NCBI GenBank assembly: GCA_036645935.1
Contig: JAVXNE010000001.1
Span: forward strand, 384,660-448,659
DNA length: 64,000 nt
Reading direction: 5' to 3'
DNA from: Oscillospiraceae bacterium
GTDB taxonomy: Bacteria > Bacillota > Clostridia > Oscillospirales > Ruminococcaceae
Part shown: one piece after another, positions 1 through 64,000 of the stretch
How positions within the stretch are numbered: position 1 is the stretch's first letter
Layout: each line of letters opens with the position of its first letter
The notes under the pieces: generated by a model
Seen by the model: only the letters and a program-made list of their open reading frames with translations
What the model was told of the DNA's origin: nothing
The model's database searches: none
Program-made: the position numbers and the translations under genes

Positions 1-3000
1 CGATAAACTCGTCTCCGGAAACGCGAAAGACCTTTGCGCCGCTGAACGTTTTATTGAGAACACCCGCTATAAAACTTATCAGCCTGTCGCCGTATTCATT
101 TCCGTAATCATGATTCAGGCGATTCAGCCCATTGATATCAACAAACATCGCTCCGACCGCGAAAAGCGCATCGGTTTTGATGTTTTGCAGCATTCGATAA
201 TAGCCCTGACGGTTGATAAGCCCTGTCCGGTCGTCAATCAAGCTGCGTGATGGTTTATCCTCATGCTTGACCTCCGTCTGCAGCACTGCCTGAAATCCGC
301 TTCCATTATTGTCATTTGAATATACGGTGACGCGCCCGTGCGCCTCCTGGACATCCTTTTTGCAGGCGGCAAGCGCGCTTTGGAACAGCGCGTCGAAGTC
401 GAGATTTTCGCACCGCTCTGCCGCTATTCCAACAGAAAACGCCAACTCCTCGGACATGCCGATAATCTCGCGTATTCGTCGTATATCGATCACAGCGCGG
501 CTGATGATATCAACCACCTCTTTTTGGGTCTTTGCGTGCGGAACAAAAACCGAAAACCGATGCTCGGAGTCTCGTCCGATCATTCCTATTTCTCCCAAAA
601 CGTTGAGAAACAGGCACGCGACTGAATATATCAACCGGCTTTCCACATCCGGTCCCGATTGGTCAAATGCAACGTCAAGTCCCTGCAGCTCTATGAGCGC
701 CAGCGCACAGTATTCATCGCCACTGCTCTCGATGACGCATTTTGCAAGCCGCTCCATCGTTTTCTTTGTGAAGAGCATCGTCGTCGCGTCGCGCTCAGGG
801 TGCGACGGCAGCGCCAGCTCCCAATATTTGCGGGTGTCTATGTCGCGCAGATATCCAAAACCATAGATATCCCCGCTCGCGGAGTCTGTCATGAGCGATA
901 CCGTATTTGACACCCAGCGTATCTCACCCTCATTCATTGTGCGGCGATACTCAACTTCAACAATCCCGCAGCCGCTTTGATATGCGGAAAACAGAGCTTC
1001 GGGTGACATTTTCTTTTTGAATCTCGCAAGATCGGCTTCACCGAATATGGCTTTACCCTCATGTTCCAGGTTTTCGAGATAGCTTTCCCCAACGCGCACG
1101 CGTTCGGCTGTGCCTCTTATGTGTGCACACTCCATCACTTTGTGAGAGATGTTCACCCGCATCGTCGCAATGACGTTGTTCTTCACCGCCTCCTGCATCC
1201 GCTCCTCTTGAATAAATCTCGATTTCTCATTAAAGATGTTGGGAAGCTCGTGCGTCACACCAATTGCCTTGTGCGGTTTCCCGTCCGCGTCATAAACCAT
1301 GTGGTATGAAAGCGTGGCCCAGCCGAACATACCACTTCCGAAATAGCGAACTATAAAGTCCTCGCTTCCCTTTTCTTTCCCGCTAAGTATCCCGTTGAAA
1401 AATTCAATAAACGGCTCACGGTATTCCGGATGCACCCAGCCGTTGTGCGCAAGGCTCTCGGGAGCATTTTCAAAAGTCGCAGATTCATCATATTTTTGAT
1501 TGACAGTGTCCCACACCGCGAAAATGCGCGTGTTGATATCGAACTCCCATATCGTCGCGTCGGTCTGCTCAAAGGCATAGCGCAGACGCTCGTTTCCGTC
1601 GGCGAGCTTTTTGCGCAGCTCGAGCGTCTGTGTCACGTCCATCACCGTTGACAGGAACACCGGGGTTCCTTCTTTGCTTCTATGCATGTAAACGGTGCGC
1701 ACCAAATAGCTGCGCCGCACACCGTCAATCATCGTCGCCGAACGAAAAGTGCTTTGCACCGAAACGCGTTTCTCCGCGGCTTCCGCCAGATTGCCGCACA
1801 GCATCTCGCTATCTTCGGGATATATAATTTTATACATATCGGACGCGTATCTCGCTTCGTACTCTTCTCTGGATAAACCGCTCATTTTGATGAGTTCGTC
1901 GTTTGCGAACGTCAGATGAAGTTTCTCACCCGCCTCACAGACTCCTATTCCGACCGGGGAGTTTTGTATAATGGCGTCCATCTGTTCCAAAACATTCTTC
2001 TGCTCGGTTATATCAGTCACAACTCCGATAACCACCGGATAATTGCTTCTTTCATAGGGAATGCGCACCGCGCGCAGATGACGCCAGCTCAGACTTTCGT
2101 TGGGTTCTTTGACGCGGTATGTGAAATCGAGCACATCTCCGCTGCACGATATCTCCTTCACTTGCTGCTCGAGTTTCTCGCGGTCTTCAGCATAAACAAA
2201 ATCAAACAGACCTTCTCCCGATTCTCTTGCGTCCTCCTTTTTGCGGCCGGTGGATTTGAAGAAACCGGGACTGACGTAAATTATCCGCAAACTATCGCTC
2301 ACTTCCGCGAGCATGACGCCGCCCTCCATGTATTCAAGCAGCGCGTTCAGCTGCACAGTGCTCGCGGAATCGGATGTGAAACTTGTTAGGGAGAGAGCTT
2401 CCTGTGGCTCAACATGAAGATTGTTTGAAATGCTGTAACTGTTTTTGCTCCCGGACTTCACTTGATAAAGCGAGCTGTCCGCCTGTGAATACAGCTCTTC
2501 AAACGTCTTGTCCCCGTGCCGAAAAATCGCAATTCCGACACTTGCGGAAAGTTGCAACGTGACGCTGTTAGAAGCACAGGAAAACTGCAGCGCATGCACA
2601 AGCTCCTCCGCTTTGGATGCAACTTGTCCGACAGATGCAATGTTTTTCATCAAGACCATGAATTCGTCCCCGCCGACACGACCGACAATATCGCTCGAAC
2701 GGAAAATGCGGCTGAAAACCTCGGCAACACGTATGAGAAATTTATCGCCCTGCTGGTGTCCGAATGTGTCGTTTATAAGCTTGAAGTTGTCAAGGTCAAC
2801 GGCGAACAACGCATGGTTTCCGGTGCTTCCCTCCATTTTCATGAATCTGCTGATATGGGAAATTGTGCTGTCGTGATTGTAGCGCTTAGTCATCGAATCG
2901 CGCTCGGCTGCAGCTTCAAGCTTATACTCCTTGCGCTTTTGGTCATCTATATCGGTCATATATAGGAAGGCCATCAAATCCCCGCTCTCGGGATCTCGAA

Positions 3001-5038
3001 GCAGGTGTGCCTCGTAGTGCATCCAACGTGTTTCGCCGCTCGAAATAGCCTTGATAAAATCAAAAATCACCGGTTCAGCATTCACTTCGGCACGTTTTTC
3101 GAGCATCTCGGGAGAAAAAGACGCGAAGTATTTTTTCACATCCTCATTGTCCACAACACTCTGTTTGGAGAGTTGCGCAAACTCTTCAATTGAGAGCCCT
3201 GAAAATTTCTGCTTATCCTCGGGGTTTTTGAAGTGCATGTCGACCTGAACACGAGTGGTGACGTTGAAAAGCGCAGTTGAATAAAAGCTGGGCTCCATCG
3301 CCACGCGGTATTGCTGCTCCGTTTGATATTTCATTTCCAGCTCATGCTCGGACGTTACGTCCTCAGACATCCCAACCGCACGACAGGGACGCCCACGATC
3401 GTCAAGCACATTTGTGTATCTCACAAGCTCGTAGCAATACCCTGTCCCGTCCTCTTTTTTCACACGCAGTATAGCGGAGACCTTCGCCTCACCTGCCAGA
3501 AGAAGTTCATGCATTTCGAGCAGCTCATTAACGCTTTCGGGATGAATACAGCCGCTCTCAATAAGGCTCGCCGGCGCATTGGCCAGTTCCCTGCCGTTTT
3601 TGAGCCATTTGGTGGAATTCTCTGCCTGAATAATTTTTTGGGTCTCGTAATCATATTCCCACACATTGAGTGTGGTGTCTGCAAGCGCGATATCTGTGAT
3701 CTGCTTTTGAACACGAAGCTCCAGCTCGATCTGCTTCTGCTCAGTTATATCGACGATTACACCGCTCATAATCAGATTGTCCGATTGCTTTTCGATATTT
3801 CCGCTCACAAGCAGATATTTGTTGTTTCCGCTGCCGACAACAATACGCACGACGAACTGAGCGTATCCGCCTCCCTCCCGGATGATGTTTTCTGTCGTCT
3901 CTTGAATCATGGCGGCATCATTGCTGTGAACCATGTGCATGAACTTGTTGTCGAACTTCTCAGCCATGCTTTCGCGGGTGCATTCGATAATGGCGTAAAA
4001 CTTGTCGTTTCCGTAAAGCAGAGTGAACTCGCGATTGACAATAGCGGAAAACACGCCGCTTTCCTCCATTGTGCGATAGAGCGCAAGCTGCTTTGAGTGT
4101 CTGCGTTCGTTGACAACGATTAGAGCGAGCAGCAACAAGGAGATAGCCGAAATCCACGCGGTCTGATGCAGTCCATCGCGGGCAGCAGTGCGCGCGTCGG
4201 CATCCACAACTTCTCCCGGGACGATATTGAACATCACCCAGTCCTCAATGCCGGTTTGCCGATAGACCCCGCATCTTGTCTGATCGCCGACGCTGTAAAT
4301 CACCGTGCCCGACTTAAGTTCCGTAATTTCCTGTTTTATCTCTTCGTAACTTCCTCTGGTAAATTCGGCTGTTTTGAAAAACTCAAACAGGTTTTTTTCT
4401 TTTGCAAGATATCCCTCGCTATCGCTGCTGACAATGATGTCCCCCTTAGAATCGGAAATAAAAGAATAGGCTCCTTGGGTGTTCGTTTTGGATATGAGCA
4501 GTGAGCGAAACACTTTCTCCTCATAGAATCCCGCTATCGCCGCAACAACGTCCCTGCCCTTAAAAACAGGAACCGCAATTACAAAAAAATCAGCATCGCC
4601 GAACGGGGAGGAGCTGACCTTTGCGATGGCCCGAGAGCCCTTCATGGCTTCTTGAAAATACGTCTGGTCCTCCATCTGAATGTCTCTTCCATCGCTCAAC
4701 ACAGCCCGTCCATCACGATCTATCTTAATCACGCTCATGAAATCGGTGATTCTTGCTATTGCTTCCATGCGCGTTTCGAGGTGTTCGTCATCAATGTCAT
4801 CCTGCACGGAGAGGCTGTTGGCAAACGACTCCAAAACCGCATACTGCCCACCAATTTCGGCCCTAATCGTGGCAATTTGATTGGACGCCGATTCCTCCAA
4901 CGTGCGATAGGCGCGCGTCTGTGATCGTTCAACCGCACTTCTTTGAAAAAACAGCATGCTGATAAGCGTGACCACAATCAGGAACAGCGGCACAATCACC
5001 AGCACAGCATTATTCATCTTTCCGTCTTGACGTTTCAT
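1..5038 (-). CDS. Partial (>1679 aa) multidomain c-di-GMP signalling protein: N-terminal TM plus extracytoplasmic sensor, second TM, PAS repeats, GGDEF (RVGGDEF) and a second C-terminal GGDEF-like domain (RVSGDEF) at the window edge. The C-terminus lies outside the window.
   Basis: Reverse complement of 2660-2681 reads RVGGDEF followed by MVLMKNI. The ATG at 5038, with a GAGGA SD 9 nt upstream, is in the same minus frame (coordinate mod 3 = 1) as that GGDEF motif and as the SGDEF motif encoded at positions 5-22. No minus ORF in that frame is listed because the ORF is unterminated at the window start. The plus-strand ORFs at 309-4504 are antisense artefacts in high-GC DNA. Confidence 0.6.
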   Translation of the reverse strand, partial: MKRQDGKMNNAVLVIVPLFLIVVTLISMLFFQRSAVERSQTRAYRTLEESASNQIATIRAEIGGQYAVLESFANSLSVQDDIDDEHLETRMEAIARITDFMSVIKIDRDGRAVLSDGRDIQMEDQTYFQEAMKGSRAIAKVSSSPFGDADFFVIAVPVFKGRDVVAAIAGFYEEKVFRSLLISKTNTQGAYSFISDSKGDIIVSSDSEGYLAKEKNLFEFFKTAEFTRGSYEEIKQEITELKSGTVIYSVGDQTRCGVYRQTGIEDWVMFNIVPGEVVDADARTAARDGLHQTAWISAISLLLLALIVVNERRHSKQLALYRTMEESGVFSAIVNREFTLLYGNDKFYAIIECTRESMAEKFDNKFMHMVHSNDAAMIQETTENIIREGGGYAQFVVRIVVGSGNNKYLLVSGNIEKQSDNLIMSGVIVDITEQKQIELELRVQKQITDIALADTTLNVWEYDYETQKIIQAENSTKWLKNGRELANAPASLIESGCIHPESVNELLEMHELLLAGEAKVSAILRVKKEDGTGYCYELVRYTNVLDDRGRPCRAVGMSEDVTSEHELEMKYQTEQQYRVAMEPSFYSTALFNVTTRVQVDMHFKNPEDKQKFSGLSIEEFAQLSKQSVVDNEDVKKYFASFSPEMLEKRAEVNAEPVIFDFIKAISSGETRWMHYEAHLLRDPESGDLMAFLYMTDIDDQKRKEYKLEAAAERDSMTKRYNHDSTISHISRFMKMEGSTGNHALFAVDLDNFKLINDTFGHQQGDKFLIRVAEVFSRIFRSSDIVGRVGGDEFMVLMKNIASVGQVASKAEELVHALQFSCASNSVTLQLSASVGIAIFRHGDKTFEELYSQADSSLYQVKSGSKNSYSISNNLHVEPQEALSLTSFTSDSASTVQLNALLEYMEGGVMLAEVSDSLRIIYVSPGFFKSTGRKKEDARESGEGLFDFVYAEDREKLEQQVKEISCSGDVLDFTYRVKEPNESLSWRHLRAVRIPYERSNYPVVIGVVTDITEQKNVLEQMDAIIQNSPVGIGVCEAGEKLHLTFANDELIKMSGLSREEYEARYASDMYKIIYPEDSEMLCGNLAEAAEKRVSVQSTFRSATMIDGVRRSYLVRTVYMHRSKEGTPVFLSTVMDVTQTLELRKKLADGNERLRYAFEQTDATIWEFDINTRIFAVWDTVNQKYDESATFENAPESLAHNGWVHPEYREPFIEFFNGILSGKEKGSEDFIVRYFGSGMFGWATLSYHMVYDADGKPHKAIGVTHELPNIFNEKSRFIQEERMQEAVKNNVIATMRVNISHKVMECAHIRGTAERVRVGESYLENLEHEGKAIFGEADLARFKKKMSPEALFSAYQSGCGIVEVEYRRTMNEGEIRWVSNTVSLMTDSASGDIYGFGYLRDIDTRKYWELALPSHPERDATTMLFTKKTMERLAKCVIESSGDEYCALALIELQGLDVAFDQSGPDVESRLIYSVACLFLNVLGEIGMIGRDSEHRFSVFVPHAKTQKEVVDIISRAVIDIRRIREIIGMSEELAFSVGIAAERCENLDFDALFQSALAACKKDVQEAHGRVTVYSNDNNGSGFQAVLQTEVKHEDKPSRSLIDDRTGLINRQGYYRMLQNIKTDALFAVGAMFVDINGLNRLNHDYGNEYGDRLISFIAGVLNKTFSGAKVFRVSGDEFI

Positions 5039-5622
5039 TATAAACATCCTCGTTTTATTCCGCCGATTTAATAAACCACCGACCTGTCGCCGCATCTATG
5101 ATGCGATGTTGGAAACACAATTCGCCGGTCTTTCTGGCAAGCGTCTCTTTGCGACAACGGCGTTTCCTGTTGACGGTATACAAAAAAGGAAGACTCTGCA
5201 ATTTTCGACAGCGCCTTCGATCGTCTTCCTTTTTCGTGTAAACAAATTCGACCGGATCCGCGCTCTGCGCGCGGCCTGCCGACAATGTGTCCGGTATCAC
5301 AAAAAAATAACCCTGAAAAGGCAGTGTCTATTCAAGCGGTGTGAGCCGCTCACCGCCACAAAGAGTGGTTTTGCTTCTTTATGGCGCGCGTGCGGCTGTC
5401 TTCCGGCTCGCTGTGATCCTGTCTGCCGGTAGTTTCACAACATTACACTGTTAAAATCCCTGAGGATTGCAATATTGATTGAACTTGATGTTAGTTTACT
5501 TATATTTATATATATTTACTATATATCATGAGATTCATCATTGCAAGCTCTGAAGTGCCTGTTTTAATGGTGTTCTTTACACAAATCTGCTATTTGAACC
5601 GCGCCGTTTTCAGTTTTTCACA

Positions 5623-5643
5623 TCGCATTTGAAATGCGATGTC
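5623..5643. terminator. Perfect 10-bp-arm palindrome (catcgcattt g aaatgcgatg) about 70 bp downstream of the sortase stop. Putative terminator or regulatory hairpin.
   Basis: Palindrome read directly from the sequence. It is followed on the plus strand by tctttcctt, but the flanking T-tract is weak. Confidence 0.3.
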
Positions 5644-5711
5644 TTTCCTTATTGCGTCAGCACCATATGACGGCGGCATTGATTGCCCATCTTATGGTAA
5701 AACAGCGCTTT

Positions 5712-6371
5712 TTAATTGCATTCATTCACCGTGTCCAATCTGCAAATAACAAGAAATCTTTCTGGGGCGGGGCCGCCATATACGAATGGGTGGCAGGTGA
5801 CAAGTGTCAGATAGGGCGTCTCAAATCTCTGTGTCATCTCCGGAGCCTCAGGCAGACAGACCTGCGTTTTCTCAACGAGATATACATATTCGTATCCCCC
5901 GCTTTTAAGCGTAACCCTGTTGCCGACCTGTATGTCCTTCAACCATTTAAAAACCGTATCCCTGTGCCCAAATATCACACAATTTCCCGATTCTCCGGGC
6001 TGTGCGGTTTCCGAGATGTGCGCGACACCCATCCACAGATGCTCGCTTGTCAGCTCGTCATAAACAGCAAACCGGTGTGCTTTGGGAGTGTGAACTGTTA
6101 AAATTGCATAACCGGAATAGCCCGTCGCCTCTTCGTCATCATGCGCATCTTCCTGCAAAACTTCTTTGCGGCTCTCGCTTGCATCGTGCGGCTGTATCTC
6201 ACGCATCGACATCGATAATTCCGTCGCACACAACCCCTCGCTTATTGCGCGCTCGGAACGATAAACCCTCAGCGCACCAATCACTGTCATGGCGGCGGCA
6301 ATTAAAGTCATGATTACAAATAAAACGATAACTGTTTTTTCTTTTGGCCCTGGAAATTTCAGTTTTTTCAT
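5712..6371 (-). CDS. Sortase-family transpeptidase with an N-terminal membrane anchor
   Basis: N-terminal hydrophobic segment; LTLVTCHPF matches the sortase TLxTC catalytic-cysteine motif; HRDTVF histidine region; GAGGAA SD upstream of the ATG at 6371. Confidence 0.75.
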   Translation of the reverse strand: MKKLKFPGPKEKTVIVLFVIMTLIAAAMTVIGALRVYRSERAISEGLCATELSMSMREIQPHDASESRKEVLQEDAHDDEEATGYSGYAILTVHTPKAHRFAVYDELTSEHLWMGVAHISETAQPGESGNCVIFGHRDTVFKWLKDIQVGNRVTLKSGGYEYVYLVEKTQVCLPEAPEMTQRFETPYLTLVTCHPFVYGGPAPERFLVICRLDTVNECN

Positions 6372-6612
6372 CGATTCCTCGTTTTAAAAGCATTGTCTTG
6401 CGGCTCCGTTCGTCCGTTGGTCATGAATCGGGCTTTGAGCTTGCCGCAGTCGTCCATATATTAGAAATATTCACACATTCGTGACAATATGTATTCTGTG
6501 CACTGTTCACAGCTTCAATTTGGTAATTGGATCACTTATCGAGTCGGCGCATTTGAGTATACTATATCTGTCAGCCAATACGAATTATGCTATTCAAAAA
6601 GAGGGGATTTTC

Positions 6613-7695
6613 ATGAGACGCCTGACACTTGCCGCCACAGCGTTTTTTCTTGCGGCAGCACTCGTATCATGTGGCAATGCTGAAATCAACAACAATCAGG
6701 ACAGCTGTGTAAATCAAAGGGGATATAATATGGCACGGGAAAATTCCGAAATATACATCGCAGGCGGATGCTTTTGGGGAACAGAGCATTTTTTCAATCA
6801 GATTGACGGGGTTATCGAAACCGAGGTCGGCTATGCCAACGGCAGCACCGATAACCCGACCTACCGCAAGGTGTGCTGCGGGGACTCGGGATTCGCTGAA
6901 ACCGTCAGGGTGGTATACGACAAAAATATAGCGCCGCTTGAATTTCTTCTCGGTTTATATTACAAAACCATCGATCCCTCAAGCATCGACCGTCAGGGCA
7001 ACGATGCCGGAACACAATATCGAACCGGCATCTACTACACCGACGAATCCAATCTTGAAATCATTGGGCAATCACTTGAAAATCTTCACGCCGCAACAGG
7101 ACAGCAAGTTGCGATAGAGGTTCAACCACTTGCGAATTTTTACCCCGCAGAGGATTATCATCAGGATTATCTGGACAAGAACCCGGGCGGTTATTGTCAC
7201 ATTGACTCGTATCTTTTCAAAGTTGCAAGAGATGCAAAATACCACGTCCCGACATTTTCAAGACCGGACAACGCTGAACTCCACAAGAAACTGACGCCCG
7301 AACAATACGCCGTGACGCAAAACGGCGCCACCGAGCGACCATTTTCCAACTGCTACTGGAATACCTTTGAAGATGGGATATATGTTGACATAACGACGGG
7401 ACAGCCGCTGTTTGTCTCGACCGACAAATTCGATTCGGGCTGCGGCTGGCCGAGCTTTTCAAAACCAATCGACAGTTCTGTCATTTCGGAAACTACCGAC
7501 AGCAGTTGCGGCATGGTGCGAACCGAGGTGAGAAGTGAAACTGGCGACGCGCATCTCGGGCACGTCTTTGATGACGGCCCGCAGCAAAACGGCGGACTGC
7601 GCTACTGCATCAACAGCGCGTCGCTGCGCTTTGTTCCAAAAAGCGAGATGTCGCGTGAGGGCTATGGCGATTGGCTCTACCTGTTCGAGCGGTGA
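6613..7695 (+). CDS. msrAB: Peptide methionine sulfoxide reductase MsrA-MsrB fusion lipoprotein
   Basis: Signal peptide with lipobox (LVSCG); MsrA GCFWG motif; MsrB GCGWPSF and RYCINSA motifs; AGAGGGGA SD before the ATG at 6613. The ORF track start at 6481 is an upstream in-frame extension. Confidence 0.85.
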
Positions 7696-7979
7696 TGTCT
7701 GTTTCGGGCTGATACAGCTCTTGTTTGGAACAAGCGGGTCTATTGGGAATATTCACAATCTCCGGCTATCGAATGGGCTTTTCCAATCGGCGGATACTCG
7801 GTCGATTTTGCGGAAAGCGACTGCGTTCGCCATGCCGTTTTACCGATTTTATCTGCTTTTTCGTTACATCAAGCACAAAATTTCCAATCAAAAAGACTGC
7901 CTCGCAAAAAATGCGCGGCAGTCTTTTGGAAATCTATAAAGCGTTGCAAAAAAGGGTGTGTCCGCACAGCTTCTTGCAT

Positions 7980-8450
7980 CTATTTTTCTTTGATATCTCC
8001 GATATCTCTATCGTTAAAAATTTCCAGCGAGAATCCCAAATCGCGGTCGGTGTCGAAATATGCCCATTTAAGACCGGGAATTGCGCGGGCAGAGCTCCCG
8101 TTCATCGACATGTGATATCCTGCGTCTTCCAGCACATGCGCCGCTTCATCGTAACTCGGAACGCTGAATTTGATATGCTGCACTCCGCTTCCCTTTTCGC
8201 GCACAAAATCCTGCCATACGCCCTCGCCATCGACCGGCTCGATAAGCTCAATTTCAATGTTTGCAAAGTGATAAATTGCGATCTTTGTCGAGCAGAAAAC
8301 CGGCCGTCCGTGGTAATATCGCGTCGAATTTGAAGAATTTAGAAATTCATCCGGCTGTGCTCCGAAAACACGCTCCATCGCCTTCATCCCGAGGTCGAGA
8401 TTGCTGACAGCTATGCCTATCTGGGATATTTCAGTAAACCTGTTTGCCAT
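7980..8450 (-). CDS. VOC-family protein (glyoxalase / methylmalonyl-CoA epimerase-like)
   Basis: About 155 aa with a glyoxalase-fold pattern. The internal start MANRF is preceded by a GGAGAAAGG SD. It is the last gene of the long minus-strand operon. Confidence 0.65.
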   Translation of the reverse strand: MANRFTEISQIGIAVSNLDLGMKAMERVFGAQPDEFLNSSNSTRYYHGRPVFCSTKIAIYHFANIEIELIEPVDGEGVWQDFVREKGSGVQHIKFSVPSYDEAAHVLEDAGYHMSMNGSSARAIPGLKWAYFDTDRDLGFSLEIFNDRDIGDIKEK

Positions 8451-8466
8451 AGAAGTCCTTTCTCCG

Positions 8467-9489
8467 CTACCTCTGGACACGACCGGAGCCGTCTCCACCC
8501 ATCAGCCGTTTGACATCGTCTACCGTGGCGAGGTTAAAATCGAACTCCATCGTCTGTTTAAGACAGGAGGCCGCAACTGCAAATTCAATCGCTTTCTGCG
8601 CGTCCATTTTGCTGATGAGCGCATAGATAAGTCCCGCGCCGAAACTGTCTCCGCCGCCCACGCGATCGACCATATGAATATCATAAGATTTGGAGTAATG
8701 CGCCTTGCCTGCAGTGTAGTACATGCCGGCCCACGCGTTGTCCGACGCGGAGCGGCTCGTGCGCAACGTGAAGGCAACCCCGTCGCAGCCGTATTTCTCC
8801 TGTATGAGGCGAGCTGTTTCGGCATAAGCTTCGGGGTCAAGTTTCCCGCTTTGCACATCGGTGCGCGGGGGCTTTATGCCGAGTGTCTTATCGGCGTCCT
8901 CCTCGTTGCCTATGATGACATCGCAGTATGACACGAGCGCCGACATAACGCGCTGGGCATTTTCGGGCGACCACAGATTTTTGCGATAGTTAAGATCACA
9001 GCTTATGCGAACACCCGCTGCTTTTGCCGCCTTGCAAGCCTCTTCGCAGATTGCGGGCATTCCGTCGCTTAGCGCGGCGGTGATTCCGGTAAAATGAAAC
9101 CACTCGGCGTTTTTGAATATCGTCTTCCAATCGTAATCCGAGCCGGAGGACATCGAGATCGATGAGTATTTGCGGTCGTAAATAACTTTGGACGGGCGCT
9201 GCGAGGCACCGCGCTCGAGGTAGTATGTGCCCATGCGATCCCCGCCGAACACCACTTCGCCCACACCCACTCCGAATTTCTTAAGCGTGGAGAGCGCCAC
9301 GCGAGAGATGTCGTTGTCCGGCAGCTTAGTGACGAAAGATGTGTCGAGTCCGAAGTTGCTCAAAGACACGCAGATGTTGGCCTCCGCGCCGGTATAATTT
9401 ATGTCAAAATTGTCCGCCTGGATAAATTTGAGATATCCTCGGGGCGCCATGCGCAGCATTATTTCGCCGAATGTGACTACTTTGCCCAT
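8467..9489 (-). CDS. kdgK: 2-dehydro-3-deoxygluconokinase (PfkB-family sugar kinase)
   Basis: MGKVVTFGEIMLR N-terminus; PfkB motifs (GGGDSF...G); length 340 aa. Confidence 0.85.
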   Translation of the reverse strand: MGKVVTFGEIMLRMAPRGYLKFIQADNFDINYTGAEANICVSLSNFGLDTSFVTKLPDNDISRVALSTLKKFGVGVGEVVFGGDRMGTYYLERGASQRPSKVIYDRKYSSISMSSGSDYDWKTIFKNAEWFHFTGITAALSDGMPAICEEACKAAKAAGVRISCDLNYRKNLWSPENAQRVMSALVSYCDVIIGNEEDADKTLGIKPPRTDVQSGKLDPEAYAETARLIQEKYGCDGVAFTLRTSRSASDNAWAGMYYTAGKAHYSKSYDIHMVDRVGGGDSFGAGLIYALISKMDAQKAIEFAVAASCLKQTMEFDFNLATVDDVKRLMGGDGSGRVQR

Positions 9490-9490
9490 C

Positions 9491-10156
9491 TTATCTTCCC
9501 TCGTTGAACGCGCTTACTATGTCGCGGAACGTCTTTGCGCGCTCGGTAAACTCACTATAGTTTCCGCTCTCGAGCACCTTGCGGTCTGTAAGTCTTCCGC
9601 TAATGCCCGCACCTATATACCCGCCATTTAGGAAATCTTTTAAGTTCTCCTCGTTTACGCCCGCCGTTGCGAGCAGCTTCACGTGGCTTATAGGTCCGCG
9701 TATATTTTTTACATAAGACAGTCCGAGGTCGATCGCGGGAAACACCTTCACAATGTCCGCGCCGCATTTGTGTGCGGCGAGAATCTCGGATGGGGTCATG
9801 GCGCCGGGAATCGACACCAGGCCGTGTTCCAGTGTGCGCGCGATAACGTCGGGGTCTGTGTTTGGCGAAATTATGTATTGCGCACCGGCATTGAACGCCG
9901 CATCCGCCTGCGCGGGAGTGAGCACTGTGCCCGCTCCTATCAGCGAATCCGACCCGAAGCGCTTGTTGAGACGCGCTATCGCGTCCGCTGTATGCACAAG
10001 ACAATCGGGATCTGATTGATCGAAGGTCACCTCAACCATGCGAAGGCCTCCCTCGTGCAGTGACTCAAACAACTTTTCGAGCTGCTCGCCGTAAATACGA
10101 CGAACTATCACAATGATTCGCTCACGCTCAATTTGAGAGATTATTGTCTGTTTCAT
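9491..10156 (-). CDS. eda: 2-dehydro-3-deoxyphosphogluconate (KDPG) aldolase
   Basis: 221 aa; family-typical IVIVRR...GAGTVL...KVFPA motifs; lies immediately upstream of kdgK. Confidence 0.85.
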   Translation of the reverse strand: MKQTIISQIERERIIVIVRRIYGEQLEKLFESLHEGGLRMVEVTFDQSDPDCLVHTADAIARLNKRFGSDSLIGAGTVLTPAQADAAFNAGAQYIISPNTDPDVIARTLEHGLVSIPGAMTPSEILAAHKCGADIVKVFPAIDLGLSYVKNIRGPISHVKLLATAGVNEENLKDFLNGGYIGAGISGRLTDRKVLESGNYSEFTERAKTFRDIVSAFNEGR

Positions 10157-10172
10157 TGGACTCTCCTCAAAA

Positions 10173-11150
10173 TTATTCTGCAGTTGCTGTGGGTATAATT
10201 ACACCCTTAATATAGCCATCCGGCTTGTTAACAAGATCCTCAAATGCTTGTCCTATCTCTGCAAGCTCGTAGCGATGAGTGATTATATCTTCCATGCGAA
10301 TTACTCCGCGCTCGAGCAGCCTAAGGCCGCGTCTCATATCCTCAATCTGATCCTCGCTGTATTTTGCGTGAGCCACGACAATCTCTGCGCTGCGCGAAAC
10401 CATCTCCCGGAAATCGAAATCCTTGCACGGGCGCTTGTGCGAACTCATGAGCACCACTCGCCCTCGGCCGGTTGTGCGCAGCAATTTCACACATTCACCG
10501 AGTATCTCCGGTATTCCCGTTCCCTCGATGACAAAGTCCGCCATATGGGCTGCGGTTGCCTCGGAAACAACTGTGGCAACGTCATCGCGCAGCGGATTTG
10601 CAGTGTGCGTCGCACCGTATTTTTGGGCGAGCGCGAGCTTGCGATCGTCGGTATCCACACACACGAGAGCGCCCAGCGAGCCCCCCGCTAGTATCTGCGT
10701 GCTCCAAAGGCCCATCGGCCCACATCCGTATATCACGCCGCAGTCTCCCGCCTTCGCGTTCGTCGCCCGCGTTACGGTTATAACGCATTTGAGCGGCTCT
10801 CCCAGCGCGTGCTCGAGCGGCATTGCGGGATCAATTTTTACGGCTCGCTCATAGTCGACGACGGCGTAGTCCGCAAATCCTATGTAGACGGGCATCGCGA
10901 CAACATGATCTCCAACCGAGAAGCCCTTGACCTCCTCGCCCATGGCAGCGACCGTGCCCGCCCATTCGTGCCCAAGCGGCTGAGGACAGCTTCCGACAAT
11001 TCCGTGATAGTGATTAATCTCCCAGTTGCACAGCCCGCACACAGCCACTTTAACGAGCAGCTCGCGCGGCGCTGGCTTTACGTCATCTTTAATAAGCTCA
11101 AATCTTCCCGGCTCAGCCAATATGGCCCGTCTTGTAATCAATGCATACAC
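10173..11150 (-). CDS. Zinc-dependent alcohol/polyol dehydrogenase (MDR family)
   Basis: CGLCNWEINHYHG zinc-binding signature and a GxGxxG Rossmann segment (GCGPMG). Confidence 0.8.
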   Translation of the reverse strand: MYALITRRAILAEPGRFELIKDDVKPAPRELLVKVAVCGLCNWEINHYHGIVGSCPQPLGHEWAGTVAAMGEEVKGFSVGDHVVAMPVYIGFADYAVVDYERAVKIDPAMPLEHALGEPLKCVITVTRATNAKAGDCGVIYGCGPMGLWSTQILAGGSLGALVCVDTDDRKLALAQKYGATHTANPLRDDVATVVSEATAAHMADFVIEGTGIPEILGECVKLLRTTGRGRVVLMSSHKRPCKDFDFREMVSRSAEIVVAHAKYSEDQIEDMRRGLRLLERGVIRMEDIITHRYELAEIGQAFEDLVNKPDGYIKGVIIPTATAE

Positions 11151-11171
11151 CTCGTGTTAATAAATGCTCCG

Positions 11172-12287
11172 TCAGTCAAGAACTCCAGTTTTCAGAGAGT
11201 TTACCATCGGCGCAGGCCGCTCGTACTGGCTCTCAAGCACAATCTTCTTGCCCTGCTCCGAGCTTTTAAGAATCGATTCAATTATCTCTATCGTATGAGA
11301 GGCAGCCTGGCCGTTTGCCCGAGCAGCGCGGCCTGTTCTCATTGCCCGACACATATCTGAAATTCCGAGCCCTCGGCTGTTTTCGGAATATCCGAACATG
11401 AACGGCATTTCAAGCCATTCGCCGCGCTCGGGACGATAAAGCAGAATGGGGGTTCCTCCAAAACAGTTTGGATCGGGCACACTGATTGAACCCTCCGATC
11501 CATATATCTCTATAAAGGGCAACCGCGCCTTGTGAACGTCAAAAGTCATTGTGAGCGTTCCGAGCGCACCGCTGTCAAACTCAAGCAGCGAGTTCACATA
11601 GGTTGGAACATTTACCTCGATCGTCTCTCCGAAGTGGGGCTGCGAGGTTATCACGCGTTGTTTAAATGAAATTCCTGCCTGCCCACTGACAGTCTTAATT
11701 CGTCCCATCATCTGCAGCAAGGTTCCTATATAGTAAGGTCCCATATCGAGCAAGGGACCTGCCCCCGGCTGGTATAGAAAATTGGGATTCGGATGCCAGG
11801 TCTCAACGCCGCGCTTAATGAGGTTCGCCGTGCAGCCGACTATCTCGCCAATCGCACCGCCGTCTATGAGCTTGCGGCATGTCTGCACTGCAGCACCCAG
11901 CACAGTGTCCGGCGAGCTGCCCACATAAAGACCGCGCACCGCCGCAATTTCAAGCAGTTCGCGTGTTTGCGCATATTGTGCCGCAAGCGGTTTTTCCGAA
12001 TAAACGCTTTTGTTTGCAAGCAGCGCTTTTTTGTTTATATCGTAGTGCAGCAGCGGGGGGCACAGATCGAGAATGACTTCAATCTGATCATCCTCGAGCA
12101 TTTCGTCATAGCTGCTGTATTGGCAGGGCAGGCCATATTCATCGGTCTTTTTCTGTGCGAGAGCGCCGTTAGTGTCACAGACACCCACCACTTTTACTTC
12201 CTTGAACAGCGAAGTTAGATTTTTGAGATATATATCGCTGATCGTCCCGCATCCAACGACACCTATCCCCATGATGCTGTTTTCCAT
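11172..12287 (-). CDS. Gfo/Idh/MocA-family NAD(P)-dependent oxidoreductase
   Basis: N-terminal GIGVVGCGTIS Rossmann fold and the EKP motif (SEKPLA) typical of the family. Confidence 0.8.
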   Translation of the reverse strand: MENSIMGIGVVGCGTISDIYLKNLTSLFKEVKVVGVCDTNGALAQKKTDEYGLPCQYSSYDEMLEDDQIEVILDLCPPLLHYDINKKALLANKSVYSEKPLAAQYAQTRELLEIAAVRGLYVGSSPDTVLGAAVQTCRKLIDGGAIGEIVGCTANLIKRGVETWHPNPNFLYQPGAGPLLDMGPYYIGTLLQMMGRIKTVSGQAGISFKQRVITSQPHFGETIEVNVPTYVNSLLEFDSGALGTLTMTFDVHKARLPFIEIYGSEGSISVPDPNCFGGTPILLYRPERGEWLEMPFMFGYSENSRGLGISDMCRAMRTGRAARANGQAASHTIEIIESILKSSEQGKKIVLESQYERPAPMVNSLKTGVLD

Positions 12288-12289
12288 AG

Positions 12290-12991
12290 CTACTCTCCTA
12301 AATATGCCTTGACTATGCGCGGGTCTCTTATCATATCGCGCGAATTTCCCTGCATGGTCACTTTTCCGTTTTCAAGCACATAGGTATAATCGCTGCTTTG
12401 CAGCGCCTGCTTGGCGTTTTGCTCGATCAAAAGAACCGTCACTCCAGAGGCATTGATCTCTCTGATAAACTTGAACACCTGCTTGATAATAACGGGAGCG
12501 AGACCCATCGAAGGCTCGTCGAACATAATAAGCTGGGGATTCGCCATCATTGCACGTGCAATTGCAAGCATCTGCTGCTCGCCGCCGGAAAGCGTGCCTC
12601 CCTGCTGCTTTTTTCGCTCGCGAAGTATCGGAAAGAGTTTGTAAGCAACCTCAAAATTCTCTTTTGCCTGACGAAGGCCATTGACGGCTCCCATTATCAG
12701 GTTTTCCTCAACGGTTAGTCCATCGAATATTTTGCGCCCTTCTGGAACCTGAGCCACTCCCTTTTTGACGACCTTATCGGGAGACATAATCAAATTCTCT
12801 CCCTGCAGCGTGATGCTGCCCGACTTGGGCTTTACCATTCCAGATATAGTGTTGAGCAGTGAGCTTTTACCTGCGCCGTTCGCGCCGATGACACTCACAA
12901 TTTTGCCTTGCTCGACGTCAATGGAAACGCCGTTGAGTGCGCTGACGTGACTGTAGCTCACTTCGAGATCGCGTACTTCAAGAAACGCCAT
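12290..12991 (-). CDS. livF: ABC transporter ATP-binding protein, LivF type
   Basis: Walker A GANGAGKSS; LSGGEQQML signature; 233 aa, as for LivF. Confidence 0.85.
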   Translation of the reverse strand: MAFLEVRDLEVSYSHVSALNGVSIDVEQGKIVSVIGANGAGKSSLLNTISGMVKPKSGSITLQGENLIMSPDKVVKKGVAQVPEGRKIFDGLTVEENLIMGAVNGLRQAKENFEVAYKLFPILRERKKQQGGTLSGGEQQMLAIARAMMANPQLIMFDEPSMGLAPVIIKQVFKFIREINASGVTVLLIEQNAKQALQSSDYTYVLENGKVTMQGNSRDMIRDPRIVKAYLGE

Positions 12992-13759
12992 CTATTCGTC
13001 CTCCCCCATGTAAGCGTCGATGACATCCTGGTTGGTCTGTATCTCGGCAGGTGTGCCCTCAGCAATAAGCTCGCCGAAGCTGAGCACATAAACCTTTTTA
13101 GAGAGCGAATACACAACCTGCAGGCGATGCTCGATAAGCAGCACCGTCACGTCAAAGCGCTCGCGAATGTCGCGGATCAACGCTATAAACTCATCCACCT
13201 CTGTGGTGTTAAGACCTGCCGCGGGTTCGTCGAGCAGCAACAACTTCGGTTCGGTTGCAAGAGCCCTTGCAAGCTCGAGCTTGCGCTGCATTCCGTACGG
13301 AAGATTGGAGGGCTTCTCGTTCCTGTAGTCGTAAAGCCCAACTATCTTCAGATATTCCTCACTTCGCATGACATTTGCTTTGTCTGTGCTCCGCGCCGAA
13401 GGAAGGCGCAACAGCGCCTCAAGAATATTGTATTTTGCCCGCGCATCGAGCACAGCCTGCACGTTTTGGCAGACACTCAATCCCTGATAGAGCCGAATAT
13501 TCTGAAAGGTTCTCGTAAGACCCAGGTGTGATATTTCGTGCTGTGGCTTTCCTGTGATATCGACACCTTCAAGAGATATCTTTCCTGATGTGGGCTTGTA
13601 AATGCCCGAAATCATATTAAAAACTGTGGTTTTTCCGGCTCCGTTTGGTCCTATGATGCTGGTTATGCTGCCTTTTTCGACCGAGAGGTTCACTTCGCTT
13701 ACAGCTTTAACACCGCCGAAGCTTATGGACAAATTGCTGATATCAAGAATGCTGCTCAT
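12992..13759 (-). CDS. livG: ABC transporter ATP-binding protein, LivG type
   Basis: Walker A GPNGAGKTT; signature LPYGMQRKLELARAL; 255 aa. Confidence 0.85.
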   Translation of the reverse strand: MSSILDISNLSISFGGVKAVSEVNLSVEKGSITSIIGPNGAGKTTVFNMISGIYKPTSGKISLEGVDITGKPQHEISHLGLTRTFQNIRLYQGLSVCQNVQAVLDARAKYNILEALLRLPSARSTDKANVMRSEEYLKIVGLYDYRNEKPSNLPYGMQRKLELARALATEPKLLLLDEPAAGLNTTEVDEFIALIRDIRERFDVTVLLIEHRLQVVYSLSKKVYVLSFGELIAEGTPAEIQTNQDVIDAYMGEDE

Positions 13760-14658
13760 TCTTTTCCGCCCTCCTTGTCGCCATTCTTCGAGCGCAGTTT
13801 TTTGAAAATCGACGAGAAAAATTTCCCTATTTTTTTGAATATGTCGGTTATCTCAAGCTCTCCAAACAGACCTTTAGGCATGAAGTTGATGATCAAGAGC
13901 ACCGTGACGCAGTAGATAACGATGCGCAAATTATCGGTGAAGCGCAGAAACTCCGGCAATATATTCAGCAGCACGCCGGCTGTTATCGTTCCCGACAGGC
14001 TGTTAACTCCGCCAATGAACACCATGATTATCCATTCGATTGACTTCTTGGTGGCGAAAGCGTTCGGCTCAACATAGGTTGTGAGATATGCCCACAGCGC
14101 GCCTCCGAAGGCGGTGATGCCCCCACAGAACACAAATGCAAGCGTCTTGACCTTTTGCACGTTGATGCCCATTGCGGCGGCTGATATCTCATCGCTCTTG
14201 ATCGCGAGGCACTGTCTGCCAAATTTAGAGCGCTTGAAATTCAGCACAATAAATATGACTGCGGCAAGCGAAATCGTTGCGATGAATACCGTCGTCTTGC
14301 GCGGTATACCGTTGAGACCCAAAGAGCCGCCCGTAAACTTTGTGGCCGTGTTGAGCAGCGCGACGATTGCCTCGCCAAATGCCAGCGTCACAAGCGCTAT
14401 ATAGTCTCGCCTTAGCTTGATGACCGGCATGGCAACGCCCCACGCAACGAGCATTCCTATAATTATGGCGACGATAATATTCACTATCATCGGCGTTCCG
14501 ACACGCAGGCACATGAGGCCGGCTGCATAAGCGCCCACCGACATGAACGAAGCCTGTCCCATCGAGAATATTCCCGTGAGGCTGATGAGCACGAACATCG
14601 AAAGAACGCCGATCAACGAAACGCACATCGAAACATAAATTGAGGAGTAATATGACAT
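13756..14658 (-). CDS. livM: Branched-chain amino-acid-type ABC permease, LivM type
   Basis: Polytopic membrane protein. The ATG at 14658 is preceded by an AAGGGGGGAG SD; the track start at 14721 is an upstream extension. Confidence 0.75.
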   Translation of the reverse strand: MSYYSSIYVSMCVSLIGVLSMFVLISLTGIFSMGQASFMSVGAYAAGLMCLRVGTPMIVNIIVAIIIGMLVAWGVAMPVIKLRRDYIALVTLAFGEAIVALLNTATKFTGGSLGLNGIPRKTTVFIATISLAAVIFIVLNFKRSKFGRQCLAIKSDEISAAAMGINVQKVKTLAFVFCGGITAFGGALWAYLTTYVEPNAFATKKSIEWIIMVFIGGVNSLSGTITAGVLLNILPEFLRFTDNLRIVIYCVTVLLIINFMPKGLFGELEITDIFKKIGKFFSSIFKKLRSKNGDKEGGKE

Positions 14659-14672
14659 TATAAGCTCCCCCC

Positions 14673-15548
14673 TTAAACCTTTTCGTAGGTGAATTTGCCT
14701 GCAATACCCTGCGGTCTCCAAATGAGGAAGATAACCGTGAGGAAGAAGATGACAACTGTGCTGTAACCGGATCCCACAATATATACGAGGAAGACCTCCG
14801 TTACTCCCAGCAACAGTCCTCCGTAAAGCGCTCCGGAGATGTTTCCTAGCCCTCCGACAATCGAAGCCGTGAGTCCCTTAAAGACCATGTTCGAAAGCTG
14901 AGGATAGAGCACATAACGGATACCGAGGAAAACTCCGGCGATTGCTCCGAGCATTCCGGACATGAAGAAGCACATGAATACGATGAGGGAAACGTTGATT
15001 CCCATGAGACGCGCAGTGCTCGAATCCATCGACAGAGCCCTGATAGAAACGCCCAGCCTCGTTTTATAGAGCACAAGCATTAATATAACAATCAGCACCG
15101 CAGAAATTACCAGCATGATGGTATCGGTGACGGTAATTGTGAAATTTCCTATTTCAAAATATGCTTTTTCAAAAAAGGTGGGATACGAATAGTAGTTGTT
15201 TGAAAAGCGAATCGCCATGAGATTCTGAAGCAGCGTACCGAGCGTTGATGACGCGACAAAGAACAGCATTATCTCTCCGTTGTTCTTGCGCAGACGCTCA
15301 AACCCGATGACCTGACAGACTGCCGAAACAACCCCGCCAAAGATAGCGGTTATCGCGAGTGTTGGAAACAGGCCCAGTCCGTATGATTTTGATATGATAT
15401 ATCCGAAATATGCCGACGTGACCATCACGCCGCCGTGCGAAAAGTTTGAAAACTTCAAGACGCTATATATAAGCGTGAAGCCCAACGATATGAGCGCGTA
15501 CACTGAGCCGAGAGACAGCCCGTTAATCAGCAGTTGGATAATATTCAA
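14673..15548 (-). CDS. livH: Branched-chain amino-acid-type ABC permease, LivH type
   Basis: MNIIQLLINGLSLGSVYALISLGFTLIY is a classical LivH N-terminus. Confidence 0.8.
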   Translation of the reverse strand: MNIIQLLINGLSLGSVYALISLGFTLIYSVLKFSNFSHGGVMVTSAYFGYIISKSYGLGLFPTLAITAIFGGVVSAVCQVIGFERLRKNNGEIMLFFVASSTLGTLLQNLMAIRFSNNYYSYPTFFEKAYFEIGNFTITVTDTIMLVISAVLIVILMLVLYKTRLGVSIRALSMDSSTARLMGINVSLIVFMCFFMSGMLGAIAGVFLGIRYVLYPQLSNMVFKGLTASIVGGLGNISGALYGGLLLGVTEVFLVYIVGSGYSTVVIFFLTVIFLIWRPQGIAGKFTYEKV

Positions 15549-15564
15549 GCCTTACACTCCCTTC

Positions 15565-15596
15565 GGGGATTTATCCCCCCTTCGAAAAGGGGGGAT
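15565..15596. promoter_or_regulatory. GC-rich stem-loops (two mutually exclusive hairpins sharing ATCCCC) between the binding-protein gene and livH
   Basis: ggggat-tt-atcccc overlaps atcccccctt-cgaa-aaggggggat. It is intercistronic within an operon, so probably a partial terminator or mRNA stabiliser that sets binding-protein versus permease stoichiometry. Confidence 0.4.
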
Positions 15597-15621
15597 ACCC
15601 GGTCTCTGATATTGCGACGGC

Positions 15622-16833
15622 TCAGTTAAAGAGCGTCGGGGTGTATATCCCGCCGTTGCTGAGAACGCCGTTTTCGATCTTGCAAACGGCCATGCTCATT
15701 CCAACGGGAGCGTGCGTTGTCGGGCTCTGGGTGTATCCCTTAACGCCCACGAGGTCGAGGTTGTTGATGTTGTTCTCAACTGCGTAGCGGATGGACTCGG
15801 CATCGGCCTTGCCGTCCATCGATTCGATGGCAGCCTTGATGATGTAAACCATCTCATAACCTTGAACGGTCTTAACTGTCGCGTCCTCGCCGATAATCTC
15901 TTTGTAAAGCTTGCAATAATCTGCCAGCGCGGGATCGCCCATCCAGGCTACGGCGTGGAAATAAGCTTCCTTAACGATTGTGGGATCGTCAAGCAGTGAC
16001 AGGAACGGGTCGGCCATGTCCATTGCTCCCAGAAGAGGAATCTCAAGACCAATCTGACTGGCCTGCTGAACGATAAGCACACAGTTAGGTGTGGTGTTGG
16101 GCATGAAGAGTATCTCGGCGCCGCTGTCCTTAATCTTCTGAAGCTGGGTTTTGAAATCCGATTCGCCGGTCTGGAAGGTGACGGAGCTGACTATCTCGCC
16201 GTCGATTTTCTTCCAAGCCTCGTCGAAACTGTTGGCCATTATCGTCGAATAGGAGTTGGACGCGTCATAGAACATCGCAGCTTTGGTCAAGTTGAGCTTG
16301 CTCTTGGCATAGTCTGCGCAGAACTCTGCCTGCGAGATGGCGTTGGGCTGAGTGCACAGGAACATCGCAGGATAGGGTGTCTTTGTTTTGAGGTCTTGTG
16401 TAACGTTCGGGTCGGAGGGAACGCACAGGACGGAAACGCCCTTTTCGGTGCTGACCTCGACGAGTGACATGCATATCGTGCTGCTCGGGGGTCCGATTAC
16501 CGCAACGGCCTTGTCGACGTCGACCAGGCGGTTGTAGGAGTTAATGGTCTGGGTTGCGTCGTTCTGGTTGTCGTAGGAAATATACTTGATCTGACGGCCG
16601 TTAATTCCGCCGGCCTTGTTAATTTCCTCAACAGCCACCAGTGCGCCGTTATCGACAGCGGTTCCGAGAACAGAGCCGTCGCCGGAAAGATCGTTGACGC
16701 CGCCGATGATGATTGGTCCCTCGTCGGACACAGGGGCTTTTTCTCCCTCCGGGGTGGTCTCTGATTTGCCGCATGCCGCAAACAGACTCAGACAGAGCAC
16801 AAGAACAAGAACAATTGACAGATACTTTTTCAT
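15622..16833 (-). CDS. ABC substrate-binding lipoprotein, LivJ/LivK-like (family 4 SBP)
   Basis: Lipoprotein signal (LFAACGKS); periplasmic binding-protein fold pattern; located upstream of livHMGF. Confidence 0.8.
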   Translation of the reverse strand: MKKYLSIVLVLVLCLSLFAACGKSETTPEGEKAPVSDEGPIIIGGVNDLSGDGSVLGTAVDNGALVAVEEINKAGGINGRQIKYISYDNQNDATQTINSYNRLVDVDKAVAVIGPPSSTICMSLVEVSTEKGVSVLCVPSDPNVTQDLKTKTPYPAMFLCTQPNAISQAEFCADYAKSKLNLTKAAMFYDASNSYSTIMANSFDEAWKKIDGEIVSSVTFQTGESDFKTQLQKIKDSGAEILFMPNTTPNCVLIVQQASQIGLEIPLLGAMDMADPFLSLLDDPTIVKEAYFHAVAWMGDPALADYCKLYKEIIGEDATVKTVQGYEMVYIIKAAIESMDGKADAESIRYAVENNINNLDLVGVKGYTQSPTTHAPVGMSMAVCKIENGVLSNGGIYTPTLFN

Positions 16834-16889
16834 TTTTTGCTCCTTTCAGCATTTTTAATAACAAAAGTTTCCTTTTGCAATTATTGAGT

Positions 16890-18083
16890 TTAGAATATTC
16901 CTTTTTCTTTCAGTTCGGAGATCTGTTCCGGAGTGTATCCCAGCTCCCCCAGTATTTCATCGTTGTGCTCGCCGAGCAATGGAGGCCGTCTCGTTATCTT
17001 GCAAGGCGTTTCGCTGAATTCGATAGGGGATCCAATCACACGAACCTTTCCCGCCTTGGGATGATCGATCTCTTGAATAATTCCGTTGTGTATAACTTGC
17101 GGATCGTTGACCACATCGTTGTAGTCGTTAACCTTAGCGCACCATATGCCCTGAGCGCGGAACATCTCTATCCACTCGTCAGTTGTGCGTTTCGCGATAG
17201 CCGAGGATATAACAGGGTATATCTTGTCGCGGTCGCGCCGCATGGTTTCTTTATCGGGCATAAGTTGCGGCAGCTCGGGTATTTCGAGCGCCTGCGCGAA
17301 CCATTCGATATTGTCTGAGGCATTGGTGGCGAGCGACATATAGCCGTCTTTAGTCTCATATATGCCGTATGGCGATTCCTGCATCGGGTGTCCTGTATGT
17401 CCACCAGGGCGCTCCGGCTGTATGCCGGTGTTTAGGAAATATCCGAACTCCTGCGACTGCAGATGGATTCCGGAATTGAGAAGGTTTACTTCAACCTTCT
17501 GTGCCTTTCCGCCGTTTTGCTTATTGACGAGAGCCGCGAGCACGCCGCTCACCATCAACATCGAGCTGTACATATCCACCACGTAAATACCACCGGTCAT
17601 CGGCGGTCCTTTGGGTCCTACCATCCATGTGTAGCCGCTCATGCTCTGCGCGAGCAGATCCTGCCCGGGCAAATTCGAGTAGGGGCCTGAACTGCCATAA
17701 CCGAGCGCCTCACAGTAGATGATCTGATCGTTCACCTTTTTGCCGTCTTCAAACCCTATGCCGAGCTTGTCAATTACACCGGGTCGGTAGTTGGACATGA
17801 CCACGTCGCACTCTTTAATGAGATCGTATACAATCTGCTTCGACTCAGGCTTTTTAAGATCAAGTGTCATGCTGCGCTTGTTTCGGTTCATCGCGAGAAA
17901 GAACGGACCTTCACCGCCCAGTTTATCCGTTGCCAAAAATGAACGGTTGAAGTCTCCTGTCCTCGGTCGTTCGATGTTGATGACGTCCGCACCCATATCT
18001 CCGAGCAATTGCAGAGCAAACGGAGCCTGTGCAAAATGCGTGAAACCCAGTATCTTTATTCCTTTAAGCGGACCGGGCATCAT
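16890..18083 (-). CDS. CoA transferase family III (CaiB/BaiF-like)
   Basis: N-terminal GIKILGFTHFAQAPFALQLLGDMGADVI matches the family III CoA-transferase signature; 397 aa. Confidence 0.85.
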   Translation of the reverse strand: MMPGPLKGIKILGFTHFAQAPFALQLLGDMGADVINIERPRTGDFNRSFLATDKLGGEGPFFLAMNRNKRSMTLDLKKPESKQIVYDLIKECDVVMSNYRPGVIDKLGIGFEDGKKVNDQIIYCEALGYGSSGPYSNLPGQDLLAQSMSGYTWMVGPKGPPMTGGIYVVDMYSSMLMVSGVLAALVNKQNGGKAQKVEVNLLNSGIHLQSQEFGYFLNTGIQPERPGGHTGHPMQESPYGIYETKDGYMSLATNASDNIEWFAQALEIPELPQLMPDKETMRRDRDKIYPVISSAIAKRTTDEWIEMFRAQGIWCAKVNDYNDVVNDPQVIHNGIIQEIDHPKAGKVRVIGSPIEFSETPCKITRRPPLLGEHNDEILGELGYTPEQISELKEKGIF

Positions 18084-18541
18084 TCCGCCCCCTTTGGCTT
18101 GCGGCCGATGTACTGTTTGTCGATATGAAAGAGCACTGCCTCACCCTTCTGGTTCTTGACGGTGACATCCCATGACACGATACCGAACTCATCGTTCTTT
18201 ATCTTCTTATCGGTCACCTTGAACTCGCAGTGAATTGTGTCGCCGGGATACACAGGTTTGATATACCTCACCTTGTCATGGCCGTAATGCACTGACGGAA
18301 CTTTGGTCGGAGAGACTTCCTTGGCCATGAAGGCATCGGCGACTCCGAGCGTCAGCACACCCTGAACAATGGGGCGGCCGATTGCCGGGAATTTCGCGCA
18401 GTACTCGGCGTCAACGTGCACCGGATGGGTGTTGTCTGAGCAGCCGATAAAAAGTCTGATGTCGGCCTCCGTCATAGTGCGCCCCGATGTTACCTGTTCC
18501 TCGCCTAACTCATAGTCCTCAAAATACTTATACTCTGGCAT
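18080..18541 (-). CDS. MaoC-like (R-specific) enoyl-CoA hydratase/dehydratase, hotdog fold
   Basis: 153 aa; hotdog-fold MaoC pattern; ATGA overlap with the downstream CoA-transferase gene. Confidence 0.8.
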   Translation of the reverse strand: MPEYKYFEDYELGEEQVTSGRTMTEADIRLFIGCSDNTHPVHVDAEYCAKFPAIGRPIVQGVLTLGVADAFMAKEVSPTKVPSVHYGHDKVRYIKPVYPGDTIHCEFKVTDKKIKNDEFGIVSWDVTVKNQKGEAVLFHIDKQYIGRKPKGAE

Positions 18542-18596
18542 TGGTTGCAGCTCCTTTCAAGCCTTAATTAATTGCGTCTGTCTTCTGACTTTTAAA

Positions 18597-19964
18597 TTAT
18601 ATTTCGCCGTCAAATCTTTTCGGCATGAGCACATTCTGGTTGCGAAGACGTGCGCGTATCTCTTTAGTATCGACGTCGCGCAGCGGCTTGCCCTCCCTCA
18701 CCGCAATCGCAGCAGCTATTCCGCAAGCCTGTCCCATCAGCATTGCGGTCGGTATGACGCGAAGCATCTCTATTGCTCCAAAATCTCCCGAAATGCAACG
18801 TCCCGCGACGAGCAGACCATCTGTTTTCTTGGGAAGAAAACAGCGATATGGAATTTCCTTGAAACTATCGCTCGGGCTAAACTGCTGATACGGAGGTTGC
18901 GCCATCACAACGGCATCGTCATATTTGGTGCCGGCAAGCAGTTCCTTTCGGGTGATCGTGTATTCTCCGCAAAGCATCCTTGTGCTGCGAACCCCAACTT
19001 GAGGTGCCGTATCCATCACATAGGCTTTCTCAAATCCCGCAACATTCTCGCGGAAATAATCCACCGTGATCAACATTTTGCGACGGGTTTCGATCTCCAC
19101 CTTAGCGAGATCTTCAATTTTAACTCCGTCCCCTTGCATAGTAGTGTTAAACCACACGACGTCCGGTATGCTGCTGCGCATATAGAATCCTTGCGGCAAT
19201 ATGCCAAAGCTGTATCCGCCGCCCACTCCGCCAATGCGCTTGAGGTCACCCGAGACCGCTTGTGCGACGCCTTCCCTGCGAAGATATTCCTCCGCTTTTT
19301 CGGTGTCCACACCGCACACGCGGAACACCAGTCCGAGTGGCAGATTGCCCGTGGTGAAATCCTCGCCGGCCGTCACGAATACGTCTCCATCTCCGGTGCA
19401 GTCGATAACCGTCTTGCTGAGCACGGCAAGCCTTCCGGACTTGCTCTCGAAAATCGCGCCCTTTATCGTTCCGTCCTCAACATATGCTTTGCTGAACCAC
19501 GCGTGGAACAACGGCTTGACTCCCGCCTCAACGATCATGTCGTTAGCGACACATTTCCACATCTCCGGATCGGCAACAGGACTGTATCTGACAACCTTGT
19601 CCTCGCCACCCGTTGCTCCCCAGCGCCGCCATTTAAGAATATCCTCAGCTTTGTCAGAGCCCCAGACTTGCCGGGGAGGCTCGATAATTCCGTCGTATTT
19701 TCTCAGCCGTTCGATTGTCTCCTCTACCAGTCCTCTGATGACGACGCTTCCGCTGCCGTCGCACAGGCAGTCGATGAGCAACACATACCCGCCTGTACCC
19801 ATACCGCCCAGATAGCCGTATCTTTCCATCAGGACCACCGAAGCTCCCTCGCGAGCGGCGCTCACCGCGGCGCAATAACCGGCCGGGCCTCCGCCGACAA
19901 CGAGCACATCTGCCTCGGCGTAAACAGGTATTTTCTGTTCTCTTTCAACAATATGCTTGACCAA
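18597..19964 (-). CDS. FAD-dependent oxidoreductase (likely TTG start)
   Basis: Dinucleotide-binding motif VLVVGGGPAGYCAAVSAA at residue 19. The first codon is TTG, preceded by GGAGAG. It is the first gene of the operon. Confidence 0.7.
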   Translation of the reverse strand: MVKHIVEREQKIPVYAEADVLVVGGGPAGYCAAVSAAREGASVVLMERYGYLGGMGTGGYVLLIDCLCDGSGSVVIRGLVEETIERLRKYDGIIEPPRQVWGSDKAEDILKWRRWGATGGEDKVVRYSPVADPEMWKCVANDMIVEAGVKPLFHAWFSKAYVEDGTIKGAIFESKSGRLAVLSKTVIDCTGDGDVFVTAGEDFTTGNLPLGLVFRVCGVDTEKAEEYLRREGVAQAVSGDLKRIGGVGGGYSFGILPQGFYMRSSIPDVVWFNTTMQGDGVKIEDLAKVEIETRRKMLITVDYFRENVAGFEKAYVMDTAPQVGVRSTRMLCGEYTITRKELLAGTKYDDAVVMAQPPYQQFSPSDSFKEIPYRCFLPKKTDGLLVAGRCISGDFGAIEMLRVIPTAMLMGQACGIAAAIAVREGKPLRDVDTKEIRARLRNQNVLMPKRFDGEI

Positions 19965-20061
19965 TTCCGTCTCTCCCTTGCTGCCTCATCCGATACCCTT
20001 CCGCACACCGTGCGGATTATTTCTCAAATGCCGCAGAATGCAATGTAATGGAATGTATTGT

Positions 20062-20083
20062 ATCGTGTAATGGTTTACACGAT
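20062..20083. promoter_or_regulatory. Candidate LacI-family operator palindrome (atcgtgtaa-tggt-ttacacgat) plus an extended -10 (tgctataat, about 20113-20121) in the divergent promoter region
   Basis: Perfect 9-bp inverted arms of the TGTAA..TTACA type, which resembles LacI/CcpA-family operators. It lies between the operon start (19964) and the regulator gene (20352). Confidence 0.4.
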
Positions 20084-20351
20084 AATAGCAAATCGTTTAC
20101 TTACTTGCAACAGATTCTGCTATAATCTACATAATGACGGATTTTATGTCACGTAGTATAGCAACTTTAACAATAAAATTTCAATATTCGACTCTGCAAC
20201 CCTTTCAATTATTATCTTTGATGCATTGTTCTCCACAACTGTGTAATCTGATACATCTCTGGATATTCCGACAAATTACGAGGTTGACTTATTGTGTTTG
20301 TGGGGTATAATTGTAACAACACGTAACAATATTGCTAATATGAGGTAATTT

Positions 20352-21359
20352 ATGAATATAAGGGACGTTGCCGTGCTGGCAGAGACATCTACCGCAACCG
20401 TTTCACGAGTGATCAACGAAGACCCTCACGTATCCGAAGAGATACGAAAAAAGGTGCTCGAGGTCGTCGAGCTTACCGGATATAAGCCAAATCTTGTGGG
20501 AAAGGCACTTCGCACGCAGAAGAGCGGAAAACTGCTCGTTTTGCTTCCCACTATACAAAATCCGTACTATTCTCGTGTTTTGCAGGGCGTTGAGCAGTCG
20601 GCGAGCGTACAGGGTTATGACACAATCATCGCAATAACCCACCGCGATCCCGAAATTGAAAAGCGATATTTGATACTCGCAAGCACAAAACAGGTGGATG
20701 GCGTAATTACGTTTACCTCTGCGTGTTCCGACGAGGACGTGCTGAATTACAGCCATCAGTTCCCTGTCGTGCAGTGCGGCGCATCGTCCACAATGGTGAG
20801 CTGCGCGTGCATTGACAACGTCAAGGCAAGCTATGAGGCCACCGAATATTTGCTGCATCTGGGCAACAAGCGCATAGCTCTGCTAAAAGGTCCATATGGC
20901 CGCGCCTATGAGGTCGAACGCGAAAACGGATATCGCTACGCTCTGCTCGACAACGGTCTTCAGGTAAATCAGGCCTATATTGTTCCATGCGACTACAGCT
21001 ACACCGACGGGTTCGACTGCTGCGATGAGCTTATGAAGCTGCCCGAGCCGCCCACCGCGATTTTCACGTCATACGACCTTTCCGCTGCCGGAGCAATAAA
21101 GAAGCTGCTCAAACTGGGACTTGTTCCGGGAAAAGACGTGGACGTCATCGGATTTGACGGGACGTACATAAGTGCGATGTACTCGCCCGACATAACCACC
21201 GTCGAGCAGCCCGGATATGAACTGGGTAAGGCCGCGCTGTCACTGCTGCTGGAAAAGATAGACAATCCCGATTCGATGGTTAAGAAGATCATCATGTCTC
21301 ACAAGCTCACCATTCGCGAAAGCACTAAGTCGCTCCCACCGGCCGAAAGCACAGTCTGA
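20352..21359 (+). CDS. LacI-family transcriptional regulator
   Basis: N-terminal HTH MNIRDVAVLAETSTATVSRVIN followed by a periplasmic-binding-protein-like effector domain; 335 aa. Confidence 0.85.
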   Translation: MNIRDVAVLAETSTATVSRVINEDPHVSEEIRKKVLEVVELTGYKPNLVGKALRTQKSGKLLVLLPTIQNPYYSRVLQGVEQSASVQGYDTIIAITHRDPEIEKRYLILASTKQVDGVITFTSACSDEDVLNYSHQFPVVQCGASSTMVSCACIDNVKASYEATEYLLHLGNKRIALLKGPYGRAYEVERENGYRYALLDNGLQVNQAYIVPCDYSYTDGFDCCDELMKLPEPPTAIFTSYDLSAAGAIKKLLKLGLVPGKDVDVIGFDGTYISAMYSPDITTVEQPGYELGKAALSLLLEKIDNPDSMVKKIIMSHKLTIRESTKSLPPAESTV

Positions 21360-21462
21360 TTGCAAAGTTCTACATGCGTTTTTTTGAACTTATGCAATCT
21401 GTGACTGTTCGTGTGGGCAGCGGTTTCATAAGCTGCCGGCGTACCGAGCAAAATACTGTAAC

Positions 21463-21524
21463 CCAAAAAAAATCCGCCATCTCAATGGGTTGAAGACACC
21501 CATTGAGATGGCGGATTTTATATG
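21463..21524. terminator. Bidirectional rho-independent terminator
   Basis: A8 run, a perfect 19-bp stem (atccgccatctcaatgggt / acccattgagatggcggat) with a 7-nt loop, then a T-run. It sits between the convergent regulator and Hpt genes. Confidence 0.65.
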
Positions 21525-21714
21525 CTTGTTTTGGCGGTGCTGTTTTTAAAAGCCTGCTGGATTTCCTTGTTTCCATAAGTCGCCCTTGCAAACGGCAGAC
21601 ACCACGCGAGACACAGCGGTGAGCTTTTCTTGTCCAATTCACAAGTTCCAAAACCTGCACGGTTTTTATGATTTTTCAGCTCATCTGTTTTTTAGCCGCC
21701 TGAACACCCACGCG

Positions 21715-22059
21715 TCACCGCTGCAATTGTCCCAGCTTGTCCAGTTGCGCAATTACCTCTGTGTAGCATCTCTGCAAGCCTGAATATTCCTTGTTCCTCA
21801 GTTTTTCAACTATGGTGCAGATCACCCGGCTGAGAGGGGTGAGTCCCATATTGCCCGAAACGCCTTTCAGCGTATGTGCGCATTCAAATGCTTTCTCATA
21901 ATCTGTGGCAGACAATGCCTCCCCCAGCTTGAGAAAGGCCTCGTCTTTTAAAAATGCTGTGTAACAGGTTTTGTATAAGTCAACATCGTCCATAAAGCGA
22001 TTCATCGCTCCATCCACATCCGCGCCGTAATCCTTTAGCTCTTCCATCAATTCATCCAT
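21715..22059 (-). CDS. Histidine phosphotransfer (Hpt) domain protein
   Basis: HTLKGVSGNMG matches the Hpt HxxKG...G phospho-histidine motif; 114 aa, all-helical pattern. Confidence 0.75.
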   Translation of the reverse strand: MDELMEELKDYGADVDGAMNRFMDDVDLYKTCYTAFLKDEAFLKLGEALSATDYEKAFECAHTLKGVSGNMGLTPLSRVICTIVEKLRNKEYSGLQRCYTEVIAQLDKLGQLQR

Positions 22060-22553
22060 TTGGGCTATCCTCCTGTTTTTCAGAATCTGCTATAAAGTTT
22101 TAAAAAGCCGATTGAAATCTATGAGCTTTGCAATCGAATATTGCTCATCACGACCAGCGTTCCGAAACACATGCAAACTATATCATCGTTGATCCCGAAG
22201 CCGATGGCCTTGGAGCAGCGCGTCGTCTTTGATATATAGAGCCGGCAGCAGTCTGCCTGCAATACTCTGGATGTCCGCCGGAATCGGTTGTAACCTCAGC
22301 GCGTTGGACAAAACGGACGGCGGTGAACCGCCATGCACTGCAAAATATAATATGCTTTTATTTCTGCTGTTAGGATTAGATCACCGCTTAAATCGGGGGC
22401 ATCGGAACACATGTCGGAGATATTCACGGCCGTGCCGACAAGGTGCCCACATTGCTTCTTTAGATACTTCAGCCGAACGTCCGCAGAATTTTGGGGGCAG
22501 TTCCGCAGATACTCCACTGATGCGGGCAGAACGCTCTCATTTGCACCTTTGCG

Positions 22554-25500
22554 TTATGTGTTGTGATTTTGCAGAAAATTCCGCAGAGTTTGATAGAGCA
22601 GATTCGGCTCTATAGGCTTTGCCAAATGGGCGTTCATGCCGGCGCAATTGGCTTTTTCCATATCTTCCTCAAACGCGTTGGCGGTCATCGCGATTATGGG
22701 AATTGTTTTGGCATCATCACTGCGCATCTGGCGAATTGCCTTAGCTGCGGTCAACCCGTCCATAACGGGCATCTGGATATCCATCAAAATCGCGCTGTAA
22801 TAGTAGGCTTCTCTCTGCGCAAAACTCTCAATTGCCTGAAGTCCGTTTTCAGCGACCTCAACCTCAAAGTTTTTCGCATTCAGAAGTTTTTTTGCAACCT
22901 CAATGTTGAGAGCGTGATCCTCAACGAGTAAGATTCGTTTTCCCTCGAAGTCAAAATTTTCCGGTGCAATCGAAACAGGCTCTTTTCTCTTTTCACTGTA
23001 AATTTTTTCAAGCGCCGAGTAGAGGGACGACTTAAACAACGGCTTTGATATCATCCAATTTACACCTGCCTGTTTTGCCTCCGACTCAATTGCCGCCCAG
23101 TCATACGCGGTCATGATAATAATTGTGACATTCGGGCCGACTATTTTGCGGATTGCACGGGTGGTCTCAATTCCGTCCATGTCCGGCATTCTCCAATCTA
23201 CAATGACAACGTCATAAGCCGCGCCCTTTTCCCACTTGGAACGCACGGACTCCACCGCGCTCATTCCGGAAACCACATATTCCGCCTGCATTCTCATATC
23301 CCACAGAACTTGTTGGGTGTGCCGGCACACGATGATATCGTCATCGACAATGAGGGCTTTGAGTGTTTCAAAATGAATTTGAGATTTTGCCTCAATCGCG
23401 CGTTTACTTGTCTTCGGAATCTTGAGCTTCACCTCAACAACAAATTCGCTTCCGACTCCTTCAATGCTGTTCACCGTGATTTTTCCGCCCATCAAATCAA
23501 CAAGGTTTTTGCATATAGCAAGCCCCAGCCCCGTGCCGCCGTAAATGGATGCCTCTCCCCCCCGCCACTGTTCAAACGGCTCAAAAAGGTGCGGGAGAAA
23601 ATTCTCATTGATTCCGATTCCCGTGTCATTTATGGAAAATTTCATCACGGCTTCATCCCGCGCGATCTTCTCCTGATATATGATGAACTGTACCCTGCCG
23701 CCTTTCGGCGTAAACTTGATTGCATTTGAAATGATATTGATAAGCACCTGTTGCAGCTTCATCGCATCGCCGATATAGGTTTCCTCGGCGAAGCTTGTTA
23801 TTATAGAATCGTATTCCACGCCTTTTTCCTGCGCCTGCGCATGGCAGATGTTGTTTATGCCGCTTATAAATTCTTCAAATGGGATGTTGTCATTGCGAAT
23901 AAATATCTTTCCGCTCTCAATCCTTGACATGTCCAAAATGTCATTTATGAGTGAGAGCAGAAAACGCGCGGAAATTCCAACTTTAGACAGATATTCCGCC
24001 ACCTGTGTCGGGTCATTAACACAGCCCGCCGCCAATGTTGACATCCCTATTATGGCGTTCATCGGGGTTCTGATCTCGTGACTCATGCGTGAGAGAAATT
24101 CGGATTTCGCGGCATTGGCCTGCTGTGCCGCGATCAACGCGTCTCTTAGCGTCTCATTCTTTTGCTGCTCCTCGTTATAGATATTCGTAATATCTGTTCT
24201 TGTGGCGATAATTTTCTTTTTCGCTCTGTCAAGATATGAAAACTGAAGCTTTTTTTGGCTTAAAGCTCCGTTTTCCTCTTTCACTCGGCAATATGTCGTG
24301 AAGACATCGTGCTTCTCCAGCTGTTCAAAGAGATTTTCAACAGACATATCGCGGATATTCTGCTCGATGTCCTCCTGCGCCACAAATTTGTGCGCGTACT
24401 CTGCGACCTCGTCTTTATAGCTGCCGGCGTACATTTGGGGAAGCGGGGTTTTCCCCGCTGTTTTGACATATATTTTGTAACCGTCCGTGATGGCGTCAAT
24501 CAACACCAGGTAGTCGTAGTCCATGTTCACCACTGTGTACACAAGTGCCTGCGATGTCTTTTTTTCATTGATGTCCGTGGCGTAAATATAGGCTTCGACA
24601 TCACGGGTTTTGGGGTTTTGCAACATGTTTGCTTCTATCTTGATCCAGCCGAATCCGTTGTCATTAAAGCTGACATAAGCCTCGCCCGCAACGCTCGTTT
24701 TCCCCTCACGAAAGCATTTCAGCAAGGCCTTTCTGTTAAATGTCTCCCTGTGTTTTTTAAGGTCCTTGTCGTTACTGTGTATGGCATATTCCCTCTCGAA
24801 AAATCCGTCCGCAGTTCCATTCCCCTGAAAGCTTAAAATAACAGGACTGTCGCTTTGACCGTCCTCGCAGGTATTCTGTGTCAGGTTCATCTTGAACGAG
24901 CCAATCACATCTTGATTGTGTACATTTCTCCATTCGATCTCTTCGTTATAGCGCTCTTCCAACCGCATGCGTTCGGTTATGTCCACAGCTGAGCCAATTG
25001 CCTTTATCGGCTTTCCGCTGATATCGAAGATGGTGTTATATGTGATTTCATTCCACCACGAGATGCCGGAATTTAAATTTTTCCAGCGCCCAACGCTTTT
25101 TGCCGTTTTCTCTCCTGCGTAAATTTTCTCATACATTTCAAGACACGCGGGGACGTCGTCCGGGTGCAGGTATCCCTTCCTGACAATCGTTTCGGGAATG
25201 TTTGGAATCGTTGTAACGTTGTTCGGCTCATCAGCGGAACTTGTGAAGTTGTAGATTGTTCTGCTCTCAATATCCAATATCCAACAGGTCAATCCGCTCT
25301 GCTTTGCAGCTTGCATGTACGTCTCCGCAAGTCGCCGATAGACATTGATGTTCTCTGCGATGCCCTTTGCAATGATCGGTCTGCCGCTCTCGTCAAGCTC
25401 GGTGTTATATTGAATTTTTTTCCAGGTTGGAGTGCCTTTTTCATTCACCTGAATTTCCTCGGTGATATGTGCTTCTCCGCGCTTTATTCTCTCGTGTATC

Positions 25501-25745
25501 TGCAGCCATTTTTGAACGCTGTTCTCGCGAATAAACCCCATGTCAATGAGGCTCTGGGGATAATGTTCCCAGTTTTTTGCGCCGCTGAGTTCCTCTGCGA
25601 CGCTCATTCCCGAAACTCCGACGTCACTCACCGGATCATACGTCCAGTACTGTATTCCGCACTGTTTCAAAATCAAGGCAAGTTCCGCTTCCGTTTCCGA
25701 AATATTAGATTGTATCTTATCCCTATCAGCATCTCTCTTATTCAT
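22554..25745 (-). CDS. Hybrid sensor histidine kinase (PAS domains, HisKA, HATPase_c, two receiver domains)
   Basis: H-box SHEIRTPMNAI; N/G1/G2 boxes (NAIKFTP, DTGIGI, GGTGLGL); two REC domains with DWRMPDMDG and LMDIQMPVMDG. The likely start is the ATG at 25745 (MNKRD) behind a GAGG SD. ATGAATAA overlaps the upstream gene's stop, indicating translational coupling. The track start at 25760 is a TTG. Confidence 0.85.
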   Translation of the reverse strand: MNKRDADRDKIQSNISETEAELALILKQCGIQYWTYDPVSDVGVSGMSVAEELSGAKNWEHYPQSLIDMGFIRENSVQKWLQIHERIKRGEAHITEEIQVNEKGTPTWKKIQYNTELDESGRPIIAKGIAENINVYRRLAETYMQAAKQSGLTCWILDIESRTIYNFTSSADEPNNVTTIPNIPETIVRKGYLHPDDVPACLEMYEKIYAGEKTAKSVGRWKNLNSGISWWNEITYNTIFDISGKPIKAIGSAVDITERMRLEERYNEEIEWRNVHNQDVIGSFKMNLTQNTCEDGQSDSPVILSFQGNGTADGFFEREYAIHSNDKDLKKHRETFNRKALLKCFREGKTSVAGEAYVSFNDNGFGWIKIEANMLQNPKTRDVEAYIYATDINEKKTSQALVYTVVNMDYDYLVLIDAITDGYKIYVKTAGKTPLPQMYAGSYKDEVAEYAHKFVAQEDIEQNIRDMSVENLFEQLEKHDVFTTYCRVKEENGALSQKKLQFSYLDRAKKKIIATRTDITNIYNEEQQKNETLRDALIAAQQANAAKSEFLSRMSHEIRTPMNAIIGMSTLAAGCVNDPTQVAEYLSKVGISARFLLSLINDILDMSRIESGKIFIRNDNIPFEEFISGINNICHAQAQEKGVEYDSIITSFAEETYIGDAMKLQQVLINIISNAIKFTPKGGRVQFIIYQEKIARDEAVMKFSINDTGIGINENFLPHLFEPFEQWRGGEASIYGGTGLGLAICKNLVDLMGGKITVNSIEGVGSEFVVEVKLKIPKTSKRAIEAKSQIHFETLKALIVDDDIIVCRHTQQVLWDMRMQAEYVVSGMSAVESVRSKWEKGAAYDVVIVDWRMPDMDGIETTRAIRKIVGPNVTIIIMTAYDWAAIESEAKQAGVNWMISKPLFKSSLYSALEKIYSEKRKEPVSIAPENFDFEGKRILLVEDHALNIEVAKKLLNAKNFEVEVAENGLQAIESFAQREAYYYSAILMDIQMPVMDGLTAAKAIRQMRSDDAKTIPIIAMTANAFEEDMEKANCAGMNAHLAKPIEPNLLYQTLRNFLQNHNT

Positions 25746-28700
25746 TGTCTGCCGCCTCAAATTCCAATCTCATACCTTCAATTTTCGTCACATCAACCGC
25801 AAGCTCGAGATGTGCGGCCATTCCGTTACGGTGGATATTCTTTCCTCGCATTAAAAACACTTGACTCGAGTTCGGCATTTTAAACAACCGGGCATATACC
25901 TTGGATTCCGACATCTTTGACATCGAGCAAAATTCGCATGGCGCGGTTTTGTGCATCAAAAGCTCATAACATTTCTTTCCCCTACACTGTTCCCGCGTGA
26001 CTCCCGCGGATTGGCAGACGCAGTCATTGACATAGAGAAGATCATAGTTATTTCTATCACAGATATAGATTCTGTCGTTAATCGCGTCGAGAACGCTCTC
26101 CGTGTCGTTAATCCACGAGATGATTGAGGTGGTTTCCTGTTCTTCCCCATATATCGAAACCGCATTTTTGCCTTTGCATTTCGCACTGTAAAGCGCCTTG
26201 TCGGCATTTTGATATAGAACTTCAAAGGATCGATTCTCTTCGGTTGAGACCGACATTCCCACAGAACATGTGATCTCGGCGTTTTTGCCGTCGATCTCAA
26301 TTTCCCGCATACTCTTGCACAGCCGGTGCGCTTTATCCTTGATAAGCTTGATATCGGTAACGTTGCAGAGAAACGCGGCAAACTCATCCCCGCCCATACG
26401 TGCGACGATATCCTCTCTCCTGAAAAACGAACGAAGGGTGTCTGCAACTGTGCTTATGACCTTATCCCCATAAGAATGCCCATAAGTGTCATTGAAGTTT
26501 TTAAAATTGTCAATGTCCAGCATCAGCATCACACTCACGTCGCTCGTCTTCTCAAGACTCTGCCTGATTACGGCTTCGGCGCTTGCTCTGTTGAGCAAGC
26601 CCGTCATCAGGTCGGTCTTCACCTGCTCTGAAATGTTAAAATATTCCCTCACCATCTCTTTGAAACGATGATTGGACTCAATGACGTTTGCCACGCGGCG
26701 AGTGACAACCTCCGTAATAAACGGCTTGACAATATAGTCGTTTGCGCCCAAAGACAGCGTGCTGATTTGCTGCTCCGGGCTGTCATCAGCCGTGATCATG
26801 ATGACGGGAATTCCGTCAAACTCGGGGTGTTTTTTCTTATACTGCAAGAATTCTTTCCCATCCATTTTTGGCATCGAAATATCCAGAAGAATCAAGTCGA
26901 TTTTGTTTTGCATTTCCTGCAGCATTTCAATCGCTTCTTCTCCGTTTTCAGCTTCGCAAAACAGAAACTTACCCTCGAGAATTTTCTTTAACACCATTCT
27001 GTTTATCGCGGCATCGTCGACAATCAGCACGGTGTGGGGGTCGTGGTCGCTTTCCAGCAGCGACGTCCTGTATTTTTGAAGCTCGAAATCAATTGTCTTT
27101 CGCATTGTGACGTCGATCAATTCTCCGACTATAATGTGCTTGTTTCCCGTTCCGGAAACGTAGTGCAGCTTCGTGTTAATCCACCGGAATTCACCGTTTA
27201 TTCCGCGCCGCATATATTCGCACTCGCACACATCCTTTGTCTCGACGCAAGCGTTAAATGCATCTGTCAGAAGCACGCAATCTTCCTCTGTCACCAAATT
27301 CAGGATATCAGGCGGCTTTGCCAACATGTCGCCATGGCCCAACAGGTCATAATAAGCTTCATTGACCCTTATCATGTCAACATGTCCGTCTTTGAATTCG
27401 TAAATCGCAGCCGCCTGCGTGCTGTTTCCAAACAACAGCTCCAACTCCTTATTCAGAGAAAACAAATCGTTGTATCGGTAACCGCAATACTTTTTGTTGT
27501 CATTTAACTGGACATCAAACGGCTGTTTTTCGCAAAGCTTATCATAGTCGTCGAGAGACATCGGGCGCGCAAAGTAAAACCCCTGCACGTAGTCACAGCC
27601 GATGCTTCTCAAAAAGTCAACCTGTGCGGCGGTCTCCGCACCCTCAGCAATCACGGGGATATTCAGCCATTTTGCCATGCGGATCACCGACGCGACGATA
27701 TTTTCCCCTCTGCCCGGAATCTCGGTTTTCGCCAAGAAGCGCATGTCGATTTTCAAAACATCGACCTCGATGTCCTTTAACAGTCCCAAGGAGGAATACC
27801 CGCTGCCGAAATCATCCATCATGACCGTGAAGCCGAAGCTTTGCAATTGCGCCATCGTCCTTCTCATCGCGACGGGATTGTCAGAATATGCGCTCTCTGT
27901 CAGTTCCAGGTTCAGAAGGGCCGGTGATACGTTATATCTATCGACCAGCTCAAGCAGTTTCTCGGGAAATTGCGGGTTATAGACATTCACACGGGAAATA
28001 TTCACGGAAATCGGGTATGGTTTTATGCGTCTCGCCGTCCAGCTGCTAAGGCATTTGCACGCCTGCTCCCACACATAGTAATCAAGCTTTGTGATAAATC
28101 CGTTGCGCTCAAACACCGGGATGAATTCACTGGGTGAGAGCACGCCCTTTTGCGGATGCATCCATCTCACAAGAACCTCCGCACCGCACGGCAGATTCGT
28201 GTGAATGTTGTATTGCGGCTGGAAATACACTTCAAACTGGTTGTTTTCTAGCGCATAATTCATATCATTGACGATTTCCTGCGCGTGGGCAATCTCGACT
28301 CTCATGCTCTCGTTGTAATAAGCATAATAGTCGATATAGTTGCCCTTGCAGCTTTTTGCCGCAAGGGTAGCTCTGTTGTACATTTCCTCAACCGAAACCG
28401 TTCTGTCATCCACAACGTAAATTCCAATTGACGGCACAATGTCATAATTTGGATTGTATTTTTCAAGCGTCTCTTTAGAACGCTTGATCATCGATATAAT
28501 TGAGTGTTCGTCATACGGCAGACACCAGCTGAAAACATCGGATTCAATTCTCCCGTAAGTCGTCTTTTCGTTTTTAGCTATATCAGACTTCAGATGATTT
28601 GCAAGATATATGAGCAGGTTGTTTCCCTCTGACATTCCAAAAAAAGAATTGATCAGCTGAAACCTATCAACATCAAAACGGAGAAAGGCGAATGTCTCAT

Positions 28701-29193
28701 CACGATTCGCGTCGATCATCTCACGTGTCGCAGCAAAATAATTTGTCTTGTTGTAAATTCCCGTGAGCTCGTCGTAGTCGGCGAGGTATTTCAGTTGCTT
28801 GAGCGCCGAGAGTTGACTGCGGTCGATTGCGTTTTTCAGCCTGAATTGGATGATTTTAGGGTTATACGGCTTTGAGACAAAATCCCACGCTCCGAGTTCG
28901 AGCGCTTTTATTTCATTGCTGTTGTCAGTATTCTCCGTAGTGACGATAATGGGCAAATTGCCGTAACGCCCGTCGCTCGCAATCGTCTGCAAAAAGGCGT
29001 AGCCATCCATAACCGGCATGATGAGATCGAGCATAACCGCGGCAATTTCTTCCGCACGCCCGCTCAAAATCTCGAGTGCCTCCAGCCCGTTTTCTGCCTC
29101 AAGCACCGCGTATTCTACGGACAATATTTTCGCCAATATCGCTCTGTTAACCTGATTGTCATCAACTATCAGGATTGTTTTCAATGCAGGCAT
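25738..29193 (-). CDS. Response-regulator c-di-GMP enzyme: REC - degenerate GGDEF - EAL - PAS - REC - GGDEF - Cys-rich C-terminal domain
   Basis: REC domains (ILIVDDNQVNR...MPVMDG and VLIVDDAAINR...MPKMDG); EAL motifs (QPQYN, ELTES, KIDMRF, DYVQGFYFARP); GGDEF (RMGGDEFAAF); C-terminal CVCQ...CRGKKC...CEFC cluster. The ATG at 29193 is preceded by an AGAGGTG SD; the track start at 29319 is an upstream extension. Confidence 0.8.
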   Translation of the reverse strand: MPALKTILIVDDNQVNRAILAKILSVEYAVLEAENGLEALEILSGRAEEIAAVMLDLIMPVMDGYAFLQTIASDGRYGNLPIIVTTENTDNSNEIKALELGAWDFVSKPYNPKIIQFRLKNAIDRSQLSALKQLKYLADYDELTGIYNKTNYFAATREMIDANRDETFAFLRFDVDRFQLINSFFGMSEGNNLLIYLANHLKSDIAKNEKTTYGRIESDVFSWCLPYDEHSIISMIKRSKETLEKYNPNYDIVPSIGIYVVDDRTVSVEEMYNRATLAAKSCKGNYIDYYAYYNESMRVEIAHAQEIVNDMNYALENNQFEVYFQPQYNIHTNLPCGAEVLVRWMHPQKGVLSPSEFIPVFERNGFITKLDYYVWEQACKCLSSWTARRIKPYPISVNISRVNVYNPQFPEKLLELVDRYNVSPALLNLELTESAYSDNPVAMRRTMAQLQSFGFTVMMDDFGSGYSSLGLLKDIEVDVLKIDMRFLAKTEIPGRGENIVASVIRMAKWLNIPVIAEGAETAAQVDFLRSIGCDYVQGFYFARPMSLDDYDKLCEKQPFDVQLNDNKKYCGYRYNDLFSLNKELELLFGNSTQAAAIYEFKDGHVDMIRVNEAYYDLLGHGDMLAKPPDILNLVTEEDCVLLTDAFNACVETKDVCECEYMRRGINGEFRWINTKLHYVSGTGNKHIIVGELIDVTMRKTIDFELQKYRTSLLESDHDPHTVLIVDDAAINRMVLKKILEGKFLFCEAENGEEAIEMLQEMQNKIDLILLDISMPKMDGKEFLQYKKKHPEFDGIPVIMITADDSPEQQISTLSLGANDYIVKPFITEVVTRRVANVIESNHRFKEMVREYFNISEQVKTDLMTGLLNRASAEAVIRQSLEKTSDVSVMLMLDIDNFKNFNDTYGHSYGDKVISTVADTLRSFFRREDIVARMGGDEFAAFLCNVTDIKLIKDKAHRLCKSMREIEIDGKNAEITCSVGMSVSTEENRSFEVLYQNADKALYSAKCKGKNAVSIYGEEQETTSIISWINDTESVLDAINDRIYICDRNNYDLLYVNDCVCQSAGVTREQCRGKKCYELLMHKTAPCEFCSMSKMSESKVYARLFKMPNSSQVFLMRGKNIHRNGMAAHLELAVDVTKIEGMRLEFEAADNE

Positions 29194-29371
29194 GTCCACA
29201 CCTCTAATGTTGAATTCCGCACGCAATCCGGCACAATTGCCGCAAGGCTTTTGGACTAAAGCTTTTTTTGACCACTCTCGAGCTCCCTGCAACTTCCAAA
29301 TATCGCGCAGCGCCCGCACCCCGTGCCGACACCGTTTTTGATGATTAACCTACACGCCGGAATACTGAAAA

Positions 29372-29596
29372 TCACTGTTTGCGATCGGTCCTTTTGCGAT
29401 ACTTTTCTGAAAACCCGATATATTGTCCGGTCTTTATTCGCGCATCTGCGGGCTTTTCCGCATTTTGTGGAATTGCCCAAACCCCCACGAATCGGGTTGC
29501 TCCCGGTATACGCCCTTCAGCACACAACGTGTAGACACGTCTTGAGCTGATTCCCCATCTTTTTGCAGCCTCTGCCACGGAAATATAATCTTCCAC
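29372..29596 (-). CDS. Small HTH DNA-binding protein (excisionase/MerR-like HTH_17 family), GTG start
   Basis: EDYISVAEAAKRWGISSRRVYTLCAEGRIPGA is a typical HTH_17 N-terminus; 74 aa. Confidence 0.5.
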   Translation of the reverse strand: MEDYISVAEAAKRWGISSRRVYTLCAEGRIPGATRFVGVWAIPQNAEKPADARIKTGQYIGFSEKYRKRTDRKQ

Positions 29597-30267
29597 GCCA
29601 ATCCTTCTTTCTTTGCCATATATCTGCTTTAGATTATAAGCCGCCGATGGAATGATGTCAATAAAAATACAAAATACGCCTCATTAACACAGCTCTCCTG
29701 CGGTGCATACCTTTTTTGCGGTGTTCACAGCTCAAGGCGACACATTAATACACCACACGCAACGTTGTGCGCGTCCGTGGGCAAAAGAGGAAGGTTGCAC
29801 TGCGATTCTGTCATAATTTTGCTTGCTCAAACGCGCTGCTTTCACAATATATCTGTTTATTTTCAATTGCGGGATCTTTGCACCCCGTCACGAACCATCG
29901 CACAGCCTCATGAGAGTAACCGCTATTCTGCAGAGTATTTGCACCTTCCCGCGACCTTACGGGGAGAATTGTTCCAATTTAAAAAACGACTGCGCCCGTC
30001 AATCTCAAGCTCAGTCCTTTTTGTGACAGCCATGATAATTGGGAAAATTCACATGGGCGCACATTGAGTCCACAATCTCACTGTTGACACACGATCTAAT
30101 ATCTGCCGGATAAGGGGAAGCATCTGATTTCGACTTGATTGGTCTATGCTTTATATCCAAGGAAAGCCCCCACGCCGGTATCTTCTCTTCCTCCCGAATG
30201 CACCATGCAATGATGATGGGATAAAATCACATCATCAATTTGATTATCTGTTCATCACGCTCAATAA

Positions 30268-30313
30268 TAAGCGAAAGCCGATGAACCTCATAAGGTCATC
30301 GGCTTTCGCTTCA
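30268..30313. terminator. Strong hairpin terminator downstream of the GNAT gene
   Basis: gcgaaagccgatga(a)cct - loop - aggtcatcggctttcgc, followed on the minus strand by a U-rich uuauuauug stretch. Confidence 0.5.
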
Positions 30314-30324
30314 TTCGTTTCGGA

Positions 30325-30951
30325 TTACACGAGCTGCCCGGGCAGCTTGAGTCTTGCTTTCGGCGGGAAAAGAGCATCAAATTTCCCCGCATCTTTTTCA
30401 TCTACAAAGTATCCCGACGGCGTATGATAGGTTCCGGTTATCCCGTCTAAAAATCCGTCTTGCAGTTCCTTGAGCAGGAAGTAGGGAACGTCTGCCTCTT
30501 CTGGCTCGGCGTAGTAGTGGATGCCTCTTGTGGAGGCGACCACAAAACCGGACTTGCCATAGAAAGCAAGATTACCTTCTATGCAGAGCGCACCTACGCC
30601 CAACAGTTTTGCCCGCTCTGTGGAGTAGTCAAGCAGTGCTTTTCCATAGCCTCGGCGCTGATACGCCGGCGCAATGCTTAGGGGTCCAAATGTCATGATG
30701 GGAATTTCTCTGCCGTCGTCCGACTGTATCTTTGCCCGCACATACATCACATGTCCGATGATTTTTCCGTCTTTTTCCATGACAAAATCAAGTGGGCGCA
30801 CAAAATCTTCCCGATTGCGATATGTATGCAGAACATAGTGTTCCGAGCAACCCGGACGGTAAACATTCCAGAAAGCCTCTCGTGTTAAAGTTTCGACCAC
30901 GCGATAATCAGCCGGTGTTTCCAAACGGATAGAATATTCATTGTTTGTCAT
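30325..30951 (-). CDS. GNAT-family N-acetyltransferase
   Basis: Acetyl-CoA binding motif QRRGYGKALL; 208 aa. Confidence 0.75.
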   Translation of the reverse strand: MTNNEYSIRLETPADYRVVETLTREAFWNVYRPGCSEHYVLHTYRNREDFVRPLDFVMEKDGKIIGHVMYVRAKIQSDDGREIPIMTFGPLSIAPAYQRRGYGKALLDYSTERAKLLGVGALCIEGNLAFYGKSGFVVASTRGIHYYAEPEEADVPYFLLKELQDGFLDGITGTYHTPSGYFVDEKDAGKFDALFPPKARLKLPGQLV

Positions 30952-31247
30952 TGTTTTTTCTCCTCAAAATTGTTGACTGACAATTTGGGGAGGTTGTGCG
31001 AGATTGTTTAACGCCAACCTCCTCGTCAGCCCACAATCTCCACGGTGTTGTACTTTTTCAAACAGCAATCTCCTTAATGTATTGGTCATTCCTTCGTCCG
31101 AATGTCCGAAAGAATCACTTGTTTTTATTCTGAAAACACACAGATATCAAATAAAAGTTGCCCCTATTGCCTACCAAATAAATGTCTGCAACCGATACTT
31201 GACCCGCTGTGTTTACTCCTCATATCCCTCTAATCCGGTAAAACATC

Positions 31248-31889
31248 TTACTCGTTTTCGAGGCGTTTTGCCAAAATCAACGGCAGTGGCAGTATACAGG
31301 CAAGCGAAAGCCACGATTGCAGCACAAGCGGGATGGATAAAAACAAAGACAGTACAGAAAAATACATGAGATGCCGGACAACGCCATATAGTCCTGTATC
31401 AATGACCTGGTGATTTTTCTGCACATCGACCATACGGGAGGGGTACGCGTTCTCCCGCATCACCTCAATATAGAGTGCGCGCGAAAAAAAGATATATCAC
31501 GACAGCGATTACGGCAATTGGGCGCGGGAGATGGATCCATTGATAGCGAAAATTCAGCCCTGCGGACAGAAAGGCGGCAATCCAAATGATTGACGACCGT
31601 AGAATGGCGATTTGGGCTCTGTTTCCCGCTTTTGTGTGTGCAACCATTTTTCCAGCATCTTCGAATGCTTCGCCATAAGGCAAAGGTCAAAGCAGAGCAA
31701 GGGTACAAAAAGCAAGCCCACCCAAGAACCGGTCGTTCCAATATCAGATGCTGCCAGCAGACAGCAACAGCAGTAAAAAAACAGCTGCCAGCCCAAGGTC
31801 AAATTTGAATAATGCCCGAAAATCAGGGCTGTTTGCATATTCCCACAGCTTTTTGCGAATATTTTATCATTTTCGAGAAAACGAGTCAA
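31248..31889 (-). pseudogene. Frameshifted isoprenylcysteine carboxyl methyltransferase (ICMT / phospholipid methyltransferase) family gene
   Basis: Three consecutive minus-strand ORFs in three frames (31554-31889, 31465-31683, 31248-31463). The last carries the VIDTGLYGVVRHLMYFSVL family signature. The frame change at about 31481-31490 coincides with an A7/T7 homopolymer. Confidence 0.5.
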
Positions 31890-31928
31890 TTGCCCTGCTG
31901 CGAAAAATCAGCGGGGCAATTTCTGAGG

Positions 31929-32786
31929 TTATTTCTTATTGACTGGAATCCATATTTCGCTGTAATACTGCCCGTCCTGTACGCCGTTTTTATAATCCGC
32001 AGGGTCGCTGTACATTTCCACGTTGTATCCTGCCGCAAATTCGTAATCCTTGCAGCTGGGCAGCCATTCGGAGAAGATTTTTCGGTTTGTCTCATACATG
32101 GCCGCCGGCATGGCACCGCTGCAGGGGAACACCGCCCAGGTGAAAGCAGGAATTGTTCTTGTCACAAAGCCCTCCGGCACATCATGTTTGCCGTCGTAAT
32201 CGTCTGCCAGCAGATACTCAAACTCCTTGCCGCCCATCTCCTCGTCGATGTTAATGCCGTACATCCCACATACGGTATGATTCCCACCTGCCTGATAGTG
32301 AGCCGCCCAAAACTTCGGGATTTCCGTTGACGCATCCTCATAAGATAATTTCTTTGATGCCGCAATGACTGTAAATGCGTTCTTTTCCACAATTTTATAC
32401 TCCATGGTAACCCCACCTTTCAAAGTGAATGAAATTTTAAGAGGAGCGAAGGATTTGATGATCGCTCCGTCTTTTCGTGCAGCCGTGGGCGTGATACCAT
32501 GAAAGCGTGTGAAGGCTTTGGTGAAGCTGTCCGGGGAGTCGTAACCGTATTTGAGCGCGATGTCAATCACCTTTGCGTCGGTGGAAATTAGCTCACTGCC
32601 GGCAAGTGCCAACCTGCGCTGACGGATATAATCTCCCGCTGTAAATCCGCAGAGCATGGAAAATCCTTTTTGGAAATAAAACGGCGAAATTAGTGCATGC
32701 TTTGCAATCTGATTGATTGTCAGTTCCTCCGTTAGATTTTCCTCTATATAGCGGATTGCTTCGCTGATGTCGCCCACCCATTCCAT
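31929..32786 (-). CDS. AraC-family transcriptional regulator with a C-terminal GyrI-like effector-binding domain
   Basis: N-terminal AraC HTH pair (INQIAKHALISPFYFQKGF...YGYDSPDSFTKAFTRFHGITP) and a GyrI-like C-terminal half. The ATG at 32786 follows a perfect AGGAGG SD; the track start at 33017 is an upstream extension. Confidence 0.8.
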   Translation of the reverse strand: MEWVGDISEAIRYIEENLTEELTINQIAKHALISPFYFQKGFSMLCGFTAGDYIRQRRLALAGSELISTDAKVIDIALKYGYDSPDSFTKAFTRFHGITPTAARKDGAIIKSFAPLKISFTLKGGVTMEYKIVEKNAFTVIAASKKLSYEDASTEIPKFWAAHYQAGGNHTVCGMYGINIDEEMGGKEFEYLLADDYDGKHDVPEGFVTRTIPAFTWAVFPCSGAMPAAMYETNRKIFSEWLPSCKDYEFAAGYNVEMYSDPADYKNGVQDGQYYSEIWIPVNKK

Positions 32787-33679
32787 GGTGTTCACCTCCT
32801 CGTCTGTCTCACGTATCTTATCACTTTTAAAAAACGGATTCCCGACAGATTGTGCTTTGCTCTGTCCGAAAACGGTTTGCTTGTCAAGCGCAATCGGCGC
32901 AATGAATTGCAATGTACGCCGCCATAAAGACAGCTGTGCCGACTTCGCTATTGTCAATGCTTCCGGTAAAGCGCGCGTCTCCCGCATGCATCTGTCCGAG
33001 GCAGAAAAAAATTGCATTGATAGCGTGATCGAAATGAGAAGTACCCTACAATCTGAATTAAAAGGGCAACGTTTACAACCTCTGCACAGCTGTTATGCCG
33101 TCATATAAAAAAACCTACCTGCTTTTCAAAGATGTACGCTCTGAAGCAATCCATTTCTATTGCTGATTAAGCAATCAAGCCTATATCCACTACCAAAACA
33201 ACATATCTCGATGAAGCATAAGTAAGCTCCTGCAAATAAAATTTCCGTCATTCTGTTAACTCGTCATTTTAATGCAAATCAATTGTGTTGAGCAGCCTCT
33301 TTGCCCGCAATGGTTCCAATAATAGTACTGCTGCTCATTCGGGCATAAGTAGAAGGCAATATAGTCCATGCAGCATTCGTTAAATATGCCAAAGCTTCTG
33401 CCGAGCGTTTGTCGGCGTACGCAGTATTTTGTCTGTGCGACTCTCTAATCAAAGTGTTTAATGTTGTATCAGCCACCGCAACACAAAGAACCGTCCCTTA
33501 TGTTTTTCAAAACTTTGTTGTCGTATGTATTATGTATCAATCGATGGTGATGCGCTATCAGCAATGGGTTGTTTATTTGTCTTTTAACCCCTATGCGCGC
33601 TGATTCTTAGGTGACTTACGAGGCCCTCTTGGTTTTGATGTTGGCTTCTTTATGATACCGTTGCGAAAGTGGGTATACT

Positions 33680-33745
33680 AAAATTTCTCGAAATAAAACA
33701 ATAATCCGAGCCCATCTCCTATTTGTAGGATAACTGGGTTCGGAT
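33680..33745 (-). terminator. Hairpin terminator downstream of tRNA-Arg
   Basis: aacaatataatccgaaccca ... tgggctcggattattgtt stem on the minus-strand transcript, followed by uuauuu. Confidence 0.45.
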
Positions 33746-33755
33746 TATATTGTTT

Positions 33756-33832
33756 TGGTGCGCCAGAAGGGACTCGAACCCCCGACCTACTGGTTCGTAG
33801 CCAGTCACTCTATCCAGCTGAGCTACTGGCGC
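33756..33832 (-). tRNA. tRNA-Arg (anticodon ACG) with an encoded CCA end
   Basis: Minus-strand sequence GCGCCAGTAGCTCAGCTGGATAGAGTGACTGGCTACGAACCAGTAGGTCGGGGGTTCGAGTCCCTTCTGGCGCACCA folds as a cloverleaf with a 7-bp acceptor stem, GGTTCGAGTCC T-arm and anticodon loop CTACGAA. Confidence 0.85.
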
Positions 33833-34022
33833 ACATCGACACCGCTGTGAAACACGCACTCGCGGATACCAATTTGTATCAGCATACGCGCGTCATTCAC
33901 AGGGCGCTCGTACATAATATCACAATGAAAAAAGGCTGTCAATATCGCTGGTCTCTTTATAATGGACTTTGCCGCCGTGTTGCGATATAATTCCAGTTAC
34001 GTAGCAAGGAGGAGGGCGTCTT

Positions 34023-34733
34023 ATGCTGGGCACAATCGTTAATACAGCCGCTGTGGTCGTGGGGGCGGGCATTGGCCTTCTTGTAAAAAAGGGGATAAGC
34101 CGCGAGCTGTCTGATACCTGTATGCGCGTTATGGGGCTCGCAACCTCACTAATAGGTCTCACCAATCTGCTCCCGCTCATGCTGACGTCGGACGGGAGCG
34201 GAAAACTCGTGGCGGGCGGCGGGCTTTTACTGCTTGTCAGTCTCGTCGTCGGGACGACTGTCGGAGAGCTTCTCCGACTTGAAACCTGGGTCGAACGACT
34301 GAGTTTGTTCGCCGAACGCAGATTTAAACTTGATGGGTTCTCAAAGGGATTTGTGACCGCATCTCTGCTGTATTGTGTCGGCGCGATGGCTATAATCGGC
34401 TCTTTCAACGATGGGCTTTACGGCAACCACAGCATACTGTTTGTGAAAAGTGTGATGGATGCGATAAGCGGCTTTTTTCTCGCATCAACACTCGGGGTCG
34501 GCGTGTTGTTTGCAGCGCTGCCCGTGCTGCTCTATCAGGGGGCACTCACACTGGGAGCGGGGTTGATCGCGCCGCTGCTCTCTCAATCGGCAATGGACGA
34601 CATGTGCATGGCTGGCTTCGCGCTAATCATCGTTATCGGTCTCAACATGATGGGCATTACAAAATTCAAAACAACCAACATGCTGCCCTCGATGCTTGTG
34701 ATTTTGCTCGTTCGGCTCATTCCGTGGTTTTAG
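34023..34733 (+). CDS. DUF554-family integral membrane protein (YqgA-like)
   Basis: MLGTIVNTAAVVVGAGIGLL N-terminus characteristic of DUF554; polytopic; AGGAGG SD upstream. Confidence 0.7.
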   Translation: MLGTIVNTAAVVVGAGIGLLVKKGISRELSDTCMRVMGLATSLIGLTNLLPLMLTSDGSGKLVAGGGLLLLVSLVVGTTVGELLRLETWVERLSLFAERRFKLDGFSKGFVTASLLYCVGAMAIIGSFNDGLYGNHSILFVKSVMDAISGFFLASTLGVGVLFAALPVLLYQGALTLGAGLIAPLLSQSAMDDMCMAGFALIIVIGLNMMGITKFKTTNMLPSMLVILLVRLIPWF

Positions 34734-34745
34734 GAGATTCTGCCG

Positions 34746-35551
34746 TGAAAAATAATTTGCGTGCGTGTTACACCCCGACACGCTTCGCGTGTCTCGACGC
34801 ATTTTGGCTCAAGCTGATTGCGGTCATCGCCATGCTGTGCGATCATCTCGGTTATACCGGGCTTGCGAGCGGTGACTGGCTGCGGTTATTCGGTCGTATT
34901 GCCCTTCCTATCTACGCATTTTTACTCGTCGAAGGCTTTTTTAACACACACAATGTATCGCGCTACGCGCTGCGGCTCGCTCTATTTGCGCTGATATCTG
35001 AACTGCCATTCGACTTGATGGCGAGCTCAGGCTCGTCGCTTTTCTGTTGGGACGCGCAAAACGTGTTTTTCACGCTTCTGCTCGGTCTGCTCACGATAGC
35101 TGCACTGGATTATGTGAAGCGCACGTTCTATGATTCTCGACTTGACGCGGACATAAAATCACGCGTGCTGGGCGGTGCTTACGGACTGCTTCTTGCCATC
35201 GCTGCCGTCATTGCAGCCTGCGCACTTGCAACTGTTCTCTACACCGACTATTCATATTACGGAGTGCTGCTGATAGTCAGCTTCTACCTGCTGCGCGGCC
35301 ATCTCCTCCTCATTGCAGCGGCACAGCTTGTGATTTTCTTTCTGCTTATGCCTCACTACACCGTGAGTCTCACCCTTTTCAGCACTACGATGACTGTCGG
35401 GTTCTACGGTTTCGCCGTGTTCTCAATGATTCCGCTCGCCCTCTACAACGGAAAACGAGGGTTGCGCAATCCCGCTCTGCAATACGCATTTTATGCGTTT
35501 TATCCGCTGCATCTGCTCGTTCTCGGGATTATTGTGCGCGCCGTACGCTAA
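34746..35551 (+). CDS. TraX-family membrane protein (GTG start)
   Basis: FWLKLIAVIAMLCDHLGY is the TraX-family signature. An AGGAG SD lies 8 nt before the GTG at 34746. The track ORF at 34373 begins inside the upstream gene. Confidence 0.65.
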
Positions 35552-36089
35552 ACGTTCAGCGCGCAACAGCATGTCGCCCCATGCAGTACTCGAAATTCTC
35601 CGGGGCTCAAGGTCGTTTCGTTCCAAAGGGATCCTTTGGCAGGATTTAGCGCAGGTTCAAAAACTAAATTTTTGCTGTTCAGCCCTGAAGTTCCACTCTG
35701 AAGATTTCTTTTTGAAATTTCGCATTTGGGGTAAAAAATCAGGTGAACATAGAAAACGCTACACCCCAAATGGCGACACCCGTGTGGTAAACGGGCAAAA
35801 GCAATGCTGTTTCTTAGGCTTCGGCTGACTTGACGATAACGATGAGCCAAGGCAAGATGTCTGTGTTGGGGACATATATGAAAACGGAAATAAAATCAGC
35901 AGCATGGGCGGTGGCACCTCTGTGGATGGCGAGGGCGAGATCAATAAAATGGTGGCACTATGGCTTAGTATGTAGCGGTCAAAGGGCGTTCCCGAGCGGA
36001 ACCCTCTTTGACTTTTGTTAAACGGAGATAATCTCTTGAGCATAAAAAGGGTGGAACGATTTGTTATACCCTTGTCTATAGACAAATTA

Positions 36090-37147
36090 TCAAGATGTGT
36101 CGCAGTGAACGGTGAACGGTGTGTAACGAATCGTTACGTACCTTAACAACTGCTCAAGTGTGCCGTAAATCACGACGCACCTACTCGGCAGCTTCGCATT
36201 CCAATTTTCTTTGAATGATTGCAATCTCGTCATGAAGCCAGTCCGGCAGATCGGCATTTTCTTATTCACTGATAATCCGCTTGCGACGTCCAATCTCCAT
36301 AGGGGGTTCGTCCCCGATACGCAGAAAAATGGGACTGTCAAGGTTTACGGAAACCTCTTTCTTTTCGGTGTCGATGGTCAAAATGCACTTCGTAAAATTG
36401 TTCCTTCCAAAATTAAAGTATCTGCGTTTGCTTTTGGGGTTGGGACTGCCGCTTCTCAAAATTAGCGATAAGCTCCTCACGCAAGGGCGCCCGGATAGAC
36501 TTGACAAAATCCTGATAGGAATTCAGCTCCCGCACAGGGTCGATGTTTTCTCTTGCCGCCTGCTCTGCCTTACAAATGGCTCGTTGATTTTCCGAATGTA
36601 TCCCACCGCTTGGTTGTGCTTTAAAACATCAAGCTGGCTCGGGTACGGTCGCAGATGATTTTCAAAGGCGTTGACCTTGGTATACCATTTGTTGAATAAT
36701 TCTGTAAGAATTTCTTGCTTTTTCTGTGCTTTACTTTTTCTGTGCTTTAAATGTGCCAATGCTTTGAATCTCATTTTGCAGCTCGGTTATCTGCTGGGTT
36801 AAGCGGTGCGCCTGCCTATACAGCCAGGTTGAAATGTGCTTGCGTTCGGTAGATGCTGCCGACTGCACCCGCTCCAATATGGGAAATTGCAGTATTATGT
36901 GATCGTGAAACTTGTCCTGTCACAAAGTCAGTTTGTTGCGGTCACCCATCACCTCCTTTGCGGATAGACGCTTGTCCTTTGTCATCGGCGCAACGCACAG
37001 ATGCATGTGCGGGTTGCGCTCGTCTATGTGTACCGCCGCTGAAAACATCTTTTCCTTGCCTACTTCCTCCTTCGAAAAATCCCATGCGTGTTCAAAATAG
37101 TGACGTGTTTCCTCCCACAAAAACATCCAGTGAACACTGAACTGCAC
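36090..37147 (-). pseudogene. Decayed MobV/Pre-type mobilisation relaxase (four ORF fragments in shifting frames)
   Basis: The N-terminal fragment 36920-37147 has AAVHIDERNPHMHLCVAPM (the HxDE...PHxH relaxase motif) and RLSAKEVMGDRNKLT. Downstream fragments at 36523-36774, 36262-36507 and 36090-36341 continue in other frames. The palindrome ccccaattttgggg at 37150-37163 could be an oriT remnant. Confidence 0.45.
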
Positions 37148-37335
37148 CCCAATTTTGGGGATTGTATTTTTGCTTTCGATCGCAAATTATTGTCAATACC
37201 CTTACATTAAATTATTTATAGTCGTATCCTGTTGCGTTGCTTCTCATTTTTCTCCTCAATATATCGGCGTAGCTCCGCAATTAATGCGTTGTCCTGACAA
37301 ATATATTCAAATTGTATTGAAAAGGATGTGAGAGT

Positions 37336-38577
37336 ATGGCATATAGCGAGCTGATTAAAAATTTTGACGGCATTCGGGACTATATGCATGAATTCTATGT
37401 GTACGGTTTCAAAAACCGTGAGGAGTTCACAAAGAAGAGCGCCCGCTCTTATGACGACGAACGGCGTCGCATCGAAAGCTGGCTGGGCGATTATATGTGC
37501 TTCCGCCAGACCGCTGATGGCAAAAATGTCTTTCTATCCATCGACAGCCGAATTTCTCACCATAACCCACTCTACAAGGCATGGAAAGCGAAAAGCTTTA
37601 CCGACGGAGACATCACCCTACATTTTCTGATTTTCGATATTTTGTGTAATTCTGATACCGCACTACAGCTAAACAAAATCACGGACGAGATTGACCGGCG
37701 GCTTCTGTGCTTTGACGATCCGAAAACCTTTGATTCCTCCACTGTTCGTAAAAAGCTAAAGGAATACGTAGAGCAGGGGCTTATCTGTATGGAGAGATCC
37801 GGAAAGACGGTAGTGTACCACCGGGCGGAAATGACTAATCCGGACTGCAAAGATGCGCTGGACTTCTTTTCCGAGATCGCACCCTGCGGGGTAATTGGCT
37901 CTTTTTTGCTCGATAAAATCGATACACCTGGGGAGCACTTTGCGTTCAAGCATCACTATATCACCGGGGCGCTGGACAGTGAAATTCAATGCGCATTGTT
38001 TAAGGCAATGCATGGCAAGCAATTTGTTCAAACAGAAACCGTAAACGGACGCAAGAAACTCACCGATGCGCAGAAGATTGTTCCTTTACGCATTTTTATC
38101 AGTGTGCAGAATGGCCGCCAGTACTTGATGGCCTATGTACCCGGTAACAGACGGTTCAGTTCCATCCGGCTTGACAACATTCTGTCGGTTTTTGCGGCGG
38201 AAACTTGCGAAAACTATGATGAATATCGGCAGAAACTTGACCAAATTCAAAAGCATATTTGGGGCGTCAGCACTGAAGGCGGATCTGAGCGTCTGGAGCA
38301 TGTGGAGTTTACTGTGCGGTACCGTGACGGTGAAGAGCATATTCACCGCCGACTTGAACGGGAAAAACGCTGCGGGCAGGTTGAACGAGTTGACAATCAC
38401 ACCGACCGGTTTTTCGCCGACGTCTATGACACAGGCGAGTTGGTGCCGTGGATTCGCACCTTTATCTGCCGAATTGTCAGCATTCATTTTTCAAATCAAG
38501 AGCTGGAAGCACAGTTCAAAAATGATATTGATAAAATGTATCGCCTGTACGGACTGAGCAAAGGCGATGAAACATGA
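37336..38577 (+). CDS. WYL-domain protein with a C-terminal WCX-like extension (PafBC/BrxR-like putative ligand-sensing regulator)
   Basis: Probable wHTH segment (LKEYVEQGLICMERSGKTVVYH); WYL core YLMAYVPGNRRFSSIRLDNI; C-terminal LVPWIRTFICRIVSIH resembling WCX; 413 aa; ATGA overlap with the next gene. Confidence 0.55.
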   Translation: MAYSELIKNFDGIRDYMHEFYVYGFKNREEFTKKSARSYDDERRRIESWLGDYMCFRQTADGKNVFLSIDSRISHHNPLYKAWKAKSFTDGDITLHFLIFDILCNSDTALQLNKITDEIDRRLLCFDDPKTFDSSTVRKKLKEYVEQGLICMERSGKTVVYHRAEMTNPDCKDALDFFSEIAPCGVIGSFLLDKIDTPGEHFAFKHHYITGALDSEIQCALFKAMHGKQFVQTETVNGRKKLTDAQKIVPLRIFISVQNGRQYLMAYVPGNRRFSSIRLDNILSVFAAETCENYDEYRQKLDQIQKHIWGVSTEGGSERLEHVEFTVRYRDGEEHIHRRLEREKRCGQVERVDNHTDRFFADVYDTGELVPWIRTFICRIVSIHFSNQELEAQFKNDIDKMYRLYGLSKGDET

Positions 38578-39485
38578 TTTTCAGCGAGCTTTACAGCGCC
38601 TACTACAACACCGTTGCGGCGATTTTACAGCAAGCGACCCGGCAGCCGGTTACCAAGGAACATCTCCGAACAATTATCGAGAATCGTGCATTTTCGGAAA
38701 GCATTTTATCAATCGATCCTTCGCTCACGAGCGGAAGATGGCAACTGCTGTGGTCGGATGGGACAACACCTCTCAAGTGTCCGCCAACCATGCCGCTTAC
38801 TATTCTGCAAAAGCGCTGGTTAAAAGCGATTTCCCTTGATCCGCGCATTCGACTGTTTGATTTTGATGATTCAAGCCTTGAAGATGTGTCCCCACTGTTC
38901 ACGCCGGACGATATTTATATCTTCGACCGATATACTGACGGAGACCCCTATGAGGATGCAGTATACATACAATACTTCCGTCTGATTTTAGATGCAATCA
39001 AAAACCGCTGTCCCTTGAGCATTGATGTGAAAAATCGTCGGGAGATCCGCACACATCTGACCGTGATGCCGGAATATTTGGAATATTCCGAAAAGGATGA
39101 CAAGTTCCGGCTGGTTACCTCCGGATGTCGGTACGGAAAGGTCGTCAATCTTGGGCGAATCCTATCCTGCAAACCGTTTCAGGGAGATTATTATGGATAT
39201 TTCAAAAAAACCGTCCCCGCAAATAAATTCGTTGTGATCGAGCTGTACGACGCGCGCAACGCGCTGGAACGAGTGCTGCTTCACTTTGCCCACTTCAAAA
39301 AAGAGGCACAGCGGTTGGATGAAAATCACTACCGTATCACGATTAAGTATCAGCAGGACGATGAGACGGAGTTGGTGATCCGGGTCCTTTCCTTTGGCCC
39401 GTTCATCAGGGTGACTGAGCCGGAAAGCTTTGTGGAACTGATCACAAAGCGGCTGGAAATGCAAAAAAGCTGTGAGCTCATTTGA
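38574..39485 (+). CDS. Second WYL/WCX-domain protein (partner of the preceding gene, PafC-like)
   Basis: WYL-like FRLVTSGCRYGKVVNLGRILSC and WCX-like LVIRVLSFGPFIRVTEPESF; 303 aa. Confidence 0.5.
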   Translation: MIFSELYSAYYNTVAAILQQATRQPVTKEHLRTIIENRAFSESILSIDPSLTSGRWQLLWSDGTTPLKCPPTMPLTILQKRWLKAISLDPRIRLFDFDDSSLEDVSPLFTPDDIYIFDRYTDGDPYEDAVYIQYFRLILDAIKNRCPLSIDVKNRREIRTHLTVMPEYLEYSEKDDKFRLVTSGCRYGKVVNLGRILSCKPFQGDYYGYFKKTVPANKFVVIELYDARNALERVLLHFAHFKKEAQRLDENHYRITIKYQQDDETELVIRVLSFGPFIRVTEPESFVELITKRLEMQKSCELI

Positions 39486-39501
39486 GTTCGCAGCTTTTTT
39501 T
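39464..39501 (+). terminator. Rho-independent terminator after the WYL gene pair
   Basis: aaaaaagctg ... cagctttttt stem flanking the stop codon, followed by a T7 run. Confidence 0.5.
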
Positions 39502-39600
39502 CCGTGATAATAGAGGATGAGTTTCGTATTCTATGCTTGCAAGCTGACCTATGCGGGTGTTTGCATCTTCCTTCACCGCGGTGCACAAGGAGCTTCCAAC

Positions 39601-39745
39601 GTGTATGCCGGTTATGCTTTGCACATGGCAATCGCGAAAGCGACGGGGTTCAAATCCCTCTTATCGCAGGTTCGAATCCTGCCTTACATCACGTAATGAT
39701 GTATGCCGGTGGTTTGGCAGCCGCCAAAAGCGACACAAAAAGCAC
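39601..39745 (+). ncRNA. tRNA-like element: two tandem T-arm-like motifs (GGGGTTCAAATCCC and GCAGGTTCGAATCCTGC) flanked by a direct repeat (tgtatgccggt ... aaagcgac). Candidate tRNA-mimic or Y-RNA-like ncRNA, or a tRNA-gene remnant.
   Basis: The GGTTCGAATCC T-loop consensus appears twice in plus sense within a 480-bp ORF-free leader between the WYL terminator and the SPFH-rtcB operon. No full cloverleaf could be folded by eye. Confidence 0.3.
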
Positions 39746-39986
39746 CTTCGGGTACTGATGAAAACCGCATTCGTTATCCGGCAAAGAATGCCCAGGGCAT
39801 AATAACTCGGATGCCAAAAGTATTCCGAGCAATGCATATCCGGCTTTGTCTTGAATCGGATACCGTGCACGGGACCAAAAGACCGTGAAGCCATTCTCCG
39901 TCGATTGGATCCCTGCGCTTAAGATTTCAGCCGCCGAATAGGCATGGATGACGAATCACAACTTTTAACCTGAGGAGGTTTACCAT

Positions 39987-41093
39987 ATGAAAAAGGTTAT
40001 TATCAATGAGAACCAGAAGGGATTTCTGTTCCGGAACGGTCAACTCGTCAAGCTTCTGAATGCAGGAAAATACCATGTGTTTGGGGACAGCGAAATTGAG
40101 CTTGTCTCTCTAAAAGAGCCCTTATCCTCCACAAAATGCGAGCTGGAGACCCTGCTCGCCAACAATGAAATCGCAAAGCACACCTTGGTCTGCGACGTTG
40201 AAGATCAGCAGCTGGCGCTCCATATCGTAAACGGCAATTTTGAAGGAGTGCTGCGCCGTGGCAAATATGCTTTCTGGTCCGTCACTGACCACCACGAATA
40301 TCATCCGGTGGATATTTCAACGCCCGAAGTCGCCCCAGATGTTCCTCTGTACATATTTGCAAAACTGCCCGCCACGCTTTATACGAAGATAGAAGTGGCG
40401 CAGTATCAGAAGGCGCGGCTGTACTTTGATCAGAAGCTTGTTTGCATTCTGGATGCCGGTGTGTATTACTTCTGGAAAAATAATATCCGGATCGATGTCG
40501 GGCTTGTGGATACGAGGCTTACTCAGATGGAGATCACCGGGCAGGAGATCATGACTCAAGACAAGGTCAGCCTTCGCATCAATTTTGTGTGCAATTATCG
40601 CATAACGGATTATGTGAAGATCCTTACCGAGATCGACGACTATTCCGCGCAGATGCACGTTGCAGCACAGCTCGCCCTGCGAGACTTTGTGGGAAAGCAA
40701 AAGCTGGACGACATTCTTGCAAATAAGGATGAGATGTCAAGGTATGTCTTTGACCGGCTCAAAGCAAGAGAAAGTGAGTTCTTTGTGGAAATCACCGACG
40801 CGGGCGTGAAAGATATCATACTGCCCGGTGAGATTCGCGACATCATGAACACAGTGCTGGTGGCAGAAAAGCGCGCACAGGCCAATGTTATTACCCGCCG
40901 AGAGGAGGTCGCTTCCACCCGCTCTTTGCTTAATACCGCCAAGCTGATGGAGGAGAACCAAACTCTTTACAAGCTCAAGGAACTCGAGCATATCGAACAC
41001 ATCTGCGAGAATGTGGGAAACATAAACCTGAACGGAAACGGAGATGTTCTGTCCCAGCTCATGAGCCTGATACATGCGGGTTCACCCTTCTGA
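39987..41093 (+). CDS. SPFH/Band-7 (stomatin/flotillin-like) domain protein with an N-terminal domain of about 180 aa of unknown function
   Basis: SPFH core (QEIMTQDKVSLRINFVCNYRITD ... PGEIRDIMNTVLVAEKRAQANVITRREEVASTRSL); strong GAGGAGG SD. Confidence 0.75.
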   Translation: MKKVIINENQKGFLFRNGQLVKLLNAGKYHVFGDSEIELVSLKEPLSSTKCELETLLANNEIAKHTLVCDVEDQQLALHIVNGNFEGVLRRGKYAFWSVTDHHEYHPVDISTPEVAPDVPLYIFAKLPATLYTKIEVAQYQKARLYFDQKLVCILDAGVYYFWKNNIRIDVGLVDTRLTQMEITGQEIMTQDKVSLRINFVCNYRITDYVKILTEIDDYSAQMHVAAQLALRDFVGKQKLDDILANKDEMSRYVFDRLKARESEFFVEITDAGVKDIILPGEIRDIMNTVLVAEKRAQANVITRREEVASTRSLLNTAKLMEENQTLYKLKELEHIEHICENVGNINLNGNGDVLSQLMSLIHAGSPF

Positions 41094-41154
41094 CCGATGG
41101 CGACGGAACCGCGTCAGTTGTGCGCTCTGCCTCAAATAGAAAGGGAACAAAATT

Positions 41155-42357
41155 ATGATCGAAATAAAAGGGAATTTTAACACTGCGCTATGCTATACAC
41201 CGGAGTTGGAAGAAAAAGCGGCGGAACAGATTCGTACTGTCTGCGATGAGAAAGCCTTCCATGACTGCAAAATCCGCATCATGCCGGACGTTCACGCCGG
41301 CAAAGGCTGCACAATCGGAACGACCATGACTATCACGGATAAGATCGTTCCCGGTATGGTGGGTGTGGACATCGGATGCGGCATGGAAACAGTGAAGATT
41401 GAGCAGTGTGATATTGACTTTGAAAAGCTGGATGAACTGATTCACAAAAGCATCCCCTGCGGTCGTGAGGTGCGGAATGTGCCCCACGAATACAACGCGC
41501 AAATTGACCTGACAGAGCTTCGCTGCGCCCCCTATGTCAGCCTTGAGCGAGCGACAAAAAGCATTGGCACACTGGGCGGAGGCAATCATTTTATCGAGGC
41601 AGATTGCTCCGACGCCGGAGACATTTATATGGTAGTCCATTCCGGCAGCCGTCATTTAGGGATTGAGGTAGCCGATTACTATCAGAAACAGGGACGGCAG
41701 GCTATGTGGGGTGGCGCGCGCTATCAAATTGAGCAGCTTATTGAATCGCTCAAGGCAGAGGGGCGATTCCAAGATATACAACCGGCGGTGACTGCACTCA
41801 AAAATGAGCACAAAATCGATATACCGGGCAATCTGACCTATGTGGAAGGCAAACTGTTCGACGATTATATCCATGATATGCGTATTGTGCAGCGCTTCGC
41901 CATCCTGAACCGCAAGGCGATGATGGATGTTATCCTTTCTGATATGGGATTCACAAAAACAGACGAATTCACGACCATTCACAACTATATCGATACCGAT
42001 GCGATGATCCTCCGCAAAGGCTCAGTTTCTGCAAATAAGGGTGAAACTCTGCTGATTCCAATCAACATGCGTGATGGCAGTCTTATCTGCGTGGGCAGGG
42101 GAAACCCGGAATGGAACTATTCCGCGCCCCACGGCGCAGGGCGGCTCATGAGCCGTAAAGCGGCGTTTTCGTCATTATCCATGGAACAGTACCGGGAAGA
42201 GATGAAAGGCGTTTACTCCACCTGCGTCATGCCGGATACGCTGGATGAATCCCCCATGGCCTATAAGAGCATAGAGGAAATTATCCAGCAGATCGAACCC
42301 ACTGCACAAATTATAGAGCGCATCAAGCCTATTTATAACTTTAAGGCGGCAGAATAA
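41155..42357 (+). CDS. rtcB: RNA 3'-phosphate/2',3'-cyclic-phosphate ligase RtcB
   Basis: Metal-site motifs MPDVHAGKGCTIG, GGGNHFIE, HNYID, PINMRDG and SAPHGAGR (the nucleophilic His lies in SAPHGAGR); 400 aa. Confidence 0.85.
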   Translation: MIEIKGNFNTALCYTPELEEKAAEQIRTVCDEKAFHDCKIRIMPDVHAGKGCTIGTTMTITDKIVPGMVGVDIGCGMETVKIEQCDIDFEKLDELIHKSIPCGREVRNVPHEYNAQIDLTELRCAPYVSLERATKSIGTLGGGNHFIEADCSDAGDIYMVVHSGSRHLGIEVADYYQKQGRQAMWGGARYQIEQLIESLKAEGRFQDIQPAVTALKNEHKIDIPGNLTYVEGKLFDDYIHDMRIVQRFAILNRKAMMDVILSDMGFTKTDEFTTIHNYIDTDAMILRKGSVSANKGETLLIPINMRDGSLICVGRGNPEWNYSAPHGAGRLMSRKAAFSSLSMEQYREEMKGVYSTCVMPDTLDESPMAYKSIEEIIQQIEPTAQIIERIKPIYNFKAAE

Positions 42358-42736
42358 TGGAAATGTTTATTTCGCCCATTCTCACAGCAGAGATAGGCTG
42401 CCTGTAAGAAAGCAATCCCCTGACGATTCTTACCGGTGGCCCGAACTGTCGGGGGGTGATTCACTTGCAAAGGACAAAAACATATTATCGGTGGAGTCGG
42501 AAGCAATCGATCAAACTGAAATTTGGAATTCTGCAAAGGCTAGGCGACGAGAATTATGTATATGCCCGGACGCACAGAGCATATGGGCGTCTTGCCAAAG
42601 GTTAAATTCACTGCTCCTGTCCCATGTTCCGAAGAAAATCTTATGACGACTTTAGCCATAAGGACAAGAAGGCTTTTTTATCCGCTAAGCGGCAAATTGA
42701 CGGCTGGTTTATAAACCGGAAAGGAGAAAATCCCGA

Positions 42737-42886
42737 ATGAAGGAAACAATTCTGAAACAACTATCTCAAGTTGAACAAGCAGAAAATATCCGAATTGTTT
42801 TTGCTGCCGAACCCGGAAGCCGCGCATGGGAATTTACCTCACCGGACAAAACAACCCAAAACGTCCACGGAAGATACGGTCAATGA
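42737..42886 (+). pseudogene. N-terminal fragment of a COG3541-type nucleotidyltransferase, truncated or frameshifted
   Basis: AAGGAGAAAA SD then MKETILKQLSQVEQAENIRIVFAAEPGSRAWEFTSPDK, which matches the ...YACESGSRAWGF nucleotidyltransferase signature. The frame terminates after 49 aa, next to an A8 homopolymer at 42892-42899. Confidence 0.35.
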
Positions 42887-43231
42887 TTTCGTATTAAAAA
42901 AAACTCGAAATTCAAGACACACAAGTGAAACGCGGTCTCGAGAAATACGGTTTTCTCCGTGTTCACATAGGCTCCCTCGAGCTCTGCTGCGGCAAGCGGG
43001 AGGGTGCTCTGTTTGCAGATGTCACCTACAATTTAAAGATAGCAGACCGTTGAAGTTCGCAAAAGCACGTTCTGTCAAAGCACTTTTTAAGCTACCGCGT
43101 TGGAATTTGCTTTTTGCCGGCCAATCGCAGTTGCAGAGCTGATTCAAAACACGGAGCATTTTTGCACTTGCACTTTAAACCGCAAAGAAATACCGCCCGC
43201 GAGATGAGAACCTCGCGGGCGGTATTGGATT

Positions 43232-43807
43232 TTAATAGTATCGCAAACATCCCACAACACGGCCGAGCACCTGAACGTCATCCGCAATTATAGGTTCAAA
43301 ACTGGGATTCTCCGCATGAAGCTCAACGCGTCCGTTTTTTCGGTAAAGACGCTTCACCGTAGCCTCGTCTCCAATGAGCGCAACGGCAATCTCACCGTCC
43401 TCAACGGTCGGTGTCTGCTTTGCGACTATAATATCTCCGTCTAGGATTCCCGCGTTTATCATACTCTCGCCGCGAACGTGCAACGCAAAGAGATCGCTGT
43501 TGTCCCTGCGGGGACTGTCGAACATTATGTAATCCTCGATATACTGCTGTGCGAGAATGGGCACGCCGGCAGCAACGGTTCCGAGTAAAGGAACAGAAAC
43601 CGCAGACCCGCTCTTGGTGAGCGATATGTTGCGACGTTTGCCCGACGCTATTGAAATCCGTCCCTCATCCTCCAGCTCGTGCAAAAGTTTGTGAACCTGC
43701 GATGTCGATTTAATCGCAAGGGCATCGCACAGCTCTCGCACCGACGGTGGAGATTCAAAGCTGTTCTCGACAAGATAGCGAAAGAGCTTTTCCTTCTTAC
43801 CGCTCAT
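43232..43807 (-). CDS. lexA: LexA repressor (S24 peptidase, SOS regulator)
   Basis: N-terminal LexA DNA-binding domain (PPSVRELCDALAIKSTSQVHKLLHELEDEGRI); S24 Ser-Lys dyad (GESMINAGI ... TVKRL). The ATG at 43807 follows a GGAGGAT SD; the track start at 43843 is an extension. Confidence 0.85.
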   Translation of the reverse strand: MSGKKEKLFRYLVENSFESPPSVRELCDALAIKSTSQVHKLLHELEDEGRISIASGKRRNISLTKSGSAVSVPLLGTVAAGVPILAQQYIEDYIMFDSPRRDNSDLFALHVRGESMINAGILDGDIIVAKQTPTVEDGEIAVALIGDEATVKRLYRKNGRVELHAENPSFEPIIADDVQVLGRVVGCLRYY

Positions 43808-43837
43808 ATAATATCCTCCGCCCTTAGCGTTGGGTTT

Positions 43838-43849
43838 GAACATTTGTTT
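43838..43849. promoter_or_regulatory. Putative LexA (Cheo-type) box GAACATTTGTTT in the lexA promoter
   Basis: GAAC-N4-GTTT, as for clostridial and Bacillus LexA operators. It lies about 30 bp upstream of the lexA start and downstream of a TGgTATTAT extended -10 on the minus strand. Confidence 0.45.
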
Positions 43850-44051
43850 TGATCGCTTTCATAATACCACATTAACTCGCAAAAAGTAAAGTCAAAAAAA
43901 TATTTTCCGGCGACTTAGAATTAACATTATGTTAAAATTTCAGACATATTGAATACATGGTTGGGTAATATACTTCAGTTGTACCGAGTTAGCCGCATAA
44001 CTTCGTACGGTAGCATTATTCCTCCTCATTAACTGTACCCCCTTAAAGCCC

Positions 44052-44084
44052 GGGCCTCGAAAAATATTCGAGGCCCATTTTTTT
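44052..44084. terminator. GC hairpin with a T-tract (gggcctcg-N9-cgaggccc-atttttttg) just 3' of the DltD-like gene
   Basis: 8-bp GC stem with a T7 run on the plus strand. The orientation is ambiguous; it may insulate lexA from the upstream minus-strand operon. Confidence 0.4.
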
Positions 44085-44088
44085 GCGC

Positions 44089-45108
44089 TTATTCTATTTT
44101 GGCGTCGAGCTCCTTTTCCGAAAGATATTGTTCCTTTGTCGTTCTAATGCAGAACTCGCTCTCCTCTCCCGCAAAGAAGACACGCGCCAAATGCTTTTTT
44201 TCCTCGAGCACAAAATGAAAACCGTCGTAAAAAATCGGGTCATTTGCGGCATATTCGTTATTGAACTCCATATCGTAAACTGTGGCGCGCGACTTGAGGC
44301 GATCCTTATATATATTGATATAAAAATCAATTTCCATCGGGTACACGACAAAATCCCAGATTGCACGGTTGCTGTTCGGCATGATAAACACGAGCTCAAT
44401 GCCGTTCGTGTCACAATAATCTATTATCTCGTCCAGTCGGGACAGGTATTCGAGAGCACCCTTATATCCATCGCACTGGCTGTAGATTATCGCGGCATAG
44501 TTCTGCAAATCAATGCGGTAGCCATCGGCAGAATAGTCGGAGGGCGGCCGCACATCTTGCGTGAGCGACGAGGGGTCGTCCACAACCATTCGCAGCTTCT
44601 CGTTTCCGGTGATATTCGCCCATGCATTGGACAGCGCAACTTCAAGATTGCCTAGCATATCCAGCCACACGTCAAAGTCGAAGAAAAACTTTGTGGGCGA
44701 GAGAGCCTTTTCGCTGGCCGATTCAAAGCGACCCTCAGAATAGTGAATGTCACTGAGATTGTAGAAGTTAAGACCGATGACAACCTTTTTCAGTTCGGTG
44801 TGCTCACTCGCAAACCAAAACTGCTCAATGTTTTCGTTGAGCGTCGCGCCGCCATAGCACAACATCGTCCAGTGACCACCGCCGATCTCTTCGATATAAT
44901 CGGCATTGAAATTTGCCATGCGCGAATCCCCGAGAACGATGTTCTCGGGATGCTCACGCAGCAGCTCACGCAGCGAGCTGACCGAACGCGCATAATAGCG
45001 TGATTCGCCTTTAAGCCCCCAATAGTCGTATGGTTCAAACGCGACGAAGAGCGCGAATATCAGCGCAAAAGGGAATATGAATATCACAATCTTTTTAAAC
45101 AACTTCAT
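44089..45108 (-). CDS. DltD/AlgJ-like SGNH-fold acyltransferase partner protein, N-terminally membrane-anchored (copy 2)
   Basis: N-terminal TM; conserved blocks shared with the 48128-49105 paralogue (FEPYDY, LGDSRMANxN, FWF..EHTELKKVV, SRATVYDME, DGFH); adjacent to an MBOAT gene. Confidence 0.55.
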   Translation of the reverse strand: MKLFKKIVIFIFPFALIFALFVAFEPYDYWGLKGESRYYARSVSSLRELLREHPENIVLGDSRMANFNADYIEEIGGGHWTMLCYGGATLNENIEQFWFASEHTELKKVVIGLNFYNLSDIHYSEGRFESASEKALSPTKFFFDFDVWLDMLGNLEVALSNAWANITGNEKLRMVVDDPSSLTQDVRPPSDYSADGYRIDLQNYAAIIYSQCDGYKGALEYLSRLDEIIDYCDTNGIELVFIMPNSNRAIWDFVVYPMEIDFYINIYKDRLKSRATVYDMEFNNEYAANDPIFYDGFHFVLEEKKHLARVFFAGEESEFCIRTTKEQYLSEKELDAKIE

Positions 45109-45116
45109 TTTTTACC

Positions 45117-46601
45117 TCAAAATCCCTGGTATATGAGCGAGCTGCTCACGGTTCCCGTGACAGATATCATATAGAAGATAATCACGGCGGCACCCATCGT
45201 CCAGTAAAGTGCCCAGCGTGTTTTTTTGCCGAATGTTCCAAGCGGGTTAAAATCAGTCTGCCCCATACGTGTCGGGCGGCTGCTCAAAATATCGAAAATT
45301 ATCGTTAGAACAAGACCGAACACGATCCCGATAAAATAGAACCACATGTATCTGCTGTCGGTAAAAATCCCTTTGGCGGCATATTTTTGCAGCAGTGCGA
45401 CGGTGTCCGCAAAAGGACCGAATTTAAAGAGATTTGAGAATAGATATCCTGCATGTGCAAGGGATGGTGCGCGAAAGAACACCCAGCCGAGCGCGACGAG
45501 AATGTCGCTTATAACTATGCGTGCCACCCTCAACGCGCCGCGCGGCTTTGCAAATCTCTCTCCGAACGCATGCGTGAGCAGCTCGTCGCATATTCGCAAG
45601 ACTCCGTGCCACGCGCCCCAGACCAAAAATGTCACTCCAACGCCGTGCCACAGCCCGCTCACGAGAAACACGAGCAATATGTTGATTAGCTTGCGTGCAA
45701 ATCCCTTGCGGTTGCCCCCTAGCGGGATGTAGACATAGTCGCGAAGCCACGAGGTGAGCGACATATGCCAGCGCGACCAGAAATCAGTGATGCCGGCCGC
45801 GAGATACGGTGCTCTGAAATTCTCGCGCAGCTTGAACCCGAGCATTTCAGCCACCCCGATCGCCATGTCTGTGTATCCCGAAAAATCGCAGTATATCTGA
45901 ATCGCATATGCCGCAACGGCTACGAGCAGTGTCACTCCATCATACTGAGGAAGGTCACTGTAAACCCCGTTCACTATTGAAGCAAGTCCGTCTGCTATCA
46001 CAACTTTTTTAAACGCGCCCCACAGACACCGCTCAAGCCCGCTTACAGCGCGCGAATAACTGAAATCATGCTGCTCGCGAAACTGCGGTATAAGCTCGCC
46101 CGCGCGGTTTATCGGGCCGGATATTATCTGCGGGAAGAAGCTGACGAAGAGTGAGAACGTGACAAAATCCCGCTCGGGGCTCGCGTCACCACGATAGATA
46201 TCAATGAAATATCCGATCAGTTGCAGCGTGTAGAAGCTGATTCCGAGCGGCTGAACGAGCGAGAACCCATTCTCAGGCACCCCAATTCCGAGCGATGCCG
46301 CTACACCGCTCAGCAAATTAAAATATTTGAAGAAAAACAGCGCGCCCAGCAGCACAATTATCGAGAGCGTCAGTCGCCGTTTTTTTGATTTTTCCGTCAC
46401 CGCACCGCCCAGTTTGATCGCGGCAAAATATGCGAAAGCTGTCGTTCCGAGCACAAGCGCTCCGTAATACGGCAGCTTCCACATGTAAAACACATAGCTC
46501 GCTATGAGCAAAAATGGGTTGCGCAGCTTGCGCGGAAGCAGATAATATCCTGCAAGCACAAGGGTGAGAAACAGAATAAACAGCGGGGAGTTAAGAGACA
46601 T
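45117..46601 (-). CDS. MBOAT-family membrane-bound O-acyltransferase (AlgI/DltB/PatA-like), copy 2
   Basis: WSRWHMSLTSWLRDYVYIPLGGNRKG with the MBOAT catalytic His; polytopic. The ATG at 46601 follows a GAGGTGA SD. The central roughly 353 codons are near-identical to the upstream paralogue. Confidence 0.8.
   Translation of the reverse strand: MSLNSPLFILFLTLVLAGYYLLPRKLRNPFLLIASYVFYMWKLPYYGALVLGTTAFAYFAAIKLGGAVTEKSKKRRLTLSIIVLLGALFFFKYFNLLSGVAASLGIGVPENGFSLVQPLGISFYTLQLIGYFIDIYRGDASPERDFVTFSLFVSFFPQIISGPINRAGELIPQFREQHDFSYSRAVSGLERCLWGAFKKVVIADGLASIVNGVYSDLPQYDGVTLLVAVAAYAIQIYCDFSGYTDMAIGVAEMLGFKLRENFRAPYLAAGITDFWSRWHMSLTSWLRDYVYIPLGGNRKGFARKLINILLVFLVSGLWHGVGVTFLVWGAWHGVLRICDELLTHAFGERFAKPRGALRVARIVISDILVALGWVFFRAPSLAHAGYLFSNLFKFGPFADTVALLQKYAAKGIFTDSRYMWFYFIGIVFGLVLTIIFDILSSRPTRMGQTDFNPLGTFGKKTRWALYWTMGAAVIIFYMISVTGTVSSSLIYQGF
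45468..46527. repeat. Direct repeat copy A (1,060 bp), near-identical to 46984-48043
   Basis: Constant offset of 1,516 bp. Identical sub-ORFs appear in the track (45719-45916 versus 47235-47432; 45765-45980 versus 47281-47496). One mismatch was seen (cccGctcac versus cccActcac). Confidence 0.85.
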
Positions 46602-46626
46602 ATTCACCTCATGTTTCGTGAAAAAA

Positions 46627-48117
46627 TTAAAAATTGCCGTATATGAACGACGCGGACAGTGCTCCACGCGACGCGCTGATGATAAAGAAGCACATTACCG
46701 CGAGTGCGAGCGAAATACACAGCGTCCATTTTGTGATTTTGCCAAAATCATACAGCGGATTATAACCATCGCTATCACCCTCGCGCGTTCGTCGCGCGAG
46801 CTTTGCATCAAATATCGCACAAATCACAAGGCCCATCAAAATCAATCCAAAGAAAAGAAGATAGAACACCGTTGCGTTCGCGACATTTTGAGACGCAAGG
46901 TAGGTTATCTGTTCAAGCGCGCCCGAAAAGGAAACGGAATTTAGCATGTTTTTAAAGACATAGAGCGCATCAGGCAGCGAATTTGCGCGAAAGAACACCC
47001 AGCCGAGCGCGACGAGAATGTCGCTTATAACTATGCGTGCCACCCTCAACGCGCCGCGCGGCTTTGCAAATCTCTCTCCGAACGCATGCGTGAGCAGCTC
47101 GTCGCATATTCGCAAGACTCCGTGCCACGCGCCCCAGACCAAAAATGTCACTCCAACGCCGTGCCACAGCCCACTCACGAGAAACACGAGCAATATGTTG
47201 ATTAGCTTGCGTGCAAATCCCTTGCGGTTGCCCCCTAGCGGGATGTAGACATAGTCGCGAAGCCACGAGGTGAGCGACATATGCCAGCGCGACCAGAAAT
47301 CAGTGATGCCGGCCGCGAGATACGGTGCTCTGAAATTCTCGCGCAGCTTGAACCCGAGCATTTCAGCCACCCCGATCGCCATGTCTGTGTATCCCGAAAA
47401 ATCGCAGTATATCTGAATCGCATATGCCGCAACGGCTACGAGCAGTGTCACTCCATCATACTGAGGAAGGTCACTGTAAACCCCGTTCACTATTGAAGCA
47501 AGTCCGTCTGCTATCACAACTTTTTTAAACGCGCCCCACAGACACCGCTCAAGCCCGCTTACAGCGCGCGAATAACTGAAATCATGCTGCTCGCGAAACT
47601 GCGGTATAAGCTCGCCCGCGCGGTTTATCGGGCCGGATATTATCTGCGGGAAGAAGCTGACGAAGAGTGAGAACGTGACAAAATCCCGCTCGGGGCTCGC
47701 GTCACCACGATAGATATCAATGAAATATCCGATCAGTTGCAGCGTGTAGAAGCTGATTCCGAGCGGCTGAACGAGCGAGAACCCATTCTCAGGCACCCCA
47801 ATTCCGAGCGATGCCGCTACACCGCTCAGCAAATTAAAATATTTGAAGAAAAACAGCGCGCCCAGCAGCACAATTATCGAGAGCGTCAGTCGCCGTTTTT
47901 TTGATTTTTCCGTCACCGCACCGCCCAGTTTGATCGCGGCAAAATATGCGAAAGCTGTCGTTCCGAGCACAAGCGCTCCGTAATACGGCAGCTTCCACAT
48001 GTAAAACACATAGCTCGCTATGAGCAAAAATGGGTTGCGCAGCCTTTGGGGTAACACAAAATACACCGTTGCGGCAACTGTCAGGAATATCAAAAACGCA
48101 GGGGTTGAAAATGACAT
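46627..48117 (-). CDS. MBOAT-family membrane-bound O-acyltransferase, copy 1
   Basis: Same MBOAT motifs; unique N-terminus (about 30 aa) and C-terminus (about 100 aa) flank the shared core. Confidence 0.8.
   Translation of the reverse strand: MSFSTPAFLIFLTVAATVYFVLPQRLRNPFLLIASYVFYMWKLPYYGALVLGTTAFAYFAAIKLGGAVTEKSKKRRLTLSIIVLLGALFFFKYFNLLSGVAASLGIGVPENGFSLVQPLGISFYTLQLIGYFIDIYRGDASPERDFVTFSLFVSFFPQIISGPINRAGELIPQFREQHDFSYSRAVSGLERCLWGAFKKVVIADGLASIVNGVYSDLPQYDGVTLLVAVAAYAIQIYCDFSGYTDMAIGVAEMLGFKLRENFRAPYLAAGITDFWSRWHMSLTSWLRDYVYIPLGGNRKGFARKLINILLVFLVSGLWHGVGVTFLVWGAWHGVLRICDELLTHAFGERFAKPRGALRVARIVISDILVALGWVFFRANSLPDALYVFKNMLNSVSFSGALEQITYLASQNVANATVFYLLFFGLILMGLVICAIFDAKLARRTREGDSDGYNPLYDFGKITKWTLCISLALAVMCFFIISASRGALSASFIYGNF
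46984..48043. repeat. Direct repeat copy B (1,060 bp)
   Basis: See copy A. Confidence 0.85.
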
Positions 48118-48127
48118 AGGCTCGGTT

Positions 48128-49105
48128 TCAATCCTTTACATATCTCGTTATCACGTCGCTGTCCTCCCCTGCAAACACCGCGCGCATCACAATCTTTTTA
48201 GGTTCGGTGAACAGGTGAAAACCGTCGCGGAAATTGTTCTCATCACGGGTGAAGTCATTCAGATATTCCATGTCGTACACCGTCGCGCGCGATTTTAAAA
48301 AATTCAGCAACTGCACACGATATGGCTCAACGCCGCACGGCTCTGTGGCCATCTCAAATATCGATTCGTGCATGGGTGGTATCACAAACTGAAGCTCGAT
48401 ATGGTGTTCTTCGCAGTAATCGATAACCTTTGAAATCTGCTTATATGTTTCAGGAGCGATTGAATATCCCTGCACGCCGCCGTATATGAGAATCGCGTAA
48501 TCCTCAAGGTCCTGCCGATACTTTTCTCCGCGCTCGCTCGTGGGATTCGCGTCCACCACAAGCGCATTCGGATCCTCGGGGTATTCCAACCATTCGGGAC
48601 GACCAAACGCTGCTGCCGCAAGATTTTTGGTCTTGTATTTTATCGCATTGCCAGCCTCGAGCCAATTCCCGAACGACGTCAAAAAGCTGTACGTGCTTGT
48701 CGCCTGCCTCTCGACCACCGGTATACGCCCTGCAGTCTGATCTCCACGGCACATATAAAAACTCACGCCAAACACAACTTTCTTGAGCTCAGTGTGCTCA
48801 GTGCAAAACCAAAACAGCTCGAGCTGCTCTCCGAGCGTGGATCCTCCGAAGCCGACCATCTCGTATCTCTTTGCACTTATCTGCTCAATGTAATCGGTGT
48901 TGAGGTTTGCCATGCGCGAGTCGCCGAGAATGATTTTATCGGGCTTCTGTATGATAATTTTGCGCATAGCGGACAGCGGTTTTGAGAGATATGTGGCATC
49001 GCCGCGCACACAGAAATAATCATACGGCTCAAAAGCGAAAAAGACGAGCAGCACAAGTATAAAAGGCAACGAGAAAATCGCGAGATTTTTGATGAATTTC
49101 TTCAA
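48128..49105 (-). CDS. DltD/AlgJ-like SGNH-fold acyltransferase partner protein (copy 1)
   Basis: Paralogue of 44089-45108 at about 40% identity by eye, with an N-terminal TM anchor. Confidence 0.55.
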   Translation of the reverse strand: MKKFIKNLAIFSLPFILVLLVFFAFEPYDYFCVRGDATYLSKPLSAMRKIIIQKPDKIILGDSRMANLNTDYIEQISAKRYEMVGFGGSTLGEQLELFWFCTEHTELKKVVFGVSFYMCRGDQTAGRIPVVERQATSTYSFLTSFGNWLEAGNAIKYKTKNLAAAAFGRPEWLEYPEDPNALVVDANPTSERGEKYRQDLEDYAILIYGGVQGYSIAPETYKQISKVIDYCEEHHIELQFVIPPMHESIFEMATEPCGVEPYRVQLLNFLKSRATVYDMEYLNDFTRDENNFRDGFHLFTEPKKIVMRAVFAGEDSDVITRYVKD

Positions 49106-49205
49106 ACGGGAATCTCCTATTTGTAGGTGGTTACTGTTGCTTGCAAAACACGTTTGGAATCAGGAGCCGACCGCGTGTCCCGCACCTTGTGTGCGATCCG
49201 ATATT

Positions 49206-50945
49206 TTATGCAAACTGACTGTTATAAAGTGTGCGATACAGACCGTCATGTTGCATCAGCTGCTCATGAGTTCCGCTGTCCTCAATGCCCTCGTCCGTGA
49301 TGACAACTATCTCGTCTGAGCCCTGAACGGTTGACAGGCGATGGGCAACGACGATGGTCGTGCGACCCTCGCACAGCTCGTCCAGCTCGCGCTGCAGCTC
49401 AAACTCTGTCACGTTGTCGAGCGCGGAAGTTGCCTCGTCAAGGATGAGTACCTGTGGGTTTTTGAGGAATATACGCGCAATTGCAATGCGCTGCTTCTGC
49501 CCGCCCGACAGTCTGATTCCGCGCTCGCCTACCCATGTGTCGTAGCCGTCCGGCAGCGATTCGATAAAGCTGTCTATTTTGGCGCGCCGCGCGGCTTCTT
49601 CAATCTGCTCCCTGGTGGCATCCGCCCGCGCGTAGGCGATGTTGTCGGCTATCGTTCCGGTGAACAGAAAAACCTCCTGCTGCACGATTCCGACAAGTCT
49701 TCTGAGACTTGCGCGCGTTATCATTGAGAGATCTCGCCCACCAATCGTTATCTTTCCCGCCGATATGTCATAAAAGCGCGGTATGAGATGGCAGAGCGTC
49801 GTCTTGCCCGCACCCGAGGGACCAACCAGCGCAGTCTTTTTTCCGTTTTTCATAACGAGATTGACGTGGTTGAGCACGCGGGCGTCGCTGCCATATGTGA
49901 AGCTCACATCGTTGAAAACAATATCGCCATCCAGTTCCTCGGCGTCAACCGCAAGCAGACTTTCAGGCTCCGGCTGTGCGTCCATCACCTCGCAGAATCT
50001 CTTGAATCCGGTCTTGCCGTCCTCATACATTTCAACAAACTGCGTCAGTTTGCGAATTGGGTTGATGAACTGGCCTATATAGAGAAAATAAGCCGCAAAA
50101 TCGCCCATATCTATCTTGCCGTTAAAGTAGAAAAATCCTCCCGCAACGAGCACCACAAGGTACATGAGGTCGATGAAATAATACATCCATGAGTAGAACA
50201 CGGACATGGTTTTGTATGCGGCGTAGCGCGCCTCTTTGTAGTTGTCGATAGCGCGCGAGAACTTTTCGTTTTCCCCCTGCTCATTGTCGAATGCTTTGGC
50301 AACTCTGATTCCCGAAATGGAGTTGGACAGCTCCGCGTTAATATCGGAGGTCTTCTCTCTTGCGAGCGCAAAGCCGCGTTCCATGCGCGCTTGCATCTTC
50401 ACCATTATAAATATGAATATCGGCAAAAACGCGAATACTATAAGCGTGAGTGGGACGTTAACCGTGCACAGGACTGCAAAAGATCCCGCCATCATCATGA
50501 AAGACAGAAAAAAATACTCGGGTCCGTGATGGGCAAGCTCGGAGACGTCGTTTAAGTCGTTGACGATTCGGGACATGAGCGCGCCCGATTTGTTCTCGTC
50601 AAAATATGCAAACGGGAGCTTCTGCATGTGCGCGAAAACGTCGCCGCGCATGTCTCCCTGCATTCCGACTCCCAGCACATGCCCGTAATAGTTGACCACA
50701 TAATTAAGGCCGAGCTTCACAAGGTAGATGATGAACAGCACGCCGGCGTACACAAAAAGCAGCCTGAGCGCACGCGAGGGGACGACGTCATTGATGACCG
50801 TTCTCGTGATCATCGGATAGACGAGATCACACAGTGATATGATGAACGCGGCTATCATATCGATAACCATCAGTCCCTTGTATGGTTTATAATAGTGAAA
50901 AAATCGTTTTGTAAAGCTTGCGGGTTTCATAATTGCTCTTTTCAT
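49206..50945 (-). CDS. ABC exporter, fused permease-ATPase (MsbA/multidrug type)
   Basis: Six-TM N-terminal half; Walker A GPSGAGKTT; LSGGQKQRIAIAR signature; 579 aa. Confidence 0.85.
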   Translation of the reverse strand: MKRAIMKPASFTKRFFHYYKPYKGLMVIDMIAAFIISLCDLVYPMITRTVINDVVPSRALRLLFVYAGVLFIIYLVKLGLNYVVNYYGHVLGVGMQGDMRGDVFAHMQKLPFAYFDENKSGALMSRIVNDLNDVSELAHHGPEYFFLSFMMMAGSFAVLCTVNVPLTLIVFAFLPIFIFIMVKMQARMERGFALAREKTSDINAELSNSISGIRVAKAFDNEQGENEKFSRAIDNYKEARYAAYKTMSVFYSWMYYFIDLMYLVVLVAGGFFYFNGKIDMGDFAAYFLYIGQFINPIRKLTQFVEMYEDGKTGFKRFCEVMDAQPEPESLLAVDAEELDGDIVFNDVSFTYGSDARVLNHVNLVMKNGKKTALVGPSGAGKTTLCHLIPRFYDISAGKITIGGRDLSMITRASLRRLVGIVQQEVFLFTGTIADNIAYARADATREQIEEAARRAKIDSFIESLPDGYDTWVGERGIRLSGGQKQRIAIARIFLKNPQVLILDEATSALDNVTEFELQRELDELCEGRTTIVVAHRLSTVQGSDEIVVITDEGIEDSGTHEQLMQHDGLYRTLYNSQFA

Positions 50946-51559
50946 TTGTCATAGAAATTTCAAAACTGACTGATTTGTATTATAACATAGATTCACAGCG
51001 ATTTAACACCCTTTCGCCGCTTTTCGGCGTGTGCGCCGCCGATGTTCCGACCCGCGTTCCGTCGCTTTCTTCCGTCCTGGAATATTTACAGAGAAAATAG
51101 TGAGGTTCCGATATTTTTCAAACCTTTCCGCTATCGTCTCTTGTCCGGCGAGCTTCTCAAATTGCGGTCCTCTGAGCATTGTTTCACCGCCCAAAAGCTC
51201 AAACACCGCTGTCTTTTTCATCTGACCGATAACGGCAAATCTGCAATTATTCCACTAAAAATCCGTGCTTTGCTTTCTGAAAATTTCTTTCACTGCATGC
51301 GAACGAGAGAACAAACTCACTGAAACGGCACGTTATATTGCCGCGCTCGTTGAAAATCCATCTGCCCTTCGACACTCTTTTTAAACAGCTTTTAACCGCC
51401 GCCGACTCTCGCATGTCCGTTACCCGCACGCCAACCGTTGACTCTCCCGCGCCCACTCAAGATTTTATACAACGGGTCAATAAAAGGGAGCCTCGAAGCT
51501 CCCTTCTGTATGTTAATATGCCATTCCTGGCATCATCGAGTTTAAAAGCGCTCCGCGCT

Positions 51560-52009
51560 TTATTTCTTGAAAGACATTGCTCTGCGCGGATATCGTTCGT
51601 CCATGTGCGGAGATGTGATTATGAAATCTGCTGTCGCCTCGTTGTTGGCAATCGGTGTGTCGTAAACCTGCGCTATGCGAAGCAGAGCCTTGACGTCGGG
51701 ATCGTGCGGATGAGCGGAGAGCGGATCGGACAGAAATATTATCACGTCGACCTTGCCATCCACAATGCGAGCGCCGATCTGCTGATCACCGCCAAGCGGT
51801 CCGCTCTTGTATGCACGTACAGGGAGCCCTGTCTCCTCCGAGATAAGCCGTGCTGTCGTACCCGTCCCAATAAGAAAATGTTGCTCGAGGATGCTCTTGT
51901 TTCTGCGGCACCACTCGATCATTGCCGGTTTGAGATTGTCATGCGCTATGAGTGCGATATTTTTTTTCTTCTCCATTGGTCTTAAGACTTTCATGGTAAT
52001 TTCAGGCAT
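51560..52009 (-). CDS. mgsA: Methylglyoxal synthase
   Basis: ALIAHDNLKP...GTGTTA...GPLGGDQQIGA...HPHDPDV MgsA motifs. The ATG at 52009 (MPEIT) follows an AGGAGG SD; the track start is an extension. Confidence 0.85.
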   Translation of the reverse strand: MPEITMKVLRPMEKKKNIALIAHDNLKPAMIEWCRRNKSILEQHFLIGTGTTARLISEETGLPVRAYKSGPLGGDQQIGARIVDGKVDVIIFLSDPLSAHPHDPDVKALLRIAQVYDTPIANNEATADFIITSPHMDERYPRRAMSFKK

Positions 52010-52237
52010 ATATCTTCCTCCTTTCATATTCTTGACACGGTTGTTTTCCGTTAGTTGTATTATACCATGACTGTCAACTCGCACAAAATACAATTTACAT
52101 TTTCGTATGATTGCACAGTTTGCAAGCTTCAAAAACGTCTCTTTTTACAAGAACAGTTGTTTTTTACCATAAATTATGTATAATAAACTTGTGCTAAATA
52201 TTTTGCACTTAATTTAACCTGATGGGAGAAAAATGCA

Positions 52238-52873
52238 ATGAATAGAAACAAAATTCTTACTTCTTTTGCCGTGATGGCGCTGTTGTGCACGCTTGCGCTT
52301 GCGATTCCCAGCTGTAAAAGCAGCGAAGTGGCCCCACCGGATGATACCTCCCAAAATCAAGTCGATCCCGCAGCTGCAAAAACTCCGACACAGGACGAAG
52401 TTGTTGCAGCTTACAAGAAAGCTTCGACAGCCTATTCGTGGTTCGCGATCAACACAATACCCGTTGACGGAGAAAACCAGAAGAAAATCGGAGAGATGAC
52501 CTATCAACGCGTCAAATTTGAGGGTATTAACTCAATGGCGGAGTTGCGCAGCTATCTGCTCACCATGTTTACCGACGAGATGACCGCAAAGATTCTCGCT
52601 ATGGATTCTGATACCGCCAATCCCCGCTATCAGGATGTCGACGGCGTGTTGTACGCTCTGCCATCTGCCCGCGGCGCAAATATACTGTTGAGCGAAGAGA
52701 GGTTTTCCCTTGTTACCAAGGACGCCACCAATATAGTGCTTGTTGTCGAGGTCGATGAATATGACAACCCCGAGACAAAGAATATTGTCAACACGATCAA
52801 GCACGAGTTCAATTACACCGCCGTTGACGGTAAATCGGACTGGCGCTTCTCGACTTTCGAATCGGTATATTAG
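52238..52873 (+). CDS. Hypothetical lipoprotein
   Basis: Signal peptide with a cysteine (LALAIPSC); no recognisable catalytic motif; 211 aa. Confidence 0.55.
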   Translation: MNRNKILTSFAVMALLCTLALAIPSCKSSEVAPPDDTSQNQVDPAAAKTPTQDEVVAAYKKASTAYSWFAINTIPVDGENQKKIGEMTYQRVKFEGINSMAELRSYLLTMFTDEMTAKILAMDSDTANPRYQDVDGVLYALPSARGANILLSEERFSLVTKDATNIVLVVEVDEYDNPETKNIVNTIKHEFNYTAVDGKSDWRFSTFESVY

Positions 52874-53514
52874 TTGTATATCTGAGTCCCCGCATTGACG
52901 TTATCTATCATCAAGCTTCGCGTCCGCATCCTTTGAACTTCCGATTCCCGCTTTTGCAAGTCGAAACTTACCAAACTTAAATTTTGATTGCTCTTCAACA
53001 GTGTCCTCGACACCGTGCCATTAGGCTTTACCCGCGCTTTGAGCGCAGGTCTGTATCTTTGAATTTTGAATGTCTTTGCACAAAACCCGCGACACCATGT
53101 CGCGGGTTTTGTTTGTCTATTATTACAGATTCTTCGCTACGTTTTGCATGACAACGTTCAATCGAAAGCTGTCATTTCTGTTCGGATTCAATCGTGTTTT
53201 CAGTTGTTATGATGCAGAATTTTTTAATGCATGGGCATTCACCGCACATCCGACACGAAAATATTGTGTTTCTACTAACTTTAGGGGGCGCGCTCATATT
53301 CAAAATCTGATTGTATACACGGTCTATAGTTCTTTGGTAACCATAAAATAAAAAGATATAAAATTAATTTCCCCGCAAATTTCCACCGCCTGTTGAGTGC
53401 AAACATGAGGGATACGGACTTGCGTCTGATTTTTAGAAATGCTGGGTTTTCCTGCTTGCAACGGGCCAGTTTTGTTTCGAGAGGCAGAGCTTTGAGAACC
53501 GCCGGCAATTTTAA

Positions 53515-54114
53515 TCAGTCGGAGTTTTTCAGCGCGAGCACCTCACTTATTGCGTCTCGAAGCTCATCCTCGTCAACAGCGCGCGTCACCGAGCTGTACA
53601 GATTGCCCTCGCTGTCAACAATCACCGTGGTTGGAAGTCCCACTATCGAATATGCGCGCGTACCCTCCCCGAGAGTGTCGTAGTAAACGGGAAATGTGAA
53701 GCCGCTCTCGGCAATAAACCCCTTTGCCTTATCAACCGTCTCTCCTGAAGCTTCGTCGGTAGCGTTGAGCATAACAAAATGTACTTCGTCCCTAAATTCC
53801 TTATATACCGTTTCAAAATCCGGCATCTCCCGGCGGCAGTATCCACACCATGTTGCCCAAAAATTCAGCACGACCGGTTTTCCGCGCAGCGAGCTCAACG
53901 TCACTTCATTGCCATCAGAATCCATCGCTGTAAAGTCGGGCACCTCGATGGGGACAGCAGCGTCACCACCCTGCTCATTTTGTCCGCCACCCGCGTCCTC
54001 TGCCAGGTTCTCCAATCCAGCTTTGTCTTTTAGTGCCCTGTACCCAAACGCCGAAAGCGCCAACAGCGAAACTATCGCAAGCACCAGCAGCAATGTCTTT
54101 ATCGTTTTATTCAT
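53515..54114 (-). CDS. TlpA/ResA-like thiol-disulfide oxidoreductase (thioredoxin fold, membrane-anchored)
   Basis: N-terminal TM; WATWCGYC CxxC motif. The ATG at 54114 follows a GGAGA SD. Confidence 0.8.
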   Translation of the reverse strand: MNKTIKTLLLVLAIVSLLALSAFGYRALKDKAGLENLAEDAGGGQNEQGGDAAVPIEVPDFTAMDSDGNEVTLSSLRGKPVVLNFWATWCGYCRREMPDFETVYKEFRDEVHFVMLNATDEASGETVDKAKGFIAESGFTFPVYYDTLGEGTRAYSIVGLPTTVIVDSEGNLYSSVTRAVDEDELRDAISEVLALKNSD

Positions 54115-54125
54115 CTTAATCTCCA

Positions 54126-54835
54126 TCACAGTGTTATCGAATTCAGCAGTGCGCCCAGCCGGCCCGTCATCATCAGAATTCCCACGACAATGAGAAGTGC
54201 ACCGCAAACAACATTTACGCTTCGGTAGTTTTTCTTAATGAACGCAAACGTACCTTTCAGCCGATCTATCAGCAGCGCGCTCAGAACAAACGGGATACCC
54301 AATCCCAAAGAATAGACAAGCAGCATCAGCATCCCTCGCGCCGCCGTGCCCTGCTGTGAAGCGAGCAGCAATGCCGAGCCGAGAAAGGCGCCGACACATG
54401 GAGTCCAGCCAACCGCAAACACCGCTCCGAAAACCGCGGCCGAACCGAAACCCAACGGCCGAACCGAGCTGTTCAGACGAACTGAAGCGTTGAGAAATCC
54501 AATTTTGAGCACTCCAATGTAATTGAGTCCAAATACAATCACTATCGCCCCGCTCACAATGTTGACCGCTGTCTCGTGCTCGCGCAGCACCGTGCCCACC
54601 GTTCCCGCAAATGCACCAAGCAAAACAAACACCGCCGAAAAACCCAACACGAAACCCAGCGAATTCACGAGCGCGCGGGATGAGTTTTTGGGCTTGCCAT
54701 TCTGCGCCGAATCCGCCTCGCTCTGCGCGGTCTGCTCTCCGCCCGCAAAATAAGCGATGTAGATAGGAAGCATCGGGAGCAGGCAGGGCGAGATGAACGT
54801 TATTATTCCCTCTAAAAACGAGACCAGATACTGCA
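54126..54835 (-). CDS. ccdA: Cytochrome-c-biogenesis/thiol-disulfide transporter CcdA (DsbD-core family)
   Basis: FISPCLLPMLP and GWTPCVG conserved cysteine motifs; six TM segments. The ATG at 54835 follows an AAGGGGAG SD. Confidence 0.8.
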
Positions 54836-55329
54836 TATAACTCCCCTTAGTTTTTGCTGTCAAAACTGACCTGTCAATGCTCTTTATTATGATCCCTGCT
54901 GCCATATGCATACAGTCGAAGTTGAGTTTTAATATTCGTCTTTCCTGAAAAGCGCGTTCTGCACAGAGTTTGCGGCACAATCCATATTCACGCCGCCACG
55001 CAGCGACCGGTAAATCTCTGTTCGCGCTCCGCGCAAGCTGCGGAGCACACCCATCACGACTGTGTGTCGCTATCCGCGCGAGGCAGATTCTGCTTTTTAT
55101 GCTATGCTGCTTTTTAAAAATCCACAAACAAAGACAGACAGCAGCATCTGCCACCGAACGTGATTTGTCTCTCGCAATCATTCCCGCTCGAGATGTTCCA
55201 ATTATATTGATAACGGCACCCCCATGTCAACGCAAGGCGCTGCTCAATGTGACCGAATCACATTGAGTCGAGTTCAAAAGACCGAACTTTAAAAAACGCA
55301 CAATTTTATTTTGCCACAAGAGATTGTTC

Positions 55330-56270
55330 GCGGTCGATAGCCGGATTGCAGTCATCGGTGCGGGCTTTCTCTCTCTCGTGGGATTTCTCTCTCTCGTGGG
55401 CTTTCTCTCTCCCTCGCGGGATTTCTCTCTCTCGTGGGATTTCTCTCTCCCTCGCGGGATTTCTCTCTCCCTCGCGGGCTTTTTCGCTCTCTCGCGGGAT
55501 TTCTCTCTCCCTCTCGGGCTTTCTCTCTCGTGTGATTTCTCTCTCCCTCTCGGGCTTTCTCTCTCGTGTGATTTCTCTCTCCCTCTCGGGCTTTCTCTCT
55601 CGTGTGATTTCTCTCTCTCGTGGGATTTCTCTCACGTGGGGCTTCTCTCTCGTGGGCTTTCTCTCTCCCTCTCGGGCTTTCGCTCCCTCGCGGGACTTCT
55701 CTAGCGTGGGACTTCTCTCCCTCTCGGTTTTTCTCTCGCGTAGGCTTTCGCTCCCTCGCGGGTTTTCTCTCTCGCGTGGGTTTTCTCTCTCGCGTGGGTT
55801 TTCTCTCTCTCGTGGGCTTTTTCGCTCTCTCGTGGGCTTTTTCGCTCTCTCGTGGGCTTTTTCGCTCTCTCGTGGGCTTTTTCGCTCTCTCGTGGGCTTT
55901 CTCTCCCTCGTGGGACTTCTCTCTCGTGGGACTTCTCTCTCGTGGGACTTCTCTCTCGTGGGACTTCTCTCACGTAAGGCTTCTCTCTCACGCAGGTTTT
56001 CTCTCTCTCGTGGGCTTTCGCTCCCTCGCGGGACTTCTCTCTCGTGGGACTTCTCTCACGTGGGGCTTCTCTCTCACGCGGGATTTCTCTCTCTCGTGGG
56101 ATTTCTCTCACGTGGGGCTTCTCTCTCCCTCTCGGGCTTTCTCTCTCGCGGGATTTCTCTCTCCCTCTCGGGCTTTCTCTCTCGCGGGATTTCTCTCTCC
56201 CTCTCGGGCTTTCTCTCACGTGGGGCTTCTCTCGCGCGGGACTTCTCTCGCGCGGACAATTTTCTGACGC
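55330..56270. repeat. About 940-bp degenerate tandem minisatellite, pyrimidine-rich on the plus strand (units TCTCTC-TCGYGGG-MTTTC of 15-21 nt; higher-order periods 36 and 20 nt)
   Basis: Read directly from the sequence. Almost no A on the plus strand, so five of six frames are open, giving ER-rich (REREIPRERKPE) or SL-rich low-complexity ORFs. Confidence 0.85.
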
Positions 56271-56323
56271 TCGAGGTAAAAATGTGACAGATAATTAAAT
56301 GTTGAAAAATAAGTTAAAATGAC

Positions 56324-56491
56324 ATGAACAGAAAACATTTATCCCAACAAGAACTTGCTGAACTGGTGGGAGTTTCCAGTAATACAATTAGCTCCATAGA
56401 AACGGCCCGGTTTAATCCTACTGCTAAATTGGCACTTGCGCTATGCATTGCTCTTGATAAAAAGTTTGAGGCCTTGTTTTGCTTTTAATAA
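56324..56491 (+). CDS. Small XRE-family (Cro/CI-type) HTH transcriptional regulator, 55 aa
   Basis: MNRKHLSQQELAELVGVSSNTISSIETARFNPTAKLALALCIALDKKFEALFCF has the canonical HTH_3 core QxxLAxxxGVSxxxISxIE. It is below the ORF-track length cutoff and has a weak SD. Confidence 0.5.
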
Positions 56492-56562
56492 AATGATAAG
56501 TTTGCCATGTATATGTCACTCCCATCAGCTTCTTTTCGAGGGTAGCTGAGATAATCCTTATA

Positions 56563-56605
56563 ATCAATACCGCCCTTCTGATTTTCAAGTCAGTAGGGCG
56601 GTATT
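56563..56605 (+). terminator. Hairpin terminator after the XRE gene
   Basis: aataccgccct-N18-agggcggtatt followed by ttaaatt. Confidence 0.4.
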
Positions 56606-56857
56606 TTAAATTGCAGATCTATTCTTCCATAGTGCTTTCATCGGCTATCATTTAGCTGTAACGCCAAACGATTTTGGTTTCCGTAACCATCCTTATCCTG
56701 AAGAGCCTTACCGTCCGTTCCTCTTTATTCTTAATCGCAATGCGACTAAACCCGGCGGGCTGACACTGTCCTACTCAGCGTGCAAATCTTAGCGGATATA
56801 TTTTACCGCGCGTGATAACAGTGTGTGGCCAATTGAGCGTCGCCGTCAAAATTTCAT

Positions 56858-57667
56858 CTATGCTTTGAGCATGGCATAGTCGCCGATCTCCTCAAATCCG
56901 ATTTTTTTGTATATTGATGCGGCGACAGGGTTGTCATAAAAAATGCTGACAAATCCACGGCCGCGCGCGAGGCTGTCACGGCAAACCGCCGACACTGCCG
57001 CGCTCGCAAGCCCTCTTCCTCGCATGTCCTTGCGTGTTGCAACTCCGACTACCATTCCTCCTATGCTGCATCTCGCCGCTATTGCCGCCGTTGAGATCAG
57101 CTCTCCGCTCTCGTCAAACACCCCGAAGCAGCTGTCTGAACCACTGGCAAGCTCGGCGCGCTTTTCCTCAATGCGCTGTTCGAGTTTTCCGATATAGTCG
57201 TCGCGAAACTCGTCGATCTCACAAAAAAACGAAATTATCTTTTCGGCTTCCTGCGCTCTCATCGGCCTTATCAGCGCGCTCCCATAATTCAGCTCAAACC
57301 CATGTGCTTCACGGCAGCGCGCAAGACGCGTCATGCGCAACTGAGTGTGTTTGACATAAGGCGCAATCGCCGCCACCGTATCCGACTTGCCGCTTATCAT
57401 CTCAAAGCCGTGAGCAGACAAAAAATCCGCAAGCGCGCGTGAATCAAAATCCCCGTCGCGCGAATATATCACCCAGCTATTGTAAAACCGCAGCGCGATA
57501 CAGGTTATCGCGCCGCAATCACGCAAAGCAAAAACCTCCACATGCTCGGAATCAAAGCCGCAGTTTTCTGTGTCTCCGATTATAAACATGTTGTATTCCG
57601 GTTCGGCAAAAAGATATTCAAGCAGCGCCTCTCTGTTTTGTTCCCGGAGCTTTTCAATGTTTGTCAT
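56858..57667 (-). CDS. GNAT-family acetyltransferase (C-terminal GNAT fold)
   Basis: C-terminal QRGRGLA...FYDNPVAASIYKKIGFEE acetyltransferase motif. The start is assigned to MTNIEK because an upstream small ORF occupies 57676-57813. Confidence 0.6.
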   Translation of the reverse strand: MTNIEKLREQNREALLEYLFAEPEYNMFIIGDTENCGFDSEHVEVFALRDCGAITCIALRFYNSWVIYSRDGDFDSRALADFLSAHGFEMISGKSDTVAAIAPYVKHTQLRMTRLARCREAHGFELNYGSALIRPMRAQEAEKIISFFCEIDEFRDDYIGKLEQRIEEKRAELASGSDSCFGVFDESGELISTAAIAARCSIGGMVVGVATRKDMRGRGLASAAVSAVCRDSLARGRGFVSIFYDNPVAASIYKKIGFEEIGDYAMLKA

Positions 57668-57675
57668 GAGGTTAA

Positions 57676-57813
57676 CCCTTATTTGCCACCCTTTATTATC
57701 CTGGAAAATAGCCATACTGCCGCAAATACCAGTGCTGCGGCGAGAACGTAACTCGCTATCTGCTTCACCAGCGGTGGAAGACTGATGAGCGCTATGTAAT
57801 ATGTGGATGCCAT
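57676..57813 (-). CDS. Possible small hydrophobic protein (46 aa)
   Basis: AGGAGTG SD 5 nt before the ATG; MASTYYIALISLPPLVKQIASYVLAAALVFAAVWLFSRIIKGGK suggests a single TM helix. Confidence 0.3.
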
Positions 57814-58073
57814 GTTGTCACTCCTATGCCCACGCAAGCGAAGATTGCGCCGCGCGGACTGCTGTTTTTGTCATACTATCAAAAAGAGACTCAATTTACA
57901 ACAGCATTACTGCTGCGCGAAAAGCACTGAACCATCCCAAACTTCACTGCTGTTTTCATAGCAAACAGATATAAGACGTTGTCTTAAATGCGCGTTGGAT
58001 TGTTTGGCATAAAGGTAAACCGAAGAGGACGCCAAGGCGTCCTCTTCGACTGCGTTCTTAACTGGATGATTTT

Positions 58074-58904
58074 TTATCTTGCGATTGATTTGAACGCCGC
58101 AGCCTGCTCTTTGATCCCGCGCTCTGCTGCGAACCGCTCTATTGAAGACGCTCCAAAAAATCCGTCAATCTCCGGTATGCGACTGATTACATACTGCGCG
58201 TCGTCCGGCTCGGCTATCGGTCCGCCGTGGCAGATGACCATGACGTCGGGACGAACGGCCTTGGCTGCCTTGATGATGCCCTTGATGCGCTCGACGCAGT
58301 CGTCAAGTGTCAGTGCCGTCTTGGCGCCGATCGTGCCCTTTGTTGTAAGGCCCATGTGTGTGACGATTATATCGGCTCCCGCCTCGGCCATAGCCGCGCC
58401 CTGCTCATTGTCGAAAACGTAGGGGCATGTGAGCATATCAAGCTCATGCGCCTTGCGAACCATCTCGACCTCAAGGCCGTATCCCATGCCTGTCTCCTCG
58501 AGATTTGCGCGGAACACACCATCGATAAGTCCGACTGTCGGGAAGTTCTGCACGCCGTTAAATCCCTGTGCTTTGAGCTGTTTTAGATATACGTCCATCA
58601 CGCGGAAGGGGTCGGTGCCGCAGACACCCGCCAGCACGGGGGTGTGCTTGACAACGGGCAGAACTTCGGCGCCCATCTCGACCACTATTTGGTTCGCGTC
58701 GCCATAAGACAGAAGCCCGGACAACGAGCCGCGTCCCGCCATGCGGAAGCGTCCTGAGTTGTAGATGATGAGCATGTCCGCGCCGCCCGCTTCGCTGCTC
58801 TTCGCTGTTATTCCGGTGCCGGCGCCAACGCCGAGCAATATGCGTCCGTTCTTGCGCTCCTCACGGAATTTGGCGACTATCTCTTTCCTTGATTGGGTAT
58901 TCAT
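58074..58904 (-). CDS. Phosphoenolpyruvate-hydrolase-like TIM-barrel protein (homologue of the Tm-1 C-terminal domain; partner of UPF0261)
   Basis: TIM-barrel pattern; conserved blocks shared with the N-terminal domain of the 60516-61712 product ([18 protein letters not shown] versus GADLILALSAGKFRIMGR; [15 protein letters not shown] versus FSGIVNFPTVCLIDG). The ATG at 58904 follows an AAAGGAG SD. Confidence 0.7.
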
Positions 58905-58974
58905 CGTATAAACTCCTTTTAAATTTATTATATTCACGGCCGTTTCGGTCGCGTTGGGTGGATTGATCTCAGGA

Positions 58975-60192
58975 TTATTTGTCCAACATCGAGATGAGCT
59001 TATCAGCCATCGCGACGGCGAACGCGTCATCGTTAACGTCGGTGTCGAGCTCAACTATCTCAACCCCGGGATTTTTTATGCCCGAACGAAGTGCATCGAA
59101 CAGTTCCTTGTCCGCTTCGGCATCATAGAAAGGCTGTCCCTCGACCGCGATCATCGAAACACCCTTGAGCGGCAGGAAAAGCGCAGTCTTTTTCTTCGCA
59201 AGATTCAGCTTTTCCGCAAGCTTTTGTCCGAGCTTTTTGCACTCGGCCGCTGTCGTGCGCATGAGTGTCACGGTCGGGTTGTGTTTGTAGAGATTGCGAC
59301 CCTTATGCTCGGCGGGAACGGTGTCTATCGGTCCGAAATTCACCATGTCCATGGCGCCGACCGACACAACCTGCGGTATTCCCATTTTTGAGGCAGCCTC
59401 GCTGCGATGCTCACCCGCCGAAAGAACTCCGCCAAACAATTCGTCGCACCACTCGGTCGTGGTGACGTCGAGCACTCCGTCAAAGAACCCGGCCTCGACA
59501 AGGCTCTCAAAACAACGTCCGCCGGTGCCCGTCGCGTGGAAGACCACAACGTCGTAGCCCTTGCCCTCAAGATATTCTTTTGCTTTTGTAACACATGGGG
59601 TGGTCACGCCGAACATCGTCGCGCCGATAGTCGGTCTTTTGGCTCCGACACTCTCTTTAATTCTGTCTTTAAACTCGAGCATTCCCGCGGCCGCCATCAC
59701 CGCATTTTTGAAAATTGTGCGGGATATCTCATTGAGACCCGCAACGTCGACAATTGAAGGAATCATCATTATGTCGCTCGTGCCGACATACTGCTCCACG
59801 TTACCGGAAGCCATCGTGCTGACCATTATCTTAGGAACACCAACCGGAAGCGCACGCATGGCGGGTGTTGCGAGCGAAGTTCCGCCCGATCCGCCGAGTG
59901 AGAGAATTCCGTCAAATCTGCCCTCTTTGTACAGACGCGGCACAATTTTTTCCATGCCGCTCGCGAGAGCCTCCGTGCCGAGTGCGCGGTCTTTCTTTTT
60001 CGCTATCTCGGCGATATCATACCCCGCCTCCTTAGCGACGTCGACGTTGGAAACGTCGGGTGTGAATTTCGGCTCAAAAACCCCCGTGTGGATCATGTAT
60101 GTCTTGAGCCCCAGCTGCTCGGCGATATCCTTTATATAGAGATACTCGTCGGCTTTTGAGTCGAACGTACCGCATATTGCCAGTGTTTTCAT
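58975..60192 (-). CDS. UPF0261-family protein (Tm-1-like N-terminal domain)
   Basis: 405 aa with a flavodoxin-like / UPF0261 pattern ([16 protein letters not shown]...); typically found paired with the TIM-barrel partner. Confidence 0.7.
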
Positions 60193-60515
60193 AAGCGCTC
60201 CTTTCGTTATTGACGGAAGCTGAGTGTGGTATGGTGGAATATTAACAATATTATTATATATTGTTGAAACAATTTTGTTAATGTGCTGCCGCTATCAATT
60301 TTTGTGCTTTTCTTGTCCGCGCGCCCTCGGCCGTCCTCATCCTCTTGTGGTTTTATTGTAATGTGTTTATATAACAACAAGAGTCGCGCTTAACAGCACA
60401 TACTGACACCTGCGAACTATCGGGGCAGCACACTCGCTCGGGCGCATCGATGCAACTGCGTGTTTTTGAGTGGCCGCCGCATCTTTTCGCTATCTCGGAC
60501 GGAGCAGAAAGGGAA

Positions 60516-61712
60516 TCACATGCTTTTTGTTTGCGCAGCTTTTTTTCGCAACTCGGACGGCGAGACACCTTTATGTTTTTTGAACATTTTTGAAAATTGT
60601 GCGTAGTCGCTGTATCCGACAAGTTCGGCGATGCGAGAGAGCGACGTGTCGTCGTGCACAATCAGGCTCTCGGCCTTGTTCATGCGGCATCGCACGAGAT
60701 ACTCGGTGAAACTGCACCCGACTGCTTCCTTGAATCTTCCGCTGAGGTAGGGCGCGCTCACATGCGCGACAAGCGCGAGATCATACAGACGAATTTCTTT
60801 CATATAGTTGTCATCAACATAGCGCCTGACAAATTCGGCGTATCCGACCTCATGCGGAGCACCGCGGCTGCCGGGCAGTGTCGTCGCAAAGTCTGTTGTC
60901 TGTTTGAATGCGCGGGTCGTCTCAAGAATGGCCTGTTCGGTTGGGATTCTGTCGAATGTTGAACCTCCGATATAACCGTTGCAGCAGGTGTTGTCGTAAA
61001 GATAGCGCACGTCCTGAGGAGTGTTCGCTGGGCCGCCGTACACCATTTTTATCACATCCGTGCGCACCTCATCACAGGCGCGAAAAACACTTTCCGCGAG
61101 CAGTCGGGCCCGCTCAATAGGCAAATATTGCTTCGCTCCGACATATCCGCCCTTTGTGAAACCGAGATGCGCGCAGACGACGTCTGCTCCCGCCTGCGCC
61201 ATGCGGCGGGCTTGTTCCTCGTCGCGCACGAACGCGAGAGTGAATAGATCAAGATAGCGGGCGAGGCTTATCGCCTCTATCTCCTTTTCATATGTATTGC
61301 CGTCCTCTTCAAGCGCTTCGCGAAACTGCCCGTCAATCAGACAGACGGTCGGGAAGTTGACTATTCCTGAAAATCCGTTGAGCTTTATGTTGTTGATGTA
61401 ATCATACAGATTGATGAGCGGATCACACGCATTCAGCCCAAAAAGCACCGGGACATCCGCAAGCAACGGAAGCAGCTCTTTTGTTCCCAGCTCGAGCACG
61501 ATATCGTTGCTGTTGCCGAAGCAAAAAAAGCTTGTGAACGAGCTGCGCCCCATGATTCTGAACTTGCCCGCCGACAGCGCGAGTATCAAATCCGCACCGC
61601 CCATAGCGGTGTAACGTGCGGTCATTCCCGAGCCTGCCACCGTTCCGATAACATGTCCCGTAACGCTAATCTGCGCGCCTATTCTTCGCAGAATTTCCTC
61701 TCGTTTCACCAA
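60516..61712 (-). CDS. AraC-family transcriptional regulator with an N-terminal PEP-hydrolase-like TIM-barrel sensor domain
   Basis: The N-terminal 270 aa is paralogous to the 58074-58904 product; the C-terminal AraC HTH pair is YLVRCRMNKAESLI...GYSDYAQFSKMFKKHKGVSPSE. Confidence 0.75.
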   Translation of the reverse strand: MVKREEILRRIGAQISVTGHVIGTVAGSGMTARYTAMGGADLILALSAGKFRIMGRSSFTSFFCFGNSNDIVLELGTKELLPLLADVPVLFGLNACDPLINLYDYINNIKLNGFSGIVNFPTVCLIDGQFREALEEDGNTYEKEIEAISLARYLDLFTLAFVRDEEQARRMAQAGADVVCAHLGFTKGGYVGAKQYLPIERARLLAESVFRACDEVRTDVIKMVYGGPANTPQDVRYLYDNTCCNGYIGGSTFDRIPTEQAILETTRAFKQTTDFATTLPGSRGAPHEVGYAEFVRRYVDDNYMKEIRLYDLALVAHVSAPYLSGRFKEAVGCSFTEYLVRCRMNKAESLIVHDDTSLSRIAELVGYSDYAQFSKMFKKHKGVSPSELRKKAAQTKSM

Positions 61713-61905
61713 AATATCACCCCACTTTTGAGCAAAGTAGTTTGTGCTTTTATCTCTTGTTTTGATTATAACACAATTTTAAGAAAATATTATACAATTT
61801 TGCAACTGCTTCTCGAAGTAAAATCTGCAAAAAAAAACGTCCTGCCTCGGGTTGCCACGAGACCGAACGTCAGACATATTAACTGGATGTCATATTTAAA
61901 TATTG

Positions 61906-62883
61906 TCAGCCAATTGCGCAGCGTGAGCGAACTGCAGACATTTCGCTCTTTGCTATCTCGCGCAGCCGCCCAAAGGAAGAGAATTCCTCGAGTGTGAGTC
62001 CGCGCTCTCCCAGCTTTCTTGCGTCTTGCACGCCTTTTTTGTGGTCGGCGTGATAATCGGAGCCGGCCGAGATTATTTCAAGCCGTTCACCGTATTGACT
62101 GCAGACAAGCTGCTCGATCTCATCTGGCGCAAGATCTCCGGAATAACTCGTTTTATCATAGGTGTAACGCGCCTCAATGCCGTCCAACCCTGCCGCGATC
62201 AGCCTCTCGATGTATGCCGAACGCGTGAGAGCATTGCCGTCTACGGCGACCGGCTCCGCTATCAGAAAAGGATGCGCAAGAATGGCGATTCCGCCGCAGC
62301 GATGTGCCTCGGATATAACATCAATCGGGTTGGGTTTGGGGCGCATTACACAGTAGCGTTCGGTCTGCTTGCAGCGCAGTTTGGCCGCGCTCCAGCTCTC
62401 TGCAAACCCAATTTGGGCGAGGCGCTCGAAAATCAACTTTTTCTGTGTCTGCTCGGGGAGAATGGGATTGCCACCATTATATAGCACATCACCCCATGTT
62501 ATGTTGTAACCGTCCTCATGAATTAACTCAATCAGCTTGCGATAACTATCGATTTTCGAGCGCTGAACCTGTGCTTCAAGCTGCGCGAAGAACGGGTCGC
62601 CCCAGTCGCATCCGAGCACGACAAGATGGACATCTTCAACCTCGGTCTCACATGATATTTCACTGCCACGCAGCACGCTAATCCCTTTGAGCGCGGCGTA
62701 AGCTGCAACTGGTATCTGCGTCCCGTTAACCTCTACCGTTTCGGGAGGGGGGACGTCATGATCGGTTATCGCAATAATTTTCAGCCCGAGTGCCGCCGCG
62801 TTGGAAATCAGTTCTCGCGGTGTGTCACATCCGTCTGATCGAGTTGTATGGCAGTGCAAATCGCACGGATAAGCCGCCGTCAT
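61906..62883 (-). CDS. PHP-domain metal-dependent phosphoesterase
   Basis: CDLHCHTTRSDG and AITDHD PHP motifs; 325 aa. Confidence 0.75.
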   Translation of the reverse strand: MTAAYPCDLHCHTTRSDGCDTPRELISNAAALGLKIIAITDHDVPPPETVEVNGTQIPVAAYAALKGISVLRGSEISCETEVEDVHLVVLGCDWGDPFFAQLEAQVQRSKIDSYRKLIELIHEDGYNITWGDVLYNGGNPILPEQTQKKLIFERLAQIGFAESWSAAKLRCKQTERYCVMRPKPNPIDVISEAHRCGGIAILAHPFLIAEPVAVDGNALTRSAYIERLIAAGLDGIEARYTYDKTSYSGDLAPDEIEQLVCSQYGERLEIISAGSDYHADHKKGVQDARKLGERGLTLEEFSSFGRLREIAKSEMSAVRSRCAIG

Positions 62884-63722
62884 TTCAGCTCGCCTCCGAA
62901 TCTTTTAATGTGTTCAAACACAACTTTCTTTATTCCCTCTCGAGCCGCCGCGTCCAGGTCGAGAGGCTCTGTGGCATGGGGCTGCGCCGCCAGAAATCCG
63001 CGAATAGAATCGTAGTATGCGGCCTTGAGCGCCGTTGAGACATTGACCTTGCATCCACCGCCAAAAATCAACCTCCGAAACGCGTCGTCCGACAAACCCG
63101 TTCCGCCGTGAATAACGACAGGTACGTCTGTATGTTCACGAAGCGTCTCCACCAGTTCAAAATCAATTTTCGGCACTCCCTTATACACGCCGTGTGCCGT
63201 TCCGATTCCCGGTGCAAACGCGTCGATCTCCGACCTTTCGACAAATTTGAGGCAATCGTCAAGCGATATCCGCGACACGTCGCTGTCTTTGGCCGCAACA
63301 TCTTCCTCCACCCCGGCGATTCGGCCCAGCTCCCCCTCGACCACAACACCTGCCTTGTGGGCGTAGCGCGCGACCTCAACACAGAGCGCGATATTTTCAT
63401 CAACTGGAAGCGCCGAGCCGTCAAACATCACCGAATCCCACCCGGCATCGACGCACTCTTTTGCAAGCGCGACGTCACGGCAGTGGTCAAGATGCAAAAA
63501 CACATGCCCTTTTCTTCCATACGCACATGCTCTCACCAAATTTGCAAGGGTTTGCGCGCCGTAGAATTTGACCGTTTTTGTGGACGTCTGAAGGATCACA
63601 TCTGAATCCGCTTCACTCGCAGCATCGACCGCCCCGAGAATGCTCTGCACATTGAAAATGTTGAATGCACCTATAGCACAATTTTCTTTTCGCGCCTGTT
63701 TTAGAGTTTCGATATAATTCAT
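62880..63722 (-). CDS. Class II aldolase (tagatose/fructose-1,6-bisphosphate aldolase family, KbaY/GatY/FbaA-like)
   Basis: LHLDHC, GELGRIAG and VIHGGTG motifs. The ATG at 63722 (MNYIETL) follows a GGAGGAG SD; the track start is an extension. Confidence 0.8.
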   Translation of the reverse strand: MNYIETLKQARKENCAIGAFNIFNVQSILGAVDAASEADSDVILQTSTKTVKFYGAQTLANLVRACAYGRKGHVFLHLDHCRDVALAKECVDAGWDSVMFDGSALPVDENIALCVEVARYAHKAGVVVEGELGRIAGVEEDVAAKDSDVSRISLDDCLKFVERSEIDAFAPGIGTAHGVYKGVPKIDFELVETLREHTDVPVVIHGGTGLSDDAFRRLIFGGGCKVNVSTALKAAYYDSIRGFLAAQPHATEPLDLDAAAREGIKKVVFEHIKRFGGELK

Positions 63723-63907
63723 GGCTTCTCCTCCAGTTTGTGGCAGCTGCGACCGCGTTACCGCGAATGTCAGTTGCCGCGCCGCTTGGGCTCCACGCGA
63801 CCTCGACGCTTTGAGTCGTCGCCGTGCGTTTTCCAACTTCACCCGCTTGTACTTGATTCGTGCTTTTACACCGTTCCATTTTAGGGCTGTTCACTGCTCT
63901 CTGGTCT

Positions 63908-64000
63908 GTTCTTTGGTCTGGCTCTTTGGTCTGGCTCTTTGGTCTGGCTCTTTGGTCTGGCTCTTTGGTCTGGCTCTTTGGTCTGGCTCTTTGGTCTGGC
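63908..64000. repeat. Tandem repeat of a 14-bp unit (CTCTTTGGTCTGGC), at least 7 copies, running off the window end
   Basis: Read directly from the sequence. Confidence 0.8.

Follow-up and report, generated by a model that had tools for sequence, protein, structure and literature searches.

How two adjacent genes can be almost identical through their middle and differ strongly at both ends is the question raised by a pair of MBOAT genes in the window, by which we mean the whole stretch of 64,000 nucleotides of Oscillospiraceae DNA that has been analysed. MBOAT_up (496 aa, 46627..48117) and MBOAT_dn (494 aa, 45117..46601) are flanked by the genes of two SGNH-fold proteins, partner A (325 aa, 48128..49105), the presumed cognate of MBOAT_up, and partner B (339 aa, 44089..45108), the presumed cognate of MBOAT_dn. 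All four genes lie on the minus strand in the mirrored order SGNH_A, MBOAT_up, MBOAT_dn, SGNH_B. The start of MBOAT_dn has been placed at an ATG that agrees with its homologues and is preceded by a GAGGTG ribosome-binding site, and the exact protein is also found in GCA_036651515.1. An exact look-up of the 496-aa MBOAT_up has returned no record; a sister MAG carries a shorter 488-aa start, and the cluster listing has a 496-aa member.

Both genes pass the gathering score of PF03062 (E 4e-31 for MBOAT_up and 9e-32 for MBOAT_dn; 111 and 109 bits for the two genes, cutoff 27), and MBOAT_up is homologous to the DltB structure 6bug (E 5e-24), with its WHG region aligning to the DltB core. The catalytic His stands in this WHG context, in which W318, H319 and G320 are invariant across 55 homologues and all lie inside the tract shared by the two genes; H319 and Y493 are invariant in the MBOAT_up alignment. 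At least 114 of the 120 homologues carry a C-terminal F-I-Y-x-x-F hexapeptide (Tyr at position −4 in 117 of 120), and it is fused to the MBOAT, with its invariant Tyr, in both genes (FIYGNF in MBOAT_up, LIYQGF in MBOAT_dn). The partners had been described as DltD-like and about 40% identical; the proteins are indeed 39% identical, with a longest common exact nucleotide run of 15 nt, and the likeness to DltD holds at the level of the fold only. Fold comparison has assigned both to membrane-anchored SGNH-fold proteins with a Ser/Asp/His triad, and sequence searches against Pfam, NCBIfam and PDB have given no match, the DltD profile (PF04914) included. Orthologues of partner B are 48-77% identical, and the partner family comprises 69 proteins, the named members of which all belong to Oscillospiraceae or Hydrogenoanaerobacterium. 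Both MBOAT-SGNH pairs are best described as putative O-acyltransferases, presumably with acetyl-CoA as donor. No polymer-synthesis genes directly adjoin the cassette in the window.

The repeat itself is as the sequence-only reading had described it, a near-perfect direct repeat of 1,060 bp: positions 45468-46527 in MBOAT_dn and 46984-48043 in MBOAT_up (both minus strand, offset 1516) are identical at 1059/1060 nucleotides. The sole mismatch, at gene position 945 (G at 45657, A at 47173 on the plus strand), is synonymous, since residues 26-378 do not differ between the proteins, which also bears out the reported identity over about 353 codons. On the basis of the variation discussed below, the repeat can be divided into R1 (462 bp; 47582-48043 in MBOAT_up, 46066-46527 in MBOAT_dn), an island of 147 bp (47435-47581 and 45919..46065), which covers codons 180-228 and spans a long helix at 182-215, and R2 (451 bp; 46984-47434 and 45468-45918). 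The copies are separated by 456 bp of unique sequence (46528..46983, minus strand) that runs from the last 118 codons of MBOAT_up, through 25 bp of intergenic sequence in which the ribosome-binding site lies, to the first 25 codons of MBOAT_dn. The borders of the tract are sharp to within a few nucleotides, and outside it nucleotide identity drops sharply, to ~55% over the first 25 codons and to 49% over the last ~117. The ends thus differ as had been noticed, with sizes of 25 and ~117 rather than 30 and 100 residues.

The same four-gene cassette has been found in L004, L087, L088, L089, L091, L095 and L099, where most cores are 64-75% identical in nucleotides. Neighbour-joining trees with bootstrap and identity matrices, computed per gene segment, provide the comparison of core and ends that the sequence-only reading had asked for. 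The ends form up and down clades across species, with a bootstrap of 100% uniting those of MBOAT_up with L4_up and L87_up and one of 92% uniting those of MBOAT_dn with L4_dn, and the core copies of the window cluster with each other. Paralogues therefore pair together inside the tract and with their orthologues outside it. The up lineage takes in the island and coreB segments of the window (77% and 85% bootstrap), and the down lineage the downstream island of L002 (84%); the up-to-down direction holds for the island and coreB. The duplication behind the two MBOAT-SGNH pairs is, as judged by these sequence comparisons, ancient. A search of genome contigs with the MBOAT has yielded, among the matches listed, relatives of at most 47% identity, mostly single MBOATs without this partner, which have served chiefly as a negative background. 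In L089, an unrelated species, a perfect tract of 813 bp with different borders has been observed, which represents an independent event. GC-biased conversion has been considered as well, since the GC3 of the tract in the window lies 12 points above that of the gene ends, compared with 0-7 points in other pairs; the difference is 6-7 points in L089, these being the only two converted lineages.

Chance is excluded as the source of the repeat, because unconverted MBOAT pairs of related species reach only 64-75% nucleotide identity, and 47-58% at third positions, over the same codons. These values bear equally on the view that the copies have been kept alike by extreme purifying selection alone, acting on their catalytic core with no recombination: no other part of the family is as conserved as the core, but synonymous sites match too, with 1 difference in 353 codons, and this identity rules out purifying selection alone, which we consider to have practically no probability. 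The sequence-only reading had left gene conversion and segmental duplication side by side. A recent tandem duplication of the MBOAT gene, followed by fast divergence of its ends, would account for 1,060 near-identical base pairs in tandem, but third-position identity is 99-100% inside the tract and 37-40% in the ends, which are thus saturated, and the transition between the two is knife-sharp. Moreover, the up and down ends and partners A and B each have orthologues in other species, and the order SGNH-MBOAT-MBOAT-SGNH is kept in species with diverged cores. Since the ends and partners are saturated with differences and group with the orthologues of other species, the recent duplication is rejected as very improbable, being ruled out by the segment phylogeny, and conversion is the part of the earlier proposal that stands. 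Similarly improbable is the outcome that the sequence-only reading had named as its refutation, a single MBOAT gene misassembled into two copies. Short reads resolve an exact repeat of 1 kb with difficulty, and every source is a MAG; against this, the two sets of distinct N- and C-terminal ends, like the two partners, belong to intact open reading frames with orthologues elsewhere, the spacer joins the C-terminus of the upstream gene to the N-terminus of the downstream gene on one contig, and two tandem MBOATs are present in at least five assemblies of the window's species and at least seven other lineages.

The evidence speaks strongly for gene conversion as the cause of the near-identity, and we assign a probability of roughly 85% to the reading that two old MBOAT paralogues have had their catalytic middle homogenised by stepwise non-allelic gene conversion, with the ends left copy-specific. 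Recombination between the adjacent paralogues, presumably RecA-dependent, would have carried sequence of the upstream gene over into the downstream one, with MBOAT_up as the proposed donor and MBOAT_dn as the recipient. In a first step, in the common ancestor of every strain sampled, the blocks of 462 and 451 bp would have become identical, and in a second the 147-bp island would have been overwritten later, solely in the haplotype of the window. The window and L001 carry an up-type downstream island, L002 and L003 a diverged down-type (53% nucleotide identity) that leaves 462 + 451 bp of repeat on its two sides; a third MAG (587,770-bp contig) encodes, by protein-level comparison, the same downstream protein as L002. 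The down-type island of L002 and L003 represents the ancestral state. As these near-clonal sister MAGs keep the diverged island, the full 1,060 bp stems from one of two causes, an up-to-down conversion of very recent date or the collapse of an assembler bubble.

All evidence consists of short-read MAG assemblies from one study, with ~7 MAGs of the window's species, and we hold it quite conceivable, though at less than even odds, that the real genome is of the island type and that the assembler merged equal-length island paths into a false 1,060-bp repeat in the window and L001; conversion would still account for the 462- and 451-bp blocks. The window is identical to L002 over 13.4 kb outside the island, and to L003 outside it as well, so that the island difference could be such a collapse, and the down-type island, or graph branching at its borders, occurs in at least four of the ~7 MAGs of the species. 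The site also assembles poorly. At the start of R1, L002 has a gap of 10 N accompanied by a 77-nt duplication (its down-type island lies at L002 6537-6683). L003 has a 55-nt overlap where its contig ends, and in a sister MAG one contig of 1,369 bp consists of R2, spacer and R1 (451 + 456 + 462). Sister assemblies thus break or show N-gaps precisely at the repeat borders, in keeping with the earlier warning of a likely assembly-collapse site. The paralogue-specific SNP at gene position 945 is absent in L001, as bubble popping would produce, but it is common to the window and L002 in the same phase, and a collapse should have erased this one-base bubble too. L002, moreover, retained the island, and its 77-nt overlap suggests a larger k. 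From what is established about RecA recombination, a real conversion of the island would be expected often, given ~450 bp of perfect homology on either side. Part of the perfect 1,060-bp identity may nevertheless come from an assembly artefact, and the length of 1,060 bp is not secure. The deletion or amplification that had been anticipated from a repeat of this size, giving a chimeric single MBOAT or a change in copy number, has not been seen among the ~7 MAGs (cluster members), and an exact 40-mer from the spacer has given 0 matches in metagenome contigs, which thus supply no independent reads or contigs of the species.

The favoured reading of stepwise conversion leaves the position of the borders to be explained. 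In an AF2 model (pLDDT 89.8) the converted codons 26-378 correspond to helices 2-15 including the invariant His319, and the copy-specific parts are helix 1, the last four helices, the C-terminal Tyr hexapeptide and both SGNH partner genes. The tract probably ends where the flanks have become too diverged for strand exchange, and conversion of the flanks would probably also disrupt the fit of each MBOAT to its own SGNH partner; selection of this kind is indistinguishable here from plain failure of recombination in diverged flanks. The tract of L089 begins at ~codon 19, within helix 1, which the window model places at residues 6-21; helix 1 is therefore not strictly excluded from conversion. We regard it as unlikely that the borders are set by selection too, with helices 2-15 exchangeable, the ends and possibly the island encoding SGNH or polymer specificity, and the island polymorphism being a real switch. 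If this were true, the polymorphism would be a recurrent switch that alters the downstream enzyme and produces recombination-driven variation of cell-surface acylation in a gut commensal.

The closest likeness is to PatA/PatB, for which the acyl-shuttle mechanism and the C-terminal F-I-Y-x-x-F hexapeptide have been defined and the SGNH anchor has been modelled in contact with MBOAT helices alpha1 and alpha17 (PMC12148441). Shared with this system are an MBOAT with a conserved His and the acyl-shuttle hexapeptide, and a neighbouring SGNH-fold partner that is anchored in the membrane and has a Ser/Asp/His triad; the unconverted parts correspond to alpha1 and the last helices, which contact the anchor in the published model. 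The present partners differ in lacking a sequence-level Pfam, NCBIfam or PDB match, and two pairs are present in mirrored gene order. The locus can be seen as a natural domain-swap experiment, in which two MBOATs with different SGNH partners carry one identical catalytic body, and this arrangement suggests that helix 1, together with the C-terminal helices, determines partner or substrate specificity, as the PatA/PatB acyl-shuttle model predicts. The earlier suggestion that the variable ends would determine the partner fits the predicted helix map and that model. A Gram-positive with two paralogous MBOAT-SGNH pairs is also represented by Bacillus, the PatA1/PatB1 and PatA2/PatB2 of which acetylate secondary cell wall polysaccharide, as summarised in PMC12148441 (refs 64-65).

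The event is a clear case of a known process, ordinary concerted evolution apart from its domain-swap and assembly-trap aspects. A literature search has retrieved no description of MBOAT genes undergoing gene conversion, and we know of no homogenised core reported for Bacillus PatA1/PatA2. As in tufA/tufB of Salmonella and the repeat families of M. tuberculosis (PMC12046097), RecA-type non-reciprocal exchange keeps paralogue segments identical, with sharp borders, recurrence and confounded short-read assembly; unlike there, only the catalytic body of a membrane enzyme lies within the tract, its putative partner-contact modules being spared, and one species shows haplotypes at two stages of conversion. 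For short-read MAG assembly the locus is a trap, in which same-strain sister assemblies break, gap or possibly collapse, and comparisons of gene content or strains across it are untrustworthy without long reads.

From the Dlt system the cassette is set apart by a TIGR04091 score of 154 bits, below the equivalog cutoff of 375 for DltB, and by the fusion of the Tyr motif to the MBOAT, which in Dlt is carried by the separate microprotein DltX; a fused motif marks acyl-CoA-using systems outside the Dlt pathway (PMC12148441). The immediate neighbours, to which this comparison is confined, are an ABC exporter and LexA and not dlt genes. The exporter, with fused membrane and ATPase domains (49206..50945, minus strand; Pfam ABC_membrane + ABC_tran), lies directly upstream of the cassette, is syntenic with it in related species, occupying the same position in L001, L002, L004 and L089, and has a putative role in the system.

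An uncultured Oscillospiraceae bacterium carries two MBOAT-SGNH acyltransferase systems, and non-allelic gene conversion between their tandem MBOAT paralogues has emerged here as real and well supported; the locus is a fresh example of a known process and no new kind of system, and it offers a structural reading together with a clear warning on assembly. The upstream acyltransferase gene, MBOAT_up (46627-48117, minus strand, 496 aa), is flanked by SGNH partner A (48128-49105), and the downstream one, MBOAT_dn (45117-46601, minus strand), by partner B (44089-45108); MBOAT_dn has 494 aa when counted from the ATG following a GAGGTG ribosome-binding site, a start that agrees with the N-terminus of the family. 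Both ORFs match Pfam MBOAT (E about 1e-31). A scan at an offset of 1516 has matched 1059 of 1060 positions between 45468-46527 and 46984-48043, the sole mismatch being G at 45657 and A at 47173, which bears out the near-perfect repeat noticed in the sequence-only reading. This mismatch is synonymous, because the two proteins are identical over residues 26-378. Both termini differ as described there, their lengths now being corrected to the first 25 and the last ~117 residues, and at either border identity drops over just a few nucleotides.

In a codon-aligned comparison, the tract (codons 26-378) has shown 99.8-100% nucleotide and 99-100% third-position identity, vs 55% and 40% in the N-terminal end and 49% and 37% in the C-terminal end, and the third-position identity of the tract rules out purifying selection alone. 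The SGNH-MBOAT-MBOAT-SGNH cassette has also been found in other species (L004-6, L087, L088, L089, L091, L095, L099), most with just 64-75% core-to-core nucleotide identity, and its neighbours are often conserved, with an ABC exporter upstream and lexA downstream. In segment trees the up ends and the down ends from different species each form a clade of their own (100% and 92% bootstrap), whereas in the core segments the window's two copies cluster together; this core-versus-termini phylogeny, proposed in the earlier reading, gives the classic sequence signature of conversion. Partner orthologues share 51-59% (A) and 48-77% (B) identity, vs 36-42% between A and B, whose genes have no exact run in common longer than 15 nt. 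The diverged ends, the cross-species end clades and the clean partner orthologues together rule out a recent segmental duplication, so that of the two origins originally offered conversion is retained. Regarding the surroundings, lexA (43232-43843) and a fused ABC exporter (49206-50945), which may be part of the cassette's operon, adjoin the cassette also in the distant relatives L004 and L089. The relative L060 (6001-11072), seemingly a product of the same MAG project, is arranged as MBOAT-SGNH-MBOAT-SGNH in place of the mirrored order, and its MBOAT pair carries no homogenised tract.

Sister MAGs of the window's species, apparently from one study (same accession series), have allowed the tract to be divided. 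L001 (GCA_036651515.1) matches the window at 99.99% identity and has two MBOAT copies that are 100% identical to each other, while L002 (GCA_036644195.1) and L003 (GCA_036658765.1) equal the window over 13.4 kb save for a 147-bp island between repeat blocks R1 (462 bp) and R2 (451 bp). At this island (gene positions 537-683, codons 180-228, with the long helix 182-215) their downstream copy is only 53% identical to the upstream one. The trees place the L002 downstream island in the other species' down lineage (84% bootstrap) and the window's island and coreB, a core segment, in the up lineage (77% and 85%); upstream sequence has therefore overwritten the downstream gene, in island and coreB alike. 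At position 945, the single mismatch, window and L002 both carry T in their upstream copy; this is an inherited paralogue-specific variant, not a sequencing error. In the simplest history, the 462- and 451-bp blocks would have been homogenised in a common ancestor and the island converted later in the window/L001 haplotype.

Every source is a short-read MAG, the probable assembler being SPAdes (NODE_-style contig names occur in L060), and the repeat clearly disturbs these assemblies, as had been predicted. In L002 a duplicated 77-mer brackets a 10-N gap exactly at the R1 start (4472-4635), the L003 contig (1-55) opens 55 nt ahead of the R2 end, a 1,369-bp contig of another MAG consists of R2, spacer and R1 (451 + 456 + 462) and ends at the island borders, and two more MAGs have contigs whose start lies within the downstream gene, in one case ~55 nt before the R2 end. 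We consider the full 1,060-bp identity real with a probability of about 0.65; a collapse of the island by the assembler is the less likely alternative. The two island alleles are routes of equal length joining identical flanks, and an assembler merging them could produce the window's 1,060-bp perfect repeat, but the window keeps its single-base difference at position 945 in correct phase, and L002 retains the island although its overlap of 77 nt points to a larger k. The identical 462- and 451-bp blocks, and hence gene conversion, stand in either case. Deletion or amplification across the repeat, also foreseen, has been seen in none of the cluster members and is a reasonable expectation only; the exact spacer 40-mer has had no match in the metagenome collection. 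An unrelated scaffold gap of 10 N lies in L001 (14427-14436), where the window has 46 nt (40130-40175).

A separate tract has been observed in L089 (GCA_964622315.1), another species, with MBOAT core segments that share about 45-65% identity with those of the window: 863 bp at 98.8% identity (3075-3937 vs 4623-5485), holding an 813-bp perfect run (gene nt 55-867), spanning codons ~19-289 and ending before the catalytic His region. It is an independent conversion event, and conversion is therefore recurrent at this cassette (2 of ~9 double cassettes, with differing borders); in both converted lineages the C-terminal module and the partner genes are untouched. GC3 in the window's tract is 63% vs 51% in the gene ends; the other pairs examined have a smaller excess (0-7 points, with 6-7 in L089). 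This might hint at GC-biased conversion in what are only two converted lineages.

In the AlphaFold model of MBOAT_up (pLDDT 89.8), helix 1 comprises residues 6-21, the tract covers helices 2-15, and beyond it lie the last four helices (381-390, 397-411, 416-445, 460-483) and a Tyr tail. Since the partner's membrane helix touches MBOAT alpha1 and the last helix alpha17 in a model of the PatAB complex (PMC12148441), the unconverted parts would be those expected to recognise the cognate SGNH partner, and the earlier proposal that the catalytic core is constant while the ends carry specificity gains support from both models. The borders may also be purely mechanical, strand exchange stopping in diverged sequence: it is outside the tract that unconverted pairs have diverged most (26-48% amino-acid identity), and the L089 tract begins close to where helix 1 ends.

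DltB (PDB 6bug, E 5e-24) is a homologue of the MBOAT core; assignment as DltB equivalog has been rejected at a score of 154 vs a cutoff of 375 bits. The two proteins end in FIYGNF and LIYQGF, an F-I-Y-x-x-F C-terminus is found in at least 114 of 120 homologues, and the hexapeptide Tyr and the WHG His are invariant. A 2025 PatA/PatB study describes this hexapeptide as a fused acyl-shuttle motif; in its model the MBOAT auto-acylates its C-terminal Tyr, from which the SGNH partner's catalytic Ser receives the acyl group (PMC12148441). Partners A and B (39% protein identity) have no sequence match in Pfam, NCBIfam or PDB; their family is small (69 proteins, DUF1574 being present in a few), its named members are Oscillospiraceae or Hydrogenoanaerobacterium, and Gly61, Ser63, Gly87, Asp294 and His297 are invariant.

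Elsewhere in the window, ~47 degenerate tandem copies of the 18-nt unit GGGATTTCTCTCTCTCGT (55362-56249; periods 16, 18 and 20, matches 72-75%) have a DsbD-like gene (54126-55181, minus strand) on one side and an ORF at 56858-57715 on the other, and the ORFs across this array are of low complexity on both strands.

Follow-up and report, generated by a model that had tools for sequence, protein, structure and literature searches.

What is a run of nearly adenine-free repeats doing between ccdA and a small gene annotated as an XRE regulator? The window, by which we mean the whole 64,000-nucleotide stretch of DNA that was analyzed, carries an array that could in principle be a gene, a regulatory element, a source of RNA, or repeat DNA that has expanded for its own reasons. 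With moderate confidence, we favor the last of these: a non-coding, lineage-specific minisatellite (VNTR-type) that expanded through slippage and unequal recombination in DNA free of constraint and that has no dedicated function. This reading builds on the anatomy of the array, the absence of a coding signal, the decay of the neighboring gene, two related ccdA loci that have no array, and the position of the ccdA promoter outside the array. An origin through slippage and recombination is what we infer from these observations, and the array probably serves no function of its own.

To define the array, we split the sequence at the invariant motif TTC[T/G]CT. This parse gave 50 abutting head-to-tail units with true limits at 55362-56260; the array first proposed at 55330-56270 is real, greatly exceeds what chance would produce, and has its limits corrected here. 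Tandem Repeats Finder reported the repeat at 55362-56249 and returned approximately 47 to 49 copies, 72 to 75% matches, and three competing periods (16, 18, and 20 nt). The units are short, as had been proposed, and range from 16 to 22 nt instead of 15 to 21 nt (18 units of 16 nt, 18 of 18 nt, 13 of 20 nt, and 1 of 22 nt). All 50 unit lengths are even. The length classes are separated by CT (or CC) dinucleotides within the pyrimidine tract, and an occasional additional TT located 3' of the GGG is a second source of length variation. When aligned, the unit reads TTC-[T/G]-CTCT-(CT)-(CC)-C-[T/A/G]-C-[G/T]-[T/C]-GGG-N-[T/C]. Six positions (T1, T2, C3, C5, T6, and C13) never vary. C11 is conserved in 49 of 50 units and each G of the GGG in at least 45 of 50, whereas the remaining positions include freely varying ones. 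The constancy of several positions (TTC, C5, T6, and C13, together with the GGG) speaks against neutrality. With up to 3 mismatches allowed, the 18-mer consensus had 23 matches within the array and 1 elsewhere in the 64 kb (0.07 in shuffled sequences). Adenine accounts for 37 of the 899 plus-strand nucleotides (4%), compared to 23.9% in the whole window (binomial P of approximately 4e-60). The plus strand is 73% pyrimidine and 23% G, and the purine-rich strand is the minus strand. The length, degeneracy, and strand asymmetry described in the original prediction are thus borne out.

Perfect nested blocks are embedded in an array that is otherwise approximately 75% identical. The features of the array are as follows.

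55362 to 56260, no strand assigned: minisatellite array with the plus-strand consensus TTCTCTCTC(TC)CGTGGGAT
55501 to 55608, no strand assigned: perfect higher-order block of 3 x 36 nt (a 20-nt unit plus a 16-nt unit)
55801 to 55898, no strand assigned: 20-nt block of 4 x 20 nt (55801-55880) plus one 18-nt unit, TTCGCTCTCTCGTGGGCTTT
55917 to 55964: 16-nt block, 3 x 16 nt, perfect
56119 to 56210, no strand assigned: second 36-nt higher-order block, 2.5 copies
56232 to 56255, plus strand: terminal hairpin of 10 bp with 7 G-C pairs, TCGCGCGGGA-CTTC-TCTCGCGCGG, then ACAATTTTCT

Super-periods of 36 nt and 4 x 20 nt had been predicted, and the perfect 3 x 36, 2.5 x 36, and 4 x 20 blocks agree with this. 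The units contain the small palindromes CGCG and CACGTG. The hairpin at the array end appears terminator-like, on the plus strand only. RNA folding of the two array strands gave z-scores of -4.6 and -6.8, values that are expected of repeats with small palindromes and have no discriminating power. A search of positions 54000-57500 against Rfam (E ≤ 1) gave no match. Neither did a BLAST search of plasmids and phages with the array, to which the low-complexity filter may contribute. A by-eye comparison with known motifs (SigB -10 [GGGTAT], parS [CACGTG core], Chi, CRP/Rex box, TRAP, and CsrA) produced no fit.

The array is not an artifact of a single assembly record. The window sequence is identical in the metagenome-assembled genome (MAG) GCA_036642875.1 (contig JAVXTC010000001.1, Oscillospiraceae bacterium). 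Open reading frames (ORFs) placed by gene callers within the array recur with their exact sequence in long contigs of other assemblies (the 193-aa ORF in five contigs and the 126-aa ORF in six), and four short-read contigs end inside the array with matching sequence; the array can therefore not be ascribed to misassembly. One assembly differs in copy number: the 15.9-kb contig of GCA_036647715.1 has 45 units instead of 50. It is shorter by one 36-nt super-unit and by 55 nt within the 20-nt block, and both changes lie exactly within perfect blocks. This loss of whole or partial units within perfect blocks is the only difference seen between the assemblies and supports the minisatellite reading. 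The flanks of GCA_036647715.1 have 0 single nucleotide polymorphisms (SNPs) in 11 kb, and the retrievable assemblies of the species show zero differences over 7 to 11 kb of flank. These assemblies are effectively one clone and, because their flanks have no SNPs, are silent on the long-term stability of the array. The 45-unit contig may reflect real slippage or short-read assembly collapse, which fit equally well. The earlier suggestion that the array is prone to slippage draws support from the perfect higher-order blocks and from the 45-versus-50-unit difference, with assembly collapse being possible for the 45-unit contig.

Next to the right end of the array lie the following features.

56266 to 56287, plus strand: possible last codons of a lost DUF6442 gene, LTLEVKM* (ITLVD* in homologues)
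56284 to 56488, plus strand: decayed XRE (HTH_3) gene, with an ancestral GTG at 56284 and a residual 54-aa ORF at 56324-56488
56563 to 56605, plus strand: 10-bp hairpin, AATACCGCCC...GGGCGGTATT then TTTAAATT, read from the sequence, between the XRE remnant and a convergent GNAT gene

The flanking genes are those originally named (ccdA at 54126-54836 on the minus strand and the HTH_3 ORF at 56324-56488 on the plus strand), the latter being a decayed remnant. Translation from the GTG at 56284 yields VTDN*MLKNKLK*, in which the first stop is a TAA at 56296-56298 in frame. The DNA aligns to four intact homologues only with a 2-nt gap just before the residual ATG, i.e., a -2 frameshift. The residual ORF is missing the first ~16 residues of a 66- to 72-aa family and, at four sites where seven aligned homologues agree, has substitutions (R to S, GQ to AR, and Y to C). 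The family is very large, with members 77 to 86% identical to the residual ORF. All 120 listed homologues are longer (65 to 85 aa, nearly all 66 to 72 aa). Homologues begin with MxDxLILKNxLKxARxEK, and the same codons are recognizable in the window in another frame. Judged from its sequence, the "XRE regulator" next to the array is a pseudogene, and consequently there is no live gene or promoter on the right side of the array to regulate.

The intact relatives of this gene indicate what else is missing. At seven retrieved loci (L069 to L075, representing two distinct homologues), a gene for a 106- to 110-aa DUF6442 membrane protein lies immediately upstream of the XRE gene or overlaps it. In the window, DUF6442 was undetectable (tblastn E > 0.9), and the array sits at the exact position of the missing gene. 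Searches of the array flanks for remnants of the operator-bearing DUF6442 promoter found none. A possible, weak trace of the DUF6442 C terminus may persist at 56266-56287. The TGA (56285-56287) that closes the ORF spanning the array overlaps the ancestral XRE start as GTGA. The hairpin at 56563-56605 is likely the terminator of the former DUF6442-XRE unit. Instead of an intact DUF6442-XRE module, the window thus has no detectable DUF6442 and an XRE copy whose first 16 codons contain both a stop and a -2 frameshift. Because DUF6442 is absent at the array position and the XRE gene is wrecked, we place the array in the remains of a decayed two-gene module.

This setting suggests how the array may have formed. 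A seed of approximately 18 nt, in which a short (CT)n tract was combined with a small G+C-rich palindrome (CGCG or CACGTG) as its core, would have been multiplied via replication slippage and unequal recombination. The palindromes allow slipped hairpins, which would favor slippage. Two-nucleotide slips in the CT tract could have given rise to the 16-, 18-, and 20-nt length classes, and duplication of unit blocks to the 36- and 20-nt higher-order repeats. Growth would have taken place in unconstrained DNA, where the DUF6442 gene and its promoter had been lost, beside the frameshifted XRE remnant. The unit seed was found neither upstream of intact DUF6442-XRE modules nor in related ccdA loci. 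Against neutrality, bacteria tend to delete useless repeats, which implies either a recent or continuing expansion or some selection.

We then asked whether similar arrays exist elsewhere. A degenerate two-unit pattern was scanned against one genome per species (185,579 species). The 16 matches are close to our own rough chance estimate, and the source species is not among them. Three of the 16 fall in long Lysinibacillus arrays, and comparable long arrays were found only in Lysinibacillus among these species genomes, in line with the predicted rarity. The array in Lysinibacillus sp. NPDC056232 (locus L020) is 1,002 bp long and has approximately 48 units, each 21 or 19 nt in length (ATACCCGCGGAAGCAGAGAGA); T makes up 5% of its purine-rich strand, and it is bordered by the katE stop on one side and a bidirectional terminator hairpin on the other. 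A similar array precedes an opp-type ABC operon in L. mangiferihumi. In a soil metagenome contig (L024), 21-nt units with CGCGAGAGAGAA extend over at least 640 bp ahead of a radical-SAM gene. A metagenome scan with a three-unit pattern gave 33 loci, mostly short iteron-like arrays; as the metagenome and viral scans returned mostly 3 to 14 units with a motif imposed by the pattern and had no control, we do not count them as evidence. BLAST of the Lysinibacillus array against plasmids and phages gave no match (the low-complexity filter may contribute), and no description emerged from literature searches on tandem repeats of Lysinibacillus, bacterial minisatellites, and DUF6442.

The Lysinibacillus (L020 and L007/L012) and soil (L024) arrays share several properties with the array studied here. 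They are intergenic, 0.6 to 1 kb long, and made of approximately 30 to 50 units of 19 to 21 nt; one base makes up only 5 to 10% of one strand; there are 2-nt length variants; there is a GAGAGAA-NN-CCCGCG or CGCGAGAGAGAA core; and a (GA)n tract stands beside a GC palindrome. Arrays of such similar size and design in Lysinibacillus and in a soil contig are a further observation against neutrality. In contrast, the flanks vary (3' side of katE, upstream of opp, or upstream of a radical-SAM gene), and L012 has a variable purine-rich part. Outside the positions imposed by the pattern, the units resemble each other at approximately 2 of 8 positions, a similarity too slight to show common descent. 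As we read the ORF lists, the purine-rich strand coincides with the sense strand of an adjacent gene in four of four long arrays, which fits a shared function or a mere mutational or strand bias. The resemblance as a whole could come from an expansion-prone design combined with a leading-strand purine and gene bias, or from a shared function.

The main rival to the minisatellite reading is a functional RNA. Transcription of the array in the purine-rich sense (minus strand) could yield a putative repeat RNA that offers an RNA-binding protein a multivalent sponge or scaffold; Hfq is one candidate for this protein. There are 46 (TC)3-5 tracts on the plus strand, i.e., 46 (GA)3-5 tracts on the minus strand, or about one per unit, and the distal face of Bacillus subtilis Hfq binds (AG)3A (PMC3287200). 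In Lysinibacillus L020, the purine-rich sense spans the region from the katE stop to the terminator hairpin. We saw no terminator in the ~40 nt that separate katE from the array, so that the repeat would be a 3' untranslated region (UTR) there. Comparable size and unit number in distant taxa, and the co-orientation in all four long arrays, point the same way. On the other hand, the only minus-strand promoter candidate upstream of our array is an unconvincing 9/12 match at 56588-56560, no Rfam family was matched, and tracts of (GA)≥3 are not conserved (only 2 in L012 and 16 in L020). Four out of four co-oriented arrays is also weak (P of approximately 0.06) and would be expected from leading-strand purine and gene bias. 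We consider such an RNA unlikely. An equally doubtful extension is that arrays of this kind (~1 kb, ~50 units, one-base-depleted, GAGAGAA-NN-CCCRCG) are a recurrent functional class in distant Firmicutes, either sponge RNA or DNA element, and that the array is live here. If true, the class would span Oscillospiraceae and Lysinibacillus, and perhaps beyond, and would be transcribed as a UTR or a stand-alone RNA. A DNA-level platform, H-DNA, and a repeat protein are each less likely as rivals.

On the left side of the array, we located the following features.

53515 to 54120, minus strand: TlpA-like thioredoxin gene, a neighbor outside the array
54126 to 54836, minus strand: ccdA (DsbD_TM, Pfam), a neighbor outside the array
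55201 to 55230, minus strand: sigma-70 promoter TTGACA-18-TATAAT (12/12), directed at ccdA-tlpA
55243 to 55267, no strand assigned: perfect inverted repeat of 10 bp, CTCAATGTGA-N5-TCACATTGAG, a short distance upstream of the -35 element, read from the sequence

In a rival reading at the DNA level, the array would serve as a platform of approximately 50 sites for a DNA-binding or nucleoid protein, or as an insulator or upstream modulator (a contingency locus) whose copy number tunes the ccdA-tlpA promoter. Its position, at -160 and beyond, does place it directly upstream of a promoter with a perfect consensus, several unit positions never vary, and short metagenome arrays have iteron-like GGGNNTTCTCTC units. 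However, those metagenome matches were imposed by the search pattern, with no control, and the 16/18/20-nt spacing is irregular and out of helical phase. The inverted repeat at 55243-55267, which looks operator- or activator-like, sits between the ccdA promoter and the array. With 131 bp between the -35 element and the first array unit, the promoter and palindrome are both wholly outside the array on the ccdA side, and unit copy number can therefore not change the promoter geometry. The tract is neither inside an ORF nor between promoter or operator elements, as contingency loci are. The 358-nt ccdA leader has no Rfam match and unremarkable folding (z = 0.24). Related arrays have no conserved partner gene alongside. 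The closest CcdA homologues outside the species are 63 to 68% identical, and in the two homologous ccdA-tlpA loci that we examined on long contigs (CcdA 64 to 67% identical), the array is absent and the upstream genes are tightly packed. These two loci work without the array, which consequently appears to be lineage-specific. A contingency element acting on divergent ccdA and XRE promoters, as originally envisaged, is unsupported on both sides, as the ccdA promoter is 131 bp outside the array and the XRE copy is a pseudogene. We regard a DNA-level cis element as improbable.

It is even less probable, in fact very unlikely, that the array is a hot spot of triplex (H-DNA) or other non-B DNA. The asymmetry between the strands (plus strand 73% pyrimidine) and the numerous short CT tracts with small palindromes able to form slipped hairpins would suit this idea. 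An H-DNA motif is a homopurine-homopyrimidine mirror repeat with arms of approximately 10 nt or more and a short spacer. In the array, the longest homopyrimidine run is 17 nt, the (CT)n tracts are 6 to 10 nt, the longest perfect mirror is 11 nt (CTCTCCCTCTC), and split mirrors reach 9-nt arms at best, around a 9-nt spacer that contains G. A direct search of the array for homopyrimidine mirror repeats with arms of ≥10 nt and spacers of ≤12 nt found none, and with arms of at most 9 nt the array falls short of an H-DNA motif. This runs counter to the H-DNA proposal, and the triplex idea seems poorly supported. The GGG runs are separated by 12 to 17 nt, which is too far and disfavors canonical G-quadruplexes. 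Intrastrand triplexes call for three blocks of ≥6 nt with 1- to 6-nt loops (PMC4666352), and the 3-nt G runs of the array would not suffice for these.

Lastly, we considered whether the array encodes a low-complexity repeat protein, either SL-rich (plus strand, 313 aa, 55346-56287) or ER-rich (minus strand). Five open frames had been claimed. Only one of the six, the plus frame starting at 55364, is stop-free across the array; each of the other plus frames has 3 stops, and each of the three minus frames has 2 to 4, which breaks up the ER-rich reading. The single open frame is accounted for by the scarcity of A. Its 313-aa ORF starts at a TTG that has no Shine-Dalgarno sequence. Since 32 of 50 unit lengths are not multiples of 3 (18 are), the unit falls into all three reading frames in different parts of the array, and no peptide repeat is maintained. 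Pfam searches with both conceptual products gave no match, and the 313-aa product had no homologue among 5.8 billion proteins (composition correction may mask self-like ORFs). In favor of a protein, one frame is open over the entire array, its TGA overlaps the ancestral XRE start where DUF6442 normally ends, and gene callers place two ORFs (126 and 193 aa) in the array; against it, the downstream partner gene is dead. The annotated hypothetical proteins are most likely spurious gene-caller artifacts. We reject a protein-coding role for the array, the least credible of the explanations considered.

With a minisatellite as the preferred reading, the locus has some practical consequences. Short-read assemblies of this MAG species break at the array, spurious ORFs are called within it, and the "XRE regulator" annotation beside it should be treated as a pseudogene. 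It is also a clear case of large repeat growth in a space left by gene decay, despite the expected deletion bias. The look-alikes raise the question of whether a (GA)n tract plus a GC palindrome is intrinsically expansion-prone or whether such arrays are kept for a function. Their recurrence in distant bacteria is the one aspect that deserves systematic study.

Among known systems, CRISPR arrays likewise consist of many direct repeats in non-coding DNA, but CRISPR repeats are separated by unique spacers of approximately 30 nt. Here, the units abut with no spacers, and the original judgment that this is not a CRISPR array holds. Simple-sequence contingency loci share a repeat tract near a promoter whose length can change by slippage, although their units are 1 to 8 nt (16 to 20 nt here) and the tract here is outside the promoter and operator, neither in an ORF nor between promoter elements. 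CsrB/RsmZ sponge RNAs have many short imperfect repeats with a period of approximately 18 to 20 nt, some with GGA, as in our array. GGA should be found in most repeats of such RNAs, together with a family-model match, whereas here GGA (as GGGA) is present in only 19 of 50 units and Rfam gave no match at E ≤ 1. The array is also three times longer than these RNAs and has no defined promoter/terminator pair. Bacterial VNTRs include MLVA typing loci and the non-coding ~21-bp TR6/TR10 arrays of Clostridioides difficile. The array resembles these in its intergenic, head-to-tail, degenerate units of 10 to 100 bp, in its higher-order blocks of identical units from recent duplication, in its signs of gain or loss of whole units, and in the breaks of short-read assemblies. 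It differs from them in being unusually long (50 units and 900 bp), in its extreme depletion of one base, and in its three length classes, which come from an internal dinucleotide tract; the only candidate for strain polymorphism here is one 45-unit contig among clonal assemblies, a possible assembly collapse. The array belongs with the bacterial minisatellites/VNTRs, among which its length, its depletion of one base, and its location in a decayed module are notable.

According to public gene calls, the main minisatellite array contains the ORFs of two hypothetical proteins:

Window 55324-55704, plus strand: hypothetical protein, 126 aa
Window 55706-56287, plus strand: hypothetical protein, 193 aa

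Both ORFs are probably spurious; they stay open only because the plus strand is without A.

The small XRE/HTH_3 ORF beside the array (window 56284-56488) is a pseudogene remnant, with a parent family of 66 to 72 aa whose usual place is directly after a gene for a DUF6442 membrane protein. DUF6442 was not mentioned in any paper returned by the literature search. In two loci with an intact DUF6442-XRE pair, the 5' leader carries a 51-nt perfect tandem duplication (L072 1684-1789; same place in L073), and upstream of it lie operator-like inverted repeats (TTGACAAG...CTTGGCA).

Tandem arrays were also observed elsewhere. At the window end (63896-64000), a second, small array repeats the 13-nt unit GCTCTTTGGTCTG, which has no A on the plus strand, about nine times. 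It extends about 15 bp past the window (locus L059, 8396-9161) and is flanked by genes for fructose-bisphosphate aldolase and PrmA; at this site, the sequence of two other assemblies is interrupted by a scaffold gap of 100 N. Species of Lysinibacillus carry arrays of about 0.6 to 1 kb built of 19/21-nt units (L020 6563-7564; L007 7835-8000; L012 1-606), each unit combining a constant ATACCCGCGG core with a variable purine-rich part. One of these arrays directly follows a catalase gene (katE) and is followed by a bidirectional terminator.

On the other side of the main array, two features accompany ccdA-tlpA:

Window 54837-55194, minus strand: ccdA leader, about 358 nt
Window 55243-55267: perfect inverted repeat CTCAATGTGA-N5-TCACATTGAG, directly upstream of the -35 element of the ccdA-tlpA promoter

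The leader contains a terminator-like hairpin (55155-55137); it had no match in Rfam, and its folding energy was ordinary (z = 0.24). The promoter, downstream of the inverted repeat, matches the consensus at 12/12 positions. The repeat itself resembles a TGTGA/TCACA box but differs from it in its spacing of 5 nt.
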